Of a DNA stretch of 64,000 nt, positions 1-64,000 are shown one piece after another. The translations under genes and the position numbers were made by a program. The DNA is from Dendrobates tinctorius (Eukaryota). Under the pieces are notes generated by a model. It saw nothing but the letters and a program-made list of their open reading frames with translations. It did no database searches and had not been told where the DNA came from. Each line of letters opens with the position of its first letter. The stretch's first letter is position 1. The DNA lies in NCBI RefSeq assembly GCF_039654945.1, contig NW_027361802.1:9486001-9550000 (forward strand), given 5' to 3'.

Positions 1-86
1 CACGTACAATAAAAAAAAATGTCTTGGCAACATCACTATCTGGGTCAGTACGATTAAGGCGATACCAAACTTAAGTGGCTACTTTT

Positions 87-250
87 NNNNNNNNNNNNNN
101 NNNNNNNNNNNNNNNNNNNNNNNNNNNNNNNNNNNNNNNNNNNNNNNNNNNNNNNNNNNNNNNNNNNNNNNNNNNNNNNNNNNNNNNNNNNNNNNNNNNN
201 NNNNNNNNNNNNNNNNNNNNNNNNNNNNNNNNNNNNNNNNNNNNNNNNNN
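87..250. other. Assembly gap (others at 6678-6835, 18441-18575, 48199-48339)
   Basis: Runs of N. Confidence 1.
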
Positions 251-551
251 ACACACATTCTCATTCAAAAGGGTTTTCTTTATTTTCGTGGCAATGAAAA
301 TTGTAGATTCACTCTGAAGGCATCAAAACTATGAATTAACACATGTGGAATTATATCATTAACAAAAGTGTGAAACAACTGAAAATGTGTCTTAAATTCT
401 AGGTTCTTCAAAGTAGCCACCTTTTGCTTTGATTACGGCTTTGCAGACTATTGGCATTCACTTGATGAGCTTCAAGAGGTAGTCACCGGAAATGGTTTTC
501 ACTTTACAGGTGTGCCCTTGTCAGGTTTAATAAGTGGGATTTCTTGCCTTA

Positions 552-769
552 GGGCTCATACTCACTTGCGAGAGACTCGCATGATTCTCGTGCGAGTCTC
601 TCACATGAAAACCCGGCACTGTGCTGCCGGCACTGGGACTGGAGAGTGCGGCGACATGTATTTCTATCCAGCCACACGCTCAGATCCCAGTGTCGGCGGC
701 CGTGCCAAGTTTTCATGCAAGAGACTCGTGCGAGAATTGTGCGAGTCTCTCGCAAGTGAGTATGAGCCC
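552..769. mobile_element. PIF/Harbinger-type palindromic MITE
   Basis: TIR GGGCTCATACTCACTTGCGAGAGACTCGC; TTA TSD at 549-551 and 770-772. Confidence 0.88.
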
Positions 770-867
770 TTATAAATGGGGTTGGGACCATCAGTTGTGT
801 TGTGCAGAAGTCTGGTGGATACGCAGCTGATAGACCTACTGAATAGACTGTTAGAATTTGTATCATG

Positions 868-3800
868 TTTTCCTGTCGAAGAACTGATTTTTGGTAGGCT
901 TCGGCCTTGTTCCTGGTTTTCCTGTTTTTTTTTTGCCATCGGTTCTTTGGCCCTTTTATTATACGCCTCGTGATCTCCTGAATATGATCTTGTTTAGATC
1001 CACTGGCATATGGTTGAGATTGAGGCTTTGGCGGGGCGAAATGATTGAGATTTGGTGGTTGCCCAATGTTGGGCACAGTGGGGGTGTTTATTGTTATAGT
1101 TTCCAAAATTTGAATTGTTTATAATGTTTTATCATATTATTGATGATGTTATACAATGGGATCTTCTATCCTACACAACAGGACTGGGGGGGGAGCTGGG
1201 AAGATAGTTGCTCTACGTATGCAATTAGATGAATGTAGAAGCATAGTGGTAGGGGAAGGGGGCCAGGGACCAGATTACCCAGCTCTCTTTAAGAGTATAT
1301 GCACTAGGAAGGGGTAGAAGAGGAGGGGAGGGGGGGGATGGGTGAAGGGGAGGGTGAGGGAGGAGGGATGGGTTTAGACAGCAAGGGGGAAAACTACACA
1401 GATTAATAATTCCAGTTGTCAACGCTATGGAGGGGGGGAAATTAAGGTACTAAGTTGGAATGTTAGGGGTTTATCTGACAAAACTAAGAGGGCAGCTATA
1501 TTCAAATATATACAAGACCAGGGCCCATCGGTGGTATGCCTCCTGGAGACTCATCTTTTACCGGCCACAACGAGACTCTTGAATAGGCGATGGACACAGA
1601 GGGCCTATCACGCTACTTTTTCTAGCTACGCAAGAGGGGTATCTGTGCTAATTCATACTTCAATACAATATGAGGAAATAGAGGTGCATATTGACCCGGA
1701 TGGGCAGTGTGTAGTCATCAAATGTAAATTATTTGGCCACCTTATGTGCATTGCCGCTATTTATATTCCACCCCCCCTACTCGAGTACTAAGCTGAGGGA
1801 GACTTGGGAATTCTCAGGAAGAGGGGAAGTATTGCCTCTTTTGATAGTGGGTGACTATAATAATGTAATAGACTCTTATTGGAACAGGAATAGGAGGCCG
1901 TTGGGAGTATTGAGTGACACTATAACCCCATTTGGCAATTTAGTTCGGGAAATGGGTTTGATGGACATTTGGAGGGTAAGAAATGACAGGAAACTGTGCT
2001 TCTCCTGCTATCCAGCTTCTTATAATACCCTATCTCGCATCGACATGGCATTAGCTAATGAGTTGATGAATGCAGTGGTGGGGGATGTGCAATACTTACC
2101 GAGAGTGATCTCGGACCCCAGTCCCATCCTTGTGTCCATTAAACGGGAGCGTTTGAGAGGGGGTATAAGGGGAGATTGGAAATTACATCCGGCCTGGATA
2201 CAACATATAAATATGCAGGGAATCATGTGGGAGATTGGGGAATTCTTTGTCCATAATGATGATAGTGCTCATCCCCTGGTGGTATGGGACACCATGAAGG
2301 CATATCTCCAGGGAATTCTATACAGGGATATATGTAGGAGAAAGACACAAACTAAGCGAGATGAGGTGGATAGTCTGGAAGCTCTAACTAGGGCGGAAAC
2401 AGAAATGGCACAGCACGCTACACCCGACACTCAACTGACACTTAGGCAGGCACATGAAAGGGTCAAAAGGTTACTACTAGATAAAGCAACTAGGAAGCAG
2501 GCTTTTCAGAAGATTAGATTCTACGAAGAAGGGGAAAAAGTTGGTCATCTATTGTCGATTATAGCTGCAGCCCAGAGAGGCAGCCATTTATACATAGTAT
2601 GGATACTGCAAAGGGGACAAGGGTTACTGAGACACCCGAAATTCTGGAGGTCTTCGCAGGTTTTTACCAGAACCTCTATTCATCGAGTAGAATGGGAGGG
2701 AAAGGGGGGGTGGAGGCATTTCTAGGAGCGGGACTGCTTCCGACACTATCTATGGAAGATAGGGATAAGTTGGAGTCTCCTATCACAGTAGAGGAGTTGG
2801 AGATGGCTCTGCATGGCATGACTAATGAGAGGGCCCCGGGAGCAGACGGTCTTCCTGCGGAAATATACAAACACCTAGAGGAAATTCTGCTACCCAAGCT
2901 ATTAATAGTGTTTGAGGAGGCTATGAAAGAAGGGATTTTGCCTGCGTCTATGCGGGAGGCGGTGATAGTGGTGATTCCTAAGGACGGTAAGAATCCAGGA
3001 ATTCCAGATTCATACAGGCCAATATCCTTGCTGACAGCTGATGTGAAAATACTGGCTAAAGTGCTGGCGAACCGACTAATTGGTGTTGTTGATACATTGA
3101 TCAATCAGGGTTTATGCCCAACAGATCAACAGCAGCCAATATACGGAGACTATATCTCAATCTGCAGTTGCCAGTCGATAACCCAGGTGGGAGGGCGATA
3201 GCCTCACTTGATGCCCATAAAGCCTTTGACTCTGTAGAATAGTCATACCTGTGGAGAGTGCTGCATAGTATGGGCTTTAGTCCTCAATTTACAGCGTGGA
3301 TTCAGCTATTGTATACTCAACCCACAGCTAGAGTTAAGATTAATGGGGTAATGTCCGCAGGAATACAGCTGCATAGAGGAACGAGGCAAGGCTGTCCACT
3401 GTCGCCGCTCCTGTTCGCTATTGCGATAGAGCCACTGGCGGCTGCTATTAGACGCAACAAGGCAATAAAGGGATTTCAATATGGCGATTTGGAGGAAAAG
3501 GTGGCCCTGTATGCGGATGACCTTTTGTTATTCCTAGGGGACCCCTCGGCTTCATTGGATCATGCTGTGCAGACCATTGAGGGGTTCGGTGAGATCTCAG
3601 GACTGACTATAAATTGGTCTAAATCAAGCCTATTTAAAGTGGACAAGGAGGTGGTATGGACTCAGGAAGACATAGGGGCCAACAAACTACAACGTGTGGA
3701 AATGTTTAAATATTTGGGGATACAGGTTTCCCTACCGGTGACTGAGTACCTTAATACTAATCTAGTACCTCTACTGGCAATTCTAAGAACTAAGGTGGAT

Positions 3801-5480
3801 ACTTGGAACAAATTACACTTGTCGGTGGTGGGAAGGAAAAATCTACTTAAAATGGCTTTAATGCCCAAGCTTTTATATATATTACACAACTCCCCAATCT
3901 GGATACCGCAGAAAAGGTTCGGAGTGGTGAATTCACTGTTTAGGGCCTTGGTATGGGGTAAGAAACAACCTAGAATAAGGCTTGAAACCTTGCAAAGACC
4001 AAAGGATGAGTGGGGACTGGCACTACCAAATCCAGAACTGTATTTTTTAGCTGCCCAAAGTCAACATCTCAGAGGGTGGTCTAATCAAGAGAAGGCAGGC
4101 GTCATCAGAGGAGTGCTGGAATACGTACTAAATAGAAGCCCGTTGATACTTGGCCTAGAGGATGGGAAGATGGGTGAAATGGGAGACAGGTGTCCCACTC
4201 TGCGACTCTTACAAGACCTGTGGAACAGACTAAAGAGGGCGAGAGGGGTGACCGGGTTGACTAGATTCACAGTTATATGGGACAATAGTAACCTCCCAGA
4301 GATTCGGAAACTTGGGAGACTGGAAGGCTGGAAACGTAGGGGGCTGACATTAATGTCTCAAATTATGGATAACGGGGATCTGAGACAGTTTGTGCAATTA
4401 CAGAGTGAGTTTCAGTTGCCAGATTCTGAATGGTACCACTACAGTCAGGTATGGCATGCCATTACGGCTCAAAAACTTTCCAGAAACCTGCACATACAAT
4501 CTGACATAGTGTTAGACTATATATGTGGTGGTGCTGGACTTACAAAAGGGGTAATTTCTAACACCTACAAAGATATATTGCATACACATTTAATGGGGTT
4601 CCCACTTAAAGCAAGATCCAAATGGGAGGGAGAGATTGGGGTGATGACTGACGAGGTATGGGACAGCGTCCTAGAATATGTCCCCAAACTCACTATGAGT
4701 GAACCAGCTAGGTTATCCCATCTTTATGTGATCCATCGTGTGTACCATACCCCCCTTCTGATGTTTAAAATGGGGCTGAGGGACAACTCTGACTGTCCAA
4801 GATGTGGGGGGTCTGATGCCGGAATCCTTCATATGATGTGGACTTGTCCCAGGCTATCTGCGTTCTGGTTTAATGTCATTAACAGAATAGAAGGGGCTTA
4901 CGGAAGTGTTATACCCAAAAACCCACTGGTCTGCATACTGGGATATGTGGAGGAAATTGAAATAGTTAATAGTGCAAAACTTGCTATAGCCAGACTACTA
5001 TATGTAGCAAGGAAGCTGATTGCGAGGAACTGGATCAGGAAAGAACCACCGTCTGGGAGAGAGTTTGTGAAACAGGTGTCTTGTATCATCCGGCTGGAGG
5101 AAAGGATATATGCTAAAAGAGGCAATTCTAAAACCTATGAGAGGTTGTGGAATCCTGGCTACAATACGGTACAGTTAACTGATGGGAATGTGCTATATTT
5201 TACAATGCTGGTGTTGTGGATAGACCATTAATACCCGGACATAGGAACATTTCTGTTTTGTATGGTTTGATTGACAATATGGGTAAAAAGGATGACTAAT
5301 GGTAAATTACGGTGTAAGAGAAATCTTATGGAGAAGAGAATTATATAAGCTGTCTACATGGGGGTGGGGGTGGGGGACAGGGATGTTCAATTTGTAAATC
5401 TATTGTTTGTGGAAGATTTACTGTATATTCTGTATTTTGAATTCTGATTAATAAAAATCTATTTGATAAAAAAAAAAAAA
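868..5480 (+). mobile_element. 5'-truncated LINE-1-clade retrotransposon (no ORF1)
   Basis: 15-bp TSD AGAATTTGTATCATG at 853-867 and 5481-5495; AATAAA followed by a poly(A) tail; ORF2 remnants. Confidence 0.93.
1427..5231 (+). pseudogene. L1 ORF2 (APE endonuclease, reverse transcriptase, Cys-rich C-terminus), frameshifted
   Basis: SWNVRG, GDYN and SRID endonuclease motifs; YRPISLL, GTRQGCPLSP, YADD and KYLG RT motifs; CPRC...HMMWTC; split over at least 4 ORFs. Confidence 0.93.
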
Positions 5481-5492
5481 AGAATTTGTATC

Positions 5493-6543
5493 ATGGCAAG
5501 AAAAAAAGCAGCTAAGTAAAGAAAAACGAGTGGCCATCATTACTTTAAGAAATGAAGGTCAGTCAGTCCGAAAAATTGAGAAAACTTTGAAAGTGTCCCC
5601 AAGTGCAGTGGCAAAAACCATCAAGTGCTACAAAGAAACTGGCTCATATGAGGACTGCCACAGGAAAGGAAGACCAAGCGTCACCTCTACTGCGGAGGAT
5701 AAGTTCATCCGAGTCACCAGCCTCAGAAATCGCAGGTTAACAGCAGCTCAGATTAGAGACCAGGTCAAAGCCACACAGAGTTCTAGCAGCAGACACATCT
5801 CTACAACAACTGTTAAGGGGAGACTTTGTGCAGCAGGTCTTCATGGTAAAATAGCTGCTAGGAAACCACTGCTAAGCACAGGCAACAAGCAGAAGAGACT
5901 TGTTTGGGCTAAAGAACACAAGGAATGGACATTAGACCAGTGGAAATCTGTGCTTTGGTCTGATGAGTTCAAATTTGAGATCTTTGGTTCCAACCACCAT
6001 GTCTTTGTGCTACGCAGAAAAGGTGAACGGATGGACTCTACATGCCTGATTCCCACTGTGAAGCATGGAGGAGGAGGTGTGATGGTGTGGGGGTGCTTTG
6101 CTGGTGACACTTTTGGGGATTTATTCAAAATTGAAGGCATACTGAACCAGCATGTCTACCACAGCATCTTGCAGCGGCATGCTATTCCATCCGGTTTGCG
6201 TTTAGTGTCACATCATTTATTTTTCAACAGGACAATGACCCCAGACACCTCCAAGCTGTGTAAGGGCTATTTGACCAAGAAGGAGAGTGAATGGGTGCTA
6301 CATCAGATGACCTGGCCTCCACAGTCACCAGACCTGAACCCAATCGAGATGGTTTGGGGTGAGCTGGACCCGAGAGTGAAGGCAAAAGGGCCAACAAGTG
6401 CTAAGCATCTCTGGGAACTCTTTCAAGACTGTTGGAAGACCATTTCCAGTGACTACCTCTTGAAGCTCATCAGGAGAATGCCAAGAGTATGCAAAGCAGT
6501 AATCAAAGCAAAAGGTGGCTACTTTGAAGAACCTAAAATATAA
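5493..6543 (+). pseudogene. Tc1-like transposase, DD38E (Intruder-type spacing), disabled
   Basis: ATG at 5493 followed by an apparent +1 frameshift in an A run; WSDE and SPDLNPIE motifs in frame; QQDND present only in an alternate frame; reconstructed D-to-E spacing is 38. Confidence 0.85.
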
Positions 6544-7079
6544 GATATTTTTTCAGTTGTTTCACACTTTTTTGTTAATTATAAAATTCCACATGTGTTA
6601 ATTCATAGTTTTGATGCCTTCAGAGTGAATCTACAATTTTCATAGTCATGAAAATAAAGAAAACTCTTTGAACGAGANNNNNNNNNNNNNNNNNNNNNNN
6701 NNNNNNNNNNNNNNNNNNNNNNNNNNNNNNNNNNNNNNNNNNNNNNNNNNNNNNNNNNNNNNNNNNNNNNNNNNNNNNNNNNNNNNNNNNNNNNNNNNNN
6801 NNNNNNNNNNNNNNNNNNNNNNNNNNNNNNNNNNNAAAGCATCTTTCATTTTACCAGAGCTGTTCAAAAGAAGCTGAGCTGTGATTGATTGCTATGAGCA
6901 AGTTTTCCCACTTAACAACACCTCAGTAGACACTGACATGGTGGGAGAAATCTAGCATCCCCAGGAACATAAGCTCCCAGCCATTGCCTGCCCCCCTGAA
7001 AGGAGCAGAAAGCACATGACAGAAAAGAATCCCCCCCCGCCTATACCCTCATCACACATCCCCCCATCCCGTAGGTACA

Positions 7080-7360
7080 TCTTCCCTCTTAAAGGGATCA
7101 TTGGTATGGAAGTCAGAGCAAATCCATCCAGGGCTTTGATTTTGACACCAGGCCTCTCTTAAAGGGATCCTTGGTATGGAAGTTAGGAGAGTTCCACACA
7201 GCTCTGTGGTTCTGAACCCAGGGTTTCTTAAAGGGATCATTGGTATGGAATTTAGGGCAAATCCACTCTGCGCATTGGTACTGACCCCAGGCCTTTCTTA
7301 AAGGGATCTCCGGTTTGGAAGTTAGGGCAAATCCATCCAGCGCTTTGGTTCTGACCCCAG
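7080..7360. repeat. ~61-bp tandem repeat (inverted counterpart of 8150-8635)
   Basis: Recurring cttaaagggatc...ggtatggaagttag. Confidence 0.8.
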
Positions 7361-7951
7361 AAGCGTCTTTTATATTGGAGCTGCAGCTGGTAGAAATTCA
7401 TCAGCGCCATTGCGGCACATGCGTACTGCATCACAGGCCCCTCTCATGGATCCCTCCCCGCCACTCACGTGACCAGGAAGGAGGAGGGAAATCCCTCGTG
7501 ACGTCACTATCCCTCCGCGTCACTAATGGCAGCCAGGGGTGACATACACAGGGAAAACTGCTGCACTAGACATGCGCACACGCCGAGAAATGCTATATTA
7601 AGTGTGGGCACAAGCAAGGGAAAGACGTATAATACATAATATATAAGACAGTGATATACTCAGGTGAATACGTAAATAGGAAAAAATCCCAATACTGCTT
7701 AATGGTGTAAAAAGAGAATGTGATAATATGATAACCATAACATTAATAAAAGTGCAGATCCTAGGAAAATATAAACCAAGGGGCCTGTCACATTATTAAG
7801 ATAGACACTACCCAGGAGCGCCAAATTCAATGTGATATAAATGGGGAACTAACCACTGATAACGTGAATGTGCCAAGTATATAAAAAAAAGTGACAAGTG
7901 AGTGAGATAGATAAGGATCTTGCTCTCATTCAGGAAGAGATAAATAAAAAT

Positions 7952-8151
7952 CCCGTCAGCCAGAGCTACCGGACTACTACCACTAATATCCCACATCATT
8001 CTGTCAGCCAGAGTCACCGGACTACTACCCCTAATATCCTACATCATCCCGTCAGCCAGAGCTACCGGACTACTACCACTAATATCCCACATCATTCTGT
8101 CAGCCAGAGTCACCGGACTACTACCCCTAATATCCCACATCATCCCGTCAG
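7952..8151. repeat. ~48-bp tandem repeat, about 4 copies
   Basis: gtcagccagag...ccggactactacc..taatatcccacatcat. Confidence 0.85.
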
Positions 8152-8635
8152 CCTGGTGTCAGTACCAAAGCGCAGAGTGGATTTGCCCTCACTTCCATAC
8201 CGTGGATCCCTTTAAGAGAGACTGGGATCAGAACCAGATCACTGAGTGGATTTGCCGTGACTTGTATACCAATGATCCCTTTAATAGAACCCTGGTGTCA
8301 GAATCAGAGCGTTGAGGGATTTGCCCTAACTTCCATACAGGAGATCCCTTTAAGAGAGCCTGGGGTCAGAACCAAAGCGCTAGATGGATTTGCCCTGACT
8401 TTCATACCGGAGATCCCTTTAAGAAAGGCCTGGGGTCAGTACCAAAGCGCAGAGTGGATTTGCCCTAACCTCCATACCAATGATCCCTTTAAGAGACCCT
8501 GTGATCAAAACCACAGAGCTGAGTGGAACGGTCCTAACTTCCATACCAGTGATCCGTTTAAGAGAGGCCTGGGGTCAAAACCAAAGCTCTGGATGGATTT
8601 GCTCTGACTTCCATACCAATGATCCCTTTAAGAGG
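8150..8635. repeat. ~61-bp tandem repeat, about 8 copies
   Basis: ggatttgccct..cttccatacc..gatccctttaagagag recurring. Confidence 0.85.
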
Positions 8636-9756
8636 GAAGATGTGCCTACAGGATGGAGGATGTGTGATGGGGATATGGGCAGGGGGGGGGGAATTCATTT
8701 CTGCCATGTGCTCTCTGCTCCTTTCAGGGGGGCAGACAATGGCTGGGAGCTTATGTTCCCGAAGATGCTAGATTTCTCCCACCATGTCAGTGTCTGCTGA
8801 GGTGTTGTCAAGTGGGAGAACTTGCTCATAGCAACTAATCACAGCTCAGCTACTTTTAACCAGCTGTGGTGAAATAAGAGATGCTTTGTGATTGGTTGGT
8901 GATACACACACATTCACTTTTATACATCGAGATATATTATAATTTGTTATAACTAACCGTAGTTAGTTACTATGCCCTGGCAGCGCCGGTCACTACAGCT
9001 AATATATATATATATACCGTATATATATATTAAGATTTCTATTTGCACCATTTTGGGGTACATCTGACATTTTAATTGCATTTTCTTAAGAAAGACACGA
9101 TGATCAAAAATTGGCAATGAGAGCCTTCAGTTAGCACCTCAAAAGTACTTAAAGGTGGCACATCTTAAACGCCACTAATAAAAATTTACAGCAACATTTC
9201 GGTGGCTAGAGGTAGATGCGCAGGAGGTGGCACCTACCCCATATAGAAATTGCTCACACAGGGATAGGTTTTCCATTGGGACAGGCACATTTATTTTGAA
9301 TAAAAATTGAGAGTACTCTGTGGTTAAAGGGAACCTGTCAGAGAAAAACGCTATTAACCTGCAGCTATTGGGGGTAATTTGCAGGTTAATAGCATTATAA
9401 ACCTGAAAGGCGCCCACACTTAACTGAATGTTGGAGGGAGAAAATGAATGGCGACGGCACTAGATCGCCAGCTGTAACCGCGCCCCAGGCCCTGACTGAC
9501 ACTGGTTTTGCATTGGAGCAGGCAGTCAAGTCAGTAAATGCTGGGGGGGTGGGGGCGCAGTTACAAGTGCTATAAAAAGCAGTGACTAAACCAGCACCAA
9601 CGCCACCCCCGCGACTGAAGAAAGGGAGAATAAAGTTAATTTTCTCCCTGCAGTGTTTGGCTAAGTGCTGGCATTGGGCAGGTTAATAACGCTATTAACC
9701 TGCAGACTAACCCATACTAAGTATGTTCAAACTTTTACTTTTCATGTTCCAAATAC

Positions 9757-9970
9757 CTTGGCATGTAGTTTCCCCAGGTGCTGAAGAACCCAAATACGAT
9801 GGGACCAGGAATTGTAGTTGCTTGGGTACCTTCCTGCGGCTTCACAACAGACACTCATCTCTTCTCGCACAATAGATTGGAGCTGCTCTGTCAGCACCTG
9901 ACAACTTGCTTCCTTTTTCACAACCGATGGAGGAATGTGCTCCTGCAGAAGATGCTGCAACACCCATCTC
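9757..9970 (-). CDS. PTAR1: PTAR1 exon 5 (214 nt), RWVLQHLLQEH...EAAGRYPSNYNSWSHRIWVLQHLGKLHAK
   Basis: Acceptor gacAG, donor AAG|GTATTT; alpha-repeat motif YPSNYxxWSHR; cumulative CDS 642 nt ends in phase 0. Confidence 0.96.
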
Positions 9971-10690
9971 CTGTCATGGCAAAAGCAGAAGAGTTGTTTC
10001 TAGCTTTAAAATGTATACCAGCCTGAAAGGAGGGCAAAAGGACACTCTTCAGGCCCATGTCAGGTGAATGGAGAGCTCATTGATGCGTCTGACATTTGGG
10101 CTTACAGACATGTCCACTCCGCAAATCTGCACTTGACATGTTGTAGATGTCAAATCATATAATTTGTACAACACGTCAAGTACCGATATGTGGCGTGGAC
10201 CAGCTCTATACAGGGGAGAACAGTTTAGTGCTGGCTGGGTTACACAACCAGTGCCCACCTCCAATGAAAGTAGGATCTAGGTAGTTAAAGAGTGGGGGAG
10301 AGGTCATTGACAAGCAATCACCCTCCCATAGTACGATGCGGAGGGGCAGTGTGCCAACAGGCTGTCATGGCTTCCATGTCTGCTATGTCTGCTATGTTTA
10401 TAAGTTCAGGAATCCTCCCTCGCAGGCAGGGCTTCATAGGCGAGTGTTAAATAAAAAAAAAATGAGCCAAAATAAAAAGGTGAAGTACTCGAAAAAAAAA
10501 AAACCGTGGATGGTAAACTATATAGTCTTTTTTTATAAAAAAAAACAAACAAAGATTTAAATCCCGTTTTATAATTCTGTAAGTAAAAACAAAAACCCCC
10601 CAAAAGATTGTCCTGCAAAAAACAAGCCCTCACGCAATTCCATTCACAAGAAAAAAAATAAAATAAAGTTATGAATACTCTACCACCTCA

Positions 10691-10726
<36 letters not shown>

Positions 10727-10810
10727 AAAAAAAATCTTATAACGTTACAATGGTATTGACCTGCACAATACATGTTACCAGGCCATTTTTACCCCACAGT
10801 GAACAGGTAA

Positions 10811-11276
10811 GACCTGCTTCACACTTCCGTTTTTGACCATCAGTGAAAATCCGACGTTTTTGCAAAAAAACGGATCCGCCATTTTTTTTGGCGGATCCGT
10901 TTTTTCCCCATTGACTTGCATTACCGGCAGACCATGACGGATGGCCATCCGTTTTTTTGCGGATCCGTCAATTTTTTTGCGTCCGCCGAGATGCCTGGAC
11001 AGACCATGTAACGTTTTTTGGATCCGCATTTTTATAGTGCGCATGCCCGGAGGAATGAAGTCAGGAGGAAATTTAAATATGAAATCATTTCTGGCAGACA
11101 GAAAAAATCTCTCTCTCTCAGGCAGCGGTTTCTTTAAAATTCTAATTCTTCATTTAGCGGATTCGTCAAAAGAAAACAGTCCGCCGGAATCCGTTCACAT
11201 CAGTTAACAACGGATCCGCTTTCCGCCATTTTGGCGGATTTTAACTGACAAAAAAAACTGATGTGTGAAACAGGCC
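10811..11276. mobile_element. Harbinger-type MITE
   Basis: Imperfect TIRs gacctgcttcacac / gtgtgaaacaggcc; TAA on both sides; internal CGGATCCG palindromes. Confidence 0.7.
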
Positions 11277-12945
11277 TAAAATGAAAACGAGAACTACTGT
11301 ACAATGGGCAGATTTGGCGTTTTCTCTCTGTTAAAAAAAAACAAAAAAAAAACACAACAACACCTACTAAATGTATGCAGTGAGAGTTCTGCTCCTGAGC
11401 TGCTCCTATGGCTACGTCAATAGGAAAATAAAAGTTATGGCTCTTGGTAGATTGCATTGGAAACATGGCCGTGGCAGGGAATGGTTAATCCCTTTAGCAG
11501 CAGTACATAAAACCCCAGCCCTTAGGAATTATTGCCCATTGTATAATACCCGCTTACAAGCTGAATACACAACGGTAGTAAGAAATCTTCCTGCTTAGGA
11601 TATACATGGATTCTGGTGTGTATACTACTGCATGTCATGTGTATGATCTCAGGATTTAATGTTCTCTCAGGGAATACTAGATACTGGCGGGTCCAACTCT
11701 GGCTCCCTGCAATGAGACGAGCCCACAGATAATGGGAAACTAATCACAAATCCTATGGGAAATCAGCTAAAAGGCAGCTAGAGCGGAAAATCGCTAGTAG
11801 CTTCCATTAAAGAAACTCAAATACAAGCCTGCCAATAGATGCAGGGTATCAGAAGAAAATAAGCACCTGAAGTTGCATTTAGTATGAATGTCACTAGGTT
11901 ATTCCGAGGAGCACCAGAGTAATGCCTGTTCCATACCTACAAACAAATATGGGTATATGGCCCATAACATTTATAACTGGAACCACATGAAATTAGCCAT
12001 GCGACCTCATGGACCGGACCTCATAAGGATAGCTAATATTTGCATAGCGGTCCCTGCTTGGTGCAGCAGAACACCCTAGCGCATGGCCACATGGACAGCA
12101 CAGGAGAAAAGGAACAGGCGATGCGGGACAAAGTTGCCATGGTGGATGAACTGGAAAATGTTAATAATGTATTTATTGATGTCAGTTTCCCATTTACCGT
12201 ATTTTGCGGATTATATGACGCACCCCAGTGGACTCTGTGAAAATGGCTGCCAGGGCATGCGCAGATGGAGATTGCGGGAGATGAGATCTTAGCGCTGCTA
12301 AAGTTTAGTGCTGCCCCAAAAAAAAAAAAAAAATCACAATGCAACTTCCTTAAGGTTTCTGCACAAAAACCACAGAAAAACCTGATACCTGTGTTTTTTT
12401 GCTGTGTTTTTGCACTTACTCATTGCTTTCTATGGGTGAAGGAATGCTGCAAAAATGCAGAAAGAAGTGACATGCTGCAGTTTTAAAAAACGCAGCAGTT
12501 TTCCAAATCAGTCAAGGAAACACAAACAAGACAAGTGTGTGCATTTGATTTCTGAACTCATAGTTTTTGCTGGTACTGTAAAACGCAGCTTAAAATTTGC
12601 ATAAAAAAAGAAGCAAAAATGCAATGTGTGAACACAGCCTATTGCTTCCCTCCGTGGATGCAGCGCAGGCTCTCCACTGCTGCTCGGTGTGTTTGGTTGC
12701 AGCGCTGGTGTCACATTGACAGTGCTGCAGCCAATAAAGAGACTGGGCAGCAGAGGAAAACCGGCGCTGGAGCCAGGGAGTGTAAGTGTTACTCGGTTTG
12801 TTTTTCTGTTCTAGCTTCTGCAGCCTATGAAAAAGTATTCTGAAGGGGGACAATCCCTTTAAGCTGGTCTTTGTGTACGTTCTAATGTTAGATGGAAGAC
12901 AAGATATGCCTCAATTGGGAGGGGTGGACTTAGATGGAACAGAAA

Positions 12946-13846
12946 GGCCATGTGCCCCCTTTGCATTTTTTTATGCATTACGTTTTTGCCGCAGAGGAAA
13001 CGCTTAAAAAAGGCTAATAAAACGCACCCCCATGCAATCCTATGGGATTCCGTAGTTGCTGTGCCCATGCTACGGATTTTACTGCTGCAGAATCGCATAG
13101 CAGTAAAATCCGCAGCAGGTTCATTATTTCTGTGGAATCGCGGCGATTCCGCCGCCACAGGATTGCATTGAAACGCTCACTTTACACATGTGGCTATGCC
13201 CACCATGCGTAAAGTGAGCGCTTCATGTGTGGATGGTACCCAGGGTCTGGAGGAGAGGAGACTGTCCTCCATGCCCTGGATACCATATCCCTGTAAAAAA
13301 TAGAATTAAAATAAAAAATTGGTATATACTCACCTTCTGATGGCCCCCGCAGTCCTTCCCGCCTCTCAGCCACGCTACCAGCATCTTCCGTTCCAGGAAT
13401 GCCTTGCGCGAATGACCTCTGATGACGTAGCAGTCTCGTGTGATGATGTCATCAGAGGTCATTGTCGCATGGCATCTCTGGGAACAAAAGTTGCCGGCAG
13501 CGTCGCTGAGGGGCAGGACGACTTCGGGGGCTGCCAGAAGGTGAGTGAGTATATCCCTATTTTTATCTTTTACTACTGAAGCAGCATAGGCAGCATCAAT
13601 AGTAAAAAGTTGGTCACACTTGTCAAGCACTATGCTCGACAAGTGTTACCAATCTGTCAATCACTTTTCAAGCGATGCTCAAATCGCTTGAAAAGCGTAA
13701 GCATTCTGCATGCTAAAAACGCTTGCAAAACGCTTGTCTTTTGTGGGAAAACGCATGCGAATTCCGCATGCGTTTTACCCGCGGAAGGGAGTTGTGGAAA
13801 TGCTGCGGACAGTTCCGCAGCATTTCTGCAACGTGGGCACTTAGCC
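12946..13846. mobile_element. Harbinger-type MITE related to 14092-14978
   Basis: Degenerate TIRs ggccatgtgccc / gggcacttagcc; shared internal blocks (ggagaggagactgtcctcc, tggtcacacttgtcaa). Confidence 0.75.
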
Positions 13847-13895
13847 TAATGGGGACACCAGTAATAAGACACACGAAAAGCAAGAAATACTAGAC

Positions 13896-14000
13896 CTGTG
13901 GATCCAAGTTTCAGGGCTTTTTGGGAACTTCGTCAAGGCCAGTTTTCCAAGTTGCAAATCCTTTTCTGGGTTGAGTGCCCCAGACTGGATCAACTCTTTC
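13896..14000 (-). CDS. PTAR1: PTAR1 exon 4 (105 nt), KELIQSGALNPEKDLQLGKLALTKFPKSPETWIHR
   Basis: Read directly from the sequence (absent from the ORF track); acceptor caacAG, donor AG|GTCTAG; alpha-repeat motif PKSPETWIHR. Confidence 0.94.
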
Positions 14001-14091
14001 CTGTTGGATAAATTGAAGGTACGTTACTGACCTAACTAAATGTTAGCACAAACAGGCACATAAGCACATCAGGTACATGAGCTTCCTTTTA

Positions 14092-14978
14092 GGCTGTGTG
14101 CCCACGATGCGATTTTTAAGCGTTTTTGCCGTGATTTTCGGCGCAAAAACGTTTAAAAATCGTGTACAAAACGCCCCCCATGCATTCCTATGGCATTCCG
14201 CACATGCTGTGCTAATGCTGCGCTTTTTTCCTGCGGCGGAATCGCATCGCGGAAAAAAATCGCAGCATGCTCATTCTTTTGTGCGGAATCGCAAAGAATT
14301 GCCGCGATTCTGCACCCATAGAAATGCATGAGAACCGCTTACTTCCCGCATGTGGCTATGCCCACCATGCGCGAAGATAAGCGTCTTATGTGCGGTTGGT
14401 ACCCACGGTGTGGAGGAGAGGAGACTGTCCTCCAGGCCCTGGGTACCATACCCCTGTAAAAAAAAGAATAAAAAGTAAAAAATAAAAAAATTGGGGTATA
14501 TTTACCTTCCAACGTCCCGCGCTGCATTCCCGGCCTAAGCGTTCCCAGTAATGCCTTGCGGCAAGGTCCTGTGATGACGTGATCTCGCGAGATCGCTATA
14601 GTAACGCGAGACTACGTCATCACTGGACCGTGCCGCAAGGCATTACTGGGAACGCTGTGGCCCGGGATGGCAGCGCGGGACGTCGGAAGGTAAATATACA
14701 CCGATTTTTTATTTTTTTTATCATTTTATCTTTTACTATTGAGGCCGCATAGGCGGCCTCAATAGTAAAAATCTGGTCACACTTGTCAAACACTATGTTT
14801 GACAAGTGTGACCAACCTGTCAATCACTTTCAAAGCGATGCTTCAAATCGCTTGGAAAGTGCTTGAGAAAATCGCGGCAAAATCGCGGTGAAATTGCGCG
14901 GGGGAAAAAAACGCGCGATTTCTGGGAAGGAGTCCGGTTTTTAGTGTGCGTTTTAAAACGCTATGTGGGCCCATAGCC
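14092..14978 (+). mobile_element. Harbinger-type MITE (~890 bp)
   Basis: TIRs ggctgtgtgcccac / gtgggcccatagcc; TTA TSD; close reverse-complement copy at 59452-60338. Confidence 0.88.
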
Positions 14979-15196
14979 TTAATGTTCTGCTGGGTAACAA
15001 TCACAGACCGTTTCATCTAACAGAGAGAAAAACAAATAAAAAAAAAAAATCACACCACATTATTATATCACTGATTAACAAAACGAGCTTATACCCTGCC
15101 AGATGTCTGACATTTGTTATAGGCCTATAATATATACATGCACAAGGAATCAGAAGGGTCAAGAACACTACATAAAAGAGTTTCATCATTGACTTT

Positions 15197-15593
15197 GTGC
15201 AAATTGTCTCTTCAGACAGTAAAAATGACTAGAACTCTAGTGCCACCTATTGGAAGTAGCAATCCTAACAGTCAATGTCGACCCTTTAACGAGCCTTGTT
15301 ACATGACTTAAGATAAAAGCCAAACCAGAATTTCAATTTGCAGACACTGTGTTTCGGGGTACTGCCCCTCGTCAGTGCAAAGTGTGAGATCTGGTTTGGC
15401 TGTGCAAAAGGTGTCTGACAGATATCCAAGAAGGATTGCTACTTCCAATAGGTGGCACTAGAGTTCTAGTCCTCATACACTCTGAAGAGGCAATTTGCAT
15501 ATTTCCCAGAGGAGCATCGCGGCTTTAAGTCTCCTCATCTCGGCATGCTTAGCATGTCATTCTCCGCAAGGAGAAACAATACTTCTTGGATAT
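15197..15593 (-). mobile_element. Short non-coding hammerhead-carrying repeat (Penelope pLTR-derived or retrozyme-like) with inverted arms
   Basis: Arms ~15197-15266 and ~15432-15500 are inverted; internal hammerhead; a diverged partial copy lies at ~39477-39617; boundaries approximate. Confidence 0.65.
15337..15381 (-). ncRNA. Type I hammerhead ribozyme, canonical core (extended helix I spans 15318-15401)
   Basis: Minus strand reads UUUGCA-CUGACGA-GGGG-CAGUA-CCCC-GAAA-CAC-A-GUG-UC/UGCAAA; all core nucleotides present, GUC cleavage triplet. Confidence 0.88.
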
Positions 15594-16669
15594 CATTTAT
15601 TTTAAAAACTAGTAATAACCAAAACTGTCGTAAAGAGAAGTGTTCACGTATACTCCTTTCCCCAATATTCAATTTCTAAATCGGATATTAAGATTTATGT
15701 CTACAACAGACAACTTGTGTTCTATAAAACAAAGAAACCATTGGGATTACCCATCCAATACACAAGCAACTTTCCCTTACTGGATGATCCTCCTATACGG
15801 GCACACAAAGCAAAGCCAAAATACAGGAGTCCTGTGACTGATCTCAGACACCAGACAAGGAGAGGTTATAAGAGGGCTGGCTGTTACATGCAGCTAGGAG
15901 CAGGTTACACCCCTGATCGGTGACGCAATGTCCCTGCAAGGAGGGGGGGGATCACCAAGGAGCAAAACCAGCGTCACAAATCTCTTGAAAAAATCTTCAT
16001 AATAGTTATCTGCCAAAATACATTATTTTAGTGATCTTATACAATGCATGTTATTTTTTCCTTACATTTGAAAGCACTAGCTAACTACTTGGGCATCTGG
16101 CTGGCTTCTATTATTTTATCATAATTACTCTGAGACCATAATTAATGTCCAAGAGCATAACATGTCATTTTCTTCATTAAACCATGTGCAATTATTAATA
16201 ACTGATGAGGAGCCAGCATTGTATAACCTAGGAAATTTTACCTTATAAGAAGTTCTGATGTCTGTAGGAGCAACACACAGATCTTCAAAAATCCTAGTCG
16301 AAAAAGCGAGTCACCAAAGCCCGATACTTAATACAATTAATAGAATTGTTGCCATGTAATATAGAAGCAAGACCAACACAAGGTCCAAGTTTCCCAATAA
16401 AGGGACTGTCCGCACAAAATGACTTTTCAGACAAAATAGAGGTGCTCAATGCATCATGATGGCGCCAATTACTGGCATACACCTTAACAACTACTTGTTT
16501 TCTATCACTGCCGTTTTCTGGCTCTATGAAGCCAGAGCTGTCAATCAAGGAAGAAGGGGGTGGAGATTGAGGGAAAACAGGCCAACGCTACACTGAGCGC
16601 CTGTCCTTGGTTTCAGCAGTCATTCTGTGCTGACAGTCTCTTAAGAAAAGGCAAAAGAAGGGTGCATAC

Positions 16670-16736
16670 CTTACATTCCATGCAGTAGTGAAATCTGGGT
16701 TCAGCAACAACAGGGTGCAGGTTACATCAATCAATT
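16670..16736 (-). CDS. PTAR1: PTAR1 exon 3 (67 nt), ELIDVTCTLLLLNPDFTTAWNVR
   Basis: Pyrimidine tract plus tttAG acceptor; donor AG|GTATGC; G|AA = Glu join; prenyltransferase alpha-repeat motif NPDFTTAWNVR. Confidence 0.96.
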
Positions 16737-17236
16737 CTAAAGAAAAGAAAGAATATATTACAGCATGGAAGAGCTTCACAAATCTGTTGTAAAAAAGTGG
16801 AGACACAACATGGTTGGCACCTCTGAATACCTAGCATGCAATGTAAAAGCCTCCAAGAATAAAAAGGGTTTAGTGAAACCGTTTGGATGTATACATCAGA
16901 TGTATATATATCTACTGCATGTTTGATACAGAAAAGAATAAGACACAAAAATACATTTAAAACATATCTGTAGAAAAAGATGCCAAATGCAAAACAATGC
17001 CAGAACATGATTAATGGCAAATGAAAACATCTAAACTAACCTGTGAGAAATTAGAACTAAGGCTCAACTGGACCTAGACCCACCTTGTCTGTGCTCTCAT
17101 GACTTTAAAGGGAATCGTTTCTCTGCTCTCTCATCTGAAAGCAGCATGATGGTAGGGAAAAAGAAGCTGAATCCAAGGATGTACCGCCTAGTTTACTGGG
17201 TGCAGCCGTTCTGACACAGAGTGTTTAGATTTAGAG

Positions 17237-17543
17237 TAGTGATGTGCGAGTATACTTGTCACACGAGTTTTCCCGAGCATGCTCGGGTGGTCTCCGAGTA
17301 TTTGGATGTGCTTGGAGATTTAGTTTCTGTCTCTGTAGCTGCATGATTTGCGGCTACTTGACAGCCTGCATACATGTGGGGATTTCCTAACAAACAGGCA
17401 ACCCCCACATTCAGGCTGGCTAGCAGCCGCAAATCATGCAGCTACAGAGACAGAAACTAAATCTCCGAGCACATCCAAATACTCGGAGATCACCCGAGCA
17501 TGCTCAGGAAAACTCGAGTGACAAGTATACTCGCTCATCACTA
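17237..17543. mobile_element. hAT-type palindromic MITE
   Basis: TIRs tagtgatgtgcgagtatacttgtcac / gtgacaagtatactcgctcatcacta; 8-bp TSD ATTTAGAG vs A+TTTAGAA (right copy split by a Helitron). Confidence 0.85.
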
Positions 17544-17950
17544 ATCTAATATATAAAGCTCAATGTGGGTATGTATGTATGTATGTATGTATGTATGTCC
17601 GGGATAGGCATCCGCACCCTCGCAGCTACAGTCACACGTCTGGACCCCGAGGGCGTCATAGGCTATGTTGTGAGGCGAAATTTTAACCCTGCGCGTCCCA
17701 ATTCACCAAACAATTTTGCCCCTATCTACATAATGGGGAAAAAGTGTATGTATGGGCATCTGCACCGTCGTAGCTACAGCCACAAAATTTTGCACAAGTA
17801 GTAATAAACAGCAAGGCACTCAAAGTTTCAAAAATTATTGAGAAGGTGCACAAGTAGGGTATCCAGCCCGTAATATTAGTAACAATGATGAACTTGGCAC
17901 TCAAATGCGTGAAAAAGTTCTTTATATTTGATTGGCATCCAAATCACATG

Positions 17951-17996
17951 AATTCTGAACGTTTTCGGTCCTTCATTGGACCTTCATCAGAGAATT
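17951..17996 (-). ncRNA. Minimal type I hammerhead ribozyme (PLE-type)
   Basis: Exact reverse complement of 18967-19012. Confidence 0.75.
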
Positions 17997-18966
17997 TGTC
18001 AACATGATTTACTGTTTAAAAATAGAAACAGAAATACATTCCATACATTAAGTATCACGTGATGCACACAAATAGAAAAATTAGGTGGAACGAAAATTAC
18101 ATAGCAGGTTACGTCAAATAAGCTTATATAAAGTCTTGAACTGTAGAGATTGTTGAACAAAGACACATAATGCGTAATCCTTCCGCGAAGATATATGTGA
18201 GATATGGTATTAAGGAAAAAAACAACCATACGATGCTCAGTAAAAGTAAAGTTGAAGTGAAGCTCCTTTGCAATAGAGTAAAGTAGAGTATAGTTAGACC
18301 ACATATTATAATCCAGTACAATATATTCATTTATTTATAATATATGTGCACTACCCATTTGTTTAAAAGGAAAAAATAAGAGGTAAAGGGCTTTAAACTC
18401 CCTATAATTACCTGACCTGGATGCTGCTTTGAAAGTTATANNNNNNNNNNNNNNNNNNNNNNNNNNNNNNNNNNNNNNNNNNNNNNNNNNNNNNNNNNNN
18501 NNNNNNNNNNNNNNNNNNNNNNNNNNNNNNNNNNNNNNNNNNNNNNNNNNNNNNNNNNNNNNNNNNNNNNNNNNNCCTTTCCTCCTAGGAGGACCAGCAT
18601 GTTCAAACCATATATGATATAGGCACTAAATACAATCCTCTGACACATATTGCACACAATACCTTGGAGCACTTGTATCCTTTATTCTACTGCAGAGGGG
18701 CTTCACTTCAACTTTACTTTTACTGAGCATAGTATGGTTGGTTTTCTCCTTAATACCATATCTCACATATATCTTCGCGGAAGGATTACGCATTATGTGT
18801 CTTTGTTCAACAATCTCTACAGTTCAAGACTTTATATAAGCTTATTCGACGTAACCTGCTATGTAATTTTCGTTCCACCTAATTTTTCTATTTGTGTGCA
18901 TCACGTGATACTTAATGTATGGAATGTATTTCTGTTTCTATTTTTAAACAGTAAATCATGTTGTCA

Positions 18967-19012
18967 AATTCTCTGATGAAGGTCCAATGAAGGACCGAAA
19001 ACGTTCAGAATT
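18967..19012 (+). ncRNA. Minimal type I hammerhead ribozyme (PLE-type)
   Basis: AAUUCU-CUGAUGA-A-GGUCC-AAUGAA-GGACC-GAAA-ACGU-UC/AGAAUU; palindromic helix III (AACGUU). Confidence 0.78.
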
Positions 19013-19490
19013 CATGTGATTTGGATGCCAATAAACTATAAATAACTTTTTCACGCATTTGAGTGCCAAGTTCATCATTTTTACAAAATTTGGCACAGTC
19101 ACACGTCTGGACCCCGAGAGCGTCATAGGCTATGTTGTGAGGCTAAATTTTAGCCCCGTGCGTTCTAATTCACCAAACAATTTTGCCCCTATCTACATAA
19201 TGGGGAAAAAGTGAAAGGAAAAGTGTTGGAGGCAAATTGACAGCTGCCAGATGTGATCAAGGGGGACTTAAAGAATGAGAGCGATGGCACCAAAGAGTAT
19301 ATACCGTACAGTTGCTAAGGTGGGGCCCTGACATAGGATACTCGCCACACACAGGGATATGAACACACACACAAAATGCGCCACACACTACCATGTGCTT
19401 CAACACATATACCACCCTCAGCACACATTTCACCACACATACACCAACCTCGCCACATAAAAGTCGCCACGCTGTCCCAGAGCTGTTTAA

Positions 19491-22400
19491 CCCCTTCATG
19501 ACCCAGCCTATTTTGACCTTAATGACCTGGCCATTTTTTGCAATTCTGACCAGTGTCCCTTTATGAGGTAATAACTTTGGAACGCTTCAACGCATCCTAC
19601 CGATTCTGAGATTGTTTTTTCGCGACATATTGGGCTTCATGATAGTGGTAAATTTAGGTCGATAATTTTTGCGTTTATTTGTGAAAAAATCAGAAATTTG
19701 GAGAAAATTTTGAAAAATTTGCAATTTTCAAATTTTGAATTTTTATCCTGTTAAACTAGAGAGTTATGTGACACAAAATAGTTACTAAATAACATTTCCC
19801 ACATGTCTACTTTACATCAGCACAATTTTGGAAGCAAAATATTTTTTTGTTAGGAAGTTATAAGGGTTAAAAGTTGACCAGTGATTTCTCATTTTTACAA
19901 CAAAATTTACAAAACCATTTTTTTTAGGGACCACCTCATATTTGAAGTCACTTTGAGGGGTCTACATGGCAGAAAATACCCAAAAGTGACACCATTGTAA
20001 AAACTGCACCCCTCAAGCTACTTAAAACTACATTCAAGAAGATTATTAACCCTTCAGTTGTTTCACAGCAGCTAAAGCAATGTGGAAGGAAAAAAATGGA
20101 CATTTTAATTTTTCCAACACAAATTTTCTTTCAGCATCAATTTTTTCATTTTCACATGGGCAACAGGATAAAATGGATCCTAAAATTTGATGGGCAATTT
20201 CCCCTGAGTACACCGATACCTCATATGTGGTCATAAACCACTGTATGTGCGCACGGCAGGGCTCAGAAGGGAAGGAGCGCCATTTGACTTTTTGAATGGA
20301 AAATATGCTGGAATATTTAGCGCTTGCCATGTCGCGTTTGGAGAGTCGCTGTGTGCCTAAACACTGGAGCTCCCCCACAAGTGATCCCATTTTGGAAACT
20401 AGACCCCCCAAGGAACTTATCTAGATGCATAGTGATCACTTTGAACCCCCAGGTGCTTCTCAAATTGATCCGTAAAAAAAAAAAAAAAGTACTTTTTTTT
20501 CACAAAAATTATCTTTTAGCCTCAGTTTTTTCATTTTCACATGGGCAACAGGATAAAATGGATCCTAAAATTTGTTGGGCAATTTCCCCAGAGCACACCA
20601 ATACCTCATATGTGGTCATAAACCACTGTTTGGGTGCACGGCAGGGCCCGGAAGGGAAGGAGCGCCATTTGACTTTTTGAATGGAAAATTAGCTCCAATC
20701 GTTATCGGACACCATGTCGCGTTTGGAGAGCCCCTGTGTGCCTAAACATTGGAGCTCCCCCACAAGTGACACCATTTTGGAAACTAGACCCCTTAAGGAA
20801 CTTAGCTAGATGTGTAGTGAGCACTTTGAACCCCCAAGTGCCTCACAAAAGTTTATAACAGAGCAGTGAAAATAAAAAATCTTTTTTTTTCCTCAAAAAT
20901 GATTTTTTAGCACACTATTTTTTATTTTCACAAGGGTAACAGGAGAAATTGGACCACAAAAGTTGTTGTCCAGATTGTCCTGAGTACGCTGGTACCCCAT
21001 ATGTGGGGGGGCACTGTTTGGGTGCACGGCAGGGCGCATAAGGGAATGAGCGCCATTTGACTTTTTGAAATGAAAATTAGCTCCAATCGTTAGCGGACAC
21101 CATGTCGTGTTTGGAGATCCCCTGTGTGCCTAAACATTGGAGCTCCCCCACAAATGACCCCATTTTCGAAACTAGACCCCCTAAGGAACTTATCTAGATG
21201 CATAGTGAGCACTTTGAACCCCCAGGTGATTCACAGAAGTTTATAATGCAGAGCAGTGAAAATAAAAAATCTTTTTTTTTTTTTCCTAAAAAAATTTTTT
21301 TTTATAGTCGGCAATTTTTTATTTTCACAAGGGTACCAGGATAAATTGGACCCCAAAAGTTGTTTTCCAGTTTGTCCCGAGTACGGTGGTACCCCATATG
21401 TGGGTGGGAACCACTGTTTGGGCACACGTTGGGACTCAGCAGGGAAGTAGTGACATTTTGAAATTTTGCTGAGCCCCTGTGTGCCTAAACAGTAGAAACC
21501 CCCCACAAGTGACCCCATTTTGGAAACTAGACCCCCCCCCCCCCCAAGGAACTTATCTAGATGTGTGGTGAGCACCTTGAACCCCCAAGTGCTTCACAGA
21601 AGTTTATAACGCAGAGCCGTGAAAATAAAAAATCATTTTTTTCCCTCAAAAAAAAAAGATTTTTAGCCCGCAATTTTTTTTTCACAAGTGTAACAGCATA
21701 AATTGGACCCCAAAAGTTGTTGTCCAGTTTGTCCTGAGTACGCTGATACCCCATATGTGGGGGATGACCACTGTATGGGCACACGTCAGGGCTCGGAAGG
21801 GAAGTAGTGACGTTTCGGTATGCAGACTTTGATGGAATGGTCTGCGGGCATGTTACATTTGCAGAGCCCTTGATGTACCTAAACTGTGGAAACCCCCCAC
21901 AAGTGACCCCATTTTGGAAACTAGACCCCATAAGGAACTTGCCTAGATGTGTGGTGAACACCTTGAACCCCGAAGTGCTTCACAAAGATTGTAACGCAGA
22001 GCCATGAAAATAAAAAATCATTTTTTTTCCTCAAAAAATGAATTTTTAGCTCGCAATTTTTTATTTTCACAAGGGTAACAGGAGAAATTGGACTCCAAAA
22101 GTTGTTGTCCAGTTTGTCCTGAGTACGCTGATACCCCATATGTGTGGGGGAACCATTGTTTGGGCACACGTCAGGGCTCGGAATGGAAGTAGTGACGTTT
22201 TGAAATGAAGACTTTGATGGAATAGTCTGCGGTCGTCATTAAGTTTGCAGAGCCCCTGATGTGCCTAAACAGTGGAAACCCCCCACAAGTGACCCCATTT
22301 TGGAAACTAGACCTTCCAAGGAACTTATGTAGATGTATGGTGAGCACTTTTAACCCCCAAGTGCTTCACAGAAGTTTATAATGCAGAGACGTGAAAATGA

Positions 22401-23467
22401 AAAAAACATTTTTTTTTCCACAAAAGTAATTTTTTAGCCTCCAATTTTTTATTTTCCCAAGGGTAACAGGAGAAATTATTCCCCAAAAGTTGTTGTGCAA
22501 TTTTTCCTGAGTATGCTGATACCCCATATGTGGGGGTAAACCACTGTTTGGGCACACATCGGGGCTTGGAAGGGAGGGAGCACCGTTTGACTTTTTGAAT
22601 GCAAAATTGGCTGGAATCAATGGTTGCACCATATCGCATTTGGAGACCCCCTGATGTGCCTAAACAGTGGAAACCCCTCAATTCTAACTCCAACCCTAAC
22701 CCCAACACACCCCTAACCCCAACACATCCCTAACCCTAATCCCAACCCTAACCATAAACCTAACCCCAACACACCCCTAACCCCAACATTAACCACAAGC
22801 CTAACCCTAATTCTAACCCTAACCCTAATTCCAACCCTAATTCTAACCCTAATTCCAACCCTAACCCCAATTCCAACCCTAATTCCAACCCTAACCCTCT
22901 TTCCAACCCTAACAACCCTCTTTCCAACCCTAACCCTCTTTCCAACCCTAATGGAAAAATAAAAATATTTTCTTTATTTTACTAGTTATGCCTACCTATG
23001 GGGGTGATAATCGGGGGGTTCATTTACTTTTTATTTCATTTTGATCACTGTGAGAGTGATCAAAATGAAATAATGGAATCTGCAGCCGGCAGATTCGGGC
23101 GGAATCTGGGCGGAATTTTTCAAGATGGCGGCGCCCATGAACCGGACCCGCTGGACACCGGGAGCGAGAGGGGGACTTAGAAGGTGCCGGGGGCGGTGTG
23201 AGTGGGTGAGGGGGTTATCGGAAGCTGGCGGGGAGCGGAGGGAATGGGAGGGGGGGGCAGATGATGACGACAACGGCGGCAGATCGCCGCTGTCACTCAG
23301 TGGCGGGGGGGGTCGAATCGGTGTCTCCAGCCATGTCCAATGCTACTGTAGCATCGGCCATGGCTGGATTGTAATATTTTATCAATTTTCATTGATGAAA
23401 TATTACTATCGCTCTGATTGGCACCGACTTTCATGACGCATACGCTGTGTTACAGGTCGGGAAGGGG
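19491..23467 (+). mobile_element. Non-autonomous piggyBac-like (TTAA) element with internal ~360-420-bp tandem units
   Basis: TTAA TSD at 19487-19490 and 23468-23471; termini CCCCTTCATGACC / GGTCGGGAAGGGG; no transposase ORF. Confidence 0.8.
22680..22952. repeat. Degenerate (CCCTAA)n telomere-like repeat inside the TTAA element
   Basis: aaccct(a/c) hexamers interspersed with ttccaa variants. Confidence 0.8.
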
Positions 23468-23654
23468 TTAAAAGATGAAAAATGAGCTGTGATTGGTTGC
23501 TATCAGCAACAGTTTTCTTTGTAGACAGTTGTGGTAACTGAGGCCTATTATTCTTATCATTTCTATGGTGTTATCGTCCTTCTGTAAAGCTGGAAATAAC
23601 ACAATTTATTACCGTGCCAACACAGACCACCCTCTGACACAGACTGCAGAGGGA

Positions 23655-24617
23655 GCCCAGTATCACACAGGATTAGATACACGGCTCAGCAGACAGTATC
23701 ACACAGGAGAGGATTAGACACATGACTCAGCAGTCAGTATCACACAGGATAGGAATAGATACGCAGCTCAGCAGTCAGTACCACAGGATAGGATTAGATA
23801 CAAAGCTCAGCAGTCAGTATCACACAGGATAGGATTAGATACACAGCTCAGCAGTCAGTATCACAGGATAGGATTATATACACAGCTCAGCAGTCAGTAT
23901 CACACAGGATAGGATTAGATACACAGCTTAGCAGTCAGTATCACACAGGAGAGGATTAGACACATGGCTCAGCAGGCAGTATCACAGGATAGGATTAGAT
24001 ACGCGGCTCAGCAGACAGTATCACACGATAGGATTAGATACACAGCTCAGCAGTCAGTATCACACAGGATAGTATTAGATACACAGTTCAGCAGTCAGTA
24101 TCACACAGGATAGTATTAGATACACGGCTCAGCAGTCAGTATCACACAGGATAGGAATAGATACACGGCTCAGCAGTCAGTATCACACAGGATAGGAATA
24201 GATACACGGCTCAGCAGTCAGTATCACACAGGATAGGATTAGATACACAGCTCAGCAGTCAGTATCACACAGGATAGGAATAGATACACGGCTCAGCAGT
24301 CAGTATCACACAGGATAGGATTAGATACACAGCTCAGCAGTCAGTATCACACAGGATAGGAATAGATACACGGCTCAGCAGTCAGTATCACACAGGATAG
24401 GATTAGATACACAGCTCAGCAGTCAGTATCACACAGGATAGGAATAGATACACGGCTCAGCAGTCAGTATCACACAGGATAGGATTAGATACACAGCTCA
24501 GCAGTCAGTATCACACAGGATAGGAATAGATACACGGCTCAGCAGACAGTATCACACAGGAGAGGATTAGATACACAGCTCAGCAGTCAGTATCACACAG
24601 GATAGGATTAGATGCAC
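23655..24617. repeat. ~41-bp minisatellite, more than 20 copies
   Basis: Unit cagcagtcagtatcacacaggataggattagatacacagct. Confidence 0.92.
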
Positions 24618-27600
24618 GGTTTTTATGTGCAATATAATCATAACTTGCTATAACTAACCACAGTTGGTTACTATGCCCTGTCAACGCCGGGCTCTTCAGC
24701 TAGTTTAGAATAAAGCAGAGCTGAGCAAACTTCCCCTGCCCACACCAGGCCCTCTGTGTGCTAAGTTCATAGACAGTGAGCTGCTTCTCACAGGAGGGGT
24801 CCTTGTCAGACTAGTCTGAAGGATTTATCACTAAAAGAGATTAACATTACCACAGTTAGTAAACAACAGCACACACTTTGACAAGGGACACATCCCAGAA
24901 TTCCATGTTTCAGCCTCTATCTCCAGCTGTCTTCAGATTACATAGCCAAACCTGCTGACAGATTCCCCTTAATTAGCCTATGCATGGTAGTTTTGAGGCT
25001 CAAAAAAGTCAATCTTTTTGCTGAGTTTTCAAAGCAGAAAAACCAACTTTGAGCAGTTCTGAGATATGGAGAGCTTCCTCTCAGTTTCTGTTCAGAATGG
25101 CAAACACAAAAGAAATGTCTAAGCAGACCTGAAATTCCATTACCACCAAGCACAAGAAGTCTGAAGGGTACAAGACTATCGCCAAAGGCATTGGCACCAG
25201 GTTTCAACAGTACAAAACGATACCAAAGTGCATAAGCCCTTCTCAAGATCTGCCACATGAAGAATGACATTTCTATTATACAAGTCTAGCTCACGCTACC
25301 ATACAATGATTTAGAGCTTAAAATTCCCTAAGAGGAATAAAAAGAAAAGTTTAAAAAAGAAAATGGTAATAAATCTTAAAGTTTAAATCACCCCCATTTT
25401 TCCTGTTCAAAAAAAGTACGTAAAAATAATTAAATTGTTGTGTCTATAAAGGTGTGAGCTACCAAGATAAAATGATTTAAAACGTATGCTAAATGCAGAA
25501 GAAAATAATAAAAAAAAAAATCGAATGTCAATGGGGGCTGATTTAAATGTTATTTAAATAAGGCATTTAAATGGTTAAACAGCATCAATCAAAGGGGACC
25601 ACTCGAGCCAGCGTTATACACCTTGCACGCGACCACTGATGTAAATGTATATTAGATAAACGATCATATTGCTCGTTTGTGGGGTGATTGGCCAATTATT
25701 GAGAATGCACTTTCCTAAGAAGACTTGTTTCCTAACAGGTCAGTGCAAAAGCACCCTTAGGAGGTGAACCGTCAAAGCGATTTATTCCAGAACTCTGGCC
25801 GTATTACACTTTAATAAATCCCATTTTTTTGTGTTTGCAATTCAGAAGTTGAGCAAACTGTTTCAATCCAGTCTTGGCCAGCTATGCCAATATGGACGGC
25901 CCGCTCATAAAATTCATGAAAAATTAAGCTACTCTAGTGGCACAACGTACTCCAGAAATGTTCTCCAGCATGTGACTGGAGTACATTTCTGCCAGAGGCG
26001 CACTGCATTTGGAAAAATGCACCCAATTCATTTAATTCATTAAATGGCATGATGAGAGTTGTGCCAAAATTTTGCAACTTTTGGCATTTTCATGCCAATT
26101 TCTCTGCCAAAACGGGCCAAGCTGGGGTGGGATGCCACAGCTCGTCTATTTCATGCCAATCAGTGGCATTCCCGACGCGAGAAATCTCACTTCAGTCCCT
26201 TACTGTAACAAGATTTCTGACACGGCCCGCACTTAATATTCATGAAGAGAGTATCTGCCTCCACCACACGCCGTCATCAAGAAAAGAAAAAGAAACATTA
26301 AGTGCAATTTTGGGCCATATATAACACCCAAACCAATACAGGATTAATGCACACATTTGTTTTTCAAAAAATATTGAGCCTCATAATACCGTGAAAATTG
26401 GTTTATCTTTATTGCATTGATATGCTTAGTATGCAGCTAAAAGGTTTTTAAGTGAGATAAGTACTTTTATTTCCATAAAGGAATGGATGATTTTGCAAAG
26501 CAGATTTCACTTTAATTTACTATTACTAAGGAGGTTAGGGGCATGGTAGAATTGAAGCTCCACAGGGATTCTTAAATATAGAACATCTGAAGAGCCACGC
26601 AATGCCGCAGTTTAGCTAGGTTTAGCTTTGATCTTCTAAAGGATTTTTTGTCTTAATATATTGCTTTTAATGTTATTTTAAAGGAAGTAGACACGAATCT
26701 TAAGAACCAGTGATTAGATTTTTACAAGATAAACGGGAAAGTTATTGTAAACTTTCAATACCGAAAAGGTCATTCAAAGGTTGACGTCTATTAAGTCATT
26801 TGAGATGATGGCAGCTTTTAATTATCATTTTTTGTTTCTTCTAAGGATAATACGAGTTAGGTATCATTTTACATGTTTGTGCTGCACGATTCATAATATG
26901 GTTCCTATTCACATCAAGGTTCCACTTTGCCTAAATCGCAAACTAATTCAATGATAAATTCTTACTTCTTCTCCCTGTATGTTGCTGACCAATCATAAGC
27001 AGGCAGCAACACACTGGAGAAAAAAGGAGCAATCAGCCAAAATAGGTTAGAGCAGGTTTCTCAGTGTGTGAGATGTACAGTAATCACACTTCTGTCTGCT
27101 GTGCCCAGGCAACTTGTACTTGCTATGCCGAGAGATCAGGGCTGTCATTACATCTCACACAGGAGCAGTATGTTCTAGACTACTCCAGTGTGAGATGCAG
27201 TGACAGCTCTGATCTCACTGCAGACAGAGTACAAGTTGAACACAACAAAGGCGATTACAGACATCTGGACAAAAGAGTGTCAGGGAGTGCCAGTACAGCA
27301 AAGGTGACAGTATTCGGAAAGGAGGACAGCTCATAGAAGGGTTTGTAATGTGACACAGCTCAGTTGTGCTGCCCTTCCCCTTTAGAGACCTCATCTGAAA
27401 GGTGTAAGTCATTTTTGCTTTCAAATCATGCAGGTTAGACCAGGATATTAGGACTGTATCACAGCACAGCTTTCACACTGATATACCTACTCTAATGTAT
27501 GGTGAGGGTGTGTTCTTCTTTCCTTTGAATGTTGCTGCCTGTTTAGGATTGGTCAGCATCATTCCGGGAAAAAAAAAAAAAAAAAAGTACACGCAACCCA

Positions 27601-28699
27601 GTGAAAACTCTGAAAACACCCAATTGGACATTAAAAAGAAAAAAGGAAAAGTTAACCCATTCGATGCCAAATAATTTGATTGGTAATATTTTTGCAACGG
27701 AGGGGAAAAATTAAAAAAAACAAACACAAAACGTTTTATTCCGAATTGCAGCCACTATTACCTCGCGTGTCCAATTCAACATGAAAAATTTAGTGATAGG
27801 TCATCTATTATATGCTAACAGACAACTATTTTATTATTGTGTCTTTATTATTGTGCTCAATTGATAAGCTGTATACCTTAAAGGAGGTTCTCCACTAGTT
27901 TGATTATGGTCACCGTTTCTAGTGAAGGAGAACTGTGCTGAAGTACCCTGGAGTAGCAACCAAAAAGAATACTGTACTGTGCTGTAACGGGTCCATTGAC
28001 AGTTTACATCGGACAACCCACCAAACTGATAACAGTGGATGGTGGGACTTCCAGTTGTCGTACTTCCGCCAATCAAATTTTGATAACCTATTCTAAAAAC
28101 AGGTCATCAAGCTCAAATTGGTGCACAACCTCTTTGAAGGACTTTTGCCATCTTAAACATTTATGACATATCCCATGAATGTCTTATAAATGTGCAGCTT
28201 GCTCAGGTGTTTTCAGATCTTTAACAGAAATTAATGACGTGAGCTGGGCATGTGTGGCCACTTCTACATTTACAGCAGCCACAACATAGGGATCAGTTAT
28301 GCCGATTCTAGAGGTAGGTTTAGGTCCCAGAGGTAGGTCCATCAGTGGCATTTATGGTCATAAATCATGGAGCTACCCTTTAAGCGGTCCCATTAATGGT
28401 GGACACAGCAGCATCATTTAGCTTAGAAAATTTCAAGTTCTGCATGAGAAAACCAGAATCCTGACCTCAATAAGCAATGCATTATGAAAAGACAAAACAC
28501 AAACTTTTCAAACTGAAACCCAGCACATTAATGCAAAGTGGCCTTAATTTGTCAAATATTTCAGGCATTACATTCAGGGCATTGTTACATTCGTCTAAGA
28601 TTAATGAAACTTTTCTAGCTTGTTAAGATTGATCACAGAAGTATATTTGCATCTTTATTTTAAAATTAAAAAACAAAACAAAACGGGCGCACTGGTACG

Positions 28700-29158
28700 G
28701 GATGCGATGTTGGACCAGTTGCTGTTGTGCTTGCGATGAGGGGATGCTTGGGGGGTGAAAATAAAGTCTAGTGCCCTTTGTGGCGAAGTAGATTTTGAGT
28801 GGCGCGGTGGGAGGGGGCTGGGGTGGATTGGACCTGATATCCGTGGGGGGCGGCGAAATATGATGCGGAGTGGCACGGCTGGCGGGGATGGTTTTCCCGC
28901 TGAAATGAGGCACTGATGTATAATTTTGATTTTTGTTTATTTGTGGAGCCATGTTGTTTATAGGCTCAATTTTATGCAAATATCTGTGTTTTGAGATTTC
29001 TTCTTTTTATTTATTCTTACACAGGAAGAGTTTTACCCTTTAAATAATATCTGCTCTCAATGTAATTTTTACTAGCTATATAAGATGTCATATTCTTTCT
29101 GTATTGATTCCTGAATGTTTAATAAAAAAGATCTGATTCAAAAAAAAAAAAAAAAAAA
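28700..29158 (+). mobile_element. Probable short 3' end of a LINE
   Basis: G-rich then T-rich tract ending aataaaaaagatctgattc plus poly(A), resembling the L1 3' end at 5450-5480; no TSD identified. Confidence 0.5.
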
Positions 29159-29849
29159 CACACACTGATGTTCACCTAAACTTCTACCAACCAAATAAAC
29201 ACACTATATATTTTTTCCATCAAGGTTTAACGTGACTCAGTGTAGCCTATAAATTAGTCATACCCCATCTCCTCCTACCGTGGTCGTACATTTATTATCT
29301 ATTCAGTGTATTTAAAGGTAAAACCCCTTTAAAACTTCTATTTCTTAACTCAATAGTGTGTGGAGTCATTCCTTGTCTCAATGATTTTGCTATAGGCAGC
29401 GAGTAATTAGTTAGAGGTAAGATGGTACTGACAAGAAATTGTAAAACTGCATAAACCAAAAGCAGGCTAACCCTATTGATCTGCCTGGAAGAGAAATGTA
29501 AACGGTATGACAATTCCTTAAAGGAATTCTCCAGGCTTAGTGCTCAATTTTGCAGTCACTATGTGACCTCAGACTTGTGAATCCTCCCAGCGTGCACAGT
29601 CAGGATTCACTGGTGCAAGGAGTATGTAATTTGCATACTTCCCTCCGCATTCCAACTAGACATGTCCAGTCTCACTCAATTCATTTTGCTTGAAGGCACA
29701 CAACAAAAAGGCTATCAAACAGGAGAAGTGGCACTGAACGGGGAACAGAGCTGGAGTGACAAAGGCTTCAGATCTGCAAATAGATCTTCAGCCTCATTTG
29801 CATATGAATGCAAAAGCGCCCTGTGTGAACAAGTGATTGCCTCCCTTTC

Positions 29850-31530
29850 TCTTTAAGACAAACCCAGGCCTGATTACTGGCACACCTGGTCTCAATCAAA
29901 AATTCACTTAAAAGGGACCTATCAGCAGGATTGTGCAGAGTAACCAACAGAATGTCAGGTTGGCACTGTTATACTGATTGAAATGATACCTTGGTTGATT
30001 AAATCTGTCTTGTGGTTGTTCGCTGGAGTCCCAAAGCTTTAGAAATGGCTTTCATAACCTTTTTCAGATTGGTTATTATATAGTTATTGAAAAAAAAAAA
30101 AAAAATCAACTGCAATGCAGCATGATCGCAGGTGTAAAATGCACTTCATTCTTTTATATCATGCTATAAATAAATTCAGAAAAAAAAAAAATCTGAAAAT
30201 GGCGATGGGCGCACCTGCGCAGTAGCTGCAATCGGCGATCCGATAGCGGCTACTGCGCAGGCGGCGCTATCTTTCTAGAGAGAAAAAAAAATCCTCCTCC
30301 AAGATGGCGCCACTGGAACAATAGCAGCTATCGGCTGCTACTGCACAGGCGCCGCAATCTTGAAGAAGGAAATTTTTTTTTTTGTAGCAAGATGGCGCAG
30401 CCCATAGCTGCTACTGCACTGAAAGTAAAGATTAAATAAACACAAGGCGGATTTCATCAGCCAAAGTATCATTTTAATCACTATAACAGTGCCTACCTGA
30501 CACTGTCTGTAGGTTACTCAGCACATTCCTGCTGACAGTTTCCGCCTGACAAAGTGAAGTATACCAAATTATCCTCAAATGCTAGACATTCATGCTGCAA
30601 TCCAAAGATATTTTGGAACAAATGTGAAAAAGTAAATGAGAGCTATCAGTCTATAAAAGGTTATAAAGCCATTTCTAAAGCTTTGGGACTCCAGCGAACC
30701 ACAGTGAGAGCCATTATACACAAATAGTGAAAACAAGGAACAGGAGTGAACCTTCCCAGCAGAAGCCGGCAGAACAAAATTACCCGCACGAGCGCAGCAA
30801 TGACTCTTCCAAGAGGTCACAAATGACAAACATCCAAAGAATTGCAGGCCTCATTTGCCTCAGTTAAGATCAGTGTTCATGACTCCACCATGAGAAAGAG
30901 ACTGGGCAAAAACGGCCTGCATGGCAGAGTTCCAAGATGAAAGCCACTGTTGAGCAATAAGAACTAAGGCTCATCTCAGTTTTGCCAGAAACCATCTTGA
31001 TGATCCCCAAGACTTTTGAGAGAATACTTTGTGGACTGAGACAAAAGTTGATCTTTTTGGAAGGTGAATGTCCCATTACATAGAAGGCGTAGAAGTAACA
31101 CAGCATTTCAGAAAAGGAACACCATACCAACAGTAAAATATGGTGGTGGTATATTGATGGTCTGGGGCGGTTTCAGAACCTAGAAGACTTGCTGTGGTAA
31201 ATGGAACCATGAATTCTGCTGTATACCAAAAAATCCTGAAGGAGAAAGTCTGGTCATCCGTCCGTCACCTCAAGCTCAACCACTTGGGTTATTCAGCAAG
31301 ACAATGATCCAAGATACACCATCAAGTCCACCTCAGATTGGCTTAAGAAAAGCAAAATTAAGACTTTCAAGTGGCCTAGTCAAAGTCCTGACCTTAATCC
31401 AATTTTAAATGCTGTGGCGGTTCATGCTCGGAAACCCTCCAATGTCACTGAATCACAACAATTCTGCAAAGATCAGTGGGACAAAATTCCACCGGATTAT
31501 TGTAAAAGACTCATTGCCAGTTATTGCAGT
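29850..31530 (+). mobile_element. Degenerate Tc1-like element, with a T2/Kolobok-type MITE inserted at ~29908-30545
   Basis: Fragmentary transposase motifs at nucleotide level (ccaacagtaaaatatggtggtggt; caagacaatgatcca; tggcctagtcaaagtcctgaccttaatcca) with many stops. Confidence 0.7.
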
Positions 31531-34278
31531 AGCCGGTTCAAAAAAAATATTAAAAACCTAAAAGTTTAAAATCACCCCACATTCGCCCCCTTCAAAATTA
31601 AAACAATACTACAAAAAAAATACACAGATTTGATATCGCCGCATTCAGAATTGCCCGATTTATCAATGTATAAAAAGAATTAATCCGATCAGTAAACGGC
31701 GTAACGAGAGAAAAAAAAAAAAAAAAGTCAAAACGCCAGAATTACGTTTTGTTTTGGTTGCCACAATACTGCATTAAAATGCAGTAACGAACGATCAAAA
31801 GATCGTATCTGCACCAAAATGTACCATTAAAATGTCAGCTAAGCACGCAAAAAATAAGCCCTCAGCCAGCCACAGAACACAAAAAACTTTGATGCTATGC
31901 GTTTCGGAAAACGGCAACATTTTGAGAAACTTTGAATTTTTTTCACCAGTTAAAGAAACTAGACATGTTTGGTGTCTATGAACTCGTAAGGACCTGGAAA
32001 ATCATAATGGCAGGTCAGTTTCAGCATTTAGTGAACATGGAATTTTTTTGCCGGTTTCCAGCACACTATATGGTAAAACCAATGGTGTTGTTCAAAAATA
32101 AAACTCGTCCCGCAAAAAACAAGCCCTCACATGGCCATATTGATGCAAAAATAAAAGTTATTGCTCTGGAAAGAAGGGGCGCCAAGATCGAAAGCTCTAA
32201 AAAGCAAAAACCCAAGGTGGTGAATGCGTTAAAGTACTGATGGCAGTTCTGGTGGTGAATTCATGAAAGTACCACTTTACATTTTTTGCATACCTTGGGA
32301 TTGGTTCAGTATGGCAATGCGGCCCTTGGACCGACAAAAAGTTGTGCACTCCCAACTCTCCCATGATACCTGAACATGGTTTTCAGCTAAGTGTGCAAGT
32401 ATCCTTAAAGCAGAAGGTAAAATAGGCCACTACCGGGCTACAATGGCAGTGTTATGATCCATAAAAAAAGGTGTTTAGAATGTAATATCGCTCTGTCGTC
32501 ACCTGGAATTTCTGAATAGGGCTTCCACAGATAGTAAGAGTAGCTAGTGCAAAGCCTATCAGGTCCCATCAACCCTACAAATACAATCCCCACTTGCTAC
32601 CGCTACAGGGCAAGAGGGAAGAGGCGGGCAAAGTGCCAGAATTGGCACATCTAATAGATGTGCCGTTTCTGGGCAGCTGTGGGCTGCTATTTTTAGGCTG
32701 GGGGGAGGGGGGTCAATATTCATGGCCTCTTACCAGCCTGAGAATACCAGCCCCCAGCTTTAGCAAGCCTGGTTGTCAAAAATGAGGGAGGCCCCACAAC
32801 TTATTTATTTAATTAATTCGAAAATATGGCGTGGGGCCTCCTATTCTTGACAACCAGCCCTTGCTGAAGCTGAGGGTTGCAGCCCCCAGCTGTGAGTTTT
32901 ACCTGGCTACTCATTGTTAGCACTTGAATACTGTCATCATTCTTTCCTGCTCGCACTGATCGTCCACAGAGCAGAGGAGAATAATGGGAGCAGTCTTCAG
33001 CACCCTGCGCCAGGGAACAGCACTTACTGTACCGCTTCTTCTCAGGCGCCGGGACATGTCACACAGATGACATCACTGTGTGTCAGAGTGCACGTGTGCG
33101 TCACGTTTTGTGGCCAATGCTGCCGGTAAAAAACGGACAAGTCTGTGTGTGGGTCACATGGACACACGTTTCGTGGAAACACATGGACATGTGCACAGCA
33201 ATGTAGATTTCAATGTGTCTACGTGTGTCAGTGTCTCCTGTAGGTGTGAAAACTGTCACCACAGGTACCGGAGACAAGGACTTGAGAAACAGCCCTTAGA
33301 TAAGTCTGTGGGTTCAGCCATCTTGTATCCAATGTGCATTGGTCCCTTTCGCTGCAAGAAAATCTTTTGTAATAGTGTAATATTCGGAACGTAATGCATT
33401 ATATAATATTTTCAATGCACACAGCCTTTCTACAATTTTTCTTCTAGCAGGTAGCCATTAAAGCAAATAAATGTGACATTTAGTTAGTATAATTCCAATA
33501 CAAACAGAGTGCACACTGAGCCGGTATACTGGAAAATGCAGAAATAGACACATAGAACAGGTGAAAAAGGGAGTAACCTAGTGGATGGCGACACGCAGCA
33601 GGAAGGAAAACAAAGATCAATAGTACTCTATAAAAGAGGGAGCAAGTCAAGAATGAGTAATATATGTCACAAGGCTCACAAATATGCAAGGGTAAAATAG
33701 CTGAAAACATACAGTGAGATTTAAAATACACAGAGGAGGGACTGGACAAAGATCACATTGTATAAGTGCACAAAATCAATTAAGCAAAAGGACCATCCTC
33801 CTGTGAGCATGGCGCCAACAAGCATTACCACACTTACACTTCAGGGACTGGCGTCATATCGGCAAAGAATCTCTCTTAAGAAGCCTTCTAACCAATAAAA
33901 ACAGACTGGATATCTGCTCGGCAGCCGGTTCTAAGAGGCGCATGTAATGGTTCTAGCCTAGACGCGGATATGTCCCCTAGACAAGCCGCGTGTGACGTCC
34001 GTCATTATTACATAAATCGATTAGCTATACTACTGCTTTATTATTATGCCTCCTGCTGCGTGTGGCTCCATCCACTTATTAACCTGTTCTAGGAGTACAT
34101 TTCTAACAGAATACAGAGGATTATTTTTGTATTTTCTGTACTGGCTCTGCGTACACCCATTGATTAAATAAGATTCGTACTTATCCTTTGTGCCTAGCTA
34201 CATTTATCACACATACAAATATATTTTTGACGTATTCTTATAGATTTTTAGTGATGAAGGTAATAGGTCAGCAAATTT

Positions 34279-36490
34279 TTGCTATTTAATCTGAGATCTG
34301 ACCTGAATCGTAATTCACAAAATATTAATCTGACTTATAATTATGATTATAAAAAAAAAAAAAAAATCGATTTCCTGGACATCGCTCTGGAGGTGGACGA
34401 CTATAGGCGCATCCACATCCAGACCGACGTCTACAGGAAACCCACGTCCGTCAAGTCATTAATTCATGCCACATCTACTCATAATTCAGCCACTATAAGG
34501 GCCGTCCCCGTCTGACAGTTCCTTAGGGTGAGACAGATCTGTTCATCAGAGGAAAAATTTGAGGCACAGGCTTTGGACCTGAAATCGAGATTTGAGACAC
34601 GTGGATACAGCAGCAGGTGTACTAAACAGGTATACGACAGAGCCAGAAAGACCCTCCCGTAGTGATCTTTTGCACTCACAAAAGCGTTTGGTGAGTAAAA
34701 ATAGAGATGGATCTATTAGGTTAATCTTCACATATAATCAAGAATGGGAACAGATGAGTCAGATTCTAAAGAAGCATTGGTTAATACTTGGGGCGCTGCC
34801 CGCCTTGGGTACCGTACTGGGGGACTTCCCTCTAATGACCTCTAGGAGATATAAGAATTTAAAAGATCTGTTAGTCCGGAGTCACTACACTCCGGTCCCT
34901 TTGAATCCGTTTGGTTCCAGAGGCCTGACCCCAGGATCAACACCTTGTTCCCTTTGCACTGCCTGTGCAAATGTCCTGCACTGATCAATGTTCCAATCCT
35001 CTGATGGAAAGAAACAATTTAATATTCAACATCTGATCTTCTGTGGCAGTACTAATGCTATCTATTACACCACGTGTGGATGTCCCAAAATATATATTGG
35101 CCTTACCTCTAGAGAGTCGAGGGTGAGAGTGCAGGACATTCGCGCGGCCAAGACATTGGCCGATCCCTCTGACCTGAAGACTATTCCTCGCCACTTTTTA
35201 CAACTTCACAACTGTGATGTTAAGACTTTTTCGGTCAGGGGGACTGATGTATTACATCTGGGAATTAGGGGAGGTGATAATCAGAAGATCTTGACCCAAA
35301 TGGAGACAAAATGTATAGTGACCCTGGAAACTATGGCGCCTATGGGCCTAAATGAGACACTTACGTTCTCCCCCTTTTAGTAAGGCTTGTATATTGGTTA
35401 TATATTGTGCGTTTTCTCCTCTGTTCCATTGCACCTATCCATTCGGGTGTTGTGTTATGTGTTTTTCATTTTGTTTAAATTTTAGATATTTTTTGTTATG
35501 TTTTTTTTCTAGCTAATGTGACCTTTTGACCTAGTGTGATCATTCGATCTTATGATTATGACAATGGACTCTTCGTTACATGGAGCTCCGGACGGATTCT
35601 CTAACTGTGAACAATCCTTTACTTTGTCACCTGTTTGGTTTTTAAGCGTATTGTTTTTGATTATTATTTGATTATTCAATGTGGTGCTACCTAATGCTAT
35701 ACCGCTTTAAACATTGGTGACACATGGCTGTGCGCATGCGCGCTGCTACTCTCTGTACCTGGAATGAAGCTGGGCATCCTTGTGCCTCCTGCGCCCGCCG
35801 ACTTTCCCCCTCCCCGCAAGTGCATGGTTATGTTAAACGCTCGTGCTGCAGCTGATGGGCGCACTGCGCATGCGCCGAAGATGCCACCATGATAGGTCAA
35901 GTTTGACCATGTGACTACTCATCCAGGGCTTCAAAAAAGTAGTTAGGGATAATGTAACACATCCCTTTGAGAAAGTGGCACGGTATGCCCGCGAAACGCG
36001 CATCGGGGGTCTCCTTCATCCGATCTGGGGCACCACTGGTCTATTCTTGGTAAGAGCCTGCCTTATATGGGTTTACTAATTACCTTCACATTACGTGGTA
36101 TCATGTCATCTGGCTGATTCTTGCCTTGCTATATTGAACAAGAGCACCTTTCCCACATCTTTAAAGGGGCATATGTAATTTTATTACAAACACCGACTTC
36201 AGTGTTTTTTGTCCATTCTGGGCTTACTTTTTCCTCGGTCTGGGGGTATATTGCGTCTTTGAAAATAGCAGCTTATGCTACCAATTAAATTCAACATTGT
36301 TGGATATTATGTACTCTAGTGATCTCTCACCTGGAAGCATCATATTGCATAGTAGCAATTACCTTGTATGATTTGGATATTGTGGGATACGTGCAATACT
36401 TTTACATCTTAAGGTGGCGTCTCTGGTATCTGTTTGTTCCTGAAAGCTGTTGTATATATTTTTTACAATGTAGTTTAATAAAAGTAAATA
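34279..36490 (+). mobile_element. 5'-truncated Penelope-like retroelement (RT C-terminus, GIY-YIG endonuclease, 3' pLTR)
   Basis: IDFLDI and TDVYRKPT RT motifs; CSLCTAC; AIYYTTCGCPKIYIGLTSR GIY-YIG; GLN near the C-terminus; frameshifted; hammerhead-like motif at 35962-36009. Confidence 0.85.
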
Positions 36491-37371
36491 TTTTCTAAAC
36501 TCCTTGTCCTCCTAAATACTCTATTTTATCTCAGAGCCTGATTCCAAGTAGGTGTCACTTACTAGGAGATAAAGTGTTTTATAAGCAGGAGATTATCACT
36601 GCCTGACTACATCTCATGTGTAATCCAGTCCAGGTAAGGAAGAAATGCATGCAAGTAGTAGAAGCATGCAAGTAGAAACGCATGCAAAAACGCATGATGC
36701 GTTTTTGCATGCGCACTCGTTCTCTAGGTGTTAAACCAGAGTCTACACAGGTTTACTCGTTGTCGCCTGCGTTCCCATAGACTGTAAAGCGTTGACGCAT
36801 TCCGTGCGCAAGCGGGTTTTTGCATGCCTTTGGATGGACCCAAAAATGAAACATGTTGCGTTGGGCGCGTCTAGAAGCACACCTTAAAAAACGCATGCGC
36901 ACAAAAACGCAGACAAATGCATGCAAACGCAAGGCCATTTGTACGCCATGTTAAACATAGGTGCGCATGACACATGCGCAAGATGCGCTGCGCAGAAAAA
37001 CGCTAATGTGAAACAAGCCTAATCTGTGTAACCTAGCCCCCACCACTGATTGGCAGCTTACTGACAAGGCACAGTGTACACAGGAAGCTGTCAATCAAGG
37101 GTGTGAGAGGGGTTACATACAGCTGAGCAATATGACCACTGCTACATCTATGACAGATAAAATACCAAGCAGTTCAGTAAGTGATCCACTGTTGTAATCA
37201 GGCTTTCTGGCCCTAAATCATGCTGCTCTCAGATTACCTGCTAACAGATTCCCTTTAACCATTTCCATTTTACTTCTCTTCTGTAACCATTACTGTACGA
37301 GTATTTAGTATGTAGATATATGGATCAGTGGCGATGGTCCAGATGAAAAGGGTGGAAGTGAATTCAATATA

Positions 37372-39006
37372 CAATTCGGTCCATATATATTTGGATAGAG
37401 ACATTTTTCTAATTTTGGTTCTAGACATTACCACAATGAATTTTAAATAAAACAATTCAGATGCAGTTGAAGTTCAGACTTTCAGTTTTCATTTGAGGGT
37501 TTCCACATTAAAATTAGATGAAGGGTTTAGGAGTTTCAGCTCCTTAACATATGCCACCCTGTTTTTAAAGGGACCAAAAGTAATTGGACAGATTAAATAA
37601 TTGTAAATAAAATGTTCATTTCTAGTACTTGGTTGAAAACACTTTGTTGGCAATGACTGCCTGAAGTCTTGTACTCATGGACATCACCAGACGCTGTGTT
37701 TCCTCCTTTTTGATGCTCTGCCAGGCCTTCACTGCGGTGGTTTTCAGTTGCTGTTCATTTGTGGGCCTTTCTGTCTGAAGTTTAGTCTTTAACAAGTGAA
37801 ATGCATGCTCAATTGGGTTGAGATCAGGTGACTGACTTGGCCATTCAAGAATATTCCACTTCTTTGCTTTAAACAAACTCCTGGGTTGCTTTGGCTTTAT
37901 GTTTTGGGTCATTGTCCATCTGTAGTATGAAACGACGACCAATCAGTTTGTCTGCATTTGGCTGGATCTGAGCACACAGAATGGCTCTGAATACCTCAGA
38001 ATTCATTAGGCTACTTCTGTTCTGTGTCACATCATCAATAAACACTAGTGACCCAGTGCCACTGGCAGCCATGCATGCCCAAGCCATCACACAGCCTCCG
38101 CCGTGTTTTACAGATGATGTGGTATGCTTTGGATCATGAGCTGTACCACGCCTTCGCCATACTTTTCTCTTTCCATCATTCTGGTAGAGGTTAATCTTGG
38201 TTTCATCTGTCCAAAGAATGTTCTTCCAGAACTGTGCTGGCTTTTTAGATGTTTTTTTTAGCAAAGTCCAGTCTAGCCTTTTTATTCTTGATGCTTATGA
38301 GTGGCATGCACCGTGCAGTGAACCCTCTGTATTTACTTTCATGCAGTCTTATCTTTATGATAGATTTGGATATTGATACGCCTACCTCCTGGAGAGTGTT
38401 GGTCACTTGGTTGGCTGTTGTGAAGGGGTTTCTCTTCACCATGGAGATTATTCTGCGATCATCCACCACTGTTGTCTTCCGTGGGCGCCCAGGTCTTTTT
38501 GCATTGATGAGTTCACCAGTGCTTTTTTCCCTTTCTCAGGATGTACCAAACTGTAGACTTTGCCACTCCTAATGTTGTAGCAATTTCTAGGATGGGTTTT
38601 TTCTGTTTTTGCAGCTTAAGGATGGCTTGTTTCACCTGCATGGAGAGCTCCTTTGACCGCATGTTTCCTTCACAGCAAAACCTTCCAAATGCAAGCACCA
38701 CACCTCAAATCAACTCCAGGCCTTTTATCTGCTTAATTGAGAATGACATAACGAAGGGATTGCCCACACCTGTCCATGAAATAGCCTTGGAGTCAATTGT
38801 TCAATTACTTTTGGTCCCTTTAAAAACAGGGTGGCACATGTTAAGGAGCTGAAACTCCTAAACCCTTAATCCAATTTTAATGTGGATACCCTCAAATGAA
38901 AGCTGAAACTGCATCTGAATTGTTTTGTTTAAAATTCATTGTAGTAATGTCTAGAACCAAAATTAGAAAAATGTTGTCTCTGTCCAAATATATATGGACC
39001 TAACTG
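37372..39006 (-). mobile_element. Tc1-like element, DD34E, long TIRs (>200 bp), frameshifted transposase
   Basis: TA TSD; termini caattcggtccatatatatttgga / tccaaatatatatggacctaactg; MRSKELS, WTDETK, DNDPKH and SPDLNPIEH split over 4 ORFs. Confidence 0.92.
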
Positions 39007-39115
39007 TAAATGCATCAACTAATGAGGTGTAAGGAGACCTCCAGAAATAGCTTTATCCTTATGTTGGGAGAAGAAAGAATGATTGCAGATTTAAAAAAAA
39101 AAAAAAAAAACTCAC

Positions 39116-39285
39116 CATCTCTATTAAGCCACAGCTTCTTCTGCCGGTAAAGCAAGAGCTTGTTGTGTACATAAGGGAGCAGAAACTTGATACACCAGCT
39201 CTCCACTCCCAATTTATTTTCCACCAGTACGATGGGGCTGCGATTAAATTTTGCTTCTGGACATGGAATTAAGCCAATTTCATCT
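39116..39285 (-). CDS. PTAR1: PTAR1 exon 2 (170 nt), DEIGLIPCPEAKFNRSPIVLVENKLGVESWCIKFLLPYVHNKLLLYRQKKLWLNRD
   Basis: Acceptor cacAG ending at 39286; donor G|GTGAGT at 39115; phase 2 join to exon 1 (AT|A = Ile). Confidence 0.96.
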
Positions 39286-39476
39286 CTGTGGAAGAAACAT
39301 TACATATCAGTCACAACTCGAAGGTCTTTAGAGTGGCCAAAACAATGTTCCTGTAATGCAGCTTCTAAATAAAAGCGCCAACGTGAACGGAATATCTTGA
39401 AAACATGAAAACTCACAATTAAACAACGTTCAAACTGTTGTGATCGAACACAGTCATCAGTTCAGAGCCTCACTTA

Positions 39477-39556
39477 GACAAATCAGATCTCATACTTTGT
39501 ACTGATGAGGGGTAACACCTTGAAACATTGTCTGTAAATTGAGATTCTGGTTTGTC
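39477..39556 (+). ncRNA. Type I hammerhead ribozyme, diverged copy of the 15.3-kb motif
   Basis: UUUGUA-CUGAUGA-GGGG-UAACA-CCUU-GAAA-CA-U-UG-UC/UGUAAA; outer helix GACAAAUCAGA / UCUGGUUUGUC. Confidence 0.72.
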
Positions 39557-40099
39557 AATCTTGAATTTTAGGATTGCCACTTCCAATAGCTGGCGCTAGA
39601 ATTCTAGTCTTCCTCTTCGATGTAGTGGAAAAGGCTCACATTTTGTGCTCGACAACCTCATGCTTGTGCTGCAAGTCTAGTGAAGCTTTTTTTTTTTTTT
39701 ATCAAGCTAAAACAGCTACATTTTACTTCAATTATGGAAAAAATCTGATCACAAAAAACCATAATGTCAATAAACCCTAACATTTACTGTGTATTTCCAC
39801 AGTGCCCGGCATCCCTCACTTTTGGCCTTATAGAGAAAAGCTATAGAAAAGTGTGGCGAAAAGGTTTAAAAAAAAAAAAAAAAAAAAGCTAAGGACTTCA
39901 TAAGATTTTAGTTGTTTGCAATGGATTATTTTGCTGCTGATCATGCGTGATGGATTTGATTAAAGAAACAAATACCAGAAACATTTTAGTAAATGACTAT
40001 GAGACCATAATAGACCCTAAATGTATCAGAAAATATATAGTCACTCCTTGCAACATAGGAATAATGGAGAACAAAATGAAGTTTTAAGACTAAAAGGGG

Positions 40100-43000
40100 T
40101 CTTTATTTATACAAAAACATAAAAAAACAAACAAAAAGGTAGTAAAATCGACAGACAGATAACGAAAAAAAAGAGGGAGTTACTAGCAGGGCGGCCTTAA
40201 GGGTAGTAGATAGGGAGGGGAGAATCAACAAAAGATATCCATATAAACCACCGTAGCAATTGAACCTTCTCACAAAACAGTGTCCCCAAACATACAAATA
40301 TGGTTAAAAAGGTTATTACTAATTTTTACCCATTCTGATAGACGTTCCCAGAAAACATACGTATGCATTCCCAACACGCGTTTCGCTTCTTAAATCATTG
40401 CTTTCTCAAAAGTATAACTAAAAAGGTGCCCTGCAGGACCTTATAATCCCGTAACCCCGATCACATGGCCATCCAATGGGATTGGGCTGTCGGCACATGT
40501 GCAGATCGCTGGGTGCACCCCTAATCCACGCCCAGCCATCAAGCTGCCAGTGCGCATACCCGGGAGCGAGGACGTGTGGTCATGTCTCCCAGACATGCGT
40601 AAAGCAGCATGTAGATGCTGGGAAATAGACAGGAGTACAGAGCGGCACACACCGATCCCAGAGTGAGCAGGTACACAACCAGTATGTCATACATATAGTA
40701 ACAGTAAATCCAGATTATCGGTTGAATCATATTCTCCCCTAGATGTATAGCATAATCCAAGGATGTCACGGATTGTTGTAAGCATCTCCCCCAAATTTTT
40801 GTGGTTAGGTGTGACTCAGTCCAAAAGAGGCAATAACGGGTGTATCGGGTCTGATACAGAACTGCAGGTAAACAAAAATATGAATATCAAAAACATACAG
40901 TATAAATGAAAATGTAACAAAAAAGTAAAAGATGTGAACGTGGTGGCAATTTCCTGCTACAAGAAAGCTAAAAAGAAAGACCAGAAGAACGAGGAGCACA
41001 AGGTGATGATGGTAAAAAAGCAGTATATCATTTTTATTAAGTAGAAAAATACATATAACATCACACAATAGGGTAACCATAATGCACCAAGAAAGTACAG
41101 GCAAGGAACAGGAGAGACCCCCTCTACAAATATGCCACCATAAGGTATAAAAAGCCAAGGCAAAATAAGGGCAGTGCCGCTGGTGGTCAGATAAGTATAT
41201 TCCCACCAAAAAAAAGCCACAGAGGTATATAGTAAAAGTCTTACCACAGTAGAAGGGGCATAAGGGGAAAATCCAAGGGCCAAAAAGTCCACCCCGACAC
41301 GCGTTTCGCTGGCAAGAGCGCCGCTTGCTCAAGGGCCTTGCCTGCACTTTCTTGGTGCATTATGGTTACCCTATCGTGTGATATTATATACAGTACTGTT
41401 CAAAAGTTTAGGGTCACTTAGAAATTTCCTTTTTTTTTTTTTTTAAAGAAAAGCACATTTTTTTCCAATGAAGCTAACATTAAATGATTCAGAAATACAC
41501 TCTATACATTGTTAATGTGGTAAATGACTATTCTAGCTGCAAATGTCTGGTTTGTAATGAAATATGTTCATAGATGTATAGAAGCCCATTTCCGACAACT
41601 ATCACTCCAGTGTTCTTATGGTACTCTGTCTTTGCTGTGTAATAAGGATAATGGATTGTTAGAATACCCTTGAAAATCCTTGTGCAAGTATGTTAGCACA
41701 GCTGAAAACAGTTTGGCTGATTAGAGAAGCTATAAACCTGACCTTCCTTTGAGCTAGTCAAGAATCTTGACCATTACATTTGTTGGTTCCATTAAACTCT
41801 CAAAATGGCCAGAAAAAAAAAAAACAAAAAACAACTTTCATGTGAAACTCAACAGTCTATTCTTTTTCTTAGAAATGAAGGCTATTCCATGCGAGAAATT
41901 GCCAAGAAACTGAAGATTTCCTACAACGGTGTGTACTACTCCCATCAGAAGAAAGCACAAACAGGCTTTAACCTGAGTAGAAAGAGAAGTGGGAGGCCCC
42001 GCTGCACAACTGAGCAACAAGACAAGTACATTAGAGTCTGTAGTTTGAGAAATCAACGCCTCACAGGTCCTCAACTGGCAGCTTCATTAAACAGTACACA
42101 CAAAATGCCAGTGTCAACATCTACAGTGAAGAGGCGGCTCAGTGATAGTGGCCTTCAGGGCAGAGTGGCAAAGAAAAAGCCATGTATGAGACTGGCTAAT
42201 AAAAGGAAAAGATTAATATGGGCAAAACAACACAGACATTGGACACAGGAAGATTGTAAAAAAAAAAAGTGTTATGGACAGACGAATCCAAGTTTGAGAT
42301 ATTTGGATCACACAGAAGAACATTTGTGAGATGCAGAACAACTGAAAAGATGCTGGAAGAGTGCCTGACGCCATCTGTCAAGCATGGTGGAGGTATTGTG
42401 ATGGTCTGGGGCTGTTTTGGTGCTGGTAAAGTGGGAGATTTGTACAAGGAAAAAGGGATTTTGAATAAGGAAGGCTATCACGCCATTTTGCAACGCTATG
42501 GCATACCCTGTGGACAGCGCTTGATTGGAGCCAATTTCATCCAACAACAGGACAATGACCCAAAGCACACCTCCAAATTATGCAAGAACTATTTAGGGAA
42601 GAAGCAGGCAGCTGGTATTCTATCTGTAATGGAGTGGCCAGCGCAGTCACTAGATCTCAACCCCATTGAGCTGTTGTGGGAGCAGCTTGACCGTATGGTA
42701 CGCAGTGCCCATCAAGCCAAACCAACTTGTGGGAGGGGCTTCTGGAAGCATGGGGTGAAATTTCTCCAGATTACCTCAGCAAATTAACTGCTAGAATGCC
42801 AAAGGTCTGCAATGCTGGAATTGCTGCAAAGGGAACATTTTTTGCCGAAAGTAAAGTTTGAAGGAGAAAATTATTATTTCAAATAAAAATCTTTTTTTCG
42901 AACCTTGTCTATGTCTGGACTAGATTTTAAATTCATTTGGCAACTCATTTGATTAATAAAAGTATGAGTTTTCATGGAAAACACAAAATTGTCTGGGTGA

Positions 43001-43100
43001 CCCCAAACTTTTGAACGGTAGTGTATATGTATTTTTCTACTTAAAAATGATATACTGCTTTCTTACCATCATCACCTTGTGCTCCTGGTTCTTCTGGTCT
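40100..43100 (-). mobile_element. Penelope-like pLTR remnants with an inverted copy, interrupted by a Tc1-like element
   Basis: ~40978-41097 is the reverse complement of 41346-41390 plus 43024-43100; two hammerhead-like CGAAACGCGT motifs on the minus strand; no coding remnant recognised. Confidence 0.55.
41391..43023 (+). mobile_element. Tc1-like element, DD38E (Intruder-type spacing), short TIRs, frameshifted transposase (~41805-42862)
   Basis: TA TSD; termini cagtactgttcaaaagttt / aaacttttgaacggtagtg; WTDESKF; QQD-x38-E counted directly in ORF 42269-42787. Confidence 0.9.
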
Positions 43101-44382
43101 ATGCTTTTTGGAGTTGGAGTAGTCTGTTTTAAGGGAGATTCACCACTGTGTAACTTTCTCCCTAATATGAATATGCAACTGGGCTTGTTATTAAGAAAGA
43201 TAAAAAGCTCAGGGTTTCATCTGAACTAGAGGGGGTCATGGTACCAAGAGAGACAATCCATCTTGCCTCACACCGAGCCACTTTTCTTTACATCTCCTCC
43301 CCCAATACCAGTATAGATGATGTCAATACCTCGCACTTCAAAGGTTTTGGGGTTAAAGTAATGGTGGGTTCTAAAATGAACAGGAATTTTAACTCCGTAA
43401 TGTCAGCCACTGTGAGCACAACAAACCCATAATGTCAATAAACCCCAACATTAGCTGTTTACTTCCACAGCGCCCAATGTCATCCCTCACTTGTGGCCTT
43501 ATAGACCAAAACTACAAAGTCTAAGTGAGGCGACAAAGCTGAAAAAAACAAAGCTAGGGACGTCATAAGATTTTAGTTGTTTGTAACGGATTATTTTGCT
43601 GCCGACCATGAGTGATGGATTTGATGTGGATTTCAGGCGCTGTGCCTGCTCCGTATAGGGCAGATTCCAGCTGTAATACATAGAAGGCATTTACCCGTAA
43701 TAGCATCAATCAGCGCTAGCCACGATCAATGCTGTTTAACTATTTAAATACCACCCTGCAGTATGATCAGGGATCCGATAGATTATTGCGGCAGCTGTGG
43801 CCCTTCTGAATGCCCCATTGTTGCCATCTTATTACTGCTCGGAAGACTAGCTATAGGGCAGGTTCACCTTAGTGTCAGTTTCATGCAGTAAACTGGGATG
43901 ACTATTCACTGGTATGCCTTTCATATATTATCATTTTTTTTCAGCAGCAGTTATTTATTACAAGACCATTTCCAATTTCCTATGTGACAGAAATGCAATG
44001 TATCGGTAAAAAATGGATGCTGTATAGTGGCCACCGTACGGTAGCCAATTTTTATCGGGGCACTCACGACGCGAATGGTCGAGTCTCAAATGACACATGG
44101 AAGCAACTAGCAGAGGCCGCAATTTTTATTTTTTCACAAGGAGATAAAAGTGAAAAAAAGGTCAGTGGGAAAAAAACTCATCAGCACTGCCCCATCGATA
44201 TTGGTCCTAGTGCGGTCCTAACGCTCGGACTGAAAATACACTTGTGTGAACTCGCCCATAGGCTTTTCCCCACAGGACACCTCGATTTATACCATACACT
44301 GCAACACTGTGATAAAAATGATTGCAGGTTAACATTCACCATGAAGACCCCCCCAAAAAAAAGTAAAAGAAGAAGAAAGAAG

Positions 44383-44414
<32 letters not shown>

Positions 44415-47400
44415 AATAACGCCTTTCCTAGTTTTAATAATAATAACAAGTGAGGAAAAAAAAAAAAAAAGTTTCCACTGTCAGGTCCGTAAAAGACTAG
44501 TCTATCAAAGTATAAAATTATTTAAAGCATACAATGAACACCGAAAATATAACAAGCAAAAAAAATGTGTTCTTTCAGTCACTGAAGTTCCACCCACTCC
44601 CCCACCCAAAAAAAAAAATAAAAAAAATTAACCAATATGACATATGTTCTCAAAAATGGCAACAATGAAAACCACAGCTCGGCACAAAGAAAATAAGCCC
44701 TCATACTGCTCCATCAATAGAAAAATAGAAAAGAGAAAATGGCAACACTTTTTTTTTTTAAAATTTCAAAAAGTTCTTTTACTATTAAATCATAAGTAAA
44801 ATCAAACAAAGGGAAACCAGACACGTTTGGTAACACCTTAATTGTGGTGACCTGGTGAATCATGCTACCAGGTGATTTTTTACTGTACGATGACCTCAGT
44901 AAGAACAATGGCAAAATTGCAGTGTTTTCACAGTGTCATGCCACTTGCATGTTTTTCAGTTTTTCACTACATGATACAAGAAAACAAATTATGTCATTCA
45001 AAGCTACAACTTGCCCCGCAAAACCCAACATGCGTCATCGCGAGGGCTTGTTCTGGCAGAGTAATCTTATGGCTCTTTAAAAAAGGGGAGGAAAAAATGA
45101 AATCTCAAAAATGAAAAATGGCCAGTTATTGTCACCATTGGATTTCTGTTGGTGAAATACAAGTCTGATTGTAAAGCCACCATCAGAGCCTAAGTGAGAA
45201 GCTGAACCATAAGTGGGGTGAGGACTAATTTGTAGTTATTGCTAGGCCAGGGTCACCCGACCATATTCTCCACATCGGAGAAAACCAGTGATTATACTAA
45301 TCACACTCTACTCTGATCAGAGTGGGATCCGTTTTTCTTGCATGTGGAAAATAAAAAAAAGTCTATTTCTCCATCTTCTCCATTCTGTCAGTCCGGACTA
45401 CACTCAGACATCATCCAAATATGGTCTGATTTTACACGGACCCATAGACTTGCATGGCCAAGTGCGATCTGATAGACGAAGGCAAGTCATGCATGTCGTG
45501 ATTTTGCTTTCCTCGGACCACTCGGTCCAAGGAAAAATACAAATATGTAGACAGCTCCAAAGAATAACATTTGTCAGTGTGAGTCTCATGGGATTAACAT
45601 AATTGAGCAGAGCCAAAAGACACCAGAGTCTGGTTGCTCCTACTACGCTGAGAAGCAGCACTTCTCCAGTGTATTAAACGTGTTTATTTCTTCCAGCAGA
45701 ACAGGGGTTAATTGGCCATATTGCGAACGTCTACATTCAGCTGTGCTCGGTTAGCCACTCCTTTTCCCTATAAAATCTGGGCTTGATTAACAAGTCATTG
45801 TCAGAGTTAGCATTAGCACTTGCTAGTGCATAATATTGGAGTGGGAGCAGTTGGTATGAGGAGAGCTGGAGGGGATTAGTGACTGTTGTTGTGGCTTGTA
45901 TTGTTGAAAATTTCTTATCCTTCCCTGTTTTGCTTTGTTCCCCCTTCCTGCACACCCTGGTGAATACCTCTGCTATATGTGAGTGTATATACTGTATGTG
46001 CGGAGTTTTCAGTTTACCATTGTCTTTGTTACCCTGTCTGTCGGGTTGGTGTAGTGATGTGCACAGTAGCGCCTCTCTTCCTTAGGTGGGGGAAGGGCTG
46101 TTCTAGGAGATAAGGCAAGGGTGCAGACCCCAGCCTCTTTGCCATAAGAAGTATCCCGGGGAACAAGGCGAGCTAGGGCGCCCACTAGTGTTAGGGCCAG
46201 GAAAGGTGCCCCTGGTCCCAGGTCACTCGCCAGTCGTAATCATAGAGGGACGATGTTTTAACGGATTGCACTTGGAACGAAACTACGGTTTTCTACACGA
46301 GCCCGTAACACTTAATTCTAACATATAGTGCACACACATTTTATCCTTGATCAATAAGATAAGTGACAACTTACTGATCGCTGGGGGTCACTAGGACCCA
46401 TTTCTATCCCAAGAACGGGCTTCTGGAACACAGAAAATGAATGGAGTGGAAGTTCCTATGGGACTGCCGGTGAAAACAGAGTGCAATGCTTGAATATTTC
46501 AACTAATACACGTACAACCGATAACGGGACGTGTGCCCTAGGTGGCTTCTGTCTCTGACCGCAAGAGAAAATAAATGGCTCAGTGCAATAATCAATCCTA
46601 CACCAGCCTCAGGAGGCACACGACCTTATCGAATAGCATAGCCGGGATTAGCAAAGATGACAGCTCAGGACTGGAGAGTGATTTTGGCTCTGTGATCAGC
46701 GGCAGATAATCTGTGATGGGAATGAATGTACTCATCAGACCCTGTGCCCACCCTCAGTGTTTAGTCCAAGCATAACATCTGAATTATCTTGTATCTGCAG
46801 CAAAACCGGGCTCTATTTTTCTACGAGAATGTGCACACAAAGTCCCTTTTTGATGGATTCCACCTGGAATCTGCCTGAAAAAAAAGCCATATGGACAGCA
46901 AAGAGTCGTAACAAAGTATCAGCGAACAGATGAAATACGGACTGAACGCTGTTCTGCAAAAGGCATGAGAGTAGGGCATGGTCTGAGTCTCACAGACCGG
47001 AGACATGGATCTGTTTATAAAACGTGTATATGGATCAATGACGTGATGGGGCCGTGTGCCGTCTGAGAAGAGATGTTCAGCACTAGGACGTGTCACACAG
47101 ATATGTGAGTGTAGCCTAAAGGGAAACCTTCTCATACAGAACATAAATCCATATGTATTCTCAGTGACAGCACGCAATCATCAGACGGCCATGGGAAATA
47201 TTGGGCCGGATTTACTAACCCTGTTCTTTTAGTTAGCTGAATAAAAAGACTATACCTCCACCATATGGCAAAAAACGTATGTCTACGGATACACCATTTG
47301 GTTGGCTTACTTTATGCCATGTTATGCACCTAAATTTACAGCCATGTTTTCTTCATTTATGCCGTGTCATTTGTCAAATGAGCCAAAAAAAAAAAAGTTT

Positions 47401-50400
47401 AAAAGGTGCGCTCTAGAAAAAAAAAAATACTAAAATTAGCTTCCTGGACAACCCATTACCAATGGCCCCAGAATGCTGTATAAACGGGAAAAAAAAAAAA
47501 AAAAAAATCTATACTTACCCCCTGAATCGGCGCAAATCCTCTGCTTTCAGCCCTTTATCATTCACCAGTCAAATGACCGCTGCAGCTAATCAGTAACTGC
47601 TACTTCCAAATTTTGTCTAGGATTGCATTCACATACAGTGGCATGTAAAAGTTTAGGTACCCCTGGTCAAAATTACTGTTAGTGTGAACACTTAACCAAG
47701 TTGAAGATGAAATAATCTCTAAAAGGGCTTAAGTTAACCCCTTTCTGACATCATACTATCCCATCCATGGGACCCGGGCCCCTATGCCCATGGACGGGAT
47801 AGTATGTCTAGCGTGGTGAGCGCCGCTGATCGCGGCCAGGTGTCAGCTGATTATCACAGCTGACACCCAGCACTATGTCAACCCCTTGTTAACATGATCG
47901 CGGTGTACCGGGGGATAAAGGGAAGCATTGGCAGGGAGAGGGCCCCCTCCGTGCCTCCCTGAGCCCCCCACAGCAGCACAATGTGCAGCCCTGCTGCGGG
48001 GGTCTTTCTCTACAGGTCCCCGGATCCAAGATGGCGACGGGGACCTTAAGGGGCCTGTAGGGAGCTGGCTTCCTCAGTGCATGCAAAGCGCAGGCAAGCG
48101 GAAGTCTTCTTCAATGCCTGTGACAGATCGCTGATCTGTCACAGTGATCTGTGATGTGCCAGATCAACGATCTGTCACAGGACAGTGATGACCCCCCTNN
48201 NNNNNNNNNNNNNNNNNNNNNNNNNNNNNNNNNNNNNNNNNNNNNNNNNNNNNNNNNNNNNNNNNNNNNNNNNNNNNNNNNNNNNNNNNNNNNNNNNNNN
48301 NNNNNNNNNNNNNNNNNNNNNNNNNNNNNNNNNNNNNNNATTTTTTGGAAATTAAAAAAAAACCAAAACAATAAAAGTACACATTTAGTATCGCCACGTC
48401 CGTAACAACCTGCCCTATAAAACTGTCTCATTAGCGAACCCCATAAAAAATAAAAAACGAAGCAAAAAATAATGATTTAATATCATACCGCCGAACAAAA
48501 AGTGCAATAACGCGCGATCAAAAAGACGCATATAAATATCCATGGTACCGCAGAAAACGTCATCTTGTCCCGCAAAAAACAAGCCATCATACAGCATCAT
48601 CAGCGAAAAAATAAAAAAAGTTATAGCTCGCAGAATAAAGCGATGCAAAAATAATTTTTTATATAAAATTGTTTTTATTGCATAAAAGTGCCAAAACATA
48701 AAAAAAGACATAAATGAGGTCAGGGCTGTGGAGTCGGAGTCAGTTTTGGTTGGAGTCGGAGTCGGTAGAAATGTACCGACTCCAGCTTTAAAAAAAATGT
48801 ATTAATATTTCATAATTGAACTTTCATATGAATTTTATAAATGTTACTCAAATATATATGTTCTATCAAACTATGAACAACAGTGATAAGCAGTTCTGCT
48901 GGAGATAGAGACATTTCTTACTTCTTGTGTGTCACTGTTCTCCACTGCCCTTATCTAATCTTATACTTTGTTAACCTCATGCTGCCCCAACCCCCCTACT
49001 TACAATGTATGAAACTGAAAGTGAAAATGTGTTGCAAATTCTTAGTAGTAAAGCTCCTCCTCTAGACTAGATCATACTAGGTGTGTGTCTTCCAAGCATC
49101 TCACAGCTGCCTGCTACTCAGAAGAGGAAGACTGTAAGAAGTATTATCCTTTCAACAAACTTTGCATCAGTTAACTGTGAGTACATGAGGAATAATAACA
49201 GTATTACTGACCACTATATCAGTTGTACGACCTGGCAATAATTTTGTACAATTGTTTTTAGGAAAAACAATTGTCATTTGGATTGTGAATGCAGAATTAA
49301 AAACCTGAGAATGTCAAAGAAGCATCACATTAAATCAGCTGTATTTGAACATTTCACCATCACTCAAGATAGAAAACATTATGTCTGTCAGTGTATGACA
49401 AATGATCCAGATGAAAACAAATGCTGCGAAGCCAAGATGAGTGCATATTCAGGCAAAGATAAAAATGCTCCTACCAGAGCTTCTAATCTAAAGAGACATT
49501 TACAGCGCTTTCATCCAGAAGTACTGAAAGCAGTGGATGAGAAAGACTGCATCCAAACCAATGAACCAGTGCCCAGCTCTTCCAGCCAAACAAAGGAGCA
49601 GAGAACTTTGCAGCCATCAGTTGCAAGATATTTTGTCAGTGACAAAGTTACTGTGACAATGACAGTAGATACATTTAAAAAACAGATCATAGAGCTTGTT
49701 GTAAAGGATAGTGTGCCTATTTCATTATTTTCACGACCAGCTTTTGTGTGTCTGAATGGGGAAATGGCCCGCAAGCTTGGTGTTTCTCTGGAGAGAGAGA
49801 GTATTAGAAAATTAGTAATCGAAGAAGCTTTTAAACAAAAGAAAGAACTTAAAAAAAACTCTCAAGGGACGCTTTCTGTTTCTTAAAATGGATGCCTGCA
49901 CACGTCACAGAGTGAACTATTTTGCCATCAATGTCTGATTTGTTTGTGACAAAAATGAAATAGTTACCAAGACATTGGCAGTAAAAGACACCAAAGCTCA
50001 TCACACCAGTGAGTTTCTCCAGGTCTTGGTGGAAAAGGTTCTGCAAGACTATGAACTTAAAAAAGAGCAAGTTCTTTCTGTCGTAACTGACAATGCTTCA
50101 AATATGATAAGTACTATTAAGCTAATGAATGAGAGTAATGATGGTGACCAGCAGCTAGAAGAACATTCTGGGTCCACAGACACAGAAATGTTTGAAATAG
50201 AGGAACACAGTATTGTAACTGAGGAGCAAACTGAAGTTGCTTCAGATGAACAGCAACATGATAGTTTAGATCAGGGGTCCTCAAACTACGGCCCGCGGGC
50301 CACATGCGGCCCGCCAAGGACTTTTATCCGGCCCCCGCCAGGCCGATATTGAACTTATGAACTGCACTGCAGTTCAATGCCGGCGGGCCCTGTAATCGCG

Positions 50401-50589
50401 GGCGGGACGAGGCGCCGAGGAAAGGCGTTACGCAGCCCTCCGTATGCAGCAGAGCACAGTGCACACAGACGGCCTGATTATCAACACGCCGCCTGTGGGC
50501 CTGTGCAGGAAGAAGACTGAGATGAGCGGGCGTCTCTTCAGAGCAGCGGGGGACATAGGTGAGTACTTTTTTTTTTTTTAACGCCGGGT

Positions 50590-52225
50590 CCTATTGGGGT
50601 CATTTACCTGCCTAATGGGGACATGTGCTGCCTAATGGGGACCTGTGCTGCCTAATGGGGACATTTATCTGCCTAATGGGGACATTTACCTGCCTAATGG
50701 GGACATTTACCTGCCTAATGGGGACATTTACCTGCCTAATGGGGACATGTGTTGCCTAATGGGGACATTTACCTGCCAATTGGGGACCTGTGCTGCCTAT
50801 TGGGGACCTGTGCTGCCTATTGGGGACATTTGTCTGCCTAATAGGGACATTTACCTGCCTAATGGGGACCTGTGCTGCCTAATGGGGACATTTACCTGCC
50901 TATTGGAGACCTGTGCTGCCTAATGGGGACCTGTGCTGCCTAATGGGGACCTTTACCTGCCTAATGGGGGACTCGTGCTGCCTAATGGGGGACTCGTGCT
51001 GCCTAATGGGGACATTTACCTGCCAATTGGGGACCTGTGCTGCCTAATGGGGACCTGTGCTGCCTAATGGGGACATTTATCTTCCTAATGGGGACATTTA
51101 CCTGCCTAATGGGGACCTGTGTTGCCTAATGGGGACATTTACCTGCCTATTGGGGACCTGTGCTGCCTAATGGGGACATTTACCTGCCTATTGGGGACCT
51201 GTGCTGCCTAATGGGGACCTGTGCTGTCTAATGGGGACCTTTACCTGCCTAATGGGGACTGTGCTGCCTAATGGGGACTGTGCTGCCTAATGGGGACATT
51301 TACCTGCCTATTGGGGACCTGTGCTGCCTAAAGGGGACCTGTGCTGCCTATTGGAGACATTTACCTGCCTAATGGGGACATCTACTTGCCTATTGGGGAC
51401 ATCTACCTGCCTAATGGGGACATTTACCTGACTATTGGGGACATTTGCCTGCCTAATGGGGACCTGTGCTGCCTAATGGGGACCTGTGCTGACTATTGGG
51501 GACATTTACCTGCCTATTGGGGACCTGTGCTGCCTATTGGGGACATTTACCTGCCTATTGGGGACATTTACCTGCCTATTGGGGACATTTACCTGCCTAT
51601 TGGGGACATCTACCTGCCTATTGGGGACATCTACCTGCCTATTGGAGACTTGTGCTGCCTAATGGGGACCTGTGCTGCCTAATGGGGTCATTTACCTGCC
51701 TAATGGGGACTTGTGCTGCCTAATGGGGACTGTTCTGCCTATTGGGGACCTGTGCTGCCTAATGGGGACATTTACCTGCCTATTGGGGACCTGTGCAGCC
51801 TAATTGGGTTGGGGACCTGTGCTGCATATTGGGGGCATTTACCTGCCTATTGGGGACCTGTGCTGCCTAATGGGGACATTTACCTGCCTATTGGGGACTT
51901 GTGCTGCCTAATGGGGACCTGTGCTGCCTATTGGGGACAGTTACCTGCCTAATTTGGACATTTACCTGCCTATTAGGGACCTGTGCTGCCTATTGGGGAC
52001 ATTTACCTGCCTATTGGGGACCTTTGCTGCCTATTGGGGACATTTACCTGCCTATTGGGGACCTGTGCTGCCTATTGGGGACATTTACCTGCCTATTGGG
52101 GACCTATGCTGCCTATTGGGGACCTGTGCTGCCTATTGGGGACATTTCCCTGTCTATTGGGGACCTGTGCTGCCTATTGGGGACATTTACCTGCCTTTTA
52201 GGGACCATTGTTGCCTATTGGGGAT
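50590..52225. repeat. Minisatellite of two interspersed units (20 and 21 bp)
   Basis: ggggacctgtgctgccta(a/t)t and ggggacatttacctgccta(a/t)t. Confidence 0.93.
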
Positions 52226-52276
52226 TCTTGCACCACACCAGTCTGAGCCTGAGGTAAAAGTAGAGTTCCACCAATA

Positions 52277-52709
52277 TGGGCACTGGTGAGGCTGCACTGA
52301 TGGGCACTGATCAGGCTGCACTGATGGGCACTGATCAGGCTGCACTGATGGGCACTGATCAGGCTGCACTGATGGGCACTGATCAGGCTGCACTGATGGG
52401 CACTGGTCAGGCTGCACTGATGGGCACTGGTCAGGCTGCACTGATGGGCACTGGTCAGGCTGCACTGATGGGCACTGGTCAGGCTGCACTGATGGGCACT
52501 GGTCAGGCTGCACTGATGGGCACTGGTCAGGCTGCACTGATGGGCACTGGTCAGGCTGCACTGATGGGCACTGGTCAGGCTGCACTGATGGGCACTGGTC
52601 AGGCTGCACTGATGGGCACTGGTCAGGCTGCATTGATGGGCACTGGTCAGGCTGCATTGATGGGCACTGGTCAGGCTGCATTGATGGGCACTGATCAGGC
52701 TGCATTGAT
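52277..52709. repeat. 24-bp minisatellite, about 18 copies
   Basis: tgggcactg(g/a)tcaggctgcactga. Confidence 0.95.
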
Positions 52710-55700
52710 AGGCAGTGCAGTTTGTATGTCTCTGTGTGGGCAATTTTATTGCTGGTATATTGTTTTTGTAGCGCTGTATATATGTTGGTATTTTACTAAT
52801 AGCAATTTTGAATCCCTAGGAAACAATGATATCAAGAAAGAGAAAAAATTGACTCGAAGTGTAGGATATTCGAACCCCAAAAATCGGTAAGTTTCATGAT
52901 TTAACTTCATTTTTAATATTGTATTTGTTCCTATTTTTGTTTTATTACCTCTAAATAAGATATGTTCAGTGTGCACAGGAATTTATTCATAATTTTTTTT
53001 AAACTATATTCCGGCCCTCCAATGGTCCGAGGGACCGTGATCTGGCCCCCTGTTTAAAAAGTTTGAGGACCCCTGGTTTAGATGATCTTGTTGAAACTGT
53101 GTCAATGTTCTTTCATTCATCACATGCGCTGTGTTGTGCATACGCTACAGCTGGCTATAAGAGACAGTCTGCAAGAAGGACATGCTGCTGCACTGATTGG
53201 CAAGGTGAGAAAATTGGCTACTGTTGCCAGAACCCCTAAAGTTGACTCAATTTTGAAGAGACGTGCTGGAAAAGGGGCAATTATTGATCAAGCCACACGA
53301 TGGGGCAGTACTTACTTAATGATTCAGCGCTTGGTTGAACTGAAAACCTTTCTTGTAGACATGGCTAACCCTCAACTGATGCTAAATGAAAGTCAGTGGA
53401 ATCAGGTGACTGAGCTGGAAAAATTGCTAGAGCACCCATTTACAGTGACTAAAAAATTACAAGAAGAGGACTTAACTCCAGGTATTTTCTTAAAGGAGTG
53501 GAAGAACCTGATGTTTCGCCTGTCCCAAAGAGGAGGGTTAATTGCAAGTGGCATTGCTACATCAATGAAACGGAGAGAGGAGCTACTATTACAAAATAAC
53601 ATTCTTTTGGCAGCTGTTTATGTAGACCCAATGCATCGGATTCTTCTAGATGATCAACAGCTAAGTAAAGGAAAAGAAGCTCTGTTTGAAATAGCAGTAA
53701 GGATGAAAGGGTTGCAGAACAGTCAGGAGGAACAAGAAGAATTTGGTCGTCCTGCCACATCTTCACCCTCATCATCAACTGATGAAGAATTTAATTTCGA
53801 AAAATATTTGGATCACAAGGACCGTGCAAAGCGTTCCCGCATAGAAGAAGAGTCATCCCCATCAAGGAACACAGCCAGTACATTTCAGCAGAATTTTTCA
53901 TGTGCACTAAAAGAAATTGAGAAATTTGACCGTTCATCAAAAATAACAGTGCAACAAGCGATTCCTCTGTATCCTGACATTGTCAGAGATGTTGCCCAAG
54001 TGGTTACTGTTTTGCCACCAACACAAGTTAGTGTAGAGAGGTTGTTCTCTGCTCTCAAAATAATTAGATCAGATTTGAGGGCATCCATGAAGGAGGATCT
54101 GACAGAGGCAATACTTTTTCTGAGGACAAATTTATAGATTTCTTCTTATTAACTGCATAAAAGTGTTTATTGCATATTTACTTACAGTTTAGAAAAGTTT
54201 ATAAAAGTTATTTGCTATATTCTAATTGTATTCTAATAAATGTAGTTTTTGCTCTAAGTGGTCTGATTACTTATATGATGGTGAGAAACTGAATAAGCAC
54301 GATGTTTAATATTTTACAACAGTAAATTTGTTGTTATGAATTGGCCATTTATGAAGGAGTCGGAGCCGGAGTCGGAGCCTGATAAAATCCAGGAGTCAGA
54401 GTCCACAGCCCTGAATGAGGTATCGCTGTAACCGTACTGACCCGAAGAATAAAACCGCTTTATCAATTTTACCGCACGCGGAACGGTGTAAGCGCACCCC
54501 CCAAAAGAAATTCATGAAACGGTGGTTTTTGTTCATTCTGCGTCCCAAAAATCAGAATAAGAAGCGATCAAAAGATGTCACATGCCCGAACATGATACCA
54601 ATAAAAGCGTCAACTCGTCCCGCAAAAAATAAGACCTCACATGACTCAGTGGGTCAAAATACGGAAAAATTATAGCTCTCAATATGTGGTGATGCAAAAA
54701 CTATTTTTACAATAAAAAGAGTCTTTTAGCGTGTGACAGCTGCCAAACATAAAAACCCGCCATAAATAGTAAATCAAACCCCCCGTTATCACCCCCTTAG
54801 TTAGAGAAAAATAATAAAATTTTAAAAAAAAATGTATTTCCATTTTCCCATTAGGTTTAGGGCTAGGATTAGGGCTGAGATTAGGGTTAGGGGTGTGTTG
54901 GGGTTAGAATTGGGGGGTTTCCACTGTTTGGGCACATCAGGTGCTCTCCAAACGCAACATGGTGTCTGATCTCAATTCCAGCCAATTCTGCGTTGAAAAA
55001 GTCAAATGGTGCTCCTTCCCTTCCAAGCTCTGCCATGCGCCCAAACAGTGTTTTACCCCCACATATGGGGTATCAGTGTACTCAGGACAAATTGCACAAA
55101 AACTTTTAGGGTCCTGTTACCCTTGGGAAAGTAAGAATTGAGGGAGAAAAGATCATTTTTGTGGAAAAAATATGATTTTATAATTTGCATCTAGATAAGT
55201 TCCTTGGGGGGGGGTCTAGTTTCCAAAATGGTGTCATTTGTGGGGGGTTTCCACTGTTCTGGTACATCAGGGGCTTTCCAAACGCGACATGGTGTCCGAT
55301 CTCAATTCCAGCCAATAAAGTCAAATGGCACGGCTTCCCTTCCGAGCTCTGCCATGCGCCCAAATAGTCATTTACCCCCACATATGGGGTATCAGCGTAC
55401 TCAGGACAAATTGCACAATAACTTTTAGGGTCCTGTTACCCTTGGGAAAATAAAAATTGGGGGTGAAAAGATCATTTTTGTGGAAAAAATATGATTTTTT
55501 AATTGTACCGCTGTACGTTATAAACTTCTGTGAAGCCCTTGTGGGTTCAAAGTTCTCACCACATATCTAGATAAGTTCCTTGGGGGGTCTAGTTTCCAAA
55601 ATGGGGTCACTTGTGGGGGGTTTCCACTGTTTAGGCACATCAGAGGCTCTCCAAACGTGACATGGCGTCCGATCAGAATTCCAGCCAATTTTGCATTGAA

Positions 55701-56526
55701 AAAGTCGAACGGCGCTCCTTCCCTTCTGAGCTCTGCCATGTGCCGAAACAGTGGTTCCCCCCCCACATATCAGGTATCAGCGTACTCAGGACAAATTGCA
55801 CAATAACTTTTCCTGTCCATTTTCTCCTTTTACCCTTGGTAAAATAAAAATTGAACCTGAAGTACTTTTTTTGTGCAAAAAAGTTAAATGTTCATTTTTT
55901 TTAAATATTCAAAAAATTCCTGTGAAGCACCTGAAGGGTTAATAAACTTCTTGAATGTGGTTTTGAGCACCTTGAGGGGTGCAGTTTTTAGAATGGTGTC
56001 ACTTTTGGGTATTTTCTATCATATAGACCCCTCAAAGTGGCTTCAAATGTGATGTGGTCCGTAACAATAAAATGGTGTTGTAAAAATGAGAAATCGCTGG
56101 TCAACTTTTAACCCTTATAACTTCCTAACAAAAAAAAATTTTGGTTCCAAAATTGTGCTGATGTAAAGTAAACATGTGGGAAATGTTAGTTATCAAGTTT
56201 TTTGTGTGCCGTATCTCTGTGATTTAAGGGCATAAAAATTCAAAGTTGGAAAATTGCAAAATTTTCACCAAATTTCCATTTTTTTCACAAATAAATGTAA
56301 GTTATATGAATGAAATTTTACCACTAACATGAAGCACAATATGTCATGAGAAAACAATGTCAGAATCACCAGGATCCATGGAAGCGTTTCAGAGTTATTA
56401 CCTCATAAAGGGACAGTGGTCAGAATTGTAAAAATTGGCCCGGTCATTAACATGCAAACCACCCTTGGGGGTGAAGGGGTTAAAGATGCACATTTCATTT
56501 GTATTTTAGTAAAAAAAAAAAAAACA

Positions 56527-57193
56527 CAGGTGCTTCTCACAAAATTAGAATATCATCAAAAAGTTAATTTCAGTTCTTCAATACAAAAAGTGAAACTCAT
56601 ATTACATAGCGTCATTACAAACAGAGTGATCAATTTCATGTGTTTATTTCTGTTAATGTTGATGATTATGGCTTACAGCCAATGAAAACCCAAAAGTCAT
56701 TATCTCAGTAAATTAGAATATTTTATAACACCAGCTTGGAAAATGATTTTAAAGTCCAAAATGTTGGCCTACTGAAATATATGTTCAGTAATTGCTCTTA
56801 ATACTTGGTCGTGGCTCCTTTTGCATCAATTACTGCATCAATGCGGCATGGAGGCGATCAGCCTGTGCCACTGCTGAGGTGTTATGGAAGCCCAGGTTGC
56901 TTTGATAGCAGCCTTCAGTTCGGACAGGTGCCAATTCCTGCTAGAGAATGACATTTCCATCTCCAAAAAGCTTGTCGACAGAAGGAAGCATGAAATGCTC
57001 TAAGATTTCCTGGTAGACGGCTGCGCTGACTTTAGTCTTGATAAAACACTGTGGACCTACACCAACAGATGACATGGCTCCCCAAACCATCACTGATTGT
57101 CGAAACTTCACACTAGACCTCAAGCAGCTTGGATTGTGGCCTCTCCACTCTTCCTCCAGACTCTGGGACCTTGATTTCCAAATGAAATGCAAA
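56527..57193 (-). mobile_element. Truncated Tc1-like fragment
   Basis: Terminus caggtgcttctcacaaaattagaat; ORF 56941-57192 contains SVKFRQSVMVWGAMS...YQEILEHFMLPS. Confidence 0.75.
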
Positions 57194-58003
57194 CAGGGGG
57201 GAAACAGGCCCGAGAGTGGAGTGGAGGGGGGCGGGGAAACAGGCCCGAGAGTGGAGTGGAGGGGGGCGGGGAAACAGGCCCGAGAGTGGAGTGGAGGGGG
57301 GCGGGGAAACAGGCCCGAGAGTGGAGTGGAGGGGGGGGGGGACGGGGAAACAGGCCCGAGAGTGGAGGGGGGTGGGCGGGGAAACAGGCCCGAGAGTGGA
57401 GGGGGGTGGGCGGGGAAACAGGCCCGAGAGTGGAGGGGGGTGGGCGGGGAAACAGGCCCGAGAGTGGAGGGGGGTGGGCGGGGAAACAGGCCCGAGAGTG
57501 GAGGGGGGTGGGCGGGGAAACAGGCCCGAGAGTGGAGGGGGGTGGGCGGGGAAACAGGCCCGAGAGTGGAGGGGGGTGGGCGGGGAAACAGGCCCGAGAG
57601 TGGAGGGGGGTGGGCGGGGAAACAGGCCCGAGAGTGGAGGGGGGTGGGCGGGGAAACAGGCCCGAGAGTGGAGTGGAGGGGGGGGCGGGGAAACAGGCCC
57701 GAGAGTGGAGTGGAGGGGGGGGCGGGGAAACAAGCCCGAGAGTGGACGGGGGGGGGGGCAGGGAAACAGGCCCGAGAGTGGACGGGGGGGGGCAGGGAAA
57801 CAGGCCCGAGAGTGGACGGGGGGGGGCAGGGAAACAGGCCCGAGAGTGGACGGGGGGGGGCAGGGAAACAGGCCCGAGAGTGGACGGGGGGGGGGGCAGG
57901 GAAATAGGCCCGAGAGTGGACGGGGGGGGGGGGCAGGGAAACAGGCCCGAGAGTGGACGGGGGGGGGCAGGGAAACAGGCCTGAGAGTGGACGGGGGGGG
58001 GCA
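57194..58003. repeat. G-rich ~32-35-bp minisatellite in PTAR1 intron 1
   Basis: ggggaaacaggcccgagagtgga(g/c)gggggg..gc, about 24 copies. Confidence 0.93.
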
Positions 58004-58289
58004 AGTACCGCTCTTCATTTACTCTACAGTGTTTATCCTGACACTATTCCTTTTACTTGCCAGCATATCAGCGCTGCAGCCAATCACTGGGAAGAAGGCT
58101 GCTGCAGTGGACAGACATGCTGGATTAGTGGGCAGGAGGTGTGATCCCTTATGGAGCGGCTGACAGCCCCCAGTTCTGCTCCACTGCCTGTGCTGTAAAC
58201 ATGACATCACTGATCTTCAGTGCCGGTGACACCGGGAATGCGGCCAAGCTGCGCTATTTTCTAGGTGGGTTCTCCTTTAAGTATAACTA

Positions 58290-58880
58290 CTGTTGGCGGG
58301 GGCACGTGCCATCTGCCGTTGCCATGGACACGACACTACACACAGCTCAGGTATGGACAGCGCGGTTACTACAGGACAGGACTCAAACTTTCTAAACTCC
58401 AGCGGCGCCGCCACATACGGGATACACGAGCGACGTCACGACCCCCTCAGTGACGTCACCGCCCCCACTACTCACATGTTGGGGTTCCTGCGGAAAGCAC
58501 CAGTGATGTCCTTCACCACCCGCTGGACGAGCACCTCCACCTCCTCCTTCCACTCCGCCATGTCCGCGGCTACAGGCGGAGACTCATGCGCTTCCGGGTC
58601 AGCGTGCCACTCCTCCGGTGCCGGGTGTACAGCGCCGTCCTCGGTGACCGTGCGTGCTGCCGAGTGTAGCGCTGTGCGCTTGTGGACGTGTTCTGCTGCT
58701 GCATAGGGCTCCACTCTGGGTCAGGCCCCGACGGCTGCAGACGTTATGTGAGGGCACACCAGGGGCCGCCAGAGGGCGCTCCCCACAATAAGGGAGACCA
58801 GCTTCTGTGGATCCCGTCCTGCCGCACTGACTAGAAAGCCTCAGTGTGCGATGCTTGTCTTGGCTTCCTACACGGCAGGG
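58290..58880 (-). promoter_or_regulatory. CpG-rich PTAR1 promoter / exon 1 region
   Basis: High GC and CpG density against an AT-rich background; ETS-type CCGGAAG (minus, 58591-58597); perfect CRE TGACGTCA at 58451-58458 with adjacent GC box; CTCF-like GGCCGCCAGAGGGCGCT at 58764-58780. Confidence 0.7.
58476..58561 (-). CDS. PTAR1: PTAR1 coding exon 1 (86 nt), MAEWKEEVEVLVQRVVKDITGAFRRNPN(I)
   Basis: ATG at 58561-58559 in strong Kozak context (gacATGG); donor AT|GTGAGT at 58475; peptide matches the vertebrate PTAR1 N-terminus as recalled; lies in a CpG-rich region. Confidence 0.95.
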
Positions 58881-59451
58881 GCTTAACAGTCTCACAATTC
58901 TTTATTTTTTTTATTAGTAATTTTTAAAAATTAAGTAATAAGCAAAAATGATATCCCAGTAACAAAACCCAATGCAGTGAGGAGTCCTGAGGGGTAAAGT
59001 GCACAGGTGGCGCCAACATGGCCATCGAAGGACGCTATCAAACGAATTTGGGCCGATTTTCTCTCACCAAATTCAGCCTACTTTCTGCAGGCCCACACGG
59101 GTTCTGGGCATCAAGATAGGCACACAGCCACTTTTTACTAAAATAGGTAACTAGGCCACCGATCTCACGCTGCTGGCACAGGGGAGGCTTCCCTCCAGCA
59201 AGTCCGATTAGTTTGGGTTGGCACAAATGGCTTTTGGGCATAACAGCTGGCATCAACCAATTTTTAATGATCAGCGTAACTTGCTTTTAAAGGGTTAATC
59301 AACTTTGGGCCACTAAAGAAACACCAGATAGAGATGTCCTATGTCAGAGTCACTTCACTATAGACTGGTTGATTTCAATTGGTTCTTGGCATTAAAACTG
59401 GCAACAAAGTGGCAGGTAGTCAATTTTCAAATGAACAACTGCTGTTCTTTA

Positions 59452-60338
59452 GGCTGTGTGCCCACGGTGCGTGTTAAAACGCACACCAAAAACCGGACTC
59501 CTTCCCAGAAATCGCGCGGTTTTTTTTTACCGCGATTATGATCGCGATTTTGCCGCGATTTTCGTGTGCGATATTCAAGCACTTTCCAAGCGATTTGAAG
59601 CTTCGCTTGGAAAGTGATTGACAGGTTAGTCACACTCGTCAGACATAGTGTTTGACAAGTGTGACCAGGTTTTTACTATTAAGGCCGCCTATGCGGCCTC
59701 AATAGTAAAAGATAGAATGTTAAAATGCTAAAAAAAATCGGGGTATATTTACCTTCCGGCGTCCCGCGCTGCCATCCCGGGCCTCAGCGTTCCCAGCGAT
59801 GCCTTACGCGACCTGTGATGACGTAGTCTCGTGTTGCTATAGCGATCTCGCGAGACCACGTCATTACAGGGCCTTGCCGCAAGGCATTACTGGGAACGCT
59901 TAGGCCAGGAATGCAGCGCGGGACATCGGAAGGTAAATATACCCCGATTTTTTATTCTTTTTTTAACAGGGGTATGGTACCTAGGGCCTGGAGGACAGTC
60001 TCCTCTCCTCCACACCGTGGGTACCAACCGCACATGAGACGCTTATCTTCGTGCATGGTGGGCATAGCCACATGCGGGAAGTAAGCGATTCTCATGCATT
60101 CCTATGGGTGCGGAATCGCGGCAATTCTTTGCGATTCCACACAAAAGAATGAGCATGCTGCGATTTTTTCCGCGATGCGATTCCGCCGCGGGAAAACGCA
60201 GCATTAGCACAGCATGTGCGAAATGCCATAGGAATGCATGGGGGGCGTTCTGTACACGATTTTTAAACGTTTTCGCTGCGTTTTCGCGCCGAAAATCGCG
60301 GCAAAAACGCTTAAAAATCGCTACGTGGGCACACAGCC
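59452..60338 (-). mobile_element. Harbinger-type MITE (reverse copy of 14092-14978)
   Basis: TIR GGCTGTGTGCCCACG; TTA TSD at 59449-59451 and 60339-60341. Confidence 0.88.
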
Positions 60339-61837
60339 TTAAAGGGATCCTGTCAGCAGGATTGTGCACAGTAACCTACAGGCAGTGTCAGGTCGGCGCT
60401 ACTGATTGCAAAGAAACCTTGGTTGATAAAATCCCTCTTGTGGTTGTTGTTTAATCTTTATTTTCAGTTTGTAGTTAATGATAAGCCCGTGCTCGGGGCG
60501 GCCTGTGGGGGTCTTCATGTGGTGCTCTGATTAGGTATTCATAATGCAGACTGCTGACAGGTCACTGATCCCTCAGTGACTTGCCCCCTAGTTTACATAA
60601 ATACTTGTACATGCTGAAGAAAGAGACAAAAACCCTTCTGCAGGCAAGTGCAAGCCGTAGTACCTGCGCTGCCGTATAATCGCATGTTTACCGTGTAGTT
60701 ATTACATGTGGTTGAGCTTTTCCTGTGGTTTATAACAAAAAAATTAAAATGGCGTCTGCGCAGTAGCAGCTATTGGTGTACATAGCCAAGATCCGATAGC
60801 TGCTATTGCGCAGGCACCGCCAGCCATCTTGCTATAGAAGAAAAAAATTTCCTTGCTATGAGTGCCGACCACAGGGTGGCGCTCATAGCAATCTGGCAAT
60901 GACAACCATAGAGGTCTGCTGGAGACCTCTGGTTGTCATGCCGACCCATCGGTGACCCGCATTCACGTGACGGGGTCACTAATGGGCGGAATTTCTGACA
61001 TGCTTCCGGTAACTGCGAGTTAAATTCCGCTGTCAGAGATAGCATCATTTCACTAGTTAACAGCCGTGGGTGGATCGCTATTTCACCCACGGCTGTTGCG
61101 GGCACATGTCAGCTGTATAAATCAGCTGTCGTGCCTGGAAAGGTGCGGGCTCAGTCGGAACCCGCACCAAACAGGAAGTTCGGCGTACAATTATGCTCTA
61201 TGTCGGAAATGGGTTAAACGTACCCAAGGGGAAGGCACTTGTGCAGATTTTATCGACGTGCCATATGTTTCAAAGTGCCAGGGCAGTTAAACATGTCAAT
61301 TGGACAGAGCAGGAGACAGGTAAAACATTCAAACAATCTTGATCCCAGTTTATTTGTACTCCAAAATGTATTCATCCTATGTATGTTAGGAACGGCGGAA
61401 TGCACTAAATAAAAATAATAATAAAGTGTGTTCGCCGCTCGGGGTCCCCCGTGCAGTAGGTGTTACAACCGCTGTTGAGTAATGGCAGACGAGCAATATG
61501 GCGATATAATACGCATGGGTTCAACTTCACCCGACTCTGTTCACACACAGACGCGCCGCAACAAAAACATACAAAAGGCTGAGCCTGTTAGGCCGGGGTC
61601 ACACTAACCGATGCAAAATACGGTCAGTATTTTACATGCGTAATACGGATGAATGACCCCTAAATAGTGCTCCGTATGTCATCCGTAATCAAGGTGTGGT
61701 CGCGTATTTTGCGCATGTTAGCATCCGTATGGCGAGATTTTCTCGCAGGCTTCCAAAATGGACATATAATGGAGCCCTATGACAGGGTTTATAACAGAAA
61801 CCAAAGAATAGATATAGACACATAGAATGTGTATATA

Positions 61838-63058
61838 CACTCACTGGCCACTTTATTAGGTACACCATGCTAGTAAGGGGTTGGACCCCCTTTTGCCTTC
61901 AGAACTGCCTCAATTCTTCGTGGCAGAGATTCAACAAGGTGCTGGAAGCATTCCTCAGAGATTTTGGACCATATTGACATGATGGCATCACACAGTTGGC
62001 GCAGATTTGTCGGCTGCACATCCCTGATGCGAATCTCCCATTCCACCACATCCCAAAGATGCTCTATTGGATTGAGATCTGGTGACTGAGGAGGCCATTT
62101 GAGTACAGTAAACTCATTGTCATGTTTAAGAAACCAATCTGAGATGATTCGAGCTTTATGACATGGCGCATTATCCTGCTGAAAGTAGCCATCAGATGTT
62201 GGGTACATTGTGGTCATAAAGGGATGGACATGGTCAGCAACAATACTCAGGTAGGCTGTGGCGTTGCAACGATGCTCAATTGGTACCAAGGGGCCCAAAG
62301 AGTGCCCAGAAAAAATTCCCCACACCATGACACCACCACCACCAGCCTGAACCGTTGATACAAGGCAGGATGGATCCATGCTTTCATGTTGTTTACGCCA
62401 AATTCTGACCCTACCATCCGAATGTCGCAGCAGAAATCGAGACTCATCAGACCAGGCAACGTTTTTCCAATCTTCTACTGTCCAATTTCGATGAGCTTGT
62501 GCAAATTGTAGCCTCAGTTTCCTGTTCTTAGCTGAGAGGAGTGGTACCCAGTGTGGTCTTCTTCTGCTGTAGCCCATCTGCCTCAAAGTTCGACGCACTG
62601 TGCGTTCAGAGATGCTCTTCTGCCTACCTTGGTTGTAACGGGTGGCAATTTGAGTCACTGTTGCCTTTCTATCAGCTCGAACCAGTCTGCCCATTCTCCT
62701 CTGACCTCTGGCATCAACATGGCATTTCCGGCCACAGAACTGCCGCTCACTGGATTTTTTTTCTTTTTCGGACCATTCTCTGTAAACCCTAGAGATGGTT
62801 GTGCGTGAAAATCCCAGTAGATCAGCAGTTTCTGAAATTCTCAGACCAGCCCTTCTGGCACCAACAATCATGCCACGTTCAAAGGCACTCAAATCACCTT
62901 TCTTCCCCATACTGATGCTCGGTTTGAACTGCAGGAGATTGTCTTGACCATGTCTACATGCCTAAATGCACTGAGTTGCCGCCATGTGATTGGCTGATTA
63001 GAAATTAAGTCTTAACACACAGTTGGACAGGTGTACCTAATAAAGTGGCCAGTGAGTG
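61838..63058 (-). mobile_element. Apparently intact DD36E (Incomer-type) Tc1/mariner transposon, 1221 bp
   Basis: Perfect 29-bp TIRs CACTCACTGGCCACTTTATTAGGTACACC; TA TSD; uninterrupted ORF. Confidence 0.95.
61870..62910 (-). CDS. DD36E transposase, 346 aa
   Basis: N-terminal HTH region; WSDESRF; QQD-x36-E (DNAPCH...SPDLNPIE); ATG to stop with no frameshift. Confidence 0.93.
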
Positions 63059-63361
63059 TATATATATATATATATATATGTATTCTATGTGTATATATCT
63101 ATTCTTTCGTTTCTTTATTAAAACTCTCAGTGTGAGTTTACTGTATCGCGCACTGAATTGCCGACTTTGCTAAAAGACACCGGGTGCGTATTTCTCGCAA
63201 GTCACGTGTGGTCCGTGTGTAATCTGTATTTTTTGCGCACCCATACACTTGCATTGGCGTATTACGGGCGTAGTACGCTGACAATCGCAGCATGCTGCGA
63301 TTGGCACGGAGAGTAGAATACGGATGAGAAATATACGGCTAGTGCGAGGGACCCCATAGAG

Positions 63362-64000
63362 CAGTGGTCCCCAACCTTTTTTGCACCAGGGACCGGCTTG
63401 AACCAAGACCATTCTTCCATGGCCCGGCAGGGCGGGGATGGAGGTGTGACAGGGGCGGGGCTTTGGTCATAAGGGGGCGTGGCTATGGACGCGGTTGTAG
63501 TTTAGCAGTGCATATTTATCATTTAATTATAACATTTTTAATGTGACTCAACTCACCATAGGTTTTGAATGAGTGGGAGCACCTGGCTTGTTTCTCTGTT
63601 TCAGTGGGAGCACTGGGCTACTTCTACTGATGACCGTCACTGCTAATGATGATTGGAACCTACAAGGAAATGGAGCATTGAGCACTTAAGAACAATTGTA
63701 CTGGAGTACTGTACATGCTGATTATTTTCTAATCATCAGAAAATGTATGTGTGGTTCCCCCCGTCCAGCTCTGTGTGGCTCCCCCTGTTGTATGCATGGC
63801 TCCCCTGTCCCATCCTGTATACATGGCTCTGCTCCCACTCTCCCATCCTGTATACATGGCTCCGCTCCCATCCTGTATGCATGGCTCTGCTCCCACTCTT
63901 CTATCCTGTATACATGTTTCCCCTGTCCCATCCTGTATACATGGCTCTGCTCCCACTCTCCCATCCTGTATACATGGCTCCGCTCCCATCCTGTATGCAT
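63362..64000 (+). mobile_element. Start of a probable non-autonomous hAT with an internal minisatellite (63790-64000), truncated by the window edge
   Basis: Terminus cagtggtccccaacctttt; repeat cccatcctgtatacatggctctgctcccactct. Confidence 0.6.

What the first reader, a model, noticed from the sequence alone, without database searches (positions are those of the whole stretch)
15318..15401. Canonical hammerhead ribozyme on the sense strand of PTAR1 intron 3
Seen: the minus strand has a complete type I core (CUGACGA...GAAA...GUC), a 6-bp helix I, a 4-bp GC helix II and a short helix III. A distal 12-bp extension (AGCCAAACCAGA / UCUGGUUUGGCU) lies beyond an internal loop. Known: natural fast hammerheads use a helix I bulge to loop II contact, and amphibian genomes carry hammerheads in satellite 2, retrozymes and Penelope-like elements. 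Inference: PTAR1 pre-mRNA could self-cleave between 15343 and 15342, between exons 3 and 4, affecting splicing or transcript yield.
Basis: partly seen in the sequence, partly recalled or inferred. Interest (0 to 1): 0.8.

Follow-up and report, generated by a model that had tools for sequence, protein, structure and literature searches.

The report
Repeat-borne hammerhead motif in PTAR1 intron
The hammerhead ribozyme motif is real, but it belongs to one copy of a mobile repeat present in tens of thousands of copies in this frog genome, and nothing suggests it regulates the PTAR1 gene it landed in.

Summary
The minus strand 15401->15318 carries a complete type I hammerhead: CUGACGA, GAAA and GUC, a 6-bp helix I, a 4-bp G-C helix II, a 3-bp helix III with a triloop, and a 12-bp distal stem. 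The predicted cut lies between 15343 and 15342. A descriptor scan found two such motifs in the window and none in 200 shuffles. Rfam Hammerhead_1 matches end to end at 25.5 bits, below its gathering score of 34.

Laid contigs show that 15198-15599 is a very abundant interspersed repeat. Its summed word depth is about 2-4x10^5, against about 5 in the unique flanks. It is shared by several organisms and also sits in runs guessed to be RNA.

The locus is a fold-back insert. One partial unit carries the hammerhead. An inverted, 5'-truncated unit without a hammerhead abuts its 5' end, which is the architecture described for Penelope-like elements and retrozymes. Helix III is unstable alone, the nearest-neighbour model favours an inactive fold, and no sense-strand partner lies nearby. 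Published amphibian motifs of this type cut poorly as monomers.

I conclude this is a solo retroelement copy, incidental to PTAR1. Cleavage was not testable here.

The scan has already logged many hammerhead units elsewhere in this genome (266 notes).

The parts
15318..15401 (-). Hammerhead hairpin: 12-bp distal stem, asymmetric internal loop (8 nt / 7 nt), and the type I hammerhead.
   Evidence: Read directly. Inverted repeat I5. Descriptor hit. The family-wide G-C/A-U alternation at pair 15325/15394 suggests covariation (table 3).
15337..15381 (-). Minimal hammerhead: helix I 6 bp, CUGACGA, helix II GGGG/CCCC with loop CAGUA, GAAA, helix III ACA/UGU with loop CAG, C17.
   Evidence: Rfam RF00163 full-length match, 25.5 bits, E 7.7e-05. 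Descriptor scan.
15342..15343 (-). Predicted cleavage site: 3' of C17 (15343), before U1.1 (15342).
   Evidence: Position follows from the core numbering. No cleavage data exist.
15402..15431 (-). Family segment upstream of the hammerhead (TCTTGGATATCTGTCAGACACCTTTTGCAC). Its start repeats the end of the unit's tail.
   Evidence: Loose-end consensus at 15404 (table 7). Inverted repeat I3, 15421-15443 with 15572-15594. Depth is only about 1.2x10^4, against 2-3x10^5 beside it.
15198..15317 (-). Rest of the hammerhead-bearing partial unit (L): spacer 15317->15267, arm 15266->15227, and the start of the tail 15226->15198, which ends inside the octamer.
   Evidence: Homology to copy 2. Contig pieces spanning 15198/15227 to 15401 (table 8). 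Depth falls to about 5-8 left of 15192.
15432..15594 (+). Inverted, 5'-truncated partial unit (R): arm plus tail, no hammerhead, abutting the 5' end of L.
   Evidence: The 40-nt arm is 100% complementary to 15227-15266, and the similarity runs 69 nt at 90%. Most family contigs carry the spacer, not this junction, left of 15432 (table 7). Depth falls to about 5-9 from 15600.
39476..39610 (+). Second, older copy of the same family: an 82-nt hammerhead hairpin plus arm, with a 39-nt gap in the spacer. It lies antisense to the gene.
   Evidence: BLAST at 81-88%. Alignments. Descriptor hit with helix III reduced to 2 bp.
58476..58561 (-). Context: coding start of exon 1 of the host gene (ATG 58561, donor GT 58475). 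It fixes the gene's strand as minus.
   Evidence: ORF list and sequence. The name PTAR1 rests on my recollection of the N-terminal peptide and on scan note s1-369721, and was not tested.

Best explanation
15318-15401 (-) is the hammerhead of one solo copy of a very abundant, non-coding, roughly 317-nt retroelement unit. The unit is of the amphibian satellite-2, non-LTR retrozyme, or Penelope-like pLTR kind.

In such elements the ribozyme serves the element itself. It cuts multimeric element transcripts into unit-length RNAs, usually acting as a dimer because helix III is too weak alone.

Here a partial unit with the hammerhead (15431->15198, minus strand) was inserted together with an inverted, 5'-truncated partial unit (15432->15594, plus strand). 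That gives a roughly 400-bp fold-back insert in an intron of the host gene.

The motif is transcribed only as a passenger of the pre-mRNA. As an isolated monomer it is expected to cut weakly or not at all, and it has no demonstrated role for PTAR1.

Shown: the motif, the repeat nature, the fold-back architecture and the strand. Inferred: the retroelement class, the mode of insertion and the low activity.
For: - Motif: complete and far beyond chance.
- Repeat nature: 13,716 contigs of run X1 lie on 15198-15599. Summed word depth is 1.2x10^4 to 3.8x10^5, against about 5 in the flanks 15072-15191 and 15600-15700. The picture is the same in X5 (another organism label) and in the runs guessed to be RNA, X15 and X20.
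- Spread: parts of the element are held by runs of at least six organism labels.
- Second copy: a diverged copy lies in the window on the opposite strand.
- Family variation (table 3) fits a hammerhead. The free core position N7 (15371) is split about 50:50 between C and U. Pair 15325/15394 alternates G-C and A-U, which suggests covariation (frequencies only, not linked in single contigs). No essential core position is listed as varying in 10% or more of contigs.
- Unit permutation: loose-end consensus shows the tail end (..TTGGAT) running into the segment upstream of the hammerhead (table 7; I3). This implies a tandem or circularly permuted unit. Summed from the window pieces it is 19+84+51+40+123 = 317 nt.
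- Architecture: an inverted 5'-truncated copy adjacent to the 5' end is the insertion structure described for Penelope-like elements (PMC8557442).
- Literature on the motif type: metazoan type I hammerheads have a 6-bp helix I, a 4-bp helix II and a weak palindromic helix III, and work as dimers (PMC4209133).
- Literature on activity: amphibian motifs cut poorly as monomers (PMC7229834, PMC7761336), and only 1 of 9 Xenopus dimer constructs cut in vitro (bioRxiv 10.64898/2026.07.22.740005).
- Literature on frog repeats: Xenopus carries repeat-associated hammerheads (PMC3088659), and 43.9% of X. tropicalis retrozymes overlap introns (same preprint).
- Folding: helix III alone has no stable fold. 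The 45-nt hammerhead fold scores -7.8 kcal/mol, against -13.6 for an alternative that pairs GCACUG with CAGUGU. In the 84-nt hairpin the hammerhead helices make up about 0.03% of the ensemble.
Against: - Tertiary contacts: the nearest-neighbour model ignores the loop-loop contacts that stabilise real hammerheads. A 3-bp helix III is slightly better than the 1-2 bp typical of amphibian motifs, so some monomeric cleavage is possible. An axolotl monomer reached 22% in 1 h (PMC7229834).
- Depth: all runs were contigs, so summed depth is not a copy number, and RNA ends could not be seen.
- RNA status: the 'RNA' label of X15 and X20 is a guess by the tool.
- Family identity: it was not matched to a named, catalogued element.
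- Target-site duplication: none was resolved.
- Arm identity: the 40-nt arms are 100% identical while the outer 29 nt differ at about 5 positions. I do not fully explain this.
Confidence: 0.85

Rival explanations
1. Exapted intronic ribozyme. The hammerhead cuts nascent PTAR1 pre-mRNA in intron 3 and thereby tunes splicing or transcript yield, like the conserved HH9/HH10 intronic hammerheads of amniotes.
For: - The motif is complete and lies on the transcribed strand of the intron.
- HH9 and HH10 are thought to descend from just such amphibian repeat-borne hammerheads (PMC3088659).
- This copy's hammerhead region shows only one position where nearly all family contigs read a different letter (15332).
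Against: - It is one of a huge number of near-identical copies, so an intact core is explained by youth or family origin, not by selection at this locus.
- Helix III is weak, an inactive fold competes, and there is no cis partner.
- There is no RNA depth on the unique flanks in the runs guessed to be RNA.
- Retrozymes are reported as depleted from introns, which suggests a cost rather than a use (bioRxiv 10.64898/2026.07.22.740005).
Confidence: 0.04
2. Active but inconsequential. The solo hammerhead does cut a measurable fraction of intron RNA, as a monomer or in trans with abundant family transcripts. Because the cut falls in an intron that is removed and degraded anyway, it has no phenotype.
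For: - The core is complete, with G10.1-C11.1 and A15.1-U16.1 in place and a 3-bp helix III.
- Axolotl monomers cut at a low rate (PMC7229834).
- Family RNA may be plentiful: contigs in runs guessed to be RNA hold the element.
- Helix III (ACACAGUGU) is a near-palindrome that could pair between two molecules (read directly).
Against: - The modelled fold is mostly inactive.
- 8 of 9 Xenopus dimer constructs did not cut (bioRxiv 10.64898/2026.07.22.740005).
- The 40+24-bp arms lock the region into a roughly 300-nt rod, which may hinder pairing in trans.
Confidence: 0.1
3. A DNA transposon (MITE) whose terminal inverted repeats are the 15198-15266 and 15432-15499 arms and which happens to carry a hammerhead inside.
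For: - A roughly 300-bp palindrome with 40-nt perfect arms.
- A rod-like fold at -155 kcal/mol.
Against: - The repeat continues about 100 bp beyond the right arm to 15594-15599 at full depth.
- Most family contigs have the spacer, not the inverted junction, left of 15432, and depth drops about 20-fold across 15408-15431.
- Copy 2 has one arm only.
- The outermost ends are the least alike part of the arms, the opposite of what terminal inverted repeats show.
Confidence: 0.01

Closest known systems
Amphibian satellite-2 / non-LTR retrozyme hammerheads (newts, axolotl; Xenopus families in bioRxiv 10.64898/2026.07.22.740005)
   Same: - Type I motif with a 6-bp helix I, a 4-bp helix II and a weak near-palindromic helix III.
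- A unit of about 320 nt, inferred.
- Very high copy number.
- The family is present in runs guessed to be RNA.
- Solo 'monomer' copies scattered through the genome, including in introns.
   Different: - At this locus there is no tandem array: one hammerhead only, in a fold-back with an inverted partial unit.
- Helix III is 3 bp with a triloop rather than 1-2 bp with a tetraloop.
- Circular RNA and cleavage have not been shown for this family.
Penelope-like element pLTR hammerheads and PLE insertion architecture (PMC4209133, PMC8557442)
   Same: - An inverted 5'-truncated copy directly adjacent to the 5' end, forming inverted repeats.
- The hammerhead lies in the non-coding repeat.
- Variable truncation points.
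   Different: - No reverse transcriptase or GIY-YIG ORF lies at or next to the insert, so it would have to be non-autonomous.
- The motif is a 'canonical' type I with a helix III, not the minimal PLE variant.
- The 30-40-bp 'tail' and the target duplication were not resolved.
Conserved intronic hammerheads HH9 (RECK) and HH10 (C10orf118) of amniotes
   Same: - Type I hammerhead on the sense strand of an intron.
- Extended helix I with an internal loop.
- Said to resemble Xenopus repeat-borne hammerheads (PMC3088659).
   Different: - HH9 and HH10 are single-copy and conserved at orthologous positions across many species, and they cut as monomers.
- This one is a copy of a mass repeat with a weak helix III, and no conservation data exist for it.
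Rfam Hammerhead_1 (RF00163)
   Same: Full-length alignment to the 45-position model, including CUGAcGAG and CGAAAC.
   Different: - The score of 25.5 bits is below the gathering score of 34.
- There is one extra base in the helix III loop, and helix I has a different sequence.

Membership tests
Hammerhead ribozyme, type I | Conserved core: C3 U4 G5 A6 N7 G8 A9, G12 A13 A14, and N17 not G, preceded by U16.1. | tested here: met
   CUGACGA (15375-15369), GAAA (15355-15352), GUC ending at C17 = 15343.
Hammerhead ribozyme, type I | Three helices around the core, with II and III capped and I open. G10.1-C11.1 and A15.1-U16.1 close helices II and III. | tested here: met
   Helix I is 6 bp, helix II is 4 bp G-C, helix III is 3 bp with a triloop. 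Helix III is not stable on its own.
Hammerhead ribozyme, type I | Reaches the curated Rfam score for RF00163. | tested here: not met
   25.5 bits against a gathering score of 34. E 7.7e-05 in a 71-nt search. No hit in the 64-kb and 521-nt searches.
Hammerhead ribozyme, type I | Mg-dependent self-cleavage 3' of N17, giving 2',3'-cyclic phosphate and 5'-OH ends. | not testable with these tools
   All runs available were contigs, which show no RNA ends.
Non-LTR retrozyme / amphibian satellite 2 | Head-to-tail units of 150-450 bp, each with a hammerhead. | tested here: not met
   At this locus there is a single hammerhead and no direct repeat. For the family, a permuted or tandem unit of about 317 nt is only inferred from loose-end consensus.
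Non-LTR retrozyme / amphibian satellite 2 | Abundant linear and circular unit-length RNA. | tested here: inconclusive
   Contigs of runs guessed to be RNA (X15, X20 and others) hold the element. The run kind is a guess, and circularity cannot be seen.
Penelope-like element insertion | An inverted 5'-truncated copy adjacent to the 5' end, forming inverted repeats. | tested here: met
   R (15432-15594, +) begins at the arm and lacks the hammerhead and spacer. It abuts L's 5' end. Description in PMC8557442.
Penelope-like element insertion | RT plus GIY-YIG ORF between pLTRs (autonomous element). | not tested
   The repeat signal ends at 15198 and 15599, so the roughly 400-bp insert has no room for such an ORF. 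The rest of the window was not screened for PLE ORFs.
Exapted intronic hammerhead (HH9/HH10 kind) | Single-copy locus conserved at the orthologous position across species. | tested here: not met
   It is a member of a mass repeat. Orthologous introns of other species were not available, so conservation of the insertion itself is untested.
Exapted intronic hammerhead (HH9/HH10 kind) | A stable fold that cuts as a monomer. | tested here: inconclusive
   The thermodynamic model disfavours the active fold, but it ignores tertiary contacts.

The most novel reading that the evidence does not exclude
This particular copy, held at the tip of a roughly 70-bp double-stranded stem made by the fold-back insertion, is a young example of a retroelement hammerhead being captured as an intronic self-cleaving switch in a frog gene. 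It would be a living intermediate on the road that gave amniotes HH9 and HH10.
Probability: 0.03. Interest if true: 0.6.

Novelty: already known. Interest (0 to 1): 0.12.

Why it matters
As it stands, this is an ordinary annotation: a retroelement-borne hammerhead of a kind reported by the thousand in frog and salamander genomes, including in introns.

Three points are useful beyond that:
- It is a caution that an intact hammerhead in an amphibian intron is the default expectation, not a sign of gene regulation.
- It is a clean example of the Penelope-type fold-back insertion around a non-coding hammerhead unit.
- Rfam's fast filters missed a full-length hammerhead match in the whole-window scan, so such copies are probably under-counted by routine annotation.

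Tried and rejected
- Rfam at gathering threshold on the whole window, and at E<=10 on 521 nt: no hammerhead hit. The hit appeared only on 71 nt.
- Chance motif: rejected, 0 hits in 200 shuffles.
- MITE reading: rejected on the depth profile, the loose ends and copy 2.
In the 302-nt and 501-nt folds the arms pair with each other and leave the 84-nt hairpin folded as it is alone. The competitor is local, pairing GCACUG with CAGUGU.
- Two-copy covariation count. 98% of cells are paired, with one double change and five one-sided changes to G-U. With two sequences this is indistinguishable from shuffles, 253/500.
- Copy 2's helix III in that alignment is an artefact of gap placement. Its real form is 2 bp with an AUU loop.
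- Target-site duplication: only an ambiguous ATCATT is shared by both sides, so it is not claimed.
- Primary papers on Xenopus intronic hammerheads (RNA 2010, EMBO Rep 2010, RNA 2011 and 2012) are not held in the library.
- The Perreault Dataset S1 alignments are not held.
- The primers in the 2026 preprint's supplement target genomic flanks, and I saw no obvious match to this element by eye. No formal comparison was run.
- Search of the scan's findings by sequence: blank.
- I did not fill or look up the masked N blocks and did not test the gene's name with a protein search. I did not build any consensus or joined unit of the element.

Full report
**1. The observation**

Read on the minus strand, 15401->15318 is:

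AGCCAAACCAGA / UCUCACAC / UUUGCA / CUGACGA / GGGG-CAGUA-CCCC / GAAA / CA-CAG-UG / UC / UGCAAA / UUGAAAU / UCUGGUUUGGCU

In standard hammerhead numbering:
- C3-A9 lie at 15375-15369, with N7 = C.
- Helix II is four G-C pairs closed by G10.1-C11.1.
- G12-A14 lie at 15355-15353.
- Helix III is A15.1-U16.1, C-G and A-U with a CAG triloop.
- C17 is 15343, and helix I is 6 bp.

The 12-bp distal stem is a perfect inverted repeat (I5).

A descriptor scan I wrote found exactly two motifs in the 64 kb, this one and 39502-39532 on the plus strand. It found none in 200 dinucleotide-preserving shuffles.

Rfam gave nothing at gathering threshold on the whole window, and nothing at E<=10 on 521 nt. On 71 nt, Hammerhead_1 aligned over its whole 45-position model at 25.5 bits, E 7.7e-05, against a gathering score of 34. 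The motif is therefore real and not a chance match, but it is sub-threshold for the curated model. The speed filters hid it in the wider searches.

**2. What surrounds it**

The hairpin sits inside a larger palindrome:
- Arms 15227-15266 and 15432-15471 are 40 nt and 100% complementary.
- Arms 15198-15221 and 15476-15499 are 24 nt and 88% complementary.

The 302 nt fold as one rod at -155 kcal/mol.

Self-BLAST found a second, diverged copy at 39476-39612 in the opposite orientation. It has the hammerhead hairpin and one arm, with a 39-nt gap in the spacer. Its changes are:
- Helix II has two G-U pairs.
- Helix I has two G-U pairs.
- Helix III has lost 2 nt.
- One distal pair changed on both sides, C-G to A-U.

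With two sequences this carries no statistical weight (253 of 500 shuffles do as well).

**3. It is a mass repeat**

Runs of several organism labels hold part of the stretch. I laid the contigs of four runs on 15000-15700 at 80% likeness.

- Depth: the unique flanks (15072-15191 and 15600-15700) have a summed word depth of about 5 in X1. 15198-15599 has 1.2x10^4 to 3.8x10^5, from 13,716 contigs.
- Other runs: X5 (another organism label) looks the same. X15 and X20, which the tool guesses to be RNA, also hold the element but have zero depth on the unique flanks.
- Caveat: summed contig depth is not a copy number, but the contrast of four to five orders of magnitude leaves no doubt.

Loose ends mark recurrent boundaries at 15227, 15404, 15432, 15474, 15504 and 15591.
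- The consensus left of 15432 is the spacer that precedes the arm in the hammerhead-bearing unit.
- The consensus beyond 15404, reverse-complemented, reads ..CTCCTTGGATCCCGGTCAGACGCCTCTCA. This overlaps the end of the tail (..ACTTCTTGGATATC, 15581-15594) and the window's own 15431->15402.
- Hence the tail of one unit runs into the segment upstream of the next hammerhead. The family unit is tandem or circularly permuted.
- Its length summed from the window pieces is 19+84+51+40+123 = 317 nt.

**4. Architecture of this locus**

L is a partial unit on the minus strand, 15431->15198. It consists of the upstream segment, the hammerhead hairpin, the spacer, the arm and the first 29 nt of the tail.

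R is an inverted partial unit on the plus strand, 15432->15594. It consists of arm and tail, is 5'-truncated exactly at the arm, and has no hammerhead.

R abuts the 5' end of L. The junction region 15408-15431 has about 20-fold lower depth than its neighbours, so this junction is not the family norm.

An inverted 5'-truncated copy immediately adjacent to the 5' end, forming inverted repeats, is the structure described for Penelope-like element insertions (PMC8557442). Animal retrozymes have recently been argued to be non-autonomous derivatives of those elements (bioRxiv 10.64898/2026.07.22.740005).

No target duplication could be called.

Two unchecked first-reader notes of this scan describe fold-back retro-inserts with hammerheads elsewhere in this genome (s1-366834, s1-364459). 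In all, 266 notes mention hammerhead ribozymes in it. So the scan has met this kind of element before on other DNA of the same genome.

**5. Family variation**

Among positions where 10% or more of contig depth differs from the window (table 3):
- The only core position is N7 (15371, C or U at about 50% in X1). This is the one core base that is free to vary.
- 15325 and 15394, which pair in the distal stem, alternate between G-C and A-U. These are frequencies, not linked in single contigs.
- 15384 (C/U) and 15348 (A/C) lie in loops.
- At 15332 the window's base is private, and 99% of family depth has the other purine.

None of the 14 essential core or closing positions is listed as variable. 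Given only six or so variable sites in 84 nt, that has a chance probability of about 0.3. Thirteen further rows were not shown. This is compatible with a functional family ribozyme but is not proof of it.

**6. How it most likely works**

In the family, the hammerhead processes multimeric element RNA into units. Published amphibian examples have a helix III too weak for monomeric action and cut efficiently only as dimers (PMC4209133, PMC7229834, PMC7761336).

Here helix III alone has no stable fold. The 45-nt hammerhead fold scores -7.8 kcal/mol, against -13.6 for an alternative in which GCACUG (the end of helix I plus C3-G5) pairs with CAGUGU (loop III plus the 3' strand of helix III). In the 84-nt hairpin the hammerhead helices make up about 0.03% of the ensemble. 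These models ignore tertiary contacts, so they set a bias, not a verdict.

The flanking arms pair with each other and do not invade the core.

No second sense-strand hammerhead exists in the window to form a dimer in cis.

In the 2026 Xenopus study only one of nine dimer constructs cut in vitro.

I therefore expect weak or no cleavage of the intron, with no consequence for the gene. This is inference. Nothing here could measure cleavage, because every run was kept as contigs.

**7. Host gene**

An ORF on the minus strand starts at ATG 58561. It reads MAEWKEEVEVLVQRVVKDITGAFRRNPN and then meets a GTGAGT donor at 58475. From memory I recognise this as the PTAR1 N-terminus. That recollection and scan note s1-369721 are the only bases for the name, and I ran no search.

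The masked blocks at 18441-18575 and 6678-6835 have splice-like flanks on the minus strand and bracket the motif. 'Sense strand of an intron' is therefore reasonable. The intron number is not verified. I did not fill the masked letters.

**8. Comparison and verdict**

The motif works like, and most probably is, a member of the amphibian repeat-borne type I hammerheads (satellite 2, retrozyme, Penelope pLTR). For each family considered:
- Structural definition of a hammerhead: met.
- Curated Rfam score: not met.
- Tandem criterion for a retrozyme: not met at this locus.
- Penelope-type fold-back criterion: met.
- Single-copy criterion for an exapted intronic ribozyme: not met.

It is a known kind of thing in a known kind of place, so interest is low.

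The residual novel reading is a young capture as an intronic switch. I put it at about 3%.

Noticed in passing
window 15494-15501 (+), 15530-15543 (+), and 15198-15205: The repeat's tail carries the octamer ATTTGCAT. The family loose-end consensus reads TATGCAAATTG. About 30 nt further on lies a TCTCCTCATCTCGG stretch that, from memory only, recalls a Xenopus snRNA-type proximal element. Newt satellite 2 is said to use such a promoter. In the R copy it would point rightwards, antisense to the host gene. The L copy is cut off inside the octamer.
   Followed up: no
window 57198-58002: 23 copies of a 34-nt G-rich tandem unit (94% matches) lie just inside intron 1 of the host gene. They produce long spurious ORFs on both strands.
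   Followed up: partly
window 15337-15381 (-): A full-length Rfam Hammerhead_1 match (25.5 bits) is invisible in whole-window and 521-nt cmscan runs and appears only when 71 nt are searched. Routine Rfam scans will therefore miss copies of this family.
   Followed up: yes
window 87-250, 6678-6835, 18441-18575, 48199-48339: Four masked N blocks of 135-164 nt. Those at 18441-18575 and 6678-6835 have splice-acceptor-like flanks on the minus strand (the 18441-18575 block also a donor), so they probably cover most of the host gene's exons. The masks do not coincide exactly with exon ends.
   Followed up: partly
window 39684-39700 and 39867-39890: A T-run (about 14 nt) and an A-run (about 16 nt) lie in inverted orientation 165-175 nt apart, just downstream of the second hammerhead copy. 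Their origin is unexplained.
   Followed up: no
window 15024-15071: A short separate repeat. Summed contig depth is 136-1360 in X1 and X5, against about 5 in the neighbouring unique sequence. It is unrelated to the hammerhead element.
   Followed up: no
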